A DNA stretch of 63,994 nucleotides, filler included, from Reticulomyxa filosa (lineage: Eukaryota > Protista > Foraminifera), in assembly GCA_000512085.1 (NCBI GenBank). It is 20 parts of 20 records of this genome, joined end to end, with 100 filler letters (N's around TTAATTAATTAA, not from the genome) between each part and the next. Parts side by side here need not be neighbours in the genome. Positions count along the whole stretch, not along the records: positions 8,648 to 12,701 come from ASPP01026601.1; 19 more parts are not named here. The stretch is one strand, 5' to 3'. The stretch's first letter is position 1, and each line of letters begins with the position of its first letter. The position numbers and the translations under genes were made by a program. Below are positions 1-63,994 of the stretch, one piece after another. The notes under the pieces were generated by a model. The model was not told the DNA's origin. It did no database searches and saw nothing but the letters and a program-made list of their open reading frames with translations.

Positions 1-1721
<1,721 letters not shown>

Positions 1722-2726
1722 CTGCAGAGCACAGCACAAAATTATCACTACATAAATAAATAAACATCTTTGTGTCCACGTGTGAATTTTCTTTTTTTTA
1801 ATTCTTCTTTTTCTTTGTCTTTTTTATTGTTATTGTGCGAAAGTTTTCTGAGGTTTATTGTATTGTCTATTTGTAATGTGTACGTTTTCGTGTTTTTGTG
1901 TGTACGTCGAATGAAGAAGACTATTATTCAATTGTTAGCCGAAATTGTTTAAAACAAAAAAACAAACAAACAAATAAACAAATAAGCATTAAATATCAAA
2001 AGCAAGAAAACAATAAAGATCCAACGACAGGAAAAAAAGAGACATAAAAAAAATCTTCAACAATTGCATTTTCTTATCTTTATTTTTTTGTTTTTTTTAT
2101 TCTTTCTTTTTTTGTTATTTATTATTCATAATATATTTGTCCTTATAGTTTTACTCTTGCTTTGTCTCTTATTACTGTTTGTGCTCTTGTCAGCTTTTTT
2201 AGTAGTGAATACATACTGTTTGTGTGTTGTCCATTTTTGCGTTTTTTTTTGTTGTTTTTTTTTTTGTTTGAGATTTTTAGTTGGTGAATGTACGACTTTC
2301 CTCTTTAGTTCTTCATTTCGATTGTGCCACACTTTTACCAAACAGGGAAACCCAACTATCTACCCGAATATTTTCTCACTATTTCGTTGATACCTTAAGT
2401 GCCTCAGAAGTCATTGCGTCTTTTTTTCCTTTTTTCTCCATTTTGTGTCATTGATCGATTTTTGTTATTTGGATGACAATTAATCATTATTTTCCTTTTT
2501 TAGTGATGTCTTTTTAAAATAAAAGATAATAGGTAGCCTTTGATTGTCCTTGATACTTTGAAGAATTTATTGACAAAAAACATTATTTTATGATATTCGA
2601 AAGTGCTTTGACAAATGATTTAGCTTTTTTGCTGCCTTTTACAATTGAATTATTTACCTCATTTTTTGTTAAGTTTATTTTTCGCTCCCTTTGTTCTTTT
2701 TTTTGAGCATCTAATCATTAGTGCAC

Positions 2727-3385
2727 ATGTCCGAGGCTTCTAACCAAGAGACGAATCCTCCCTCGGCTGAAAGTTGTATTATATTTCAAAAACATTGTGG
2801 TTTTCCTCTATTTCTGCTTGCATTTGACACGTTGTTTTTGACGCAGCGCCTACAATAAAGCCAAAGCCATTTTGGAGTGCTCATGAAATCGTTCCCAATT
2901 TGATTTTAGGGGATGTAAACGTAGTGACTTACAAGCGAGCAATTGAATATTACCCATTAAGTGCAGTTTTAACTGTTTTGAATGATAGTGAGATGCAGTG
3001 TATAAATATTCTAGAAACATTAAAAGAATACAATATTACTGCCGAAAATAACAACTGGCTACGTTTCAATTATAGTGACGGACTTGTTGAAAATGGACTA
3101 CAGAAGGAATTTCACACTGCTGCGGATTTCATTCACAACTGGGTCGATCAGAAACAACAAGCAATCATTGTTCATTGTTGGGCAGGGGCCTCTCGTTCGC
3201 CAACCATTGTCGCTGCATATTTGATCAAGTATCGCGAACATTCCAAAGATAGTGCTTTGCAACTTATTCGAGAGAAAAGAAAAATTGCTTATCCAAATGC
3301 TTTTTTTCTTCAACAGTTGGATGCTTTTGAGCAAAATTTTTCCCGTCAGCAAAACTCTTGTAATTGCACTTGCGTCTTATTGTAG
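2727..3385 (+). CDS. Atypical dual-specificity protein phosphatase with C-terminal CaaX
   Basis: ATG at 2727, one intron (~2773-2846), AHEIVPNLILG, catalytic IVHCWAGASRSPTIVAAYL, YPNAFFLQQL; ends SCNCTCVLL*. Confidence 0.92.
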
Positions 3386-3676
3386 AAATTTTTCACCAGT
3401 TGTAAATTTCTTGTGTTTATATTGTTTGTTTGAATTACATCTTTGAAGATTCAGTGCTAGACACTACAATGTTAAAGATAGATCGTTCAAATTATTTACA
3501 AGTGTATTTTCAGGCGGAGCAGTATAACTTTTCCCAAAAGAAAAACTTTTTACAAAAATTTTACTATATTTTAAGTGACAGTCTTAAAAAATGAAATTTT
3601 TATTTTTTGGGAAAAATTACAATTTTTATTTCGTTTCGGTCCCATTTCTATTGCAAATATTTTTGTGATTTTTCTT

Positions 3677-3730
3677 TTTTTCTGAGTTTGACTCCAATAG
3701 CGTTTTTCTGAGTTTGACTCCAATAGCGTT
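3677..3730. repeat. Tandem duplication, 26-nt unit x2
   Basis: tctgagtttgactccaatagcgtt occurs at 3681 and 3707, in intergenic DNA. Confidence 0.9.
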
Positions 3731-5035
3731 ATTGTTTTGTGAAAATAAATTAATAATTTTAATTATTGCAACAAAATAATCTTGTTTTTATCACAGCGTT
3801 TTAAACATAGCAAAAAAACGGCGTTGGCAACTTCAAATAACTTTAAAGAAAATTGTTCTTCTAAAATAAAAAAAGATAGAGTGAGTGTTTGGCAATTATA
3901 CCTGACTTCTCAATTTTTTTTTTAGTTTTGGGGTGATATGCAGTGCAACTCAGAAAAAAGGGATGCAAAGGGGAAATGATACACGGTCAAATTGTTTTCG
4001 TACATCTTTCGAATTAAGTACACATTTACATCTCCATTGTTTTGAGTTCATTATCATAATATTTTCTTTGCCGATATTATGTTCCAAGATAAAAAGCTGC
4101 CATTAATTTCTTTGCTTCTTCTGGCTTTTGATCAGGTTTTTATACTGCTGCTCATATATTTCAAAATACCTTTACGATTAATGTTTAGATTTCATTGAGA
4201 GTTGATCTTGCAATACGTAATTATTGAATTTTCCGCAAACGCTAGTTTTTTAAAATATAAGAAGTTTGTTATTATTAAGTCTTTTTGAAAATTGTAAAAA
4301 AAACTAAACGAAATTTCTCAATCTCTTAATACAAATTTTACAACTAAGTGAAACAAAATTAGAAATAGTGATACTTTATTTAAACTAAAGCCAAAGTGAA
4401 TAAATTAACTTCAAAACTTAATGTAAATATCGTTGATAGTTGTCATGATAATAATACATGTCAGATATAGAGATTAAGTATATCATAGCGAAATCAGAAA
4501 ACAACTACTAAAAATTAATTAAAGTGAATAAAATAAATATCAAAATACAAAGTTATTTGCAATGTTGAAAAAGATTATAAAATCAATCATTGTGCGAGAT
4601 ATCAATTCGCTAATTGATTGTGTTTATGTTTTCTTCATTTTATTCTCCAGCTTGGAAATAGCGATCTTTACTGAAGTTGATTTATGCAGCATATTCGCGT
4701 TGAATAATATTTTGATTAGACTTTGATATTTGAAATTAATGCTGTTGATAGATTGAATATAGACATGATCATATTTTTTATGTCAACAGTGTTTATTTTC
4801 GTAACTATTGGTAAAAGTGTGTAAATTTTTTAACTTTTTCATTATTTGTTTTTGATAAAATATCTGTACTTAATTGCTTAACATCTATGACAAATCTGTT
4901 GAACTAATTCAAAAATATTAAAAACTTCAAAGAGACAAAGCAGGATTTGAAAAGAAGTTGTCAGATTTTGGGAGGCAACTGGTACTGAAAAACTTGAATT
5001 CATTCCAAAACTACTCCGTTTACTGTCTAATAAAT

Positions 5036-8000
5036 ATGTATCACGAGCACGAACGTGAAAATCAACATTTATTAGGTGAAGACGATATCAAGTCGGAAGA
5101 TACATTACACAGCGATGATTTGCAAAAACAATTAACAGCAGGCAGAACCCAGCCCATGTCCATTGAAAGAAAGCAGCATGGTCGTGTATGTTATGTTGAT
5201 CCCAATGAATCATTTCCACAGGCCACATACTATGTATCGAGTCAAGTGCAAAGGCCAGCATATAGTAACGACGAGCTACCAGAAGAAACGTCAGTGTCTT
5301 TATCCGATGATGTGCAAGGTTTGTTTCTTCGTCCTAACGTGTTCAATGAATATTTTTTTTTTTTTTTTTTTTTTTTTTCCCCCTCCTCTCCTAGTGTCCC
5401 CTGTGTTTTTATGTGGGTTGTTTTTTTTTTTTTTTTTTCTTTCCTTTGTTCATAGGGTTATAAGTTGGCTTATTTTGATTGTAAAGTGGTTTAAAACATC
5501 TTGAGAAAAATGTTTGTGATATGTGTTTTGTGCGTGATGATTTGGTGCACGGGATAACGGAAAACATGAACATAAATGTAGAAGATAAATTAAACGCAAC
5601 GACACAAGAAAAAGACAAGACAGCATTGGCAATAGAAACCGACGACACAGCAGATCTGATAAAGTCAGAACTTTTCACAACGAAAGGTCGCTGGCGATTC
5701 AATTTGTTCGGCGGCAAAGGCAAAATTTCCCAAGAGGAAAAAAATTTAGTGCGGCAAGTATCTACGACAGAAACGGCTGAACCCACTGAATCAACAGCTC
5801 AAAATCCGCTTGATGGTGTTTTTTTTTTTTTTTTTCATCCCCTCAGTCAACCGGATAACTTCGCACCTTTTTTTTTTGGGGGGGCGGGGGGGAGGAAAGT
5901 TAAAAAAAAAAAAAAAACTAAAATGATCCAAAAAAAAAAAACAACACCACAATAGCATCAACTACATCCGAGCCGGTACCAAAACTTGGGACTGGTGGTG
6001 TTTATTTGAACGTGTTGCTTAGCATTTTTGGTGTGATTGTATTCTTGCGACTTGCATTTGTCGTGGGCCAGGCAGGGCTGATAAATTATATAATAATTTT
6101 GTTTTTGTCGACAATGGTGACCAGCCTGACGTGCTTGTCGCTGGCGGCTATTTGCAGCAACGGCTTACCGAAGAATGGCGGAGCATATTACGTAACCAGT
6201 CGCACCATTGGACCACATGTTGGGTCCACCATTGGACTGTTGCTAAGCATCGGTATGAGCGTTGCTATTTCTTCCTACGTTATTGGCTTTGCTGAAACGA
6301 TGCGCTCGAGCATTGGAGTGGTAGTTACCAACTCACCCATTAATGGTTTGCTTTTATGGATTTTTAATACATATGCATATACACACATACATATACATAT
6401 ATGTATGTATATACAATGCTTTCATTTGTTTTTAATCGATTGGAAATACAAATACATTTGCATATGAAAATAATTGGACCAAACAACACTTTAGACACTC
6501 GATTGTATGGAGTATTGCTGTCAATATTTTATTGACTTGGACTTTGATGGGCGTGAGTTGGGTCGTTAAACTTCAATATTGGTTGATTGTCATTCTTGCC
6601 TTGGCTATTTCATCCTTTCTGGTCGGGTGCTTTTTGCATCATGATAACAAACAATTGCTCGGTATTAAGGGCTGGACGACAGGAAACATTGCCAACAATT
6701 TGTGGCCGCATTACACTGTCGACAATGGAGTGAAGTATGATTTTTGGCAATGCTTGTCACTTTTCTTTCGTTATGTGAGTTGTTGTTATTTTGTTTTGTG
6801 ACACTTTTCATAAATTTACAAATTTAAATCAATTATATACACTTTTTTTTTTTTTAATATACATATGTACTTATACATATACACATCACAAAATTGCAAA
6901 TGGGTACAATAGCTGCTTGCACGGAGATCTTAGCTGGTGCCAACATCGCCACTGAATTGCGAGATCCTGGAAAAAACATTTCTAGAGGTGTGTAAATGAT
7001 TTTAAACCAAACAAACAAACAAAAACTCAAAGAGGGGGGGGAGGAGGAAGGAATTTTATTTATTTATTCTTTTTTTGGAAAAGGATGGAAATTGAATGGA
7101 CCAATGTATGGTGTGGCATAGGCACAATATCGGCAATTATGACAACATCGTTTGTATATTTGGTAATGGGCATAGCGGCCGCTGGCGCGGTGACCTCAGA
7201 GGGTCTGTTGAAAAACTACTTGTGTATGGTCGACATTGCCGCACTACCGCTGTTTGTGTTCATGGGCATTTATGCGGCCACTTTGAGTAGCGCCTTGAGT
7301 GTGCAATTGTGCGCCCCTCGCATTTTAATGTCTGTTGCAAACGATAATGTGTTGCCCTCGCTCAAAGTGTTTGGAAAAACGAATAAAAAAGGAGATCCCG
7401 TTGCTTCCGCATTCACCTGCTGTGGCATTTCCCTTATTTGTGTCATCATTGGTGATTTGAACATTGTTGCCCCATTGATTACACAAGTTTGTCAATCTTG
7501 TTTGTAATGTCTTTTGTTGTGTTATCTTCCACGTGACGATGACACTTTAGCTTGGAAACGAAATTGCAATAAAATTCAAACACTTACAAAAAAAAAAAAA
7601 TAATGTCTTAGTTTTTCTTGGGAACATACGGATTTGTGTCGCTGGCTTGTTTCGTAATGAGCATTAGCCATTCTCCGGCTTGGCGTCCATCTTTTCGCTA
7701 TTATAATAAATACACTGCGCTCACTGGCTTTATTCTCTGCTTTGTGCTCATGCTCGCCACGTCGTGGCTGTACGCGCTGCTCACTTTTGGATTGGGAATC
7801 GGCATTTGCTGTTACATTTTGTATACGAAGCCGGATGTTTATTGGGGCTCCGCTTTAGATAGTCGAGCGAAATACAAAGTTACATCTATATACATAAATA
7901 ATTAACGTGCAGGAAAAGAAGTGCATGTCAACAATGAAATCGGTTTTGTGCTTTTTTTTTATTTTATTTTAAATTTTATTTTTGAATAGGCCAACAAAGC

Positions 8001-8453
8001 AGTGCTGGACTTAGTCGATTTCAAATACCATGTGAAAAATTACCAACCATCGTTCTTGGTGTTGTGCGGCGATCCAGAATCGAGATTACCTTTGGTCAAA
8101 TTTGTTCATACACTGCGACACGCCAATGGTACTACCGTTTATAGCAATATCGTGATAGGAAAGTTCCATGATCACGCGGCATCATCTGGGAACAATGCTG
8201 ATAGCTATTTGCCGAGACACCTGAAAATCCGCGCCTTTTATCACAAAATCGTTGCACCCAATCTGAAAAATGGAGTTGACGCTTTGATGCAATTGAACGG
8301 GTTGGGCAAATTGAAAACCAACGTGTTGGTTATGGGATTCAAAAACGCTGGCATAAATTCACACCAAATGCTCAAGCTTTGGACGTTGACGAAAAAACGA
8401 AAGAAGATCGACTCACCAATGAAGAATATGTGGAATTATTGGGAGATTGCATG
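5036..8453 (+). CDS. SLC12 cation-chloride cotransporter family protein, multi-exon, 3' truncated
   Basis: KLGTGGVYLNVLLSIFGVIVFLRL, NGGAYYVTSRTIGP, CTEILAGANI..ELRDPGKNI, ATLSSALS..APRIL, SPAWRPSFRYYN, HVKNYQP, GLGKLKTNVLVMGFK. Apparent one-base loss in the A-run near 8341-8345. Confidence 0.93.
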
Positions 8454-8547
8454 GTTAGCATATATACATATATATATATATATATAATATATAAATATAT
8501 AAGTATATAAGTATATATGTATATGTTTAATCTATTGTTCTTTTATT

Positions 8548-8647
8548 NNNNNNNNNNNNNNNNNNNNNNNNNNNNNNNNNNNNNNNNNNNNTTAATTAAT
8601 TAANNNNNNNNNNNNNNNNNNNNNNNNNNNNNNNNNNNNNNNNNNNN
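8548..8647. other. Artificial contig spacer (first of 19)
   Basis: N44-TTAATTAATTAA-N44, with stops in all six frames. Identical 100-nt copies start at 8548, 12702, 14265, 26183, 27479, 31390, 33651, 36670, 42640, 44053, 46674, 48496, 49684, 53191, 55332, 56784, 58115, 59215 and 62867. Confidence 0.99.
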
Positions 8648-10656
8648 ATGAACTTGTGAACAAAACTAAACACCGAAATTTCGAAGGAAAATATTATTTG
8701 GACATGAACATGTTTATGAATATTAAAAAAAGTGAAAATAATAGCTTTCATAATCAAAAGGAACAAGCACACAAAATATATTACAGAACAATCCAATTTT
8801 TATTGTTGAACTGCATACATAAAAAAAAAGTTGAAATACCATTTGGAACGTGGTTGCAATGTGCGAAAACAGAGTTTTTGATTTAAAATGAAATAGATTA
8901 CGTATATATTCATTTCTTTGTTTTATAAAAAAGAAATTTCTTTTAGGACCTTTGATCGATAAGAGCTTTTCCATTTTTGGTATGCATATTCATATGCAGT
9001 AACACGATGATATGGTAAAATTTCAATATAAAAAAAAATATCATAATGATAGATTACAAATTATAAACTCGATTTCCATGGATATAACTAAACAAAAAAT
9101 ATCTCCAATTCTGCATCAAGTGTATTGGCTAGTCTTTGCAATTTGTATTTTATTCAAGTTGCTGAATAACAAGTAGCAAGTAGATCTATACTTTCTTTCT
9201 TATAAAAAAACATTTATAGTCCTAATTTAAATTTTATTTAAAAACCAATTTTTTATTTACTTCAAAAAGTATATACTTTTTTAACGACCTTCTAAGTACT
9301 TCTATAAACAGAAATTTCAATCTAAATAGGTCTTTGCAAAAGGGATGATTTTTTTAATATTTTCTTTTAGCCTATCTAATGTACAATTACGAAACTAAAG
9401 AAATATAATTTGCTAATTCTAGTTTTGTTCCACGTTGTCTATCGCCAAAAGTACACTCCTTTAACCATTTGCTTCTCATTTGATACGATTACAAGAAAAA
9501 CAAACTTGACAAGTGCATTCAAGAGTATATGTATAGGAAATATCAATTTTATTTATTTGCAAAATTTCAATTGTTTCAACTATTGCTTTTTTTTGTAAAG
9601 GAACAAAAGAAAAGTTAAGCATATTTCGAGCATCCACTAATATTTTAAAACATACTACTTAAAGATTTGATAATACACTTGACGCAATATTAATCTGTTA
9701 ATATGCTAGTCAATGCTGTAGAGATATTCAAGCAACTCTTTATCTGATGTGTTTTTTTTCTTTTTGCATTGCACAATCCGTCTTTTCTTGTATAAAAAAA
9801 AATTTTGAAACGTTTTTGAAAACGTATGTAATGATTTTGTTTTTCATGAAAATACAGTTAATCAATTCCGTTAGTATTTCATTAGTTCATTATGTATGCA
9901 GTATAAAAAGATTGGTTTGAAAAAAGTCAATGAAAACAACAGCAAAAATTCAATCTCCATTTTATACAAATTGATATTACGGTACAATAGGGAGTATACA
10001 CGGTTACATGTAAACAAATAACAAAACTATGATCACTTCAAAAGAAGGGTAAATAGCATCTAGAATACTCGATGTAAATATAGCAGTTATGATAAAAAGA
10101 TATGCAAATTTATTTGGGTTTATTATTATTATTTTGGAAATACCTTGCGAATAACAACAAAGACATAATTTGTTGAAACGAAGATTTGAATAGTTATTTA
10201 TTGAAAATCGATCCAATAAACTAAAGAAAATTTCTGACGTCAGCAAGACTGTTTTAGACATTTTTAAATCTGTCCTGGCTATTGACTGCACTATTGATGA
10301 CCTTTTTCTTAGAAGAAAGAAGTACATTAAGCGGAATAGATGATCATGACAAAAAGGGTTTTAGAATTTTATTTTCAACTCCCTCGCAAATGTAAAATTG
10401 TAATTGTTTTGTTTTTAAATAGAAAATCTTCAAAATAGAAACTGTTTCTATTTTTGCATAAAAAACTACATTCCTCCATTTAATGTCCGTTTATTAAAAA
10501 AGAGTTTTTCCAAAAACAATAATTTCATTCATATTTGCAATTAGTTTTTTTTAAAAAAACTGACTCACTTCTCCGTTTTTGTAAAATTAAAAAAAAATTC
10601 AACTCCAAATTTTTTACTGAATTTTTGGTTGCCTATTACTAATAAAACAAAAAAAA

Positions 10657-12643
10657 ATGAAGCAAGCAAAGGAAGAAAACTCAAGAGATGAAGTAAAGAC
10701 TGAAGTAAATTCATTTTCACTCGAACATTCTTGCTTTAACAAAGACTGGATTTTGCGGTCCTATCAACAAGGCAAATCAAACATTTTATTTGTTTGATTT
10801 GCAAAGAAATTGTAAACAATCCTATGGACATAAACTGTCCACATCACGCAAATATGGATGAAGTGCTAATTGCTGGAGAGCATTGCCTAAAATTATTTCT
10901 CGAAAACAATAACAACTCTTGTCCAATTCAACCACATGACAACTGTCAGTATTCAAGAAATAACGCTGTGAGAAAATACATTGATGATTTGACAGTGATT
11001 TGCATAAGACAATTTGAACAAGAGATAAAAATATCACATAAAACTGAAAGAGAAGGAGAAATACCTGGAGTGATTAAATGCGATTTTAAAGGAAAATTAA
11101 AAGATTTAAATAATCATTTAATCAATGAATGCCCTTTAAATTTAATCAATTGTTTGTTTAAACCATTTGGTTGTAATCATACCTGCTTCAGCTACAATTT
11201 AAAAGATCATCTAATTACAAACATGAAATTACATTTTGATTTGGTTACTCAATTATTACAATCTATGAAACAGGAAATTCAATTGAAAGATAATCGAATC
11301 AAACAAATGGAAAGAGATTACCAACAAGAATTGCTCAAGTATCGAGCAGATATTGAAATGATTAAAAGAGATTTCAATGAGAAAGAAAAACAAGTTTTAT
11401 CTAATCATGCAAAAATAGTTAAAGCATTGGAAGAAAAGAATTCCAAATTAACTCAAGATTATGAATTATTACTCCAAAAATTAAATCATCAACATAAAGA
11501 AGAAGAGAAAGTAGAAAACAAAAAACAAAGCTATGAATATACTGCTTTATCATCATTATCTATTAATTTTAATTTGTTTCGTTCATCGTACAAATTAATA
11601 AATACATTCAATGGACATACTAACATTGTGCCGAGTATTGATTACTCAACATTTGATGATTGTCAATTCATTTGTTCTGGATCATATGACAAAACAGTTC
11701 GTGTATGGGATATAAACAAAAATAAACAAATTCAATCATTCAATAGACATTTACTTGATGTGTGTTGTGTGAAATTTTCACAATATCATTATCACAATCA
11801 TCATTGTAATGTCGTCTGTTCTTCATCCAGTGATAAAACAATTCGCTTTTGGGATTTCAAATATAATCAACAATTGCAAGTATTCAACGGACACACTAAC
11901 TGGGTTTATGGCATTGAATTCTCACCATTTAATGGTAGTAGATATTTATGTTCTGGATCTGGTGACAAAACCATTCGTTTATGGGATGTTGAAACGTACA
12001 AATCATTACATGTTTTCAATGGGCATACAAAATCTATTAGATGTATTGATATTTCACCATTGCAAAGCAATAACAACAATAATAAAAATAATGATATTGG
12101 TATGATTGGTGGCAATGGATATACAATTTGTTCTGGATCATCTGATCATACTATTCGAATATGGGATATTGAAACAACAAAACAATTGATTGTATTCAAA
12201 GGACATAAATATGATGTGAATAGTGTAAAATATGGATCAAATGAATTAGTAAATATAATATTATCTGGATCAGATGATGAAAGTGTCCATTTATGGGATA
12301 TTCGATCTAATAAACAAATTCAAATGTTTAAAGGGCATACAAATAATGTACATGCTGTTGAATATTCTCCATTTGCAATAAAGATTGGTGATGAAGTTGT
12401 GAGCGGTAATTCAAATGTGATATGTTCTGGATCATTGGATAATACAATTCGATTTTGGATATTCGATCAAATAAGAAAGAATTGTATGTAATCAAAGGAG
12501 ATGAAAAAGATAATGGAATAACATGTCTTACATTTATATCGTTGAAAAAGAAAGTGAAGAATTACGAACAAAAATCAAAAGATGATTGTGGTATTTATTT
12601 ATATTATGGTTCGAAGAAAGGTCCAATTCGTGTTTGGGGATGA
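10657..12643 (+). CDS. RING-like/TRAF zinc finger + coiled coil + WD40 propeller protein (TRAF7-like architecture); two frameshifts, so possibly a pseudogene
   Basis: CLICK..CPHH..EHC..SCP, CDFKGKLKDLNNHLINEC, KPFGCNHTC..LKDH, a coiled coil, then six GH..SGS.D..WD repeats plus a terminal blade. Frameshifts near 10771 and 12457 (tggat for tgggat). Confidence 0.85.
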
Positions 12644-13173
12644 ATTTTTTGTTTAAATTTGATATAATTTTTTTGCATTGAAAGACATTATTTTTTTAGT
12701 TNNNNNNNNNNNNNNNNNNNNNNNNNNNNNNNNNNNNNNNNNNNNTTAATTAATTAANNNNNNNNNNNNNNNNNNNNNNNNNNNNNNNNNNNNNNNNNNN
12801 NCTCAACAACGTTTCTCACCAGTCGTTTCTCATTTTTTATGTTCGCGTGATGAAGTTTATTTTATTTTTCTTTTTTTTTATATTTCAAAAAACAATAAAA
12901 AAGTGATAATTTTATCAATGAAAAAAAACTCAAAGTACACAACACTGAACAAGAAAATGCAACTTTGATATCAAGAGAAAAGCAACTTCACGACGCAAAA
13001 AAAATTACACGTATTCAAAAAAGTGTTTTTCGCCAAAAAAAAAAAAAAGCAGTTAATACCGGAGAAGGGCAGAAATACAATGATTATCAACTGGGGACAA
13101 TTACAATTAAAATTACCTTAACAAATAATATCTATAATAATATTAATCACCAAAATTATTTTTCGAATTTGAT

Positions 13174-14251
13174 TCATATTCTTAATGCGGCCTCATCTTG
13201 AGACTCAAAAATAACTTTCAAAGATAATTCGCTCAAGGTATTATCCGACACAAATCTGAAATATACAGTTTCCAATTCATGTCTCAATGCAGCATTGCAT
13301 TGGACTCTTCCATCAAAAATATTTCATTTGAAGTGTTTCCACAGTCCAAAAGGCTTTGTGGTGAAGCCAGAAAAGACTGTCAATAATTTGTGGAAATCCA
13401 TTGAGTTATTCATTGATTGCTCCAGTGGAATCAACATGTAGTAACTTCCTTTGGTCAACTGACTTGATAAATCTATTTTTTTTTTGGCGATAACAATAAA
13501 TAAGTAAATATGTACATATATATACGTATGTATACACATACATGGACTCATTTAAACAGCAACACTTCTCTGATGTGATCATCAGCACTGGCAAGGGAAT
13601 GATTGAAATGAGCGTGTTGTTGTGGGAGTTGCTATTGATCATTTTGTTTAATAAACGGATATTATAATGATCATTTTTGATAACTTTGAAAAGGCGTGTG
13701 TTTTGTTTGATTGTGTGCTCATCTTGTGAGTACAAAGTGACAGTTTCGCTAATCGCGGTCAGCGTAGTGGTGTCACTAGTCAATGCTAATTCATGTATCA
13801 AGTCCAATAACCTGTCGCTCTCTTTGCCATCAAATCTGTTTCTATCTTGTGTCATTGTCACCGCATTTGACAAAGTGACTGTTGACACATTATTACTATT
13901 GTTATTGCTATCATTTGTGGACGATGTAGAATTACAACATTGAGCTCTTCCACCAAAAGCATTGCATCCTGAAGTGAGACGCCACAATCCAAAATGCGCC
14001 TGTGGCAATAACTCGTAAAAAACCTTTGAGTCTATCACGGCATCGGTGATACCAGCAGCGACTCCGCTGGTCAGTTTTTCGTAAACGCGGATTTGCTGTT
14101 GGGAGTCATGGACGATGATGACTGCCCTTCTTTTGGGCGTTGTCGACATTATGCTATCCAAAAGCAATCTCAACATGTCGCCCATCACTTTATTCTTCTC
14201 ACCAAATGAAATCACAAACTGTGTGTTCCACACGTGGTTCCAACAAGTCAT
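13174..14251 (-). CDS. Hypothetical protein, 3' part (two exons); last exon interrupted by a TGA or by compensating frameshifts
   Basis: 281-aa ORF with coding-like composition runs into a TA-rich intron (~13474-13545). The downstream exon is open except for TGA at 13324-13326. No family recognised. Confidence 0.5.
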
Positions 14252-14594
14252 TCAATAATTTTTTNNNNNNNNNNNNNNNNNNNNNNNNNNNNNNNNNNNN
14301 NNNNNNNNTTAATTAATTAANNNNNNNNNNNNNNNNNNNNNNNNNNNNNNNNNNNNNNNNNNNNAAACTTTTTTCAAAGATCCCTGTCGTAAATTTTTTA
14401 AATCAAACTTGTACTGTTTTTGTTAATATTAATCATTTAAAAATAAATTTCATTTAATAAAATAGAAAATAATACAAGATTTAGCAAATGTAGACTTTTT
14501 TATCATAAATAATCACTATTAACGAAAAGATATGTTATATTGCTTTGAAATGCAATATTAATTTTTCTCTTGAAATGAACAAACCAAAAAAAAA

Positions 14595-15982
14595 TTAATA
14601 ATAAGGTATCATTTGAACAACAATAGTTTCATGTTTTTGAACAGAAGCCTGAAAAGCACCAGTACTAATACTAATATTTTGATGAAGCCATAAATCTCTA
14701 ATCATATAAGTTTGATTAGGATTAAGATCAAGTTCTTGCCATGTAACACTAATAGTGGTAGTATCTTGTTTACGATTTAATAAAGCTAAAACATATTGAT
14801 TATTAATTAAAGGACCAAACCATACTTGTTCTCCAATAATAGAAGGATCATCTTTTAAAAATACTTCTCTAATTTTATGTGCTTGAATACCTAAAGGATC
14901 TTGATTTACTGATATAAGTTCTGTATTCATTAATATTTCTATTGTTTCTGATGACATATTATTAATATCACAACCAATAATTAATGGTGATTTTCCAATA
15001 CACCATAAAGAAAAATGTGTTTTATATTCAGTGAATGTCATTCCACCATTTCCAATTTCTAACATATCCTATAATTTATTAAATAATATATATATATAAA
15101 TATATTTATATATTTATTTATTTATATATATATATTTACAAAACTGGATCATTCCAAGCACCAGGACCTGCTACAAAATATGGTCCATTATGATCCCAAT
15201 TATAAATCATTTTTTCCCAATCATCTTCAATATCACTAGTTGTACGCCATGAATTTCCAACATCAGGAGCCCAAGTCCAAGGATGATGTCTTCCCCATTC
15301 ACAAATACTATAAAATATAGGATGTCCTGTTGCATTTAAAGCATCACGCATTATTGGATATCTTTCTTGTGGTCTTATATGATCATTATTACAATTATCA
15401 TATTTTAAATAATCAACACCCCAATTTGCATATGTATTTGCATCAATTGTTTCATAACCTAAAGATCCAGGTCTTCCTTGACAAGTTTCATTACCTGAAA
15501 TATATATACATAAATATATACATAAATATATACATAAATATATACATAAATATATATGTATATTCTTTTTTTTTAACCTGCATCAGAATATAATCCAAAT
15601 AATAAACCATTTGAATGAGCCATTTCCACTAATGGTACTATTCCATCTGGAAAGGTAGTAGGACTTTATTTTATTTTATTTTTTTATTATTTGTTTATTC
15701 ATTTCTTATTTTTCTTTTTTAAATACTTAACTCAGGTACTATTGTTCCATTTGGATCTCTGTATAATTGCCAACAATCATCCAAATTAACATATTTATAA
15801 CCCGCATCTCTTAAACCTGTACTTACCATACTTTTTATCACTTGTTCAATTAATTCTTGATTAATTCCACAATGATAACCATTCCAAGAATTCCAACCCA
15901 TTTGAGGTGTCTTACCAACACCATTGTCTAAACCAGTTGTAAGACTTGTTAAAACAAAGAACCAAGTTAAGAATGTAAACAT
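14595..15982 (-). CDS. Secreted alpha-galactosidase, glycoside hydrolase family 27 (4 exons)
   Basis: Signal peptide, [54 protein letters not shown]|[11 protein letters not shown], and a C-terminal IRDLW beta-sandwich. Confidence 0.97.
15500..15558. repeat. Intronic 12-nt tandem repeat (atatatacataa) x~4
   Basis: Read directly, inside intron 2 of the GH27 gene. Confidence 0.85.
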
Positions 15983-16453
15983 TAGAGAGGAAATAGGCAG
16001 TAGATATGCAATTATGGATAGCAGTTTTTAATAATCGAACGCGTAAAAAGAAGAACGTACCCTACCTTTTAGTTGCTTTTTGACTTTTTCGTTTTTTCAA
16101 AATTTTAAACAGAATAAACTAGTTTGTATTGAGCAGTGAATGTATACGTTTTTTAATACTCGAATAGTCCGAAGGGTCATTTGTTTAGTATGTCATATAT
16201 AAAGCCGAGATACAAACAACTTAGTGGGATTGCTTATTGTCGATAGATATGGCCAAACAATTTTTGTTTTAAGAAAAATGTCATTTGAATGAAAGGGGCT
16301 GGAGAAAAGAGTGATAAATCAGATTTAAACGAGACGAAAAGAAAATAGAAATAATCTGAGGATAACTTCCTTTTTATTTAATTTTATTATATCCTTTTGT
16401 TTTATTTTTCCTCTATTTAAACTTAGTATTATGTTTTTTGAAATAGGCAACCC

Positions 16454-17348
16454 TCATGGCCTGAGCAATTCACGAAGAAAAGCTTGCAATGCATTTCTTC
16501 CTCTGGAGGAAATGAGTATCAAAATGAAAAGAAAAAAGTAAACAAGACGTTGATAAGAAGGTGACATGGCACTTTTTGGTCGTGAGGCTTGAAGGGTGGA
16601 GTGGATGTAATGAGACTTTTCATCAAGTTGAGACTGCAATGTTTTGTACTCGTCTTCCATTTTGCTCAATTTCGCGCCCCATTCTTTTTCAAGATTTCCA
16701 AATAGTTTTTCTTTTGCAAGTGTTTTGCGTTGAATTTCGCAAATTAACTGATGGATTTGCTCTCCTTCCTTTCCACCTTTTTCTTTCTTAAGCCACTCCA
16801 ATGTATCACATTCACATTTGTTGTTCGCCATAGCTAATTTAAAAAAAAAAAAAAAGGGGTTGAAAAAGTCGACGTTCAATCATTAAAAACGCATACTTAG
16901 AAATTAACAGCATTTTACTTAAGTCGTGTTGGGCTTTGGTTTCTTCTTTTTTCTCGTCATTCGTTAGCATCCTTTGCTTCGTGATTGCAACAAAAGGTTC
17001 ATATGTGTCCAAGTTTGCATTGGGCATTTTTGAAAATATTTCTGGAAATTCCAATTGCAATGATTTGTAGTGCTCAAGCCATTGTTGGATCGCCTCTTTG
17101 CGATTTAAACCTTTTAATTTCGTCCATGACTCCCATTTTAGTCGAGACTCGATACTAAACGCGCTGGGCTGTGGGGTTGTGTTGTCGCCACACATCACTT
17201 GACGATAGTACCCATAAATTGGCAACAGTTTTCGCGACCCTGTCAATCCCAACGCCGCTTTCAGATCACTTTCTAAACAATCGATTATTAAAGTGCCATG
17301 CGTGAATTTGGCATATAACTTTGACCAATTCTCGTCGTTAGTTTCCAT
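16454..17348 (-). CDS. Acyl-CoA-binding (ACBP) domain protein with probable C-terminal coiled coil
   Basis: LLPIYGYYRQVMCGDNTTPQPSAFSIESRLKWESWTKLKGLNRKEAIQQW matches the ACBP pattern LY..YKQ...GD....P.......KW.AW..LKG....EA. Splicing of the 3' exons is uncertain. Confidence 0.8.
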
Positions 17349-17716
17349 TTTTAATGTATTCTTTTTTTAACGCAATTTTCTGTTATCCTCTTTTTTTTTC
17401 GGTTTCCTTTAGACTTTTGGCAAATGCATTTGATCCGTTTTCTCCTTTTATATCTTTAATAAAATTGTAACATTCCAAGTTCTTTTGTATAAAAACTACT
17501 ATCACAATTAAATCAAGAAATAAGCTTTAAGGATTCTAAACATCTAAATAACCACAAATATTAAAAATTTCGCAAACGATTTTGACGAAAACATAAAAGT
17601 CTGTTTCGAGAGGCCAAAAAAACTAGCAAACCTCCTTTTGCCGACATTTTATGAGTAAATCGTAACCATTTTCGGTATCGCATATTTTGAATTTTCACTT
17701 GGGCTAATTATCGAAT

Positions 17717-20366
17717 ATGACATCGCAGACCTCTAACCCTGCAACAGTGTGTTGAGTTCTTTGCATATTTTTGACCAGTGACCCGTGCATGTGGTCACAA
17801 CAAAATAAACAGCCTGAAATCCAAGCAAAGTTACTGCGACTCTGGGAAGAAAAGAAAGAAGAGGAATTCAGAAAGGAATGTTCCAAGCTCGTGAATGATG
17901 TTAATAGACCGTATTTTTTTTCATTTTCCCTTGTTTGTACTTTTTTTTAAGGGGCAACTAAAAAAAAAAAAAAGGGCGTACATGTCTGCAGGATGTGTGG
18001 TTTTGTTATAGTTTTTTTTTGTATCACTTATATTTTAAAAAATAGCATGCAGAGTTTTTCAAAGTAATGGACTTGCATAGTGGCAGTGGTTCGAGTCCTG
18101 ATGTGTCGCGTGACGAGTTTGTAAATCACTTTAAGTCTTGCTTTCGAGTAGAGCTAAGTAATGCTTTGTTTTCCACCATCGCCGGAGACAAGAATACTTG
18201 TAAAGTTGTCAATATTCGGACCTATTTTCATGGCAGGCGAACAGTGATCAAACAAAAAGAAGTCGTCAAAGTTAAAAATATGATACGTATTTTCAAGATT
18301 TTTTTTTTTTTTTTTTTTTTTTTTGAAAACAAAATACGTATACAAATTTGCTTTGGAAATAAAATTGAAAATATTGTACTTTGAAAGGACGCAGTATGGT
18401 TATCCCAAAAATTGCAAAAAATGAACTTGAAAGATATCGACGATGATGAAAACTTGAAAATTGAAAGAGAAGAATTGCGAGCGCATTTGAAAGAAGAAGT
18501 TGATGTAGTTCTGATTGATGCAATCTTTGATTCCATTGATGCCGATCACAGTGGTCAAATTACACCACTGGAATTTTTCAAATGGAGACATAATACAAAG
18601 ATCGACACGATCCAAAAAATAATGGTGGGTTTATTTAAAAAAAAAAAATTGTCCCTACTTTATGTACAACATACATCTAATAAATAATATATTGATCACA
18701 GCAACAAGTACACAAGTCCCTGGCCTCACCAGATGAATATATTGTAGATAGAATCCATAATTCGTTGTCGTCGCCATCTTCGCCTCCAATCAAAAATGTG
18801 AATGACGACCAGAAAGCAGATACTGAGAACTCGGTTAGTACACTTTGTGTTGTTGTTTGTCTTGTCTTTAAGTTTCTTTGTAATTTTCATGCAGGACATG
18901 CCTCCACTAAGCATTGAACCTCTCAATATTACGGCATCGATTGAAGCTCCCACAGTTGCGCCAACAGTGATATCTGAAGTATCAGTAACGGCACAAGATG
19001 TTGTGAAATCAAAACCTATAAAAGCAGAACCCAAAGCCGAAACCACTAAAAGCACTGAAAAGGAACAGCCAATTAAAACAGAAGAGCCAACTAAGGTGGA
19101 AGAACCAATTAAACCGGTAGAACCAATTAAACCGGTAGAACCTATTAAACCAGCAGAGCCTATTAAATCAGCAGAGCCTATTAAATCAGCAGAGCCTATT
19201 AAATCAGTAGACCATTAAACCAGTAGAACCCATTAAACCAATAGAACCCATTAAACCAGTAGAACCTATCAAACCAGTAGAACCCATCAAACCAGCAGAA
19301 CCTGTTAAAGTGGAAGAGCCGGTCCGAACTTACGAAGAAGTCAAAGTTCAAGAACCAATCAAAGTAGAGGAACCAAAAAAAGTGGAAAATGTTGTCAAAA
19401 AAGAGGAACCTGTGGAGGTAAAAGAATCAAAAACTGAGCCAAAGAAATCTGAAAATATTGTAGTTGTGCCAGCAGTACAAATCATAGGTGAACATCCGCT
19501 AGCAACTAAGGAGCTGGTTGAGGGAGAAAAGACCAAAACGGAACAAGAAAATAAGGCTAAGCCGGCAGAGAAATTATCTGCACCACCAAAATCTTTAGTA
19601 ATCAGAGAACCAAAAGACCTTTATGCAGTACATTCAGTTGTAGATGCAAACGGCAATGTTACGACAGTAAAGAGAACGTGGGTTTTGTCCAAAAAGGGAA
19701 CAAATTGGAGAGAATGTGAGGTGATTGACGAAGACCATGACCAAATCAAAATACACTTCATATCGTATAATGCTCGATATGATGAGTGGGTTGACAAAAA
19801 TAGTGATAGAATCAAAGGTACATTATTCATTTTGTTTTGTTTTGGAAATTACACAGCAAATACTGTGTCTATGGAACAGCGACAAGGGACGCAAGAGATT
19901 TACGAAAGGGGGATAATTTGTCAGCATGGTATCCAAAAATGCGAGTCTGGACAGAAGCGGAAGTTGATGCGGTTGATGAAAGTCGAAACGAAATTGTAAT
20001 TACATATATTGCAACGGAACACGGAGCACGATTACCTCTCAATTCCTCAAAAATTTCTGTTGTTCACAAGAAATTGGTATGTTTATTTTGATTTGACTTT
20101 TAAAAAAAAATTTGTTTTGTTTATTGTTTTGCAAACGATCAAATTAGAATGATGAATATCAAGAAAGGAACGGTGAAAGTTTCGAATATGTACCTGCAAA
20201 TACAATCTATACGAAGAAAAACGATGATCGATTAGCATCTAACCACTTGAGTGCCGATACGATCAATAGTCAATCAACTGCTGAAACCGATAAAGTAAAT
20301 AATGATGATACTACAGAAAACATTCAAAAGCAACAGGCAGTGCAAGGATGCTGTCAAATTATGTAA
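17717..20366 (+). CDS. Multi-exon protein: EF-hands + EPIKPV repeats + two Tudor/chromo-barrel-like domains + CaaX
   Basis: EF loops DIDDDENLKIEREE and DADHSGQITPLEF; WRECEVIDEDHDQIKIHFISYNARYDEWV; LRKGDNLSAWYPKMRVWTEAEVDAVD; last exon ends QGCCQIM* at 20366. Confidence 0.75.
19102..19315 (+). repeat. Coding 18-nt minisatellite, ~12 units encoding EPIK(P/S)(V/A/I)
   Basis: gaaccaattaaaccggta-like units. One unit near 19210 is 2 nt short and breaks the frame. Confidence 0.93.
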
Positions 20367-21003
20367 CCGACAATAGAATTGTCGTACATAGTCCAGGAGT
20401 TTGCGTATGTGTTGACGGTGCTCTACCGATCACTTTGTAATATATGAAAAGGCAAATGATAGTTTGGAAAAGTTTTATTTTTCATTTGATTTAGGCCTTA
20501 GTTTGAAAACGACCACCTTTTTTTTTTTGGCGATCGGCAATTTATCGATCCCTTCAACATAATTCAAATTTCGTACATTTGCTTCGTGTGTACTATTTTT
20601 TTCATTTCAATTGTTTCAATTTTCTTTTTTTAAAAGAAGCGCCCAATTTTGCTTGACTGTGCACAAGAGAAAAGACAGTCATTATCGATCATCACAGTTT
20701 AAACATAATTGAGAATCTTTCCTCTTACTCTATTGTTAATTTTGTTCATTTACTGGGGTAAAACCGCTCCTAGTAAGAGCAAAGCTCTAAGGGAATCCTT
20801 TTTTTCAAAACTTATCACTTACTTTTATATACACTTAGTACTTGCCTCTGTGCTCTGTATATTGAAATTTGAGCAAAGCATGCTTATTTTTAAGGTTTGT
20901 AATATCACCCAGTGCATGAATTATAAAGTAATTGTGCAGAAAATGAAGATAATATAGTAAAACTTTATTTTAATGTTTTTTACGAAATGATATAACTGAT
21001 TGA

Positions 21004-23618
21004 TCAAAGTTGTAATCGTTTCCAATTTTTTAAATTCTCTTTTTGTTTTTCAACACTTTGAGGAAAAAGAGTGTTTGTTGATGAAGTTTTTAAAATTTTT
21101 TTCTCAACGAATGAAGTATGATCATCAATTTGTTTCTGCCCATTTTCTTTCCAATTTGAAGACTGGTTCAATTGCATTTGTTGTGCTAGCAGGCCATCGA
21201 TATTGGAGCCCTTAAATCTGTGTTCCGAGTTAATCGCTTCTGTTTTCAACATAGAATGTAGGGCCGATTGGCGCCACCGGTAGTCCCATCCAAGTTTTTC
21301 TTTGATATCACGGACATTTGGATAATCGTTGATTTCGTCTTTCGTGGCGGTAGTAGATGTTATAGGTGGCACAACGACATCGTCTTTATTCATGCTGTTT
21401 CGTTTTTTTCAAGTCTCGTTGTATGTAACCTCACACAAACACAAAGAGAGAATAAGAATAAAAGTATTTTATTGCATGTTAGTTGGCAAGATAGGCGATG
21501 GTGTTTCTTCATCAGATTTAGTCAGTTGTCGCAACGCCGGAGACAGTCGCGAGTGAAGCACAGAAAAGTTAGATATCTTGATAGCTTTATTGAGGCACAA
21601 CCCTGTTTTTATTTTCACGTTCAATAATTGTTCACATTAGACAAAGTAGGTCCAACAAAGCAACAAACAAACCATAATTAGCAGCCAAATTGAGGAATGA
21701 TAATAGCAAATAATTAAAATATCGTGTACGTTTTTCTTGGTATCGTTCTACAAGAATATTGAATAATGTATTCGCCCATTGCTTAGAATGTTGAAATTGA
21801 GTTGCATCGTGAAGCTATCACCAATGGTCGGTCAAATTACCAAACATAACATGCCTAAACAAAAAAAAGAAAGGGACAAAAACAGAGAATATGTAACGAT
21901 AGGGCAAAATTGTCACCATTTGTTGAATAAAGTCCGCGTTTGAGGAGGAATCGATGTTCGGTATTATCTTGATAATTTGTTTTTTGGCATCTTCAGCCTC
22001 TGTCGATGTAAGTCGAAGGATAGCGAACAGAATCTCTTCCACTTTAGTCGTTATCATTCGGTTGTCGACGTGCTTTTGACACAACTCCTGAAGTGCGTCA
22101 ATAAACTGTCCAAATTGCGACTGATCAACTTTGAGGCCGGCCATGAGGATACTATTCCAGACTTGAAAGGAAGGGACCCAGCTCGAAGTGTTCAGAACAC
22201 GTAATACGACTGAACAGTGTTCTGGGGCTCTGAAAAGCGACATCTTTAATTGTTTTGTTTGTAAGTAGACACGTATAAATAAATATAGACGTTCCACTTT
22301 GATTGTATTTTTTTTTTTTTTGGAATGGGAACGAAACAACTCAACTTTCAGCAAAGAATGGATAAGCTTTTCCTGAGCTTTATTCGTGTCACTTGGGTCA
22401 GTATCAGGCGGTTGTATCTTCCAATCTTTCCAATACAACGAATTTAAATGAAACACCAAGGCGCCACTAATGTCATCACTTAGCCTTTATTATACATACA
22501 TATACATATACATATATGTATATAAAGACATGATAAATAATGACGAGTGCAAAAAGAGAGAGAAGAACAAGTTTCAATAGACACATGTGTAGATTGAGAC
22601 ATGCAAAGTTGTGAATTGGCTGTGGATAGTCGCATGGAAGACGAGAGCTGATTATCGCGATGGAGCGGATGTTCTCGACGCGGGTCATGAGCATCCCAAA
22701 TGAGGAAACACGAAGACGAGGACGAGGACGAGAAAATGGAATTGAAGCGATCACGAAAAGCTTGGGCCTCGGTCATGTCATCCAGGTCATGACCGAGCGT
22801 AGTGAGAGCGTAGTTGACAACCCAGACAAGCATGGGAACGAGAGAAGGACGTGAATGTGGCAGCAACCATGCTTCTTCAAGCATAGTAAGCACAGTCATT
22901 AACATCACGCGATTATTGGCCCACTTGCAAGCATCGACGAGAAACAAAGAATAAAGCAGAATCTCGGAATGACACTTTCGAGCAACAAAAAACGGCATGA
23001 TATCAACCCAAGAAACCCAATTGAAAATTTCTTGTCGCAACGACAATGGCAATTGCCCTTGCTCAAACATCTGCAAATACATCGACCATTCGCTATCATT
23101 CGCTTCAAGCAATGCCACATGCGAATTCGACGCTGTCGCTTTTGTGCTAAACTCGTGTCGCAACAATTGGTACTTTACTTCTTGCGCGATCAATCGTTGC
23201 AAGAGAGATGCCGCTTTCGTCGGCGACTCACACTGCAACGCGATTTCGCACAAGTATTGCCACATCGTTTGCGGAATGCTTGTCGGCAATGACACTGCCT
23301 TTTGTTTGAATTTGGTTTGGCCACTTTGCGCCATTTTTGATATCAACTGTTTCCGCTCTTTCAACAGCAATCGTACTTGTCTTAATGCGCCATCCGCATA
23401 GAAATGACTGCAATACTTCAATATCATTTCGTGATCTCGAATACTTGCGTCCCAATGTGTCGATACTAGTTGCCACAGTTGAAAAGGTAATCGATTACGC
23501 TTCGTGTCACATGACACCCCTAACACAAACTTGCATGCCTTTTTTAATTTGTTTATTTATTTTGTTGTTTGTTTCACCTTCTCGCATATTCGCACAATTA
23601 ATAAACAATAGACCTCAC

Positions 23619-23652
<34 letters not shown>

Positions 23653-24132
23653 CATACATATCACACAGTTATATGTTTGTGTAGTACATTTGTCTGCATG
23701 TGTGTGTGAATCCCCCTTTTTTCTTTACGTTGGAAAAGTGATTAATAGTGCTAGGAGAAGTCACTGTAATGGTGTCTTCGTTGCCCATTTTACGCTCTTT
23801 TTGAATGGATCGTACAAAGTCTGATAACACTCGGGGCTTGTCGCGATGCTCGAAATCGTACTTTTGATCCACAAACAACGATAGTTGATCCAATAAATAT
23901 AAATAACGAACTTTGGCAAGGCAATAGTGCATCTCATTGATATTTAATATCCTCCTGATAGTTATAGGATTTGCGTTGTGTAATTTGTCTTGTTTTTCAT
24001 TCTGTCTTTCTCGCTTTTTGCAAAACACAAAGAAACATACACCATGTGGACTAATGAAATTCTACGTTCTGTCGTCTGAGAAAATGAACGAGCATTGACA
24101 CACAAGCCCGAAGGTCTTCGGAAATGAGACAT
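21004..24132 (-). CDS. Large multi-exon helical hypothetical protein, possible mitochondrial presequence
   Basis: Co-oriented ORFs at 23669-24028, 22480-23526, 21818-22459 and 21004-21393, separated by intron-like tracts. First exon MSHFRRPSGLCVNARSFSQTTERR is Arg/Ser-rich. Confidence 0.6.
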
Positions 24133-24306
24133 GAACAATTACACATTAATGTGCCAAGTTACAAATTTTTCCTTCAGAGGGCCCTTTAAGTTGAGAGCTT
24201 AATTTAAATTATTGTGTGACATCAGACTAGGTCTAATTGTGCACGTCATAACTTTTTTTTTTTTTTGTGTTGAAAATTCTCCAAAAAGTTGGCCCTTTAG
24301 AAGCTA

Positions 24307-24720
24307 ATGTCAAAAAAAAGCAGTATGTCAAGTTCTAAAGTTTCTGCATGGGATTATTTATTTGGTAGAGACGGCGTATTGTGTCGTGTGCATGATTCGT
24401 GCCGCATTGACTGGGAAAATGAGCCCGGATGGCTCATTTTTGACGAAGGCACAGTTTGGGGAGGATACTGTGAAGTGACGTTTTACCCGGACAACGACCA
24501 ACACAGTAAGATAAAAGTATTTGGCGGAAGCGTTTTCAATCGACAATTTGAGGCATGTCAAAAGAAATTTCAAGAACTTCGTGAAAAATATGAAATTTTT
24601 GCCGAAATTGAAGGTGAGTCCAAAGATGAGATAAACAATGACATTATGCCAACAGATTTGGAACCTGGACAAACTTTAATGGGTGGGGTAATCAACATCG
24701 AACCTAAAAGCACCAAATGA
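24307..24720 (+). CDS. Hypothetical 137-aa single-exon protein
   Basis: ATG-to-TGA ORF with globular composition (AWDYLFG, GWLIFDEGTVWGG), divergent from the gene starting at 24132. Confidence 0.65.
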   Translation: MSKKSSMSSSKVSAWDYLFGRDGVLCRVHDSCRIDWENEPGWLIFDEGTVWGGYCEVTFYPDNDQHSKIKVFGGSVFNRQFEACQKKFQELREKYEIFAEIEGESKDEINNDIMPTDLEPGQTLMGGVINIEPKSTK

Positions 24721-25620
24721 TACCAGTGTGTAACTCTACACATGAAGACGATAATCGCTTGTGCCATGTGCTCAAGATAAAAAGAACATGCTTTTTTGTT
24801 TTGTTTTTTGTGAGTTGTTGTAACATGCGCTGTTCCGGTTTCTTGACACTCTTGGTACATTCTTTAATGTTGCATGAATTTTGAATGTTAGAAGCGATCT
24901 TTCTTTTATTATAACAAATATTCTGACAATTAACAGTCTTCAATATTGATAAAAAATAACTACAAAAAATCAATTGAAGAAATTATTTAAAAAGAAAAAA
25001 AACCAAAAAACGCAAAAGGTTTATTTTCTGAAAATGCTTAAAAAAGAATGTCAAATTTCATGAATATGAGAAAAATGCGATTGCAACTTTTTTTCGAAAT
25101 TTCAAAAGATGAATAAAAAACCAAATGATATTTAAAAACTACACGATTCGTAGATATGTTTTCTTAAAAAATTTAATTAAATGTTATTTTTTCATGGAGA
25201 AAATCGATCATCTAGTGCCGTTTTATGTGTCAACTTTTTTTAAATATTGTATCTTGCGATACACAAAAAAGAGTATACAATACAAGTAACAGTACAACAG
25301 TCTTGATTTTGACAATACGCAAACTATTAGTGCAGCTCGTTGTAGTGAATAAGTCAATAAGACAGTAGTTGTTTCCTCTATGTCAATAATTTTTTGAAAA
25401 ATCTACGTATTTTTGCAAAGTTTATTTTAAATATTATTAAAAAACAATATCGTCTGAAGTTCATTCCAAATTTATACTAATTTTTTTTCAAATAGACAGA
25501 ATTACTCGTTTTAAACTTTCTTGCAAACAACGAGGGTGTGTTTTCTGAGCTTGGTATTAAGCCTGAACCCCTTTTAAAAAAAAACATTATCATTCGAATT
25601 CCTTGAGGAAAAGCGCAGCA

Positions 25621-26161
25621 ATGTCAGCATGCAAATCAAAAAGTAAAAAATCTCTTAAAGAGAATTTGTTAGATTGTCGAACTACGGATGTAGAATTAGA
25701 GTATAAGCATAACAACAGGAGCCTGAAAACACCATCAAGACAAAAGGAAGAAGTGGATGGTCCATTACATGTGCATTCACTTTCAGCAATTGAGCAGTGG
25801 CAAAACGATTTATATGAACGCCAAAAGCGATTAAATCGCAAGTGCATACTCATCGAAGAGCTGGAAGATCTTTTAAGGGGCCCTATGTTGCTGTCACAGG
25901 ACGATAAAGAGAGTGCAGAACACAAAGAGCAAGAAACCAAAATAAGCAACATAACTCAACAAAGTACAGATATATTTGAAGTGGAGCTTGAGTGTATGGA
26001 TGATGAATGGAGTGATGACATGATGGACAAAGTGCAATATCAACAAATGTTGCAACGTATTCCACTTGAGAAACTTCATGAATTAAAACGAGTTTTTGTC
26101 ACACATAAAACATACGCTGAAATTGATCGCGTCTATCAAACCATCCAACAAATTAACACTG
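25621..26161 (+). CDS. Hypothetical protein, 5' part (coiled-coil/acidic)
   Basis: Open frame from ATG 25621 to a probable donor near 26162, then contig end. Confidence 0.55.
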
Positions 26162-26282
26162 GTATATTTAAAAAAACAAAAANNNNNNNNNNNNNNNNNN
26201 NNNNNNNNNNNNNNNNNNNNNNNNNNTTAATTAATTAANNNNNNNNNNNNNNNNNNNNNNNNNNNNNNNNNNNNNNNNNNNN

Positions 26283-26582
26283 TTTGAAAAAGATCAAATC
26301 TTGAAAGCCAAAGAAAAAACTGAGGAAATGGAAAGAGACACTATATTGCTGGGCGATTTTTTGAAACAAAATGATGCTGTTATTAACAAAGATTTTGGGA
26401 GTGCTGTTAATATCCAATTGAATCGAATGCAAGAATCGATCCAACAAGCTCAGGGAGTTATCAATCATGATCCTTACACTGATAGTGGTTCTGTTCATCA
26501 AAAAAAAGCTGGTGCCTTGTATAGTATGACAGCAGTACAAGTTCTAAATGAAGAAGCCTCTTCTGCTCATGACGAATTGTGA
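26283..26582 (+). CDS. C-terminal fragment of a probable ER-lumen protein (HDEL)
   Basis: Frame runs from near the contig start and ends SSAHDEL*. Confidence 0.6.
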   Translation, partial: FEKDQILKAKEKTEEMERDTILLGDFLKQNDAVINKDFGSAVNIQLNRMQESIQQAQGVINHDPYTDSGSVHQKKAGALYSMTAVQVLNEEASSAHDEL

Positions 26583-26796
26583 TTGGACAGAGGGGGATTT
26601 TTTTAATAAGCTCCAGCTTTTCATTATTTGAACGTTTTTTTTTATTATTAATTTGGGCTTGAAAGAGAAAAAAAATCTCCTTTCAATTACTTCTAAACAA
26701 ACAAATCAAGTTCAAGTCTGTTCTACAAATTTTTTTTTTGGGATGTTTGACGATGTTTTTGGGCTCTTTTTTGTCCATTTTTACAATTTTGAATTG

Positions 26797-27214
26797 TTAC
26801 TGGACAGTTGGTAATGACCTTTGACATACAAAATTCGACGCCATGCCTTGAACTTTCCCCCAAATTTTTTGATTCCATCTCCTCTCATTTGTTGTGCTCC
26901 TTTCTCAAAATACTCTTGCAGTTTCTCTCTTGACTCAACCCTGTCACATTTTCAAAAACAAAACTTGGAAGTACAAATAAAGTGCACAAAATGATTCCAT
27001 ATAAACGCAAAAAAGTAAAGCAGTACAAGTAATGCACTGATTTGAAGACAACGTTTCCATTGACATTTTCTTGAAGATTCTCAGAGTCAAATATTTTAGC
27101 AGAAATAAATCCGTCAAACCGCAACATGTCGCCTATGTGTGGTTTAAGCCAAGCCTCAAAGGCATCAGCAATTTCTTTTTCTATCTCCAAATTCACTTCA
27201 TAGATAACTGCCAT
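26797..27214 (-). CDS. DUF4286-like (dimeric alpha-beta barrel) protein, 2 exons
   Basis: MAVIYEVNLEIEKEIADAFEAWLKPHIGDMLRFDGFISAKIF..SVHY, intron 26941-27026, then LVESREKLQEYFEKGAQQMREDGIKKFGGKFKAWRRIL. Matches the DUF4286 pattern from memory. Confidence 0.8.
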
Positions 27215-28906
27215 TTTATAGATCTATCTTGATGATTTAACCCAATTCACAACAACAAAAGTTCACGTGTTTTTGTCACAACTTCAAAGAGCAAACTTAA
27301 AAGAAAAATTGTTTTCTCTTTTCCGCATATTAATTCATATGGACTTGTCATTATTATGATATTATAGGAAGTAACAATTGTAATATGAAAATATACTACA
27401 AGTCACCATTTACAAAATTAAACTTCTTTCTACTAATGTTACAAGTCTTTTTTTTAAATACATATTTAATCTTTCTAANNNNNNNNNNNNNNNNNNNNNN
27501 NNNNNNNNNNNNNNNNNNNNNNTTAATTAATTAANNNNNNNNNNNNNNNNNNNNNNNNNNNNNNNNNNNNNNNNNNNNATTACAGTTTGCACACCTCTTT
27601 CAGCAGCAGGAAAACCCACATGCACATTATTGAATTAAAATTTTTATTTCTAGACAACAAATAAATTATTCTACAACGGTGTATTCATATTACATACACG
27701 AACTGCCCCACCATATGATACGAATAAAAGGGTAGAACTTTAGTCGACGGTAATAACAACAATATATTCAATTTGACGCAAAATTGGTGTTGATCAGCAA
27801 ACTTAATTCTATATAATATACAATCTACACGCAGTAAGAGCGGCGTCTAATGTCAAATTAAAGTTTTTGAATACGGACACATCCGAAAATAATTGCTAAT
27901 GTATCTTTAACATTTAGCAATAAAATTTTGTAGATTAAATCTACGTTTACAAATTGCATTATTATTACTGCATTTGTAAGTAAATTGCACACATATCCCA
28001 AGAACATGTAGATATTAGAATATAAACATCTATCGTCCTTTAAATTCAAAAATTCATATGAAAAAGATATCGAAAGAATTTTCACCACGACCTAACACAG
28101 CAATAATGCCTCATTAAAATTAATCCAAACTATGTGATTTTGCTTGAATATTTTAAGAAATACGCTATATGTTAGAAGAATTCAGCAAATTGTATATACA
28201 TATGTCATTTGTTAGGAAGGACAGCCAAATCTGAACTTGATCCCACTTCTCAATTTTTCCATATTTGGATACCACATAACCAAGGATCAAAAATTGGAGA
28301 CTTAAAAGATAATTTAAAAGGAGTATGAACTAATTGATAGGATAAGTAGATTTATTGTTAATCATTTATTCTTCAGAAGGCGTTAAAGTGATTAATTTGA
28401 GAAAAATGCCAACAAAGAAAGATAAATTTGAATAAGGAGAAGTGACAACTACAGTGGAATGCAAAGTAAAGTTGATACCTAAAATGGCCCTTATAAAGAT
28501 GATTTTCTACATGAAAAAACGACAGACCTAATTGTTTAAAAAATTTGAATATTTTATTGATTTTTGAAAAAAAATGAGGATATGCACTTTTTGACAAAAT
28601 GGAAAAAAAGCAAACTTTTAAAATATCTTTACATTTAAAATTTATCTTTTTTTCTTTCAAACAGTCCATTGAAAGCTCTACATGCAAAGTTATTTGTATT
28701 GTTTGTTATTATGTCCACCGTTCATTTCTTCAATTATTTACATGATTAATGTTAGTAGGTTTCCATGAAATGATATCAATATTATTTATTATTCATGATT
28801 GTATTTTCATTTCTATCCTCGGTCCCCCTAGAAAGCATAGGAAAATTCAAGTTTTTTTCTAATCATCACACGCCATCATCCGACAAAAAAAAAAGAATTT
28901 GAAAAA

Positions 28907-29640
28907 TGGGAAATACCTTCAGTAAAAAAGTGATTTCAACACAATTACCAGTGGTAAGTGTCCATTTCAAAAAGCTGATTGAACTGTGTAATTTGAGATA
29001 AATCTGTCAAAGAAGAAAAAACCAATATAATTATTCGACATTGGGTCGAATATTACTACAATGTTTATTGGGCATATTGTCTATGCGTGGAGTATTGATT
29101 ATTCATCACTTGATGATTGTCAATTGATTTGTTCTGGATCAGATGATAAAACAATTCGTATATGGGATATAGATACCAATGAACAAATTCAATTTTTTAA
29201 TAGATATTCAAGTCCTGTGTATTGTGAGAGATTTTCACCATATCATTATCATTGTAGTGTCATTTTCTCTTCATCTTTGACCATACCATCCGTTTTTGGG
29301 GTGTTAAAAGTAATCAACAATTACAAAGATTTAATACGCATAAAGGTAATATTGGCATTGGATTCTCACCATTTAATGATAGCAATATTTGTGTTCTGGA
29401 TCATTTGACGTTGAAACATACAAATCACTGCATATTTTCAATGAAAATGAAAATACAGTTTTATGTGTTGATTTTTCACCATTGCAAAGTAATAATAACA
29501 GTACCAACGGTAATAGTGTTGGAGTGATTGGTGGTAATGGATACACAATTTGTTCTGGATCATATAAAACCATTCGAAAATGGGATATCAAAATAACTTA
29601 TTGTTTTCAAAGGGTATCAGTTTGTTGTATTTGTGGATGA
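28907..29640 (+). pseudogene. Degenerate WD40 paralogue
   Basis: Same scaffold as the 10657 and 53389 copies (WSIDYS..DDCQLICSGSDDKTIRIWD; GVIGGNGYTICSGS) but with several frameshifts, internal deletions and truncation. Confidence 0.88.
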
Positions 29641-29946
29641 AATTGTAGCAAATTTAAATTAAGTGATTGTTCCTTATTGACTTAGTCACCATTATTAAAT
29701 TTTGTCGGCTAATAAAGGAGAGAAATAGAACTGGATGAAGAACAAAAAAAAATTGTCGAGTTTTTTTTTACACAAGCGTTTTTGCATTATTTCAAAGCAT
29801 GATGTCACTTTTTTTGTAGTTATTTTGTAAGAACAAAGCCTTTAAGAAAAAATTTTTTGTTGAAACTCTTTGGTCAATCAAAAGACTCCAAAAAAAAAAA
29901 AAAAATCATTTGGCCGAATAAAATAAAAAGACTACCGCAGAGAAAG

Positions 29947-31389
29947 CTATTTCTTATTCAATTGATACACTTTGTTGGCAATTGCACCATCTGCAACCAG
30001 TTTCCACAGATAATAAAGCCTCGTGTGATTGAGTGTGGGCCACGTTTGTCGAGAGAAATTATCTTCATCTTCGTTGTAGCAGCTCAAATACGGACTGTTG
30101 ACTATAACAGTAGTGCCCTCGTGTAGTAAAATGATATGAAAGTTTTGCAAAAAGAGGAATACTCCTTGCCTTGGCTACAATGCCTGGAATGAATTGGCAG
30201 AGTACCCATTGTTTCGTTGAAGCAGCAATTCACGCACAAGAACGCACCACAAAAAAGACAAATGGCACTTTGATTTGGAATTTGCCCACCAAAACATTTC
30301 TCTTTACAAGTCCTCTGTTTTTCAATTTAATCGTTTTGTATAATAGCAGATAATATATGTATATATGTATATATGTATATATGTATATTGCTTATAAAAC
30401 AAACGAAACTAAAACTAAAGTAGCCAATTCAGACGGTAAAGTGACCAAAGAAATGGGAGAGATGGAATCCATTCGATTTGTGGATTCGATATATCGACAA
30501 TGTGTCTCTGTGAGTTTCATCAAAAAAATTGTGTGTCCAATGTCTTAGCACAGCCAAGGAATTCTTTTTTGGCTTGTGTCTGTGCTTTTTATTATCTTTG
30601 TCTTTGCTTTTGCTTTTGCTTTTATTTTTATGTTTGTCTTTGTCTTTATTTTTATTTGTATCTTTATCTTTGTTTTTATTTTATTTTATTTTATTTTTAT
30701 TTGTATCTTTATCTTTGTCTTTGTCTTTGCGTTTGTGTGTATCTACAGGTGTGCAAAAGGTGGCGTTGACAAAATCGTAGAAAGTGGGCAGGAATAAGGC
30801 GTGACAAATGGCATCGCATTCGGCCATGACGCGATCAGGTTGAAAGACAGAAGCATCGTGTTGCAGTATTGCAGACAGCGTGGTGGAGTCGACCAAGAGA
30901 CAGCTCCAGGGCAAGTCAAAGTCGAATGGGACGAGTCCAGCAGAATAGAAGAGCAGATAGCATTTGCGCAAGAAGGGCAGCATAAAGAAGCACAAGCGCT
31001 TCACAATGTCTTTGTTTTGGTCTTTGTCGTTTGTGGCCAAGTGTTTCTGCAGCAGCTTCATCCATTGAGACGTCGACGAAGGTGTTTCCTCCTTCTTTTC
31101 TTCATCGTCATCTTCTTCTTTTTCTTCTTTTTCTTCTTTTTGTTCCGTTTTTCGTGTTTTGTCCAGGGAAAAAGCATGTCCAAGCAATACCTGCAGCATC
31201 TTCCACAAATAGCCCGCTAGCAGCACATGATACATGTCATTGGCGGTAGCATTGACACGAGCATGTTGTTGCTGATACAGAGCTGGGTTTGTGAGCGAAA
31301 ACAGATAGGGGTGTGTGAGAAAAGCTCTGACGACAATGTGGAAGGGGTCTTGTATGTTCACGACCTCATCGCAAATATTGTGTGTTGTC
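29947..31389 (-). CDS. UBR1/UBR2-type N-recognin E3 ubiquitin ligase, C-terminal part
   Basis: DPFH, LPFLRKCYLL, then SAICLFCGAFLCVNCCF..GTLPIHSRHCSQG.GVFLFL..NSPYLSCYNE.D, matching the UBR1 C-terminal LCL.CG..LC..CC..H..C..G.FL..PYLD..GE.D block. Frameshift near 30165. Confidence 0.82.
30590..30735. repeat. Intronic degenerate hexamer simple repeat (tctttg/tttatt)n
   Basis: Read directly, inside the UBR gene. Confidence 0.85.
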
Positions 31390-31489
31390 NNNNNNNNNNN
31401 NNNNNNNNNNNNNNNNNNNNNNNNNNNNNNNNNTTAATTAATTAANNNNNNNNNNNNNNNNNNNNNNNNNNNNNNNNNNNNNNNNNNNN

Positions 31490-31806
31490 TCTAGAGGCAC
31501 ACGTTCTTTTAGCCATTCTGTTGCTTCTTCAACATTTTGACTTCGTTGCACTCCATCTGCCCAATAAAAGAGAACGTTTTGTTGCATTTCATCACATACT
31601 TGTACTAAAGATTCACTATATCTTAATAATTCTGTGGCACAATTCCATTTTCCATGGCGCAATGCACAAAGCAATAATTTATGTGAATATGCCATTGGCT
31701 CGCTCTGCGCCTTAACCCAGTTCAAAAGTTCTTTTGGATCATCTGCCTGTATCCATTGTTCTCCCGTCGGAGGCGTATTTCTTGGTAAGCTTGATTTAGT
31801 CGCCAT
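31490..31806 (-). CDS. N-terminal fragment, probable ankyrin-repeat protein
   Basis: LLLCALRHGKWNCATELLRY..VCDEMQQNVLFYWA resembles the ankyrin consensus; cut by the contig end. Confidence 0.5.
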
Positions 31807-32136
31807 TTATGAAAGACTGAACAGCGGTCAGAAATAGAAAACAATAATTATCGATCATGAAAAACTTGACGCTTTGACTCCAGAATTTTTTCCCCTTAAT
31901 TTCTTTTTTTTGTGTTTTCTTTTTATTGCTATGATCACAAATTCTCTCAGGATCTAAGTTATTCAATTTAAATTTACAAGACAACAATTCAACAAAATTT
32001 TTTCCCAAAGAAACCAGTTTTAATTTTCTTAAAGTATGTCGAAAAAAATGATTTTGATTTTAGTTTTGAATAAAAGTTGTTTTTAAGTCCAAGGAACGCT
32101 GATTGATGTTGTATATTCATCTCGAATTATCAAAAT

Positions 32137-33650
32137 TATAGATCCAAGACTCTGCTGACAACTGGTTCTTTCAAATCTTTTTTGTGTCCGCTGACAGTAA
32201 ATAGTTAACGTAGACAATCTTCCACTTTCTATTTTTTTTTAAAGAAAAAGATACTACCTTTTATTTTTTAGTAAGAAAAAAAATGGTTTGTTTTTCTAAA
32301 CTGCCGGAATATTAAAGGAAATGATAATTCTTTGTTGGATTTTCCATTTAATTCTTTGATAGATTTTTTGCTGGATTCTCTGCTGGAATGGATAAGTAAA
32401 ATAACTAATTTTTGTTTTTCACTGTTATTTGAATCATTATAAAACTGATAATGTTCAAATTGAAGAATATGAATGATTTGCTCCAATTGATCTTTACTGT
32501 CAGACATGTAACGACATTGTAAGATCAAAATATCTTCCGAGGGCTCATCTTTGAAGAATTCTTTGACTGTTTTTTCAAATTGATCAACTTTTTTGAATGA
32601 AGAAATTTTTTTTGTACGGTGGATCCATTCCATTGGGATATTATATTCCATATCATTTGTTATTACAATTGCCATTTGATCTTTGGATTTCTTTCGCTGA
32701 GTTAGGACAATTGTCCCCTTTTTTTTATATTTGTGTCAAAATATTTATCAATTTAAAAAAGTTATTGTTGGAAAGGAATAATTTCTACTTAACCAATGAA
32801 AGAAATCGAATATCTTCCTCAATCTGCATTTTTACGATTTCCTCTGGTCGACACAATGGACGAAATAAATCAAGTAATTCCAATTTCAATTCCTTGTCGT
32901 CAAATGTAATGTCATTTAAATTCTTATTTGATATTTGCACTTGTTCCTTTTTTTCATCATCTTTGATATCATCTGTTTGTATTGCTTTTTGTGCAGCCAA
33001 ATAAAGTAATGCCGAGAAAATAGTATCTTCACAATATCCACAAAATAAATCCGATAAGTTTCTTACTTTAAATGCTTCTATCAACACTCTCTTTGCATAT
33101 TCAACATGTTCATTGATATTGGTTGGCAATGAATTGCGATATGAAATGAATTGTTTCTCAAAACGACTGAGGAATGCAACCTTGTTTATTGTATATTATA
33201 TTAAATATATTTATGTTATATGTGCATATTTGACATTCTTAAAAAAAAAACAAAAGCAAACTGGCATATTTGGACTATGAGCATCCTTTTTCTGGATCAC
33301 AACAATACACTTGAAATTTTCATGAACATAGCAGTCCCTACTTTCAGTTCCCAATGCCACTCGACAATACATATTTCCTTTATATTTTCAAAATAAATGT
33401 TATGTTGAAATGATTTTATGATTTGTGTTTGCACACTAAAAAAATAGATAATAATACCATAACACCTGAAGATCTTTTTTGATATCTCTGATTCAACATG
33501 TCATACAAACTTTCATAAATACTGTCCAAATTATGTAAAATAACAGTTTTGCCAGTGTCCATACAATCAATAATTTTATTCAATTGATTGTAATTGGTAA
33601 TATTCGAATACTTATCTTGAGAAAAATAACTTCTAAATAAAAAAACTTGA
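32137..33650 (-). pseudogene. RNF213 (mysterin)-like AAA+ region fragment, disrupted and prematurely ending
   Basis: SYFSQDK..LNKIIDCMDTGKTVILHNLDSIYESLYDMLNQRY, YCRVALGT..CYVHENFKCIVV and AFLSRFEKQ match the RNF213 motifs CMETGK.V.L.NL..LYESLYD.LNQ.Y, C.VH.NF..IV and NR.EKH. Stops or frameshift near 32785-32700; ends shortly after WKIVYV. Confidence 0.8.
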
Positions 33651-33750
33651 NNNNNNNNNNNNNNNNNNNNNNNNNNNNNNNNNNNNNNNNNNNNTTAATT
33701 AATTAANNNNNNNNNNNNNNNNNNNNNNNNNNNNNNNNNNNNNNNNNNNN

Positions 33751-33791
<41 letters not shown>

Positions 33792-33903
33792 TACGTAACA
33801 AACATTAAGCGCTTAAACAAGCAAATAAAGAAGAAAATGATCTTGTTTTTGTTTTTGATTTGTGTGGTTTGGGATGGGATCGTGTCATGTGTCTGCGAAC
33901 TGA

Positions 33904-34972
33904 ATGAACTTAAATGAAAGTGACCAAAACAATGAACACAATGATATCCCTCAGAACGAAGAAGAAAATCATGTTAATGTGAAAGTCGACGAAGTAAGCA
34001 CTGCCAAGGACAAAAATAATGCAATACAACTGGACAATGAAACTAAGTCTTTGTCTCCGTCGGAATCTTGCTCGCGTGAAGATAAGAAGCGCAAGAATGA
34101 GAAAGATAAAGAAAAAGGACACAGACATCGAGAAAAAGAAAAGAAAAGCCGCAATCGAAGCAAAAGCAAGAGTAAGAGCAGAAGTAGAAGCAGAAATCGT
34201 CATGTGAAAAAGACTTCGCATTCACGTAAGGATCGCAGAAGTAGATCCCGTTCAGATTCACACAGTCGCCATCGCCGGAGAAGAAGACATAAAGATGAAC
34301 ATTCTTATCACAGCCGCTACCGTCATCACCATCATCATCGCTCAATATCACGTTCACGAACCCGTAGTGATTCCAAACATAATTCAAAATCTCCTCCGGA
34401 AACAAATGATGTGAACAACAAGTTGTTATGTGTATTTTTTTATTTTGTTCTTTTTATATATATTTGTACATAAATTACTTATTGTGTTAAACAGACAAGA
34501 GAAAGAAAAAAAGAAACCCGATCGAATTTGGAATGGATTCGCATGGATTTCAGTGGAACCCAACAAAACGGAAGGACAAAAATCAGATCCTAAAGTATTG
34601 AATGAAAATGAAATTGCTAGAAAACGATGTGAAACAGTTTTGGCCGCCAATCACCGAGCTCTAGGACAGGCTTTGGCAGTTGCCCAACTTGTAAGCAATT
34701 TAAGTCCTTTGTCGTTGATCCACGGCAACGCATTGGTCACGAATGCTTTGCTGGGACGCGGTAATGCGACAAATGCTCATCCTAATGGATTGAATGGCCC
34801 AGGTCTGACTGCAATTAGCGCGGGCACAGGATTAAGTCTAAATCGTCCAACACCAGCACAAGGATTGAATGCCTCTGACAACAACACCGCATTTGCAATG
34901 GCTTACAATGCAGCCAACAGCGCAATTCAGCAGCAACTGAATAAATGGCTTCCTGGAGAAAGTGGCTTCTGA
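33904..34972 (+). CDS. RS-rich (SR-like) nuclear protein, 2 exons
   Basis: RS/KS dipeptide and His-rich tract; intron ~34422-34494; PDRIWNGFAW followed by an Ala/Asn/Gly-rich tail. No RRM seen. Confidence 0.7.
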
Positions 34973-35534
34973 ATTAGTTACCAAATGAAACGTGGTGTAT
35001 TGTTGCGCAGAGATGAATGTGATTTTTTTAATTTGTTGTTTTGTTTGCATTTTTTCTTCCCATCAGATTTTTGTTTCACTATTTTAATTTTGACATCCTT
35101 TCAAGCGTCTCCAAAAAAGAAAAGAAATGAGGTTTATGCCCTTTGTTTTACTGGGCATATTCAGCGTTTAGAAATGTAAACAAATAATCTCAGATTAGTT
35201 CTCACATTAATCTTCGGAAGCAAACAGAGCTTTCTCTGCTATGTAGCCATTGAATTTACTGTCAAATAATTATTCCTAATCTCAAGAATTCAATCAAAGT
35301 GGGAAATGTGGCTCAAATGTTTTTTTCATTATTCTCATTTAAACAAGATTTTTTCTTTTTGTTTTTAAAAAGGACAAGAATCATGCCAACTTTCACGAAA
35401 ATAGTTGAACTGCACGCACACATGTCAGCAGGAATACAAATTTTCCAATTTTCTCCCCCCTCACTTTTTCTCCCCTCTCCCTTCCTCGTCTCCTCTTTTC
35501 CTTTTGGAAGTTTTGATGTTTATTGTTATTCCTC

Positions 35535-36643
35535 TTATTTCGAAATGGAGTCACGAATTGCATTTTTATGTTCCTTAAATACCTGACCTTTACTGGTGCA
35601 ATGAGATTTTAAGTGTACAACTAGAGTAGTGATGTTATCCATGGATCCATTGCGATAAGCAATGGAAGTTAGTTTAGAAGCAACAAATTGCAAGCGCTCT
35701 TTAATACTAGAATTGCGATAGGCGGCATTATTCCAAGTGTCAACGGCTAACTTTGCAGCATCGTCATTGGAAATGACATCCCAAACTCCATCACTTGCAA
35801 GCAATAATAACAAATCGGTATCTTGTATTTTCCGACAACGAATTTCAGGATCAGGAATAACCCATTTCTTCAAATGTCTGTCTCCCAAAGATCGGGCAAC
35901 AGCTAACACTCCTTGGACTCTCCATGTCCCAAAAAAAACGCCGAACCTCCGGAATTTTCAATTCTTTTGCGTTCTTCTGGTTTGTTTGGTTTATGATCGA
36001 ACGACATAGGAACAGCAGTGCCATCTTCTTTGACAAGGACGGCTCGAGAATCGCCAGTATTAGCCACAAACAACCATGTATCCCCATCTTCACACATATC
36101 AGGGGAGATTACCATTGGTTCGTCACTGGCACTCGTTACATCCATTCCTTGTTCATTATTGCCGTGACTGTGTCCAAGTACGTCCTGGTCAGTGACCTCA
36201 TACATTCCGAGACCAAACGAGTTGGAATCACTTTTCGATTGATCATTCCCTGTGCTGTTGTTAGTATTGCTATTGCTATTGCTATTGCTATTACCGTGTT
36301 TATATGTATTGGCAGGATTGTTGTTGTTATTTTTTTTATTTGAATCATTGGCGTCGCTATTGGTTTTATTATTTTTGTTGTCATCAAGGTTGCTATTGTT
36401 ACTGTTATTTTCATTGCCACCACTGATGGTAGCACCATGACCATTCATAGCACCTTCAATTGTTTCCCGAATCCTGTCGCTAGGATTCGCCTTTCCTTTT
36501 TTCACTAATTCGTGTTTTGGATTCGATAACAAGTGCAGCAAGTCTCGACCTGGCAAGAGCACGCATGACACACTAGTGGTGCCATCACTCCATTGCTGCC
36601 GATCTGCTATTCCAAGAAACTCATTGTCAGCATCTCGATGGGC
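35535..36643 (-). CDS. PP2C (PPM) protein phosphatase, 3' part, with long Asn-rich insert
   Basis: SDGTTSV, LFVANTGDSRAVL, MSFDHKPNKPEERKRIENSGG, WRVQGVLAVARSLGD, LLLASDGVWDV, GSMDNIT. Frameshift in the T8 run (plus-strand A8 at 35931-35938). Confidence 0.95.
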
Positions 36644-36769
36644 CTATTGTTTGTTGTTTTTTTTTTTTTNNNNNNNNNNNNNNNNNNNNNNNNNNNNNNN
36701 NNNNNNNNNNNNNTTAATTAATTAANNNNNNNNNNNNNNNNNNNNNNNNNNNNNNNNNNNNNNNNNNNN

Positions 36770-37207
36770 ATCGAGATGTCATCATTCTTGACGACATGGT
36801 AGGGCCCTTTTTTTTTCCTCTCTTTCTCCACTAAAAAAAAAAAAAAAAACTATTTAAAAATAAGGAGAGAAACTTATGTTTCGAACATGGGGGATCTGCA
36901 GATTGATACTGGTACTCGAATGTTTCATGCCGCAAAAATTTGCCATGAAAAGGGTGCGTCTCGCATTTTTGCGTTTGCGACGCATGGACTTTTTACCGAA
37001 GACGCTGTGGAAAAACTGGACAAATCACCACTTAAAGAAATTATCGTTACCAATACCATTTATCCACCTAAATGTTGGGAAGAGAACAAACCTTGGAGTG
37101 ACAAAATATTATATATCTCTATTGCCCCTATTATTGCCGAGACTATTCGGAGAATTCAACTCAAAAACTCTTTGTCTGGAATACGGCAATGTGGCGTCGC
37201 CTCGTAG
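36770..37207 (+). CDS. PRS: Ribose-phosphate pyrophosphokinase (PRPP synthetase), C-terminal part
   Basis: RDVIILDDM|IDTGT (intron 36799-36901), FATHGLF, IIVTNTI, ISIAPIIAETIRRI. Confidence 0.95.
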
Positions 37208-37707
37208 GCCACAAATCGAAATGTTGTACTAAAATCTCTTTTGAAAGTACAAACTCATTACATCTTTTGTTGATCATTTTATTTGCCAATTGCGATCAAT
37301 ATTTTACGAATCTGTTTTTCGCTTTTTTTTTTAAGGGAAAAGAGGGTGATGGGAACGTAAGAAATCTTGGGACGTGAAATTTGAGTAGTGTCAAAAAAAA
37401 AGTATTTTCATGATGTGTGGGCATTTTTCAACATGCCATTCCAAAAAATTTTTCTTTAATTGTGTCATCTGATGAATAAATAATATCGCGCGTTCTGATA
37501 TTCTTTGTGTTATTTTAAAGTTCTTATGCTCTCATTAATTTTCAATGTCAACCATAAAAATTGGATTAACAATAAAAATAACTGGATATATAATTTTGTC
37601 GCTACTCTCTATTTTTGGAACTAAGCATAAAACAAAGTATAAATCAACTGTGAGCCTGAATATAAACTTCAAGCTAAGGGGGAGACAAGAAGAAAAGGGG
37701 AAACATC

Positions 37708-39987
37708 ATGTCTCAATCATCGGATATCTTGTCTGCCACAGTAAATTTCTTGAAAGCACGTGGTAATAGACCATTAAGAGACAAGCTAGATTTTTTGATT
37801 CACAACAAGAATCTGAATAGAGAACAAATAACATCCGCGTTGCAGCAAGCCAATTTGTATGATAGTACATCAAATGCGGTACTTGAAGAATGTTTCAGAA
37901 ATGGGTCGAAACTCTTCAAAAGTCAATCATACCCGGAGACAACAAAAGACCAAAGCCCTTCATCTTTGTGGAGACTGTTGGGTTTTGCTGGCGGTGTAAG
38001 TGTAGTAGTGCTTGGAACAGTGGCATCGTATATTGCCGCCACACAATCCGCAAAGTCGCAAATAAAAAAGAGTGAAAGAAGGCTAGAAAAAAAGATGGAA
38101 GAAATAAAAAAGGAAATAGAAGAAAAATCTGAATTGGAGAGAGAAAGACAGCATCAAGATGTAATGCAAATGATGAATTTGTTGACAACACAAGCCAATA
38201 CTGTGCAAGATAATTTGCGTGTGTTAAAAGAGAGTATCGCGGTATTACAATCTCAATTGGCAATCAATTCGCAGCAGCAATATTTTAATGTAGAATCCAT
38301 TATTCCAATGGACATGGACACGGAGACAGGAGCAAGGCCAAAGATAGGAAAAGAAAAAGGAAGAAGAAAATACGGGAGTTCAAAATGGTCGGGCCATCTA
38401 CACACAAACAATGCGAGCGCAAGTACAAATGGTAGTCAAAGTGGAGATACCAATGACGGATCCACGCAGAGCGAAAGTCAATTAAATAAAATTCGCGATT
38501 TGATGCCCACAAACAAAAACATCACCGCTTATGATTGGTTGAATGAGAATATTAACTTAAGCCATAAGAAGGATACAAAGCGCAATACAAACAAAAGCAA
38601 AAACAAAAAGCAAACGGACTCCGAAGAAGAGCAAGGAGATGAACATAAATGTGATGAAAACAGTGATGGCGACGATGACAACAGTGATGATGATAATGAT
38701 GATGAAAATGACAAGGATAAAAAAAGGGCATTGAAAAAGAGCAAAACAAAAATGAAAAGGAAGAAAACCTATCACTTCAATCCAATCATGATATTCATCC
38801 AGCAAACGGCAAAGGAAATAATTCGGATCCCACTGTTTCTGAGGTATCAGTAGTAAGTATATATTATGAATAAATGCTTATGTTTATATTTGCGTGTTAC
38901 ATAGCAGTGTACATTGCATATCAAATTGTCACGGCTTTTATTAAAAAAAAAAAAAAACATTGACATACAAAAGTAGACACGTTATTGCTATAATAAGTAC
39001 TGGAAGAATATGGTAATGTTATTACCAACACCAGAAGAAAACAAACGTGCTGTAACCAATATATTAAAAGAATGGAATAGCCACGTTCAAAAGTCACTTG
39101 CCAAAACCCACCGAAACGGAACGTTTTTGACAATAGACAAACTGAAAGAAAGTGTAAAAGCCTTGTCTTTTTTTTTACAAAAAATTATATCCAGGCCTTT
39201 GGATAACTCGCTTCGTAAAATCAATTGTTACAACAAGCAGTACACTTCTTTAAAAAAGATCCCACGCTTCCAAGATATTCTTACCACCATTGGATACCAA
39301 CAATCATCCGATGAAGTATTTTGGTCGATTCCTGTTGTCATGTCAGAAGAAAAACTCGCTTCTGAAAATACATTTACTGTCAATCCAAACAAAATCGACT
39401 ACGCCCAAGCCTATCGTAGTCTCAGCGCACAATCGAAAAAAGAAAATACAATATCTAATGCCCAAAAATCAGAACATCAAATGCAATGTGAATATTTATT
39501 GTGTTTCTATATCCTTCTCAAGCATTTGTTTGATGAAACTCTTCCCAAAGATTTACAAACTATTCTAGATTCATCTTTGAATCAAAATGTTAAAGAGATA
39601 GTGTCTTCGAAATCAGTCTCTGCCCATTCCAAAGTCATCAATACTGATCGCAAAACTGTAACAGAATGCTTTTTTTCTGTTGTTTGCCTGTCTTTTATTT
39701 AAATTGAAGGAAACTCATGTGTGGAATAGGAACCGATTAGGCATGAAGCGTCATCCAGTGAAAATCCTGCGCTGTGTAAAAAACCTTCTGCTGAAGTCGA
39801 TCACAGTGCTACAAATACATCCGCTTTATCGGATAAGTTGCAACAGGTCTTTCACGCGATTTTTTCCGCTTATCTTTTGTTTTTATCAAATTTCTGTCAT
39901 TGACAACAACAGGCTGATCCATTGCATGTCGACAATCAAACCTTTGAAGCTAAACAAAATGAAGATGACAAAACTAAAGATACATGA
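37708..39987 (+). CDS. PEX14: Peroxin PEX14-like protein with C-terminal PUB-like domain
   Basis: N-terminal ILSATVNFLK..PLRDKLDFLIHNKNLNREQITSALQQA (Pex14_N pattern), a hydrophobic segment, coiled coil and acidic tract. After +1 correction at the A-run near 38720 and intron 38844-38976 it continues into ALSFFLQKIISRPLDNSLRKINCYNKQY..DILTTIGY (PUB pattern). Confidence 0.72.
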
Positions 39988-40482
39988 CTTCTTTGTTTGT
40001 GCTGGCAGTTGTTACTTTTTTTAACAAAGGTTAAATAATATCATTTCTTTGCATCATACGAGGCAGTATATTCATTGTGCAAAATCAATCAAAGCAATTT
40101 CCCTAATATCATATTAACCAACAAACTATCTCAAGTAAGATATTTTCTAATTAATGAACTGGATTTGATCTTAAAAAGGAGATTAGAGATACAATTATGA
40201 ATAATGGGACAATTTTACTCAAAAGTATGTATTTTTTCATCCTAATTTTAATTGTTTCAAGGCTGGTTTTAGAGGCGATCTTTTCATAGTCTGGTGTTTA
40301 TCATTTAATTTTTTTTTATTACATATTCGTCCATTCGCAAACATTATAAAATTATGTTACCAAATTTTGTATTTCAACAAAAAAACGATTCGAGATCCAT
40401 CAAAAACAAATAGAAAATCATAGTGTAATTTTGATTTTGAAAAAATGGACAAAAAGCGAATGGTATTCAAAAACTTAATAAA

Positions 40483-42036
40483 TCATAAACGTGAACGAGT
40501 ATCAGAATATGGCCCAACTTTGACCTCTGTTATTCTCGCTCCGTCACCAATTTTGGTAAGAATAGCCTGTTTGACTCCCTTACCAACTTTATTGAACGAA
40601 CGGTCAAATTTAATTTTTTCATTTTCTGTTAATAAAGAAAATTGTTTGTCTTCTAAGCATTCATCTCTTAGCTTCAAAGGATCAAAGACAAATGACTTGT
40701 CAGCACTGGAGGTTTTATCAAAAGTTTGTTCAAGTAATCGAACAATAAAATTGAGGAATTTGGGATGTCGAATTAGAAGAATAGCATTAGAACCAGCATC
40801 AAAAGTGTATCCACACACGTGTTTGAAATTGTCTTCATTGCGAGCTGCGTAGATTTCATTAATAAAATGGACGAAATCAATGATTGAAAAAGAGATATCA
40901 TTTAAATAATGGATTGGTGGCCAACTGTCCAAGCAAACACTGTGAAATTGGTTGCTATCCTTCATCATCACTTCACTTAGCAAATCAAAATTTTTCTCTT
41001 CAATTGCTCGTTTGCAGAGATCATTAGTATGTTTCATATGGCGCAATCGATCTTTCATCAACTGAGATGTTCGCTGTTTTGTTTTTTTTGGAAACGAAAA
41101 TCATAAATTTTTAAAAAAATCTCTCATATATTTTTCTTTTCTTTGAGGTGCATATACGTTAACTGCAGTAATTTGCATTCCTTTACTGCTACTGACACTT
41201 TTGGTTTGGTCGCTGACAACCAAAATAATGACTCTCAGATCTGGCCACCATTTTTCATCCTTAACTTGTCTTGCAACACTCAATTGATGGATGTTCACAT
41301 TTTTACTTGCGTGGCTACTCTTTGTGGTTTGCTTGTGATCGTTTCCTGTTGTGGCCTCGGAGCGATGTGGATTTTGTGATGCTTCATATTCTTGGCTATT
41401 CCCTTCGTTTCTACGTGTATCTTCAACATTTACGCGATTCTCATTGTTCTCATTCTTTGACTCATCAATTGACTTGTCGTTATTATTTATGTTGGCATAC
41501 CAGCGCACAAATCCACCATACAAACTCCTTGTTGAAGAACCCGATCCGACTCTTGACAATGCACTTATGTCGTCACCCATGCTATCTTTATCCATTCCAT
41601 GTATTTTACACAAAGCATATGTCAATGCTGCAAATCCTGATGCTGACGATGCTAAACCTGCGGCTGTTGGAAAATTATTGGCTGAGCGGATTTGAAAATA
41701 CCGAAAATTTCTGGCGGGGGTCTCATCTTTATTCTTTTTGTTGCCTTGTGATGTTACATAATGATGTTGGACATATCGAATTACATTGACCATGCGCTGA
41801 CTCAATTCAATCTCTTTTCCGTTCAGCCACATTTCATGTCTTTTAAAACTCGGACTTGCAGTAATAGTGGTTGTTGTCCTTAACACTCCTGGGTCAAGTG
41901 TCATGCTTATACTGTCGTTCAAAGGAACATTAAGGTCCAACGGGTATTGCTCGTCTTTTCCCCAGTATTTCGTGAGCGCTATGTTAATGGGCGCTTCACA
42001 TGTCACAGTTATGACTTGAGATGAGAATGCAGACAT
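40483..42036 (-). CDS. MVD: Diphosphomevalonate decarboxylase (2 exons), C-terminal SRL
   Basis: APINIALTKYWGK, PLNDSISMTL, NNFPTAAGLASSASGFAAL, SRVGSGSSTRSLYGGF, VSSSKGM, MKDSNQFHSVCLDSWPPIHY, YTFDAGSNA; ends DTRSRL*. Confidence 0.97.
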
Positions 42037-42418
42037 CCTTTATTATGTGGAGTTTGCTGTATCTGGTTGTGCCTTGTTTTGTTTTCCTTGAAACTCTGCC
42101 TCAAAACTTTAGACGTTTACAATTAAGAAAAAGTGAACCCGCAAAAATATTGTACTTTTGAAAGTACAGGAAAAATATACTTTAATTCCATGAAACACGT
42201 GAACAAATTTGTAAAAGTTTATATTTGAAAGGAGACATTTAGCCTTCGCAAAATTTTTTTAAAAAATTTTAAAGATGCTGCAAAATGCGGCTAATATTTT
42301 TGATTCTATCTTTTAGATTTAAAAACTAGAATTAAATCTAGTTTTGAAAGGCTCAAATCAAAAAGAAAAATCATTCGTATTTGTTATATTGAGTTAAAAA
42401 TGACGAAATAAATGGAGT

Positions 42419-42590
42419 ATGAAAAAGAAAAAAAGAGAAAAGAAGTGGATTGAAAAAATGGAAGGATTAAAAAATGAAGATACAATTGAAGAAATTGGAA
42501 AAATTCGTCAAAGTTATCGATTAAATCAAGCACAAATATTAATGAATATGAGTTCAGATGTTGCAGATATAATAATAAATAATAAAAATG
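42419..42590 (+). CDS. Short 5' fragment of a hypothetical protein
   Basis: K/E-rich frame running into a TA-rich intron-like tract and the contig end. Confidence 0.3.
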
Positions 42591-42827
42591 TTAAATATAA
42601 TATATACATATATGTATATATAATATATATAATATATATNNNNNNNNNNNNNNNNNNNNNNNNNNNNNNNNNNNNNNNNNNNNTTAATTAATTAANNNNN
42701 NNNNNNNNNNNNNNNNNNNNNNNNNNNNNNNNNNNNNNNGAAAAAGGGACTCCAGTACCAAGCCAACTCTATCCACAAGTTATATACATGTATATGTATA
42801 TACAAACGACCCTCCAAAGTCTTTATG

Positions 42828-43250
42828 TGAGTGAGAAGATGCCACATCAAAAGTCGTTGCTGACGTTCTTGGCACGCTCAAATAATAATAAAAAACCCCG
42901 GGAACTACGATATCTCCGGTCAACCGCCACAATAGTAACAGCAATGTGAACGCAAGCAACGCACACGCGAATAATGGGAACAGTACACAGCGTGGGCGTC
43001 GTCGACGACATGACAAGCGCGACGACAGACACCACGATGTCGACGTCGAAGAAAGATTCCATTGTGGCCTGATGGTTAATACTTTCTACTGCTATGAGCG
43101 TGATCAAGACAAGGTCAAAGTGTCAAGTGCGGCCAACTCCAATGCTGCTGCTAGTAGTGGTGGTGGAGGAAATGCAAAGTATGTCGCTCACAGCAATGCT
43201 AATGAGCCTTTGTCCTTTGATTGTATCACAGGAAAGCAGCCTAATCAGTT
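42828..43250 (+). CDS. Low-complexity coding fragment, unknown product
   Basis: GC-richer exon-like stretch (RGRRRRHDKRDDRHH..FHCGLMVNTFYCY) between TA-rich tracts. Confidence 0.35.
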
Positions 43251-44170
43251 AGTCAAGAAAGCAATTTCATTTTTTTTATCGTATATGTGTGTGTACGTAT
43301 TACTCTGTATCTCTTTACATGCAATAAAGTTAAATAATTTAAACAATGATGTTTATCATAAATTGAAAAAAGAACAGTTTCCACTCACAAACAAAAATGC
43401 ACCAACACAAAAGCAGAAATATGCAATATCATTAAACAAGCGACAGCAAACTTGCAAATGCCAGCTTTTTTTGTTTGGCTGGAGCATTAAGATAATTTTC
43501 TATTATCGTATACTGGACATGTAGACTGAAGATATGATGCAAGGTTACCGTCATAATCGTTGTGTTATAAGTAGATCTAAAAATATGTAAATATAATTAT
43601 GTATATATTTTGATATCCAAGTACTAGGAGTTGTCGTAGCGCACGTGTTGCAAGGATCTGCAGTTGTAGTGATTCATCGACATTTCCTCAGCCGTGTCTG
43701 TAAACATAGACTGCAAAAACGCATTGCCCAGTTAGATCAATTACCAGACACAACTTGACACAAGTACACTGCTGTATCGACTATCTTTGCGAGTGTCTTG
43801 CATGTTCGAATGAGACCAATGCCGGTTGCGATCATAGATGGAGGTTAGTCATCAGTCGTGTCAATTCCATCACCGATGTTCCAATGGCTTTGTTTCCAAA
43901 AGACATTGAGTTTAATAGTAGCATCGTCGTCTTTGGCTGTGTCTTGGTTGCAGTCGCGATTGCGTCTGTAGTCACTGTCGTTTTCATAGGGGTCTTTTTA
44001 TTGGAGAGCCTATCTACGTGACTTTGCTTGTTGCAAAATTTGCCTTGTTTGGNNNNNNNNNNNNNNNNNNNNNNNNNNNNNNNNNNNNNNNNNNNNTTAA
44101 TTAATTAANNNNNNNNNNNNNNNNNNNNNNNNNNNNNNNNNNNNNNNNNNNNTATATATATATTAAAAAG

Positions 44171-44712
44171 GATGGGCTCTTGGTGAAGCGTCACATCGCG
44201 CATACACGACATGGGAAGTGCTGACAAAAATGGCGGATTGTACCGATTACAAAACGAATGCGTACTTATTAGGAGTGGTCTATTTCATTACAGTGATGCT
44301 AATGCCCATTTGCACCATTGTCGTTTGCATATTGCTATGGTGGCTACCGACCAATTACTTTTTCCATAACGTCCTTTCACAATTTCTGCTGCCGTGTATG
44401 GCCTGGTCCGCTATGGACGTCTTCACCGTGGCATGCATGGCAGCTGCAGCCGAGTTGAGTCGTGTCAGCCAATGGATCATCAACCAAAACTTTCCAGAGT
44501 CGTGCGGCTCCGACGGCTTTGTTGTCAAGTTGACACAACAGCAATGCTTCAGTGTGCAAGGCACTGTCACATGGGGGTGCATTCTTGTCGGCGGCAGTAG
44601 CGTATGTCTATGGCAAGTTCTCTCTTATACTGTCATTCAACGCAATCGAGCACAAAGAGAAGTCGAAAACATCTTTCCTCTCAAGCACAGATCTTTGGCT
44701 TGGAAAATTTGA
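44171..44712 (+). CDS. PqiA-like (paraquat-inducible protein A domain) membrane protein, last exon
   Basis: Hydrophobic helices FITVMLMP..LWWLP, signature AWSAMDVFTVA (compare PqiA WSM.DVF), a Cys-containing loop and a final TM segment. Confidence 0.72.
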
Positions 44713-44956
44713 ATTTTTAACTTTTCCATGTCTATTTTGCTTTTTTTTTTTTCTCTCTCATTCCTTCTTTTCGGGGCTCGTTGCTGTCTTCACAAATTTA
44801 AAAAAAAAAAATGCACGTACATTACTACGTGACATTTTTGTTGTTTATTTGTTGGCTTGTAAGGATTGTTCTAACAATCAAACTCCATTCATAGCAAGGC
44901 TTTAATTTCAAAATAAATAAAATAAAATACACTGTGAAAAAATAAGTATTTAACCC

Positions 44957-46560
44957 ATGGCTTGCGCATTTCCATCAAAGTTCATCTTCTTTTACTTCGA
45001 AACGGAGGGGGTTTTTTGTAACGAAACTCCTGGTTCAGATTAGACGTCGACACCAAAGAGTATCACCTACTTGCTGTCGATCAAGCCCTGTGTATTAATA
45101 CTCCAATGAGTAACGCCACAAAAAAGTTATTTTTTTTTCTTTTTCTATTACAACTTCGGAAGAATAATCGAACAACTCTTCAATTTAAAAAATCCAGGAA
45201 AGGAGTTGCTGTGCATAAAGAAACAAAAAGTGTTAATAATGATAGTTGTTCGTGGTCCGACAAAACCAATGTTAAGACAAAGGGGGAGAAGGTGGGGAGG
45301 GGATAAAAAAAAAATGGTTGCATAAGATATGTGTTTTTCTTGTTCTTCCGATCCTTTTACAATACTTAAAAACATATCTCACCATCGTACAGTGCAACAA
45401 AGTGGGCATGATTGACAACGATTTTAAGAACGACGTATACAAATATGTCTCGCTTGGTCCCATTGTTTTAAAGGTTACTTACTATGCTTGCACCAAAAAC
45501 AACTGCAAAAAAAAAAAAAAAAGCACTTTTTCTTCGGAATTTTTTTTGAAGTTTTGTTGTTGACATTTGGATTACTTCTCATAGTTGGTTCAAATGTTTT
45601 GTTTTTTTTTTTCTTAAAATACAACCTTTTTTTTTTTTTTTTTATGTATTATGTTGTTGTCCATGACTGTCTCTTGGTTTTTTTTGTAAGCAAAAAAAAA
45701 AAAAATGCAATTGTAATGTTTGTTTTGATTTGCAGCAGAAAGAAGTGTTGAAATTGATGTGGTGTATAATCAATTCACTTGAGTTTGAAGAGAAACATTT
45801 TGAAGTGTATCAAGTATTGCAAGAAATGGCAAAGAAAAATGGCTGAACAAGTTCGAAACCCCTCTCTCCATGTTATCGCTGTTGAAGATAGAAAAGCTAT
45901 GCTCTGAAATATTTCATTCAAATTCAGTTTTGTTCTGTTTTGCTCGTTGTTTCTTTTCCATCCCTTTCCTTTCCAATAAACGTGCACTCGAACCTGTTCT
46001 TCGCTTACAAAAGGGGAGGGAAAAAAAAATATATGTAATAATACATAAAATTTTTGTACGTACAATTGACAGACATGGGTATTTAATTTTACCCAGCGCT
46101 TTTTGTCAACGTTATTACGCAAAGTTGGTCATCAAGTGTATGATGATCTTGGGAATATTTTGAACAAATGTGGCGTAAGTATGCAGATAGTCGCCAAAAC
46201 GGACGTCATTGAATTGATCCACGCGTTTGACATGGATTTTGACAATGAAGACTTGCTTGAAAATATGACAGTTATGTATATTCGTTTCCGTCCCCTCCTT
46301 TTGTCTTGTAACACCATTGCACCTTGATTGTGTAATGTGTTTGTTCTTTTAAGGATTGGGTAGATGCGTTAGTTGAGATCAATCAAATTGGAACGCAACT
46401 GCACACATTTGTAAAAGATCGTTTGACAGAGTATATTAAAGAAAATAAGCACAATCCAGAGCCTTGGCAAGCGTTGGAACAAAAAACAAAAGAATGGGAA
46501 AATGCTCGGAAAATGGAGATAGTTTGGGAATCAATTCATTGGGGATTTTTTTATTATTGA
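44957..46560 (+). CDS. Multi-exon hypothetical helical protein
   Basis: Short exon-like blocks (LDVDTKEYHLL; MIDNDFKNDVYKY; LMWCIINSLEFEE; FLSTLLRKVGH..DLLENMT; DWVDALVEINQIG) separated by poly-T/A introns. Confidence 0.45.
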
Positions 46561-46789
46561 TTATTATTCTCTTCTATTTTTTCTTATCGTTGTGAAAAGA
46601 AAACTTTTTTTTTTTTTTTGCTGTTGTTGTTTTTTTTGTTGTTGTTCATTATTTATTATGTAAGATTTCGCCGNNNNNNNNNNNNNNNNNNNNNNNNNNN
46701 NNNNNNNNNNNNNNNNNTTAATTAATTAANNNNNNNNNNNNNNNNNNNNNNNNNNNNNNNNNNNNNNNNNNNNATAATAAATGATCTTA

Positions 46790-47945
46790 TCCAACTGCAC
46801 AGAAATTTGACAAATACTTCATCTCAAAAGAATCATTTGTACGGAAATGCCAAGAATTGTTGAGAATGAGACATGTCCACTTAATGCAATTCGCTTCAAT
46901 ATCATCAAAGTCATTATACCATTGAATATAAACATACACTTCTAATGACGACTTCTTTGGGTTTCCAACTTGTAATGCCTCAATTTTAAATTTGTTTTGT
47001 TCTTCTTTTTCATCCTTTTCTTCATTTATTTTGTTTAATAGCATTATTGTTCCATGTTGATAATCAAATGCAATTTCATATTCTTTCCATTTTCCTTTCA
47101 AACGCATAAACACTGTTTTTGGAGCACAACGGTTTGTTTTGTATCTATTTGCAATCAACAACAATACAATAAATATCATTCGATGGATTTTGAAAAATTA
47201 AATGGCAATTGAAATGATAAATACACAACATTAATTGCTCTTTAATACACTTGCAATAATGTTTCCATAACGACAATGGTGGAACGCTGCCACGATAATA
47301 CCAATTTCCATTGATTTTGTTTTGAAGTCCAAATTCTTCCAAATTGTGACGTATTATTTCCAGCACTGAAGCCATTTCTTCGCATTTGTTTTTTAAGTTT
47401 CGAAATAATAAACTATTACTAATTTGTCGATATTTCATCTTTTTGGGATTACTTAAAAGATTCCACAGCACATGCAAACACAATTCCTTTATTATTTTGA
47501 TTTCATTACTTTCCCCAATTCTATGCATATTGCAATTCACAAACAACTCTGTAAAGATTCTCAATATTCAACGCACATTTTCACAAATGCCTAACTTTTT
47601 AGTATTGGCCTTACAAATTTTATTTAATTCGAGCATAGCAAGTAAATATATTTGCCCACGTCTCACCCAATTTTTTAAAATTATCTCTTTGTCGATATAT
47701 ACACTAAAATCTTCCAAGTAATGTTAATAACTTTCTTTGTTGCTCAATAGATGTCCTAACATCATAACACAGTTGTAATCACTGTTATTTAGGAAAAGTG
47801 TTCACACATTGTTTTGTAACTGGTTATCAGTGATAAAGTTAAGAAGCTCATTTGCTTCGTTCAAGTCCTCATTGCAATAATCACAAATCTTCGAAAGTAT
47901 CTCTTTTTCTATCCTCGGAAAAGATTGTGCAAGCTGTGAGAACAT
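46790..47945 (-). CDS. CUE-like + PUB-like + PH-like domain protein, multi-exon, 3' truncated
   Basis: MFSQLAQSFPRIEKEILSKICDYCNEDLNEANELL (CUE-like FP motif); LHVLWNLLSNPKKMKYRQIS..LEEFG (PUB-like); beta-rich GKWKEYEIAFDY..WHFRT..helix. Confidence 0.55.
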
Positions 47946-48595
47946 TTTTAAAAAAAAATTAAAGTAATATATGTCGTACGTACCCTTTTTTTTAAGTGTA
48001 AGCGTTCAATTTTTTTTAACAAAGCGAACACAGTAAAATAACTCCAATCAAAAAAGGTACAACCACTATCTTTTAAAAAAATAAAAATTGGATGGATTGT
48101 AATAATTCTCAATTATTTTTTCACAAGGATAAGTGAAGCATAAAAAACGATGTAAGTAAGAATGAAATTTTTAATTTGGTCTTTTCCATTACGCGTTGCA
48201 TATTTTGAGATATGTAATTACTTTATTTTTTTCGTGTACTTTTCCTCTATCTTTCCTTTTGTAACTTTTCAAACAGCTTTTTTGTCAGTTAGCACATATT
48301 ACACAAACACAAAGCAAGTGAAGAGAATCTTCTTTAAAAATCATCTGCTTTGATTATGGTATCATTCGTTATTAATGCGCGTTCATGTTTGCAAGTTGTG
48401 TTTCGTTTTTCCGTTATAACTTAAAAAAGGTCACCATATACCACAAAAAACCAATAAAGAACATCAACATAAAGGAGTTCATTATTCTGTGGGCANNNNN
48501 NNNNNNNNNNNNNNNNNNNNNNNNNNNNNNNNNNNNNNNTTAATTAATTAANNNNNNNNNNNNNNNNNNNNNNNNNNNNNNNNNNNNNNNNNNNN

Positions 48596-49640
48596 AGCTT
48601 ATGCAATTGTGAAATGTATTGCTTGTCCATATCTTTTGTTGCAAAGTGAAGATTGACAAACATTTCTGTTTTGTTAATACAACACAGTATTTCTTCAGCA
48701 AGGATTGAAACTCCATTTCTGTTTTGACCTTTGCGAAAGTGTCAATGTTTGAACCAATAAATTGTTTCAATTCGGCGCTGATGACATGGTTGTCCATTTT
48801 TAGTAGCATGAGATGCTATTGAAACAAATCCGAGGTGCTAATGCTGGTCATTACAATTTTCGAAGGTGTGATCGCATATTCGTTCTCATGCAACAGCAAT
48901 CCGCTCTATGTCAATTCAGTTTGTAATGTTGGGTGGGGAGGGAGGGGGGGGGGAGAAAGCAAAAGACGACATACCACAGTAATAGACTGGACCGAGTCAA
49001 TGTGGAAATCGTTGCGTTTCTTTTCTTCTTTTTCTTCAATATTAAAATGAGTGATTGATAGATAATGGCTCTTTGGTATTGGTATCAGTAACTGACTTTT
49101 TTAATTTTCTGATGCTTTCGCAGTTGCACTTTCAGTTCCCCCTTCTCATCCTTGTTCCTGCGGCGATGCCCATAATTCATTGTTTCTCTTTGGCCCGGAT
49201 ACACAACAATTTTCTCGCACGAGTGTTCTTTCCCCCACTATCGTTAGGATTGGAAGATTGCCCAGCACTAGCAGTAGACGGCTCATTAGGGCATTTAGTG
49301 TTAGCCACTGTTTGGTCACTACTTTTTGTAGATATGGAGTCATCGCTTTTTTTTGGGGTCGTAACTGCATGCACAGTGTCGCCAGGCGGATGTTTCCACT
49401 TTTGTGATTCCGTGGGCTTTATTAAATAATCTCTTATTTTGCGAGCTTTTTTAAACCCAAAAGAGATACTTGAAGTAGCGTTTTTATTTTCGCTACTGGC
49501 TTGACTATTTTCTTGATCCTCACTTTCATGTTCTGTTGCTTGCCTTTGCTCGGTGCCAGAAGCATTAATAGATAGATCAGACGCAGTTGATTGTCCAAAA
49601 ATGGAATACGCAAAGTTGCGAACAACTTTCATGGCCACAA
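48596..49640 (-). CDS. Internal fragment of a hypothetical protein
   Basis: Co-oriented ORFs 49177-49638 (Ser/Thr/Lys low complexity) and 48596-48809 with intervening exon-like sequence. Confidence 0.4.
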
Positions 49641-49783
49641 TCGCATCAATACAATATTTATTTTGATATTTTTTTTTTTTTTTNNNNNNNNNNNNNNNNN
49701 NNNNNNNNNNNNNNNNNNNNNNNNNNNTTAATTAATTAANNNNNNNNNNNNNNNNNNNNNNNNNNNNNNNNNNNNNNNNNNNN

Positions 49784-51702
49784 AATGACAATGACAATGA
49801 CAATGAAAGTGAAAACGACAGCGAGACAATGCCTGGCAACAATATGAACAGCAAAACGAATACTGGTCTCATCGATAATGAAAATGAACAGCACGCGAAA
49901 AACAGCGAGAGCGGCCGAACCGCTTCGCTGTCTTCATTGTCGCCTAAAACATCGCCAGACATACTGTTGCATGCACATCAAATGAAGCGACTGAGTGAAG
50001 CTTCCGACTTGCAAGAGAAGCAACAGCTGATGGCCGAAAAAATAAAACTCTGCGAACTTTCTTGCGATTTCAATGCCACATCGGTGAACGAAAAGCAAAG
50101 AATCAACAATAAGAAGGAGTTGTTGTTGGAGACTTTGCAGGCGATGAACGGATGCAAATGGAACTCACCGCAACTGCTGGCTGCGTGTTTGTCCACTATT
50201 CAGCGCAACTTATTCCGCGCTTTGCCGGACGAAACTGTTCCCAATGGAAATCAAAACACTGAAGAAGAATTAGAATTCAAAGATCCAGCTTGGTATAATT
50301 TTAACTTATATACATTTTTTTTTTAAAAGTGTTTATTATAAATTTTATTATTATAATTTTTTTTTTTTTTTTTTAAATTAAATAAAATTTTTAAATTAAA
50401 TAAAATTAAATTTAAAAAAAAAAAAAAAAAGGGAGCATTTGCAATTGATTTATGAACTCACTTTCCACGTTGTGACAAATACCAGTGTCGACAAACGGAC
50501 AATGAAAAAACACTTGCAAGGCCAGTTCTTGCAACGGCTGACACTGCTGTTTGGGTCTCCAGATGGACGTGAACCACAGTATGTGAAGATTATTTTGCAC
50601 GCCATTTATGGTCGCTTCATGGCGCTGCGCAAGGCGATTCGAAAGCATTTGTGCAATTATTGCTACAAGTACATCTATGAAAGCATCCAAGACAAGGAAA
50701 CGTGGCAAGGCTTGCCCGAAATTTTGGAAATCTTTTGCAGCATCTTCCAAGGGTTAAACGTCCCTGTCAAAGCCGATTATCGCTTGCTCATCAAAAACGT
50801 TATCATCCCATTGCACAAAACGTTTCATTTAGACGAGTTCCATGATCAATTGGTGGCCTGTTGCACACAATTTGCAATGAAAGATATTCAATCTGTTCCT
50901 GTTATTTTAGGTGGTATTCTTAAAGTTGATTTTCAATAAACTTTACACGTTTACACACATATGTAACATTTTGATAACTTGACTTAAAAAATTATTATTT
51001 GATACAATCACAATCTTCTATAAATAAATACACAAAATATAAAGTATTGGCCAAAATTTAATCCGGGAAAAGAACAAATGTTTATTCAGGAAATTGTTCA
51101 TATTATTACCATTTGCAGCAGAGATCCTAAGTTTATAACTTTGCCAGACTTTATTGCTATTATTGTAAGTTGTTTTTCCTCATATATGTGTACATATATA
51201 TATATATGTAAATACGTATTTTGTCCATTTTCTTCCTCCTTTTCTTGCTTACGTATACGTTGTCACGTGCATCACATAACCACAAATAAACAATACACAA
51301 TGAAAATTATATCCATAAAAGCCAGCAATTTTGGACCAATTTCTTCAATGCATGAAATCATTGCATCATCAAGTGGCAGAGCGTGCTTTGTCGGCATGGC
51401 GTGAAGAGTCAATCTACGCATTAGTTGACGTGAAAAAAGAGGAGATATGGCCGAAAGCCATTCGAATGCTCCGACATAACACGGAGCATTATTGGCAAAC
51501 AACCATCCAACATTTGAGCAAACAACTTCTGAATGATTTTCAAGGCAGAGATCCCGAGTTCTTTGATAAGATAGTCGAAGGTGTATCTGACAACTTGCCA
51601 CGAAATGAAGAGAAGATGATGACAGATACTTCCAACGAAACAGGCCAACAGGACGATAATAACGACGATAATACATTCATTCACTTCAAACCAATGTACT
51701 AA
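49784..51702 (+). CDS. PP2A regulatory subunit B' (B56), 4 exons
   Basis: KIKLCELSCDF, NLFRALP, DPAW|EHLQLIYE, FGSPDGREPQYVKIILHAIYGRF..RKAIR, EILEIFCSIFQG, IIPLHK, YWPKFNPGKEQMF, SLHHQVAERAL. Confidence 0.95.
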
Positions 51703-53290
51703 GCCCAAAGACAATCACACATGATACACAAGAAAAAAGACTACAAAATTGGGAGATTGTCCGAAACATGGCAAATCAATTGTCCAAATAGTTATACATT
51801 TTTTGAACACTTTATTTTTATTTTTATTTTTATTTTTCTCTCCCTCTCTGTTATTTCTTTGTGTACTGTGGATCTATCATTGTTTAGATTTCTAAGATTA
51901 AAAATTAATAATAAAACAGAATAAAAACAAAACAAGACATATTCTATTTGCTCCTTATCATCTATTGTATTCTTGTGTTTTGTATTTATTCTCCATTCAT
52001 TTGATAGTGATTTCTTGGTTTTATTTCAAATTCAATAAAATTTGGACTTTGGGGATTTTTTTTAATATTTGTGAAACTGTGTACTTCGCATTCTTTTCGT
52101 TTTGTGTTTTTTTTGGGTATGGCTTTTCTTCTGTTTTCTTTCTTTATGGGGTTTTTCTTTTTTTAAGCTCAAGATTGTGGACAATTTTTTCCTTTTTTTT
52201 GCTTGCAAATTAAAATCACTTTTAATTGCACTTTTCAAAAAAAAAATGAAATTTTCATGAGCAATTTTTTGTTTTTTTTGTTTTGTCTTTTATTATTAAT
52301 TTTTTTTTGCATTTAATTGACGGGGATCAACTTCTAGTCAGTTGTTTTTTTCTTCCCCCTCTTATTTTTTCAACTGGCCTTTTTCTCCTTTTGAGATTTT
52401 TTATTGAAAAATGTTTGCAAAAAAAAACATTCAAATCAACATGAGAAGATTAAAAATATTGTGATTCAAAAGAGGAATATTGGACAGTGATCTTTTTTTT
52501 TTTGGTATGGATAAAAAAAAACAAATCAAAAAAATATTATATCGCCTGCCTTCAAAACAAAAAAAAGAGCCAAAGATCTGACACCAAAAAATCAATTTAA
52601 TTCCATCTTGTACCAAATTATGCGAATGTTTTCGTATACAATATTTTCAATTCAATAATTCAATTTAATATTTAGAGAAAGCAAACCATCAGCAGTCAAA
52701 CAGGAAGAGAAGAAAAACTTTCCAAAATTTTAGAAACAAAAAAGTAAATGGAAAAAAACATCAATGCGCATGTTCTACATCATCTACACTTTATGATTCT
52801 ATCTTGTTGCATCGTCACCATCTGTGCCAATGTTTATACATTGTTCTGCTCATGTCAGCAACAATTTTGATGCTGGAAAAGAGATAAAATTTATGCACTT
52901 CTTTGGCTATTTTGTTTTATATTAATCAATGTGATGTTGGTATGCATATATATAAAAAAAAAAAAAGAAAATAAAGAGTATATATATAACACATATTACT
53001 TAACATCAAATCTCAGCACTTTGATATTAATATTACCCAGCAATTGACATAAAGCATTGTTCACTATTTACAATTTATATAAATAGTTGGACATTGCTTG
53101 TTTCACTTGTGCATATCGAGTCGTATTTAATCCTACTAAAGATGCGACGAACATACAATACTTTCTTGTGATAATTTATAGATTCCTTGANNNNNNNNNN
53201 NNNNNNNNNNNNNNNNNNNNNNNNNNNNNNNNNNTTAATTAATTAANNNNNNNNNNNNNNNNNNNNNNNNNNNNNNNNNNNNNNNNNNNN

Positions 53291-54441
53291 AACGATTTTT
53301 GTACTAAATTTGTTACTAATTATGTTAGCTCATTTGTTCACTTTTTTTAAAATATCAATCAAAATATTCAAATGTTTATTTAACATAGGTGTATACTATC
53401 TTCATGTTTGACACATTTCGTTCATCATCCAAATTAATCAATACATTTACTGGACATACAGACTCTGTGTGGAGTATTGATTATTCAATACTTGATGATT
53501 GTCAATTCATTTGTTCTGGATCAGATGATAAAACAATTCGTGTATGGGATGTTGATAACAACAAACAAATTCAATCATTCAATGGACATTCATCTGATGT
53601 GAAATTTTCATTATATCATTATCATAATAATCACCAAAATGTCATTTGCTTTTCATCATATGACGACATTCATTTTTGGGATTTCAAATATAATAAACAA
53701 TTGCAAATATTCAATGGACACACTTCGTGGATTAGTGGCCTTGAATTCTCACCATTTAATGGTGGTAGATATTTATGTTCTGGATCATGGGACAAAACAA
53801 TTCGTTTATGGGATGTTGAAACATCAAAATCATTACATGTTTTCAATGGACATGAAGATGCTGTTTGGTGTGTTGATATTTCACCATTACAAATCAATAA
53901 TAACAATGATAATAAAGTGAATAATATTGGTGTGATTGGTGGAAATGGATATACAATTTGTTCTGGATCATTTGATGAAACCATTCGAATATGGGATATT
54001 GAGACAATCAAACAGTTCAATGTATTCAAAGGGCATACAGGCTATTTGAGGAGCGTAAAATATGGATCAAATGAATTAACAAATACAATATTATCTGGAT
54101 CATTTGATAAAAGTGTTCGTTTGTGGGATATTCGATCTGGTCAACAAATTCAAGTGTTCAATGGACACAATGACTGGGTGTATGCTGTTGAATATTCACC
54201 ATTTGTGATAAAGAATAGTAGTGGTAATTCGAATGTGATATGTTCTGGATCGGATGATAATACAATTCGCTTTTGGGATATTCGATCAAATAAGAATGAA
54301 TTGTATATTATCAAAGGAGATGATGGAATATTCTGTCTTAAATTTATTGGATTGAAAAAGAAAGAGACGACTAATAATATTGCATATGATTTAAATTTGT
54401 GTTATGGTTCAAAAAAAGGTTCCATTCGTATTTGGGGATAA
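53291..54441 (+). CDS. WD40-repeat protein (same family as 10657), 5' truncated, intact frame
   Basis: 350-aa exon with six clear WD repeats ending GSIRIWG*, preceded by an intron (~53324-53388) and an exon end FVTNY. Confidence 0.93.
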
Positions 54442-54824
54442 TTTATTTTTTGTCGAATAAGAAATGAAAATGTTTTTTCTTTGAAAAGTTTGATAAAAAG
54501 AAAAGTAAGGTGATATTACTTGTTTAATTTGATTGAATGCAGGCATTGAAAAATGTGTAATATCTTACTTTGTTGTTTAAAAAATTTAAAGAGTTGCATT
54601 CAATGTTTTTTAAAAATTCAATGGCATTACAAATGAAAATTATATTCAAATTGCAAGATATTTTAAGCATTGAGCTTTCTTCATTGCAAATCACTACTGA
54701 TTTTTTTTAAACTGTTATTTTTTATATAGTATCAAATACTTAAAACAGGATAAAGTAAAAAGGACAGCAGGGTACATTATCAAAAATAACATTTTCTCCT
54801 GAAGCAGAATGAATGATCAGTAAT

Positions 54825-55331
54825 TCAAAAGAATGAAATCAGATGAAGATCCTCCAGTACCTCATGAATAGTTCTCTTAAGATACCACACTCTAAGCTGT
54901 ATCTCTGTGACATTAGCTTCATTTAGTGATTGCTGTTTGGAGAACAAATTACATGATGAAAATATTAAATTATTGATTAAATCACCATAATCTGCTTGAA
55001 TCTTTTCCAATAATCTTTCCTTTCCTTTCAAACTAGGTGGTTTCACAATGATGATTTCATATTTCTGTAATTCTGTTGCCAAATTTCTAATTTCAACACT
55101 ATTCATTGCATTTTCACTCCTTTCTCTCAAACCTTTAATACTCTTTGCAAGTCGTCTTATTTGTTTGCTTTCAATTCATTAGACAATCCAGATTTTTATT
55201 GAATATAAACACTGATAGTTGTTATCTTCATCATATTCAATTGATAATCCTGTCCCCTTCACAAAATAGCAGCATTTCATTATTTTCTATATTCTTTTCT
55301 TCATTTGCGTTCATCTTTTTTTGTCCTTGTC
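54825..55331 (-). pseudogene. Disrupted coding-like fragment, unknown
   Basis: 101-aa helical ORF preceded by broken coding-like sequence. Confidence 0.3.
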
Positions 55332-56945
55332 NNNNNNNNNNNNNNNNNNNNNNNNNNNNNNNNNNNNNNNNNNNNTTAATTAATTAANNNNNNNNNNNNN
55401 NNNNNNNNNNNNNNNNNNNNNNNNNNNNNNNAATACAAGATCAAAAGAGTCAGTTTAAGGCCAAGTGAAAACTGCGACGATAACAATGGTGATAGTGTTA
55501 CATCAAGTAGTAATATGTCCTAATATAAAAAAATTAAATAAACAAGTATTTACATATAAACATATATTTTAAATGAAATATAAAAGTATGTTGGAAAATA
55601 ATGAATTAGCTATTTGTATCAATGAAGAAGTCTCAATAATTGGACAATAATCGTCGGAACTCATACAAATATATGAATAAATTGAATATAATGCAATGAT
55701 TTCTTTTTGATTTTATCCTTTTTTTTAGTTGGCAAAAGTATTTTCTTTTAACAAAAAAACTTAGCTAGAATAAAACTAATCAGAAAATAACATAAAAAGA
55801 AAATGCATTAAGCAAATACTAAATGTCATTGTATAATTCACAGCATCAAAAAAAGCAGATTTGACTTAGCTTTGTTGATATTTTATAATGTATATGCACT
55901 TGGTCTTCTATCAAATAAAATTACTATTGTTAAAGAAACAAAAAAGCAAGGCCCTTCTAATAGAATTTAAACAATGAGTTTTTGTGAAGCAAGAAGTTCA
56001 GTTCAAAAGGGAGCCTCTTTTGCCTTCTTTCGGTTTTTTACTGAAAAAAACTTAATTTCGGATTCTGTGACACGTTTTTGCAGACTTTTTAAACCAATTA
56101 CTGTCTCTCATTTTGTGGGCAAGTTTACTTTATTTAAATGATGCGATTTTACTGACCACACAATCTAAAGGATCTAATTAAATATATATGTGTTGATTGT
56201 AGATTATTCTCAAGTAGAAATAAGCATTGTATATTTTGTATGATCAGGTTAGTTTGATCCATTTTGATGAAAACCAAAAGTAGAATCAACATTGTTTTAA
56301 GTTATTTCGAAATAAGTAATTATTTTTAGAATTTTTTTCCTATGAAAAACAAATTTCGGTCTGATTCATGTGCTTACTTCCTCATTAATATAGAAACAGC
56401 TGAAAAAAAGTCAAAAACAAAGAGCTACGTCTAAGTAATAAAAATTGTGCAATTTTAAAGTTTTTCATTTTTACAATTTTGTTAAAAATAACAGAAAAAG
56501 AAAAAAATGTTTGGTCCTTTGTTTTTGAGTGTTCTATTTGGAGATATGCATTTGTTTATAATCATTGTTTATTATAAATTAATTTCAGATTTAGCATTTC
56601 GTAAAAGTAAAATAACATAAAAAAAGAGATAGAGTTTTATCATGTCAATGTTGCAAGTGAAAGAATGCCAAGCAGTAAAAGTAAAAAGCTTAAAAACTTT
56701 GCATTAGTTTAGATGATAAATTCTCTTTGTAATGATTTCAACTACGAGTTGTGTAATCATCTAAAGAAATATCAATCCACGTTNNNNNNNNNNNNNNNNN
56801 NNNNNNNNNNNNNNNNNNNNNNNNNNNTTAATTAATTAANNNNNNNNNNNNNNNNNNNNNNNNNNNNNNNNNNNNNNNNNNNNATGTAAAAAATTGTTCC
56901 TTTAGTTCAATGTGAAATGCAAAGGATTGACCTTGCGTAACACGC

Positions 56946-58114
56946 CTAACCATACAATCGTATATTGCCTTTACAAGATCCATAACACAAAGAATAGCAT
57001 CTGCTATAATTGTTTTCCTTCATTGCACTTTTCATCGATAGCCATTCAAAGCAAGCGATCCCTCCATCTTCCTTGACATTTCCTTTAATCTCATGCAATT
57101 GTGCATTGGTTCGACTATCCCAAAAGCGAATGGTGTTATCACTTGATCCAGAGCATATTATGTTGTAACCATTACGCGTAAATGGAGGATTAGTCACACA
57201 ATGAACAAAGTTTGTGTGACCTTTAAAAACATTGGTCGGTTTGCCAGTTCGAATGTCCCATAAAATAACAGTTTTATCATCTGATCCAGAACATATCCTA
57301 CAATCATTACCTGTTTCATTTTGACAATATGTTGCACTTCTGACCCAATTTTCATGTCCTCGAAAGACAGTCAATTGCTTGGTAGTTTGCACGTCCCATA
57401 AACAAATGGTGTTATCACTTGATCCAGAACAAATGGTATGTCCAGAGCCACCAATTACTCCGACGCCATTTTGCAATGATGAGAATTCAACACATAAGAC
57501 AAGGCCTGTATGTCCATTGAAAACATGTAATGATTTGGAGTTTCAACATCCCATAAGCGGATAGTTTTTCATCAGATCCAGAGCACAAATATCGACCATC
57601 ATCGAATGATGAAAATGCAATGCTGCAAACCGAAGCTGTATGTCCAGTGAATACTTGAAATTCTTTGGTCGTTTTGAAATCCCAAACTCGAATGGTTTTA
57701 TCATTGGACGCAGAGCCAATGATCGGAAGATTATAAGAAGGATATTGATGCTCCACAAATTTCACACAGCGCACACTGTCCGAGTGTCCACGAAAGATTT
57801 GAATGGATTTTGTTGTTGATCTGGCATCCCACACTCGAACTGTTTTATCATCTGATCCAGAACATATTAATTCACTTCCATTCACTGATAAGCAGTCAAT
57901 ACTTCTCACCCATTTTGAATGTCCAGAAAATGTGCCGATAAGTGTGGAGGAACAAAATAAGTCAAATGTTGAATTGAATACGCCATATTTTTCAGCATCT
58001 TGTTTTTGTTCTTGATAATGTTGATTCAATTGGATATCATTTTGTTTTGGAACAGATAACATTTGTCTTTCTTTCGATTGCAATTCTAATTTCAATTTCT
58101 CATTTTCTAATATC
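56946..58114 (-). CDS. Coiled coil + WD40 protein (divergent family member) with frameshifts
   Basis: GHSKWVRSID..CSGSDDKTVRVWD, GVIGGSGHTICSGS; ends GNIRLYG*. Frame breaks near 57565 and 57535. Confidence 0.85.
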
Positions 58115-58762
58115 NNNNNNNNNNNNNNNNNNNNNNNNNNNNNNNNNNNNNNNNNNNNTTAATTAATTAANNNNNNNNNNNNNNNNNNNNNNNNNNNNNN
58201 NNNNNNNNNNNNNNAAAAATCATATTTTTCATCAACCTAGAAAAAACTTATTATAAAAAATTTAATATTTAAAAACTACAAGATTAGCATATATTTAAAA
58301 AAAAAATTATGTTTAAATCTTTACTTTTCATTAAGAAAATCGATTCTCTTCATATAATACCATTTAGGTATGGCAGTTTTTTTACAATCTACTGTATTAT
58401 AAAGAGGCACAATATGTTTGCCATTTTTTCTTCAAACTACTGAAGGCGAAATGCAAAACAAAGAAGCGTGTTTTTCTCAAATTCTAAAAGAGATATAGTG
58501 TATTCCAAAATAGAGATATGAAAACGCCATGCAATTGTAATTTTGTTAAGTAAATGAAAAGGTTAAAATCACAAGAATGAATAATACTTTTTGCACTTGT
58601 TTAATTTTTAATTAAATTTTTACCTGAATAACATCTCAAAAAAAATTCAAGGCAAATCAAAAACAATCACTAATAAGCTACAAACACATTTTCCATCCTT
58701 AAATTTTATTTTTCCCGATGAAATTATTTTTTTTTCTATGCCATTGAAGCGAGTGTTTGGCG

Positions 58763-59214
58763 TCATCCCCACAATAAAATGGTTCCATCAAGAGAGCACG
58801 AAATGATGCTGTTACCATCGGGTGAAAAATCCACTCCTGTTACACTCCTAAAATGTTCACACAAGGTTTGTTTTGCCTGTCCTGATTTTGTATCCCATAT
58901 TCGGACCGATTTGTCCTTTGAACATGACACAACAGTTTGTGCATCCGATGAAAATTGTACATCATTCACTACATCTGTATGACCATCCAATATTTGAAGA
59001 TTCGTTCCGGATTGGACATCCCACAATCGAACTGTTTTGTCAGCTGAACAGGAGATAATTGTGCGATCATCTGGAGAAAATTGTACTACAATTACCTCAC
59101 CAAGATGTCCGCTCAACTCCTTCACTCTTTTGCTTGATTTCACATCCCATATTCCAATTGTGCAATCAGAAGAAGCTGATGCAATTATCTCGCCATTGTT
59201 AGAAAATTTCACAT
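58763..59214 (-). CDS. WD40-repeat protein C-terminus (GH..V..V.FSPD type, a second family)
   Basis: Four repeats such as GHLGEVIVVQFSPDDRTIISCSADKTVRLWD; ends TILLWG*. Confidence 0.92.
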
Positions 59215-59357
59215 NNNNNNNNNNNNNNNNNNNNNNNNNNNNNNNNNNNNNNNNNNNNTTAATTAATTAANNNNNNNNNNNNNNNNNNNNNNNNNNNNNN
59301 NNNNNNNNNNNNNNAAAAAAAATTTTTTTTTTTTTTTATTTTTTTTTTTTAAAAAAA

Positions 59358-60028
59358 ACCTCTATGTCTCGGAATGAATTTGTTCGGATCCAAAATGCTG
59401 TACATTACGTGCGACAACCAATATTCGGATTGATTCACCAAAGCCATTGTCTTTGGGAAAAACTTGGAAATTTGGCTGTCCAAACCATAACATCGCAATG
59501 TCACCGTCGGCCACTTTTTGTCCCAATTGGTAATGCTTCCGTTTGGATACACGTCGTCCATCTGTGGCGCATAGTTGTACTTCTCCTCAAAGTCCAGGTA
59601 TTCTTGGTAGATCACTTCGTGGTTCTCTCTGAATTTCTTCGCAAACTCAAACTGTGCTGTGTCGTGCACTGCCTTTTCTGACGGCGGAAAAAAACGGGCT
59701 AAAAATACTGTAATTTCTACACTTAGGTCTGTCGAGGACATCCACATCCCACCTATTCCTGCTCCGATCGTGACCCATAGCATTAATATCATCTAGTTTT
59801 GTTTTATTTTTATCAATTGCTGTGTTTTGTGTGCAGAGTGGTTTTTTTTTTTTTTCCCCTCCTCTCTTTCCTTCAATCGTTGTCATATAGGAAGCTGTTT
59901 TGGCACAGAGCACACAAAACCCAAAGAGACAGGTATTTCAAGGTAATCAAGAAAAATAGGAATCCTCCTAATGCTGCTTTATTTCTATGGACTACCAAAA
60001 ATTGCGCGAGATTACGAAATTGAAGCAT
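59358..60028 (-). CDS. Aspartyl/asparaginyl beta-hydroxylase (AspH/LpxO-like Fe/2OG dioxygenase), 5' part
   Basis: N-terminal hydrophobic segments, FRENHEVIYQEY, DKKWPTVTLRCYG, FPKTMALV, MYSILDPNKFIPRHRG (first metal-binding His); cut at an intron and the contig end. Confidence 0.85.
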
Positions 60029-60980
60029 GTTTATCAATTTTCCTAATGTTGGACAATATTTTTTTTTATAAACCCAGTCTTTGTACGGTTGGCCTTCCTT
60101 ATCTCTCAGTTTTATGTCCTTACTAGAACGACAAAAGGTTATAAAGATTCAAAATGTTTTGATTATGTTATGTTTTTTATCACTTTGTAGGACGTCTGCT
60201 GATAAGACACTACATCAAATGTAATACGAAAAGTTTTACTCAAAAAGAGATATATTTTCGATAAAACAAAAGTAAATTAAGTAAATGGAAGATGAATAAC
60301 ACAATAAAAGAAAGAAAACAAACAAAGAGTAAAGAAAGGTTGGTGGAGAAGTTTAACACACTAGGCTCCTCAGCTCTTTCAGAGTTCAGTAATATATAGT
60401 AGGGACTTGCCCTACAACTTGAAGTTGGCTGATGAAAACAAAATATTCCATTAATTAGATGTTGTAATGAAGTGAATTCAAACTTGCAAATGTCGAGATG
60501 ATATTTTTTATTAACTTTTTAAACCAATTTAAAAATTTCATTTTATTGACACGTTTATATAAATCAATATTATTAAAATTGATTAAAGTTTGTTTTTGAT
60601 CAAGCTCAGTAATTTCAGTTAAATTATTCATATGTGCAAGTGGCTGTTTGAATAAATTTATGTTTTGTGCTTTCACAAAAAAGGTATGTTGCACACAATG
60701 TAAAATTATAAACGGTTTGATTTAACATATTTGAAACATACAACTTCAAAAAGAAAATTAGTTGACTTATGACTATTCTATATAAAATTAGTTTTAATAA
60801 CACACACGCACAATGTTTACATTATTGATATGTTATTTTGCTAATCAAGTAACAAGCTGCAAAAAAAATGGCTATTTTTTAGTTGCTTTTGCACACTGAG
60901 GAAGTACGTTGAACAAGTGTTTCAGAACGACCTCTGTAGTTGCCATTTTGAACTTTTGTGTTAGACAAACAGCATAAATT

Positions 60981-62815
60981 ATGGCAGTTCGTCCTGCTTC
61001 TCAATCGCATTCACAATCACAATCACAATCACAACCTAGAGACAGTGAACCCGATTTTTACGTTGGTGTCTTCGGTTCGTCTGCAGTTGGCAAGACATCG
61101 ATTGTTTCTCAGTTTGTTCACGGCGTGTTTCAGCAAGCTCACGACCCCACCATCGAAGGTGAAAGAAGTTTTTTTTAAAAATGTATCTTAGGCTGTGTGT
61201 AACTTGCGGTGTTTGAATACACGTACTGTAGATTCGTATCGAAAAATTTTTGCATTCGATGACAAGAGGTTGTTGCTGGACATTTTGGACACAGCAGGAC
61301 AAGAAGAGTTTGCATCTTTGCAAGACTCATGGATCCGTACACGTGATGCATTTTTGTTTGTAATCGCGTATGGAGATGTTCACTTTAACAAGTCGTGGAC
61401 TTGTCTCGAGCACTACGTAAGCAAGCTAATAAAATCGACGAATGGCAACATTGCGGCATTACCAATTGTTGTGGCAGCAACCCGAATTGACGAATATCCA
61501 CCAGAGCAATACGTTAATAACAATAAAAAATAATAATTGTTTTTCTCTGTTGGTCTTTTCGTACTTGTAATAAGACGTATACAAAACGGTGTTCCCCTCC
61601 CCCCCCTTTTTTCCTTAAAAAAAAAAAAAAAAAATTTTTTTTTTTGAAATAGGAAGCACAAAAAAAGATAGTGACACAGTTTATAAAAAATAATAACTTT
61701 GGGTATGTCGAGATCTCAGCGTCCAACAAAGAAAAAGTGAAGGAGTGCTTTATGCAGCTAGTGACACGCCAGAACGAAATGACACTGGCGATCGCCAGTA
61801 CCGACGTGAAGATGAACAACAATTCGGGACAGACATCGAAATGGCTACAAACAATCAACCTCTGTGGCAGCACCGTTAAGACCTGCAAACAGCGACTGGT
61901 TGGAGAAAGCCTGGAAATGGAGCAACAAATCGAACTTCAGCAACGACTGCGACTGAATCAAGTCCAAGAAAAGGATGTCCCTGTCGACAAAGTCTTGCTT
62001 CCGGTATTGTCATTGAAAGAATTTAACATTGTTCGCAAGTTCCGATGGGACATTTTGGTAAGGTCATTGATTTACGGACTGGTCTTGCCATTGCGGTTAT
62101 TATGGCAATTGATTGCATTTTGTTCTTTTTCGCCATCAATGTTTCGTTTTTATTTTTTTTTATCCTCGTTGTTGTTTATAATTATTAATTAATTAATTAT
62201 GACTCATTTTTTGTTAACGAAGAGATTATACGTATACAACAAACAAAAACAACAAATCCTACCCCCCCCCCCTAACTCACACACCCTCCTCCAGTCCTTA
62301 TGAACAACTATGGATAAAATACCCGCGTGACTTGGACTACACTCGACCAGAGGCAATTTCGTATGACTTGCTAGGGCTGGTAGTCGGTCGGAAAGAACTG
62401 GTCGTGTCCGAATCGACCAACGACAAAGAGAAACAAAAAGCGAGCGTGAAGAACTACATTTGGTTTTTGAACCAATCACGTGAACAACTGATCGAACGCT
62501 TTTTCTTGTTTTTAATTGCAAGTGGCGTCTTTGCATTGATTATCTATCACTTGTACTATGCCTCGAAATTTGTGTATTACGATGACAACGTATCCGTTGT
62601 TGAAACGGCAGGACCTTTTTGTCTGTATATTGTTTTCTGGGTGCTGTTCAGTGTATGGATCAGCTATGACGTTGTTATTGATCCTCCTCTGGCCTCGTGG
62701 CACAAATTGCTCGCTATCGAATTGTATTTTGGAGAGCACTTCGAGTATAAAGTCACTGCTGGAGAATACCTCTACGCCTACGAGCGCGCCAAATTGAGAC
62801 CAAAACAGTTCCCAA
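60981..62815 (+). CDS. Ras-family GTPase domain fused to a multi-pass membrane region, 3' truncated
   Basis: GSSAVGKT, HDPTIE|DSYRK, LDILDTAGQEEF, ATRID, EISAS. Phase-compatible introns 61159-61231, 61513-61652 and 62141-62294 continue the frame into at least three hydrophobic helices. Confidence 0.82.
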
Positions 62816-62825
62816 GTTATTTTCT

Positions 62826-62866
<41 letters not shown>

Positions 62867-62966
62867 NNNNNNNNNNNNNNNNNNNNNNNNNNNNNNNNNN
62901 NNNNNNNNNNTTAATTAATTAANNNNNNNNNNNNNNNNNNNNNNNNNNNNNNNNNNNNNNNNNNNN

Positions 62967-63994
62967 AACAGCAATGATTGGAGAGATTGGTATTTATGCA
63001 ATACTCTGTAAATTTTGTTCAAAATTATGTGAATTGATATGCATAATATTTTATAGTACAAATGACAATATATGGAAATCAAGTGACATTGATGATGAAT
63101 GCAAACCACATGGAGTAATTTGAGTGTTGAATTGATTGGACATAGATACCATTCACGAGAATATGTTAATTACATCAAATAGTGAATATTTGTATTGTTA
63201 ATACCAATCATTAACATTTAACTCTTGGATCCGTGCATTGAATATCAAACGAATAACAAAAATGTGGGCAATGTAATAACCGTGGACAAATGCGTATTTC
63301 AACATTTCATTGGGTGCAAGTAATCAAAAAATTCCATATTTGACACGTTGGATAAAGCAGCATTGTATTTGCAAGACTTGGATTTGAATTTGGTAAGTAG
63401 TGCATATCGTGCTTGGGCGAAAATACAAAATTGTTGGTTTAAAAATATGTATGGGCTACTCAATAATGGAATGACATGACATGGCAAAAATCACGTATTG
63501 CAATGATTCAACAGCGAAATGATCATTGGTCAAATGGATATGTGTTGGGCCCAGTTGTGCATTTGTAGTCATACATATGAATTCTCCTTGGTTAAATGCA
63601 ACTCTGAATCTGTTCAACCAAAATAATAGATATCAAAGATGGATCATTGTATATGTCATCACCAACTGCTTATCACTTCAGAAGTGAGCAAAATTGATAT
63701 GTATAATATTATTATTACACATACATGTTCGAGTTTATACGGTGTAAATGTGATGATGAGAGACTGTATTTTCACTTCACAATCTATATTTGGCATTGAA
63801 ATGTATATCCAATCGCAAGATAATATCAAAATAACTATGCTATTACAAAGTGGCAGCAATTCAAATTTACAAAAAACTACATCTCAGCACAAACTGCTAT
63901 TGTTGTAGATATTCCATCCACATATTCCATAATTGTGATAATAACAAATTGTTAAATCCATTAATATATATAACAAATATTAATCGAAATGCAC
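62967..63994 (+). pseudogene. Degraded coding-like sequence, family unknown
   Basis: Complex, homopolymer-free sequence with protein-like pieces (FDTLDKAALYLQDL..AYRAWAK; QRNDHWSNGYVLGPVV) broken by stops in all frames. Confidence 0.3.

Follow-up and report, generated by a model that had tools for sequence, protein, structure and literature searches.

Diversified recognition families with a positively selected binding surface are found in animals (TRIM, NLR), plants, nematodes (F-box), and fungi (HNWD). In the HNWD proteins, the hypervariable WD40 sites are positions 10, 11, 12, 14, 30, and 32 of a 42-residue unit, and the d-a loops and b-c turns are stated to form the top face of the propeller (PMC12222747). 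Lineage-specific expansions with positively selected loops in the recognition domain have been described for finTRIM and nematode F-box proteins (PMC2657112, PMC8120010). A further architecture, RING - TRAF zinc finger - coiled coil - WD40, is that of TRAF7, an animal E3 ligase (PMC11218536).

We analyzed a locus within a 63,994-nucleotide stretch of DNA from the foraminifer Reticulomyxa filosa (the window). Positions 8648-12701 are a 4,054-bp, AT-rich contig (G+C about 27%) that carries the gene RFI_30374 (P0001, 100% identity). Sequence searches place RFI_30374 in a family that is seen only in R. filosa and has at least about 130 distinct members, in agreement with the large WD40 family proposed in a first-pass annotation of this DNA. 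The explanation that we favor, and consider probable, is that of a TRAF-like family in which the scaffold is conserved and the top face of the propeller has been diversified by positive selection toward paralogue-specific recognition. The literature searched contained nothing that ties Reticulomyxa to such a family, and no similar case from Rhizaria or with a TRAF-like/WD40 architecture.

The hypervariable positions of Podospora HET-E, HET-D, and HET-R match the first to fifth residues after the GH dipeptide of the R. filosa blades (GH+1 to GH+5) and the residues around the Asp of the S-X-D motif, so that the equivalence claimed earlier is borne out by repeat position (PMC12222747). As in HNWD, each repeat of the R. 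filosa family has a small number of hypervariable sites at its interaction surface, where dN/dS is >1. However, HNWD proteins contain NACHT, with or without HET, and Pfam finds neither in the window protein or in 55 paralogue N-termini. HNWD repeats are 80% to 100% identical within a gene, whereas identity from blade to blade is 31% to 56% in R. filosa. HNWD diversity is generated by repeat shuffling and changes in repeat number within alleles; in R. filosa each blade has its own conserved loop and 88 paralogous propellers align end to end as seven blades, so the diversity lies between whole-gene paralogues. Without NACHT and without near-identical internal repeats, the R. filosa family is thus an analogue of HNWD and not a member. 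Site-specific, positively selected top-face variation at HNWD positions, as put forward in the first-pass annotation, is thus supported, and the protein is not an NLR.

The RING-like region, TRAF-type zinc finger (zf-TRAF), coiled coil, and WD40 propeller follow one another in RFI_30374 and therefore reproduce the TRAF7 domain order, which the family shares down to the long coiled coil and the seven WD40 blades. TRAF7 is generally described as a conserved gene and not as an expanded family. In contrast, the R. filosa family has well over 100 members and a hypervariable propeller face, and it is TRAF7-like by domain order; the fold of its modeled N-terminal region is closest to TRAF6/5/2, its profile matches no TRAF chain by sequence in the PDB, and its RING-like ligand spacing is unusual. 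Fish finTRIM and primate TRIM5-type proteins, and nematode and plant F-box proteins, likewise combine a RING/E3-adaptor end, and often a coiled coil, with a recognition domain. Their recognition domains are B30.2/SPRY, FTH, or similar rather than WD40, and the R. filosa family has no B-box or F-box; the resemblance is analogy and not homology. In their logic, finTRIM and the nematode F-box proteins are the nearest analogues of the R. filosa family, and in architecture TRAF7 is the nearest. The solved structures nearest the R. filosa propeller are bacterial, from Nostoc (2YMU, the closest by sequence, E 4e-98) and Thermomonospora (PkwA), and the nearest folds are PkwA and the designed WRAP-T (TM about 0.9). 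These three and the designed Tako8 share a repeat of the S-G-S-x-D-x-T-I-R-x-W-D type with R. filosa; they are highly repetitive or designed and, in the results here, have no link to paralogue-level diversification.

Gene structure and domain architecture

RFI_30374 is the sole gene of the contig and is encoded on the + strand, with an ATG at 10657 and a stop codon at 12641-12643. Scans of the 5' stretch 8648-10650 revealed no other gene, Rfam family, or meaningful tandem repeat. Part of the 5' flank is common to this contig and that of the closest paralogue (L001), and the duplicated unit therefore took in the 5' flank (Table 1). Alignment with paralogous contigs shows that the reading frame is broken twice, each time by a single missing base, and in blade 6 the 3' break separates the Trp codon from the Asp codon. 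The public gene model sidesteps both breaks with an internal Met start and an inserted intron that removes about 18 residues. Given the two single-base breaks, the window copy could be a recent pseudogene. We searched the segments on either side of the breaks separately and joined them for computation with NNN or X at each break. In all eleven paralogues for which DNA was fetched, the propeller is a single uninterrupted coding stretch.

Table 1 Features of RFI_30374 and its upstream flank, in positions of the window
Feature	Position	Strand	Evidence
Non-coding stretch upstream of RFI_30374, partly common to the L001 contig	10181..10653	+	blastn, 80-89% identity in three blocks
CDS piece 1, from the ATG	10657..10770	+	Conserved with N-termini of intact paralogues P0002, P0003, P0006
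5' frame break, one base short relative to paralogues L011, L001	10768..10773	+	DNA alignment
RING-like Cys/His zinc-binding region, C-x2-C ... C-P-H ... C ... C-P ... H-x2-C	10791..10946	+	Family consensus
TRAF-type zinc finger	11100..11210	+	Pfam PF02176, E 3.7e-6, 28 bits against a cut-off of 27
Predicted coiled coil, long single helix	11220..11507	+	AF2 helix 192-285 of paralogue P0002, pLDDT about 98
WD40 blades 1-6	11595..12455	+	Pfam WD40, six stretches
Blade units 1-3	11595-11705, 11727-11849, 11871-11981	+	
Blade units 4-6	12003-12161, 12183-12293, 12315-12455	+	
Blade 1 hypervariable codons GH+2, GH+3, GH+5	11622..11633	+	Entropy 3-3.9 bits; per-site omega 4-64
Equivalents of the GH+2/+3/+5 codons, other blades	11754-11765, 11898-11909, 12030-12041, 12210-12221, 12342-12353	+	
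Blade 1 hypervariable codon, X of S-X-D	11685..11687	+	Entropy 3.9 bits; per-site omega 3-33
X of S-X-D codon, other blades	11829-11831, 11961-11963, 12141-12143, 12273-12275, 12435-12437	+	
3' frame break, G run GG against GGG in paralogues	12456..12458	+	DNA alignment with L001, L002, L011
CDS piece 3, end of blade 6 and blade 7, to the stop codon	12458..12643	+	

The RING-like region has an atypical spacing of its Cys/His ligands, and Pfam gives no RING match in the window protein. The TRAF-type zinc finger that follows is detected by Pfam in 37 of 55 paralogue N-termini (best E 2.6e-8). For the structure of this end we relied on P0002, an intact paralogue standing in for the window N-terminus (70% identical to the window ORF over the whole protein). 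The AF2 model of P0002:1-311 (pLDDT 87.5) consists of zinc-finger modules and then a single helix of about 94 residues, predicted to be a coiled coil. Its best PDB structure matches are the RING and zinc fingers of TRAF6, TRAF5, and TRAF2 (E 4e-6), and those of TRAF6 are nearest in fold (TMt 0.56). A family profile of the N-terminal region compared with PDB sequences returned no TRAF chain, only coiled-coil noise, and no MATH/TRAF-C domain was matched by Pfam in the window protein. B-box and SPRY/B30.2 had no match in the window protein or in the 55 paralogue N-termini. The same 55 regions contain no NACHT, HET, or other death/effector domain, and NACHT and HET are likewise without a Pfam match in the window protein.

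Six WD40 blades are recognized by Pfam upstream of the 3' frame break, and the seventh lies past it, in another frame, extending to 12640. The WD40 region placed earlier at 11575-12460 accordingly does hold blades, and its 3' limit marks the frame break and not the end of the propeller. A paralogous propeller (P0070, about 71-73% identical to that of the window copy) was modeled by AF2 with pLDDT 89.8 and pTM 0.88; its 28 strands form seven blades, and the model superposes on seven-bladed propeller structures with a TM of about 0.9.

The best 120 database matches of the window protein are all R. filosa paralogues, with identities of 40% to 77%, and every match at 54% identity or above is from R. 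filosa, further representatives at 54% to 70% included. The 88 paralogues with a propeller that aligns end to end to that of the window copy have a median pairwise identity of 62%. In a second subfamily, most of whose members are annotated as a propeller alone, the same propeller is preceded by a short, conserved N-terminal exon without any Pfam match and then an intron. The representative search provided no informative outgroup, as the results were mostly long bacterial or metagenomic multi-propeller proteins.

Variable residues on the top face of the propeller

The scaffold strings quoted in the first-pass annotation are all present in the + strand ORF 10794-12491. The residues that it reported at the variable sites are also correct for the window copy, both for the X of S-X-D, which reads Y, S, G, S, D, and L in blades 1 to 6 (Table 1), and for the residues after GH, which read TNIVP, TNWVY, TKSIR, KYDVN, and TNNVH. 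Blade 2 (RH-LLDVC) was passed over in that post-GH list.

We gauged same-site variation by comparing the window copy with the 88 full-length paralogous propellers, in place of the second copy at 53410-54290 with which it had been compared in the first-pass annotation. The claim extends to this larger set, in which identical positions are the most variable blade by blade (89 propellers). Across 612 blades of these propellers, the repeat positions of highest entropy are GH+3 (3.94 bits) and the X of S-X-D (3.93 bits), followed by GH+5 (3.51 bits) and GH+2 (3.16 bits), and the scaffold positions that flank the variable sites are at 0.1 to 1 bit. The same GH and S-X-D positions of blades 1 to 6 have no residue at 50% or above in a 77-sequence consensus; the other positions without a 50% residue are in c-d and a-b loops and in blade 7. 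The description of the paralogues as conserved everywhere except at the ligand face is therefore right for the scaffold, which is nearly fixed, and slightly too strong given the moderate variation of certain a-b loops in blades 6 and 7 and of a large part of blade 7.

Mapped on the secondary structure of the AF2 propeller model, the ten most variable residues are all in d-a loops or b-c turns, and 16 of 21 residues above 3 bits belong to the top-face set (Fisher p = 2e-8). The top-face placement proposed earlier is thereby supported on the model of a paralogous propeller. No site above 3 bits falls in the c-d loops or d strands, so the variation is not evenly spread over the surface; an even spread had been named as one of the results that would speak against a diversified ligand face.

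The combination of top-face residues is unique in each of the 89 propellers, and a single blade has 85 to 89 distinct four-residue combinations among them. Among the residues at the hypervariable sites, Tyr, Asn, Asp, Gly, and Ser are enriched and Ile, Leu, Val, and Lys depleted, and Trp makes up 9.3%, 17 times the neutral expectation. We take this composition and the uniqueness of the signatures as signs of a functional face.

Selection on the top-face codons

The codon analysis covered 12 paralogues (the window copy and eleven others) of a family of more than 130 members, and the comparison is thus among paralogues, not alleles. Likelihoods were computed with our own GY94/MG94 code, which returns a scaffold lnL exactly equal to that of IQ-TREE (-4727.357). 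With the silent rate taken from the scaffold, omega for 24 predefined top-face codons is 6.0 under GY94-F3x4 (2dlnL 259 against omega = 1) and 5.8 under MG94 with third-position frequencies (2dlnL 409 against omega = 1), values that presume the same silent rate at the hypervariable codons as in the rest of the gene. The GH+1 and D+1 codons have an omega of 0.8 to 1.6. Purifying selection is evident in the scaffold (omega 0.26) and in the scaffold together with the N-terminal region (0.26 to 0.4). Sequences simulated at omega = 1 on the same tree have 3.0 residue types per site and a pairwise identity of 0.60, compared with 6.5 and 0.13 observed. The top-face residues have thus been driven apart between paralogues by positive selection, and dN/dS at these sites is well over the limit of 1 at or below which the first-pass annotation would have taken its reading as refuted.

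A per-site scan made blind to the predefined set points to the same residues. It finds 24 codons with omega >1 at p < 0.05, of which 18 are among the predefined 24 (Fisher p = 1e-20); of the remaining six, five fall in blade 7, where positively selected sites lie near 12512-12535 and 12608-12625. Eleven codons are significant after Bonferroni correction, all in the predefined set, and 199 codons are under purifying selection.

Because GC3 is 17%, silent-site saturation was examined separately. Silent sites are unsaturated, with a codon mismatch at identical residues of 0.133 compared with 0.40 at codon-usage equilibrium. On a rescaled tree, the 24 core codons alone give an omega of 1.10 with a tree 13 times longer, which is uninformative because silent and replacement changes can no longer be told apart in codons that have diverged so far. 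A strict lower bound by parsimony, which counts one change fewer than the number of residue types, puts the ratio at only 0.88 and is too conservative to decide. Pairwise Nei-Gojobori values, a rough check only, are a core pN of 0.59, a gene-wide pS of 0.235, and a scaffold pN of 0.106.

Divergence of the face is much reduced in one pair. Between the window copy and L001, its closest relative, 43 of 354 residues differ, and silent divergence in this pair is below that of other pairs by only about 20%. Their top faces differ at only 5 of 24 sites, and blades 3 and 4 have no top-face difference despite 14 silent and 14 other replacement differences. The face has thus been driven apart among most paralogues and retained within this close pair.

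Proposed function and alternative explanations

The propeller duplicates as a whole unit; purifying selection keeps its scaffold, and positive selection has diversified about four top-face residues per blade (GH+2, GH+3, GH+5, the residue before the Asp of S-X-D, and the equivalents in blade 7). With these residues driven apart between paralogues, each paralogue would have its own ligand-binding surface. As a mechanism, we propose that the coiled coil of roughly 90 residues may oligomerize the protein, that the top face would bind a protein or peptide specific to each paralogue, and that the zinc-finger end may relay binding through ubiquitin-ligase or adaptor activity. The pattern is unusually clean, with about 28 defined residues carried by a propeller that is rigid and nearly invariant, and the family is thus directly testable. 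It also shows a second way in which WD40 propellers become hypervariable, through paralogy of the whole propeller and not through shuffling of repeats, and the family would be a natural library of putative propeller binders on one scaffold.

A special case of this explanation is an innate-immune or allorecognition receptor repertoire, whose members would sense pathogens, or cytoplasm of non-self origin once plasmodia fuse, and trigger a response through the TRAF-like end. We consider this possible, if short of probable. The hypervariable positions coincide with those in the WD40 repeats of fungal HET-E/HET-D (PMC12222747), and immune families such as finTRIM (PMC2657112) and the nematode F-box genes (PMC8120010) typically combine positive selection with a large expansion in one lineage. 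TRAF-type modules serve as immune adaptors in animals, and the abundance of Trp, Tyr, Asp, and Asn at the variable sites is reminiscent of binding hot spots. However, none of the 55 N-terminal regions has a NACHT or other death/effector domain, the kept top face of the closest pair fits stable specificities as well as an arms race, and neighboring genes provide no consistent immune context. More speculatively, Reticulomyxa may possess a germline-encoded intracellular recognition repertoire on a TRAF-like E3/adaptor scaffold, directed against bacteria or viruses or policing fusion with non-self plasmodia. If so, it would be an independently evolved counterpart, in a giant multinucleate foraminifer, of the animal TRIM/NLR and fungal HNWD repertoires, and the first candidate immune receptor family described in Rhizaria.

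The paralogues might instead be adaptors for endogenous substrates, diversified to bind numerous proteins of the organism itself, for instance in the regulation of its very large cytoskeletal and transport machinery, with no arms race involved. Ordinary neofunctionalization after duplication also brings positive selection, and the steady purifying selection on the scaffold and N-terminal region (omega 0.26 to 0.4) and the conserved top face of the closest pair are consistent with such a role. We nevertheless regard it as unlikely, since 89 unique signatures with 85 to 89 combinations per blade exceed the expected need of housekeeping partners, and an omega of about 6 across all blades is unusual in housekeeping paralogues.

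It is quite improbable that the signal is an artefact of gene conversion, which would homogenize the scaffold and lower its dS, or of a local mutator acting at these codons, in either case with no selection for diversity. In its favor, the tree of the 12 paralogues is star-like, and the window copy and L001 share an unusually long identical run (global p = 0.02). However, a conversion-like run at p < 0.01 occurs in only 1 of 66 pairs, which gives little support to pervasive conversion, for which the first-pass annotation had called for a check. The pS of the N-terminal region (0.25-0.31) equals that of the propeller (0.23-0.29), and pS is near the divergence of the common upstream non-coding DNA. 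A mutator is disfavored by silent divergence within two codons of the hypervariable codons, which is not elevated (0.159 compared with 0.131 elsewhere). Conversion, moreover, would also erase the top-face differences unless selection kept them.

Relaxed constraint, under which the top-face residues drift neutrally on a conserved fold, is hardly credible: WD40 loop positions are generally the least conserved in the superfamily, but here the rate is above neutral (omega about 6, with omega = 1 rejected at 2dlnL 259-409), Trp is 17-fold over the neutral expectation and aliphatic residues are depleted, other exposed elements (c-d loops and d strands) are much less variable, and the closest pair conserves its top face.

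A second subfamily with a short N-terminus

The R. filosa family includes a second subfamily, in which a short conserved N-terminal exon is followed by an intron and then by the same hypervariable propeller (see the table). The exon encodes a motif (approximately E-E-I-Q-I-I-I-H-H-W-I-R-x-L-N-I-K-L-G-W-I-x-D-F-D-K-L-V-V-N-Y) that has no Pfam match and also occurs at the N-termini of the database proteins P0067, P0073, P0096, P0097, and others. Many members of this subfamily are annotated as propeller-only proteins. Upstream of its propellers, the U-box ORF in paralogue locus L002 and the degenerate TRAF-like matches in loci L002 and L004 suggest that an ancestral TRAF-type gene had its N-terminus replaced.

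Coordinates of features in the window and at paralogue loci (L handles)
Feature	Location	Remark
Short N-terminal exon	L003, L005, L006, L009, L010	Each propeller lies 100-250 bases downstream
U-box ORF and degenerate TRAF-like N-terminal matches	L002 3-266 and 1456-1530	Upstream of short-N-terminus propeller
Degenerate TRAF-like N-terminal match	L004 1437-1609	Upstream of short-N-terminus propeller
Two single-base deletions	window 10768-10773 and 12456-12458	Relative to paralogues
Two compensating indels	L001 ~1980-2090	Both in A/T homopolymer runs
Non-coding match to L001 upstream region	window 10181-10653	~290 bases, 80-89% identity
Asn-rich low-complexity insert	window 12060-12120	Blade 4 a-b loop (bottom loop)
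Imperfect 14-base tandem repeat	window 11774-11805	Blade 2 a-b loop
Peptidase_C14 (caspase-like) gene and 848-residue TPR-rich gene	L003 3851-4387 (- strand) and L009 4080-6828	Neighbouring genes

Frame breaks and 5' flank of the window gene

The window gene and its closest relative, L001, both carry indels, which the public models RFI_30374 (P0001) and P0020 sidestep, either by starting internally or by inserting an artificial intron. The indels may reflect errors in sequencing or lesions of very recent origin; in pairwise comparison, a pN/pS of 0.22 for the scaffold counts against long-standing pseudogene status. The identity between their non-coding upstream regions indicates that the 5' flank travelled with the duplication.

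Gene neighbourhoods and propeller loops

No consistent gene neighbourhood was found across the 11 paralogue loci; the neighbouring genes at two of them are tabulated. Within the window propeller, the blade 4 insert, for which pLDDT is <50 in the paralogue model (P0070), has at its flank a G-V-I-G-G-N-G-Y-T motif that is strongly conserved and present in almost all paralogues. The short tandem repeat in blade 2, located in codons for a His/Tyr-rich stretch, is probably incidental.
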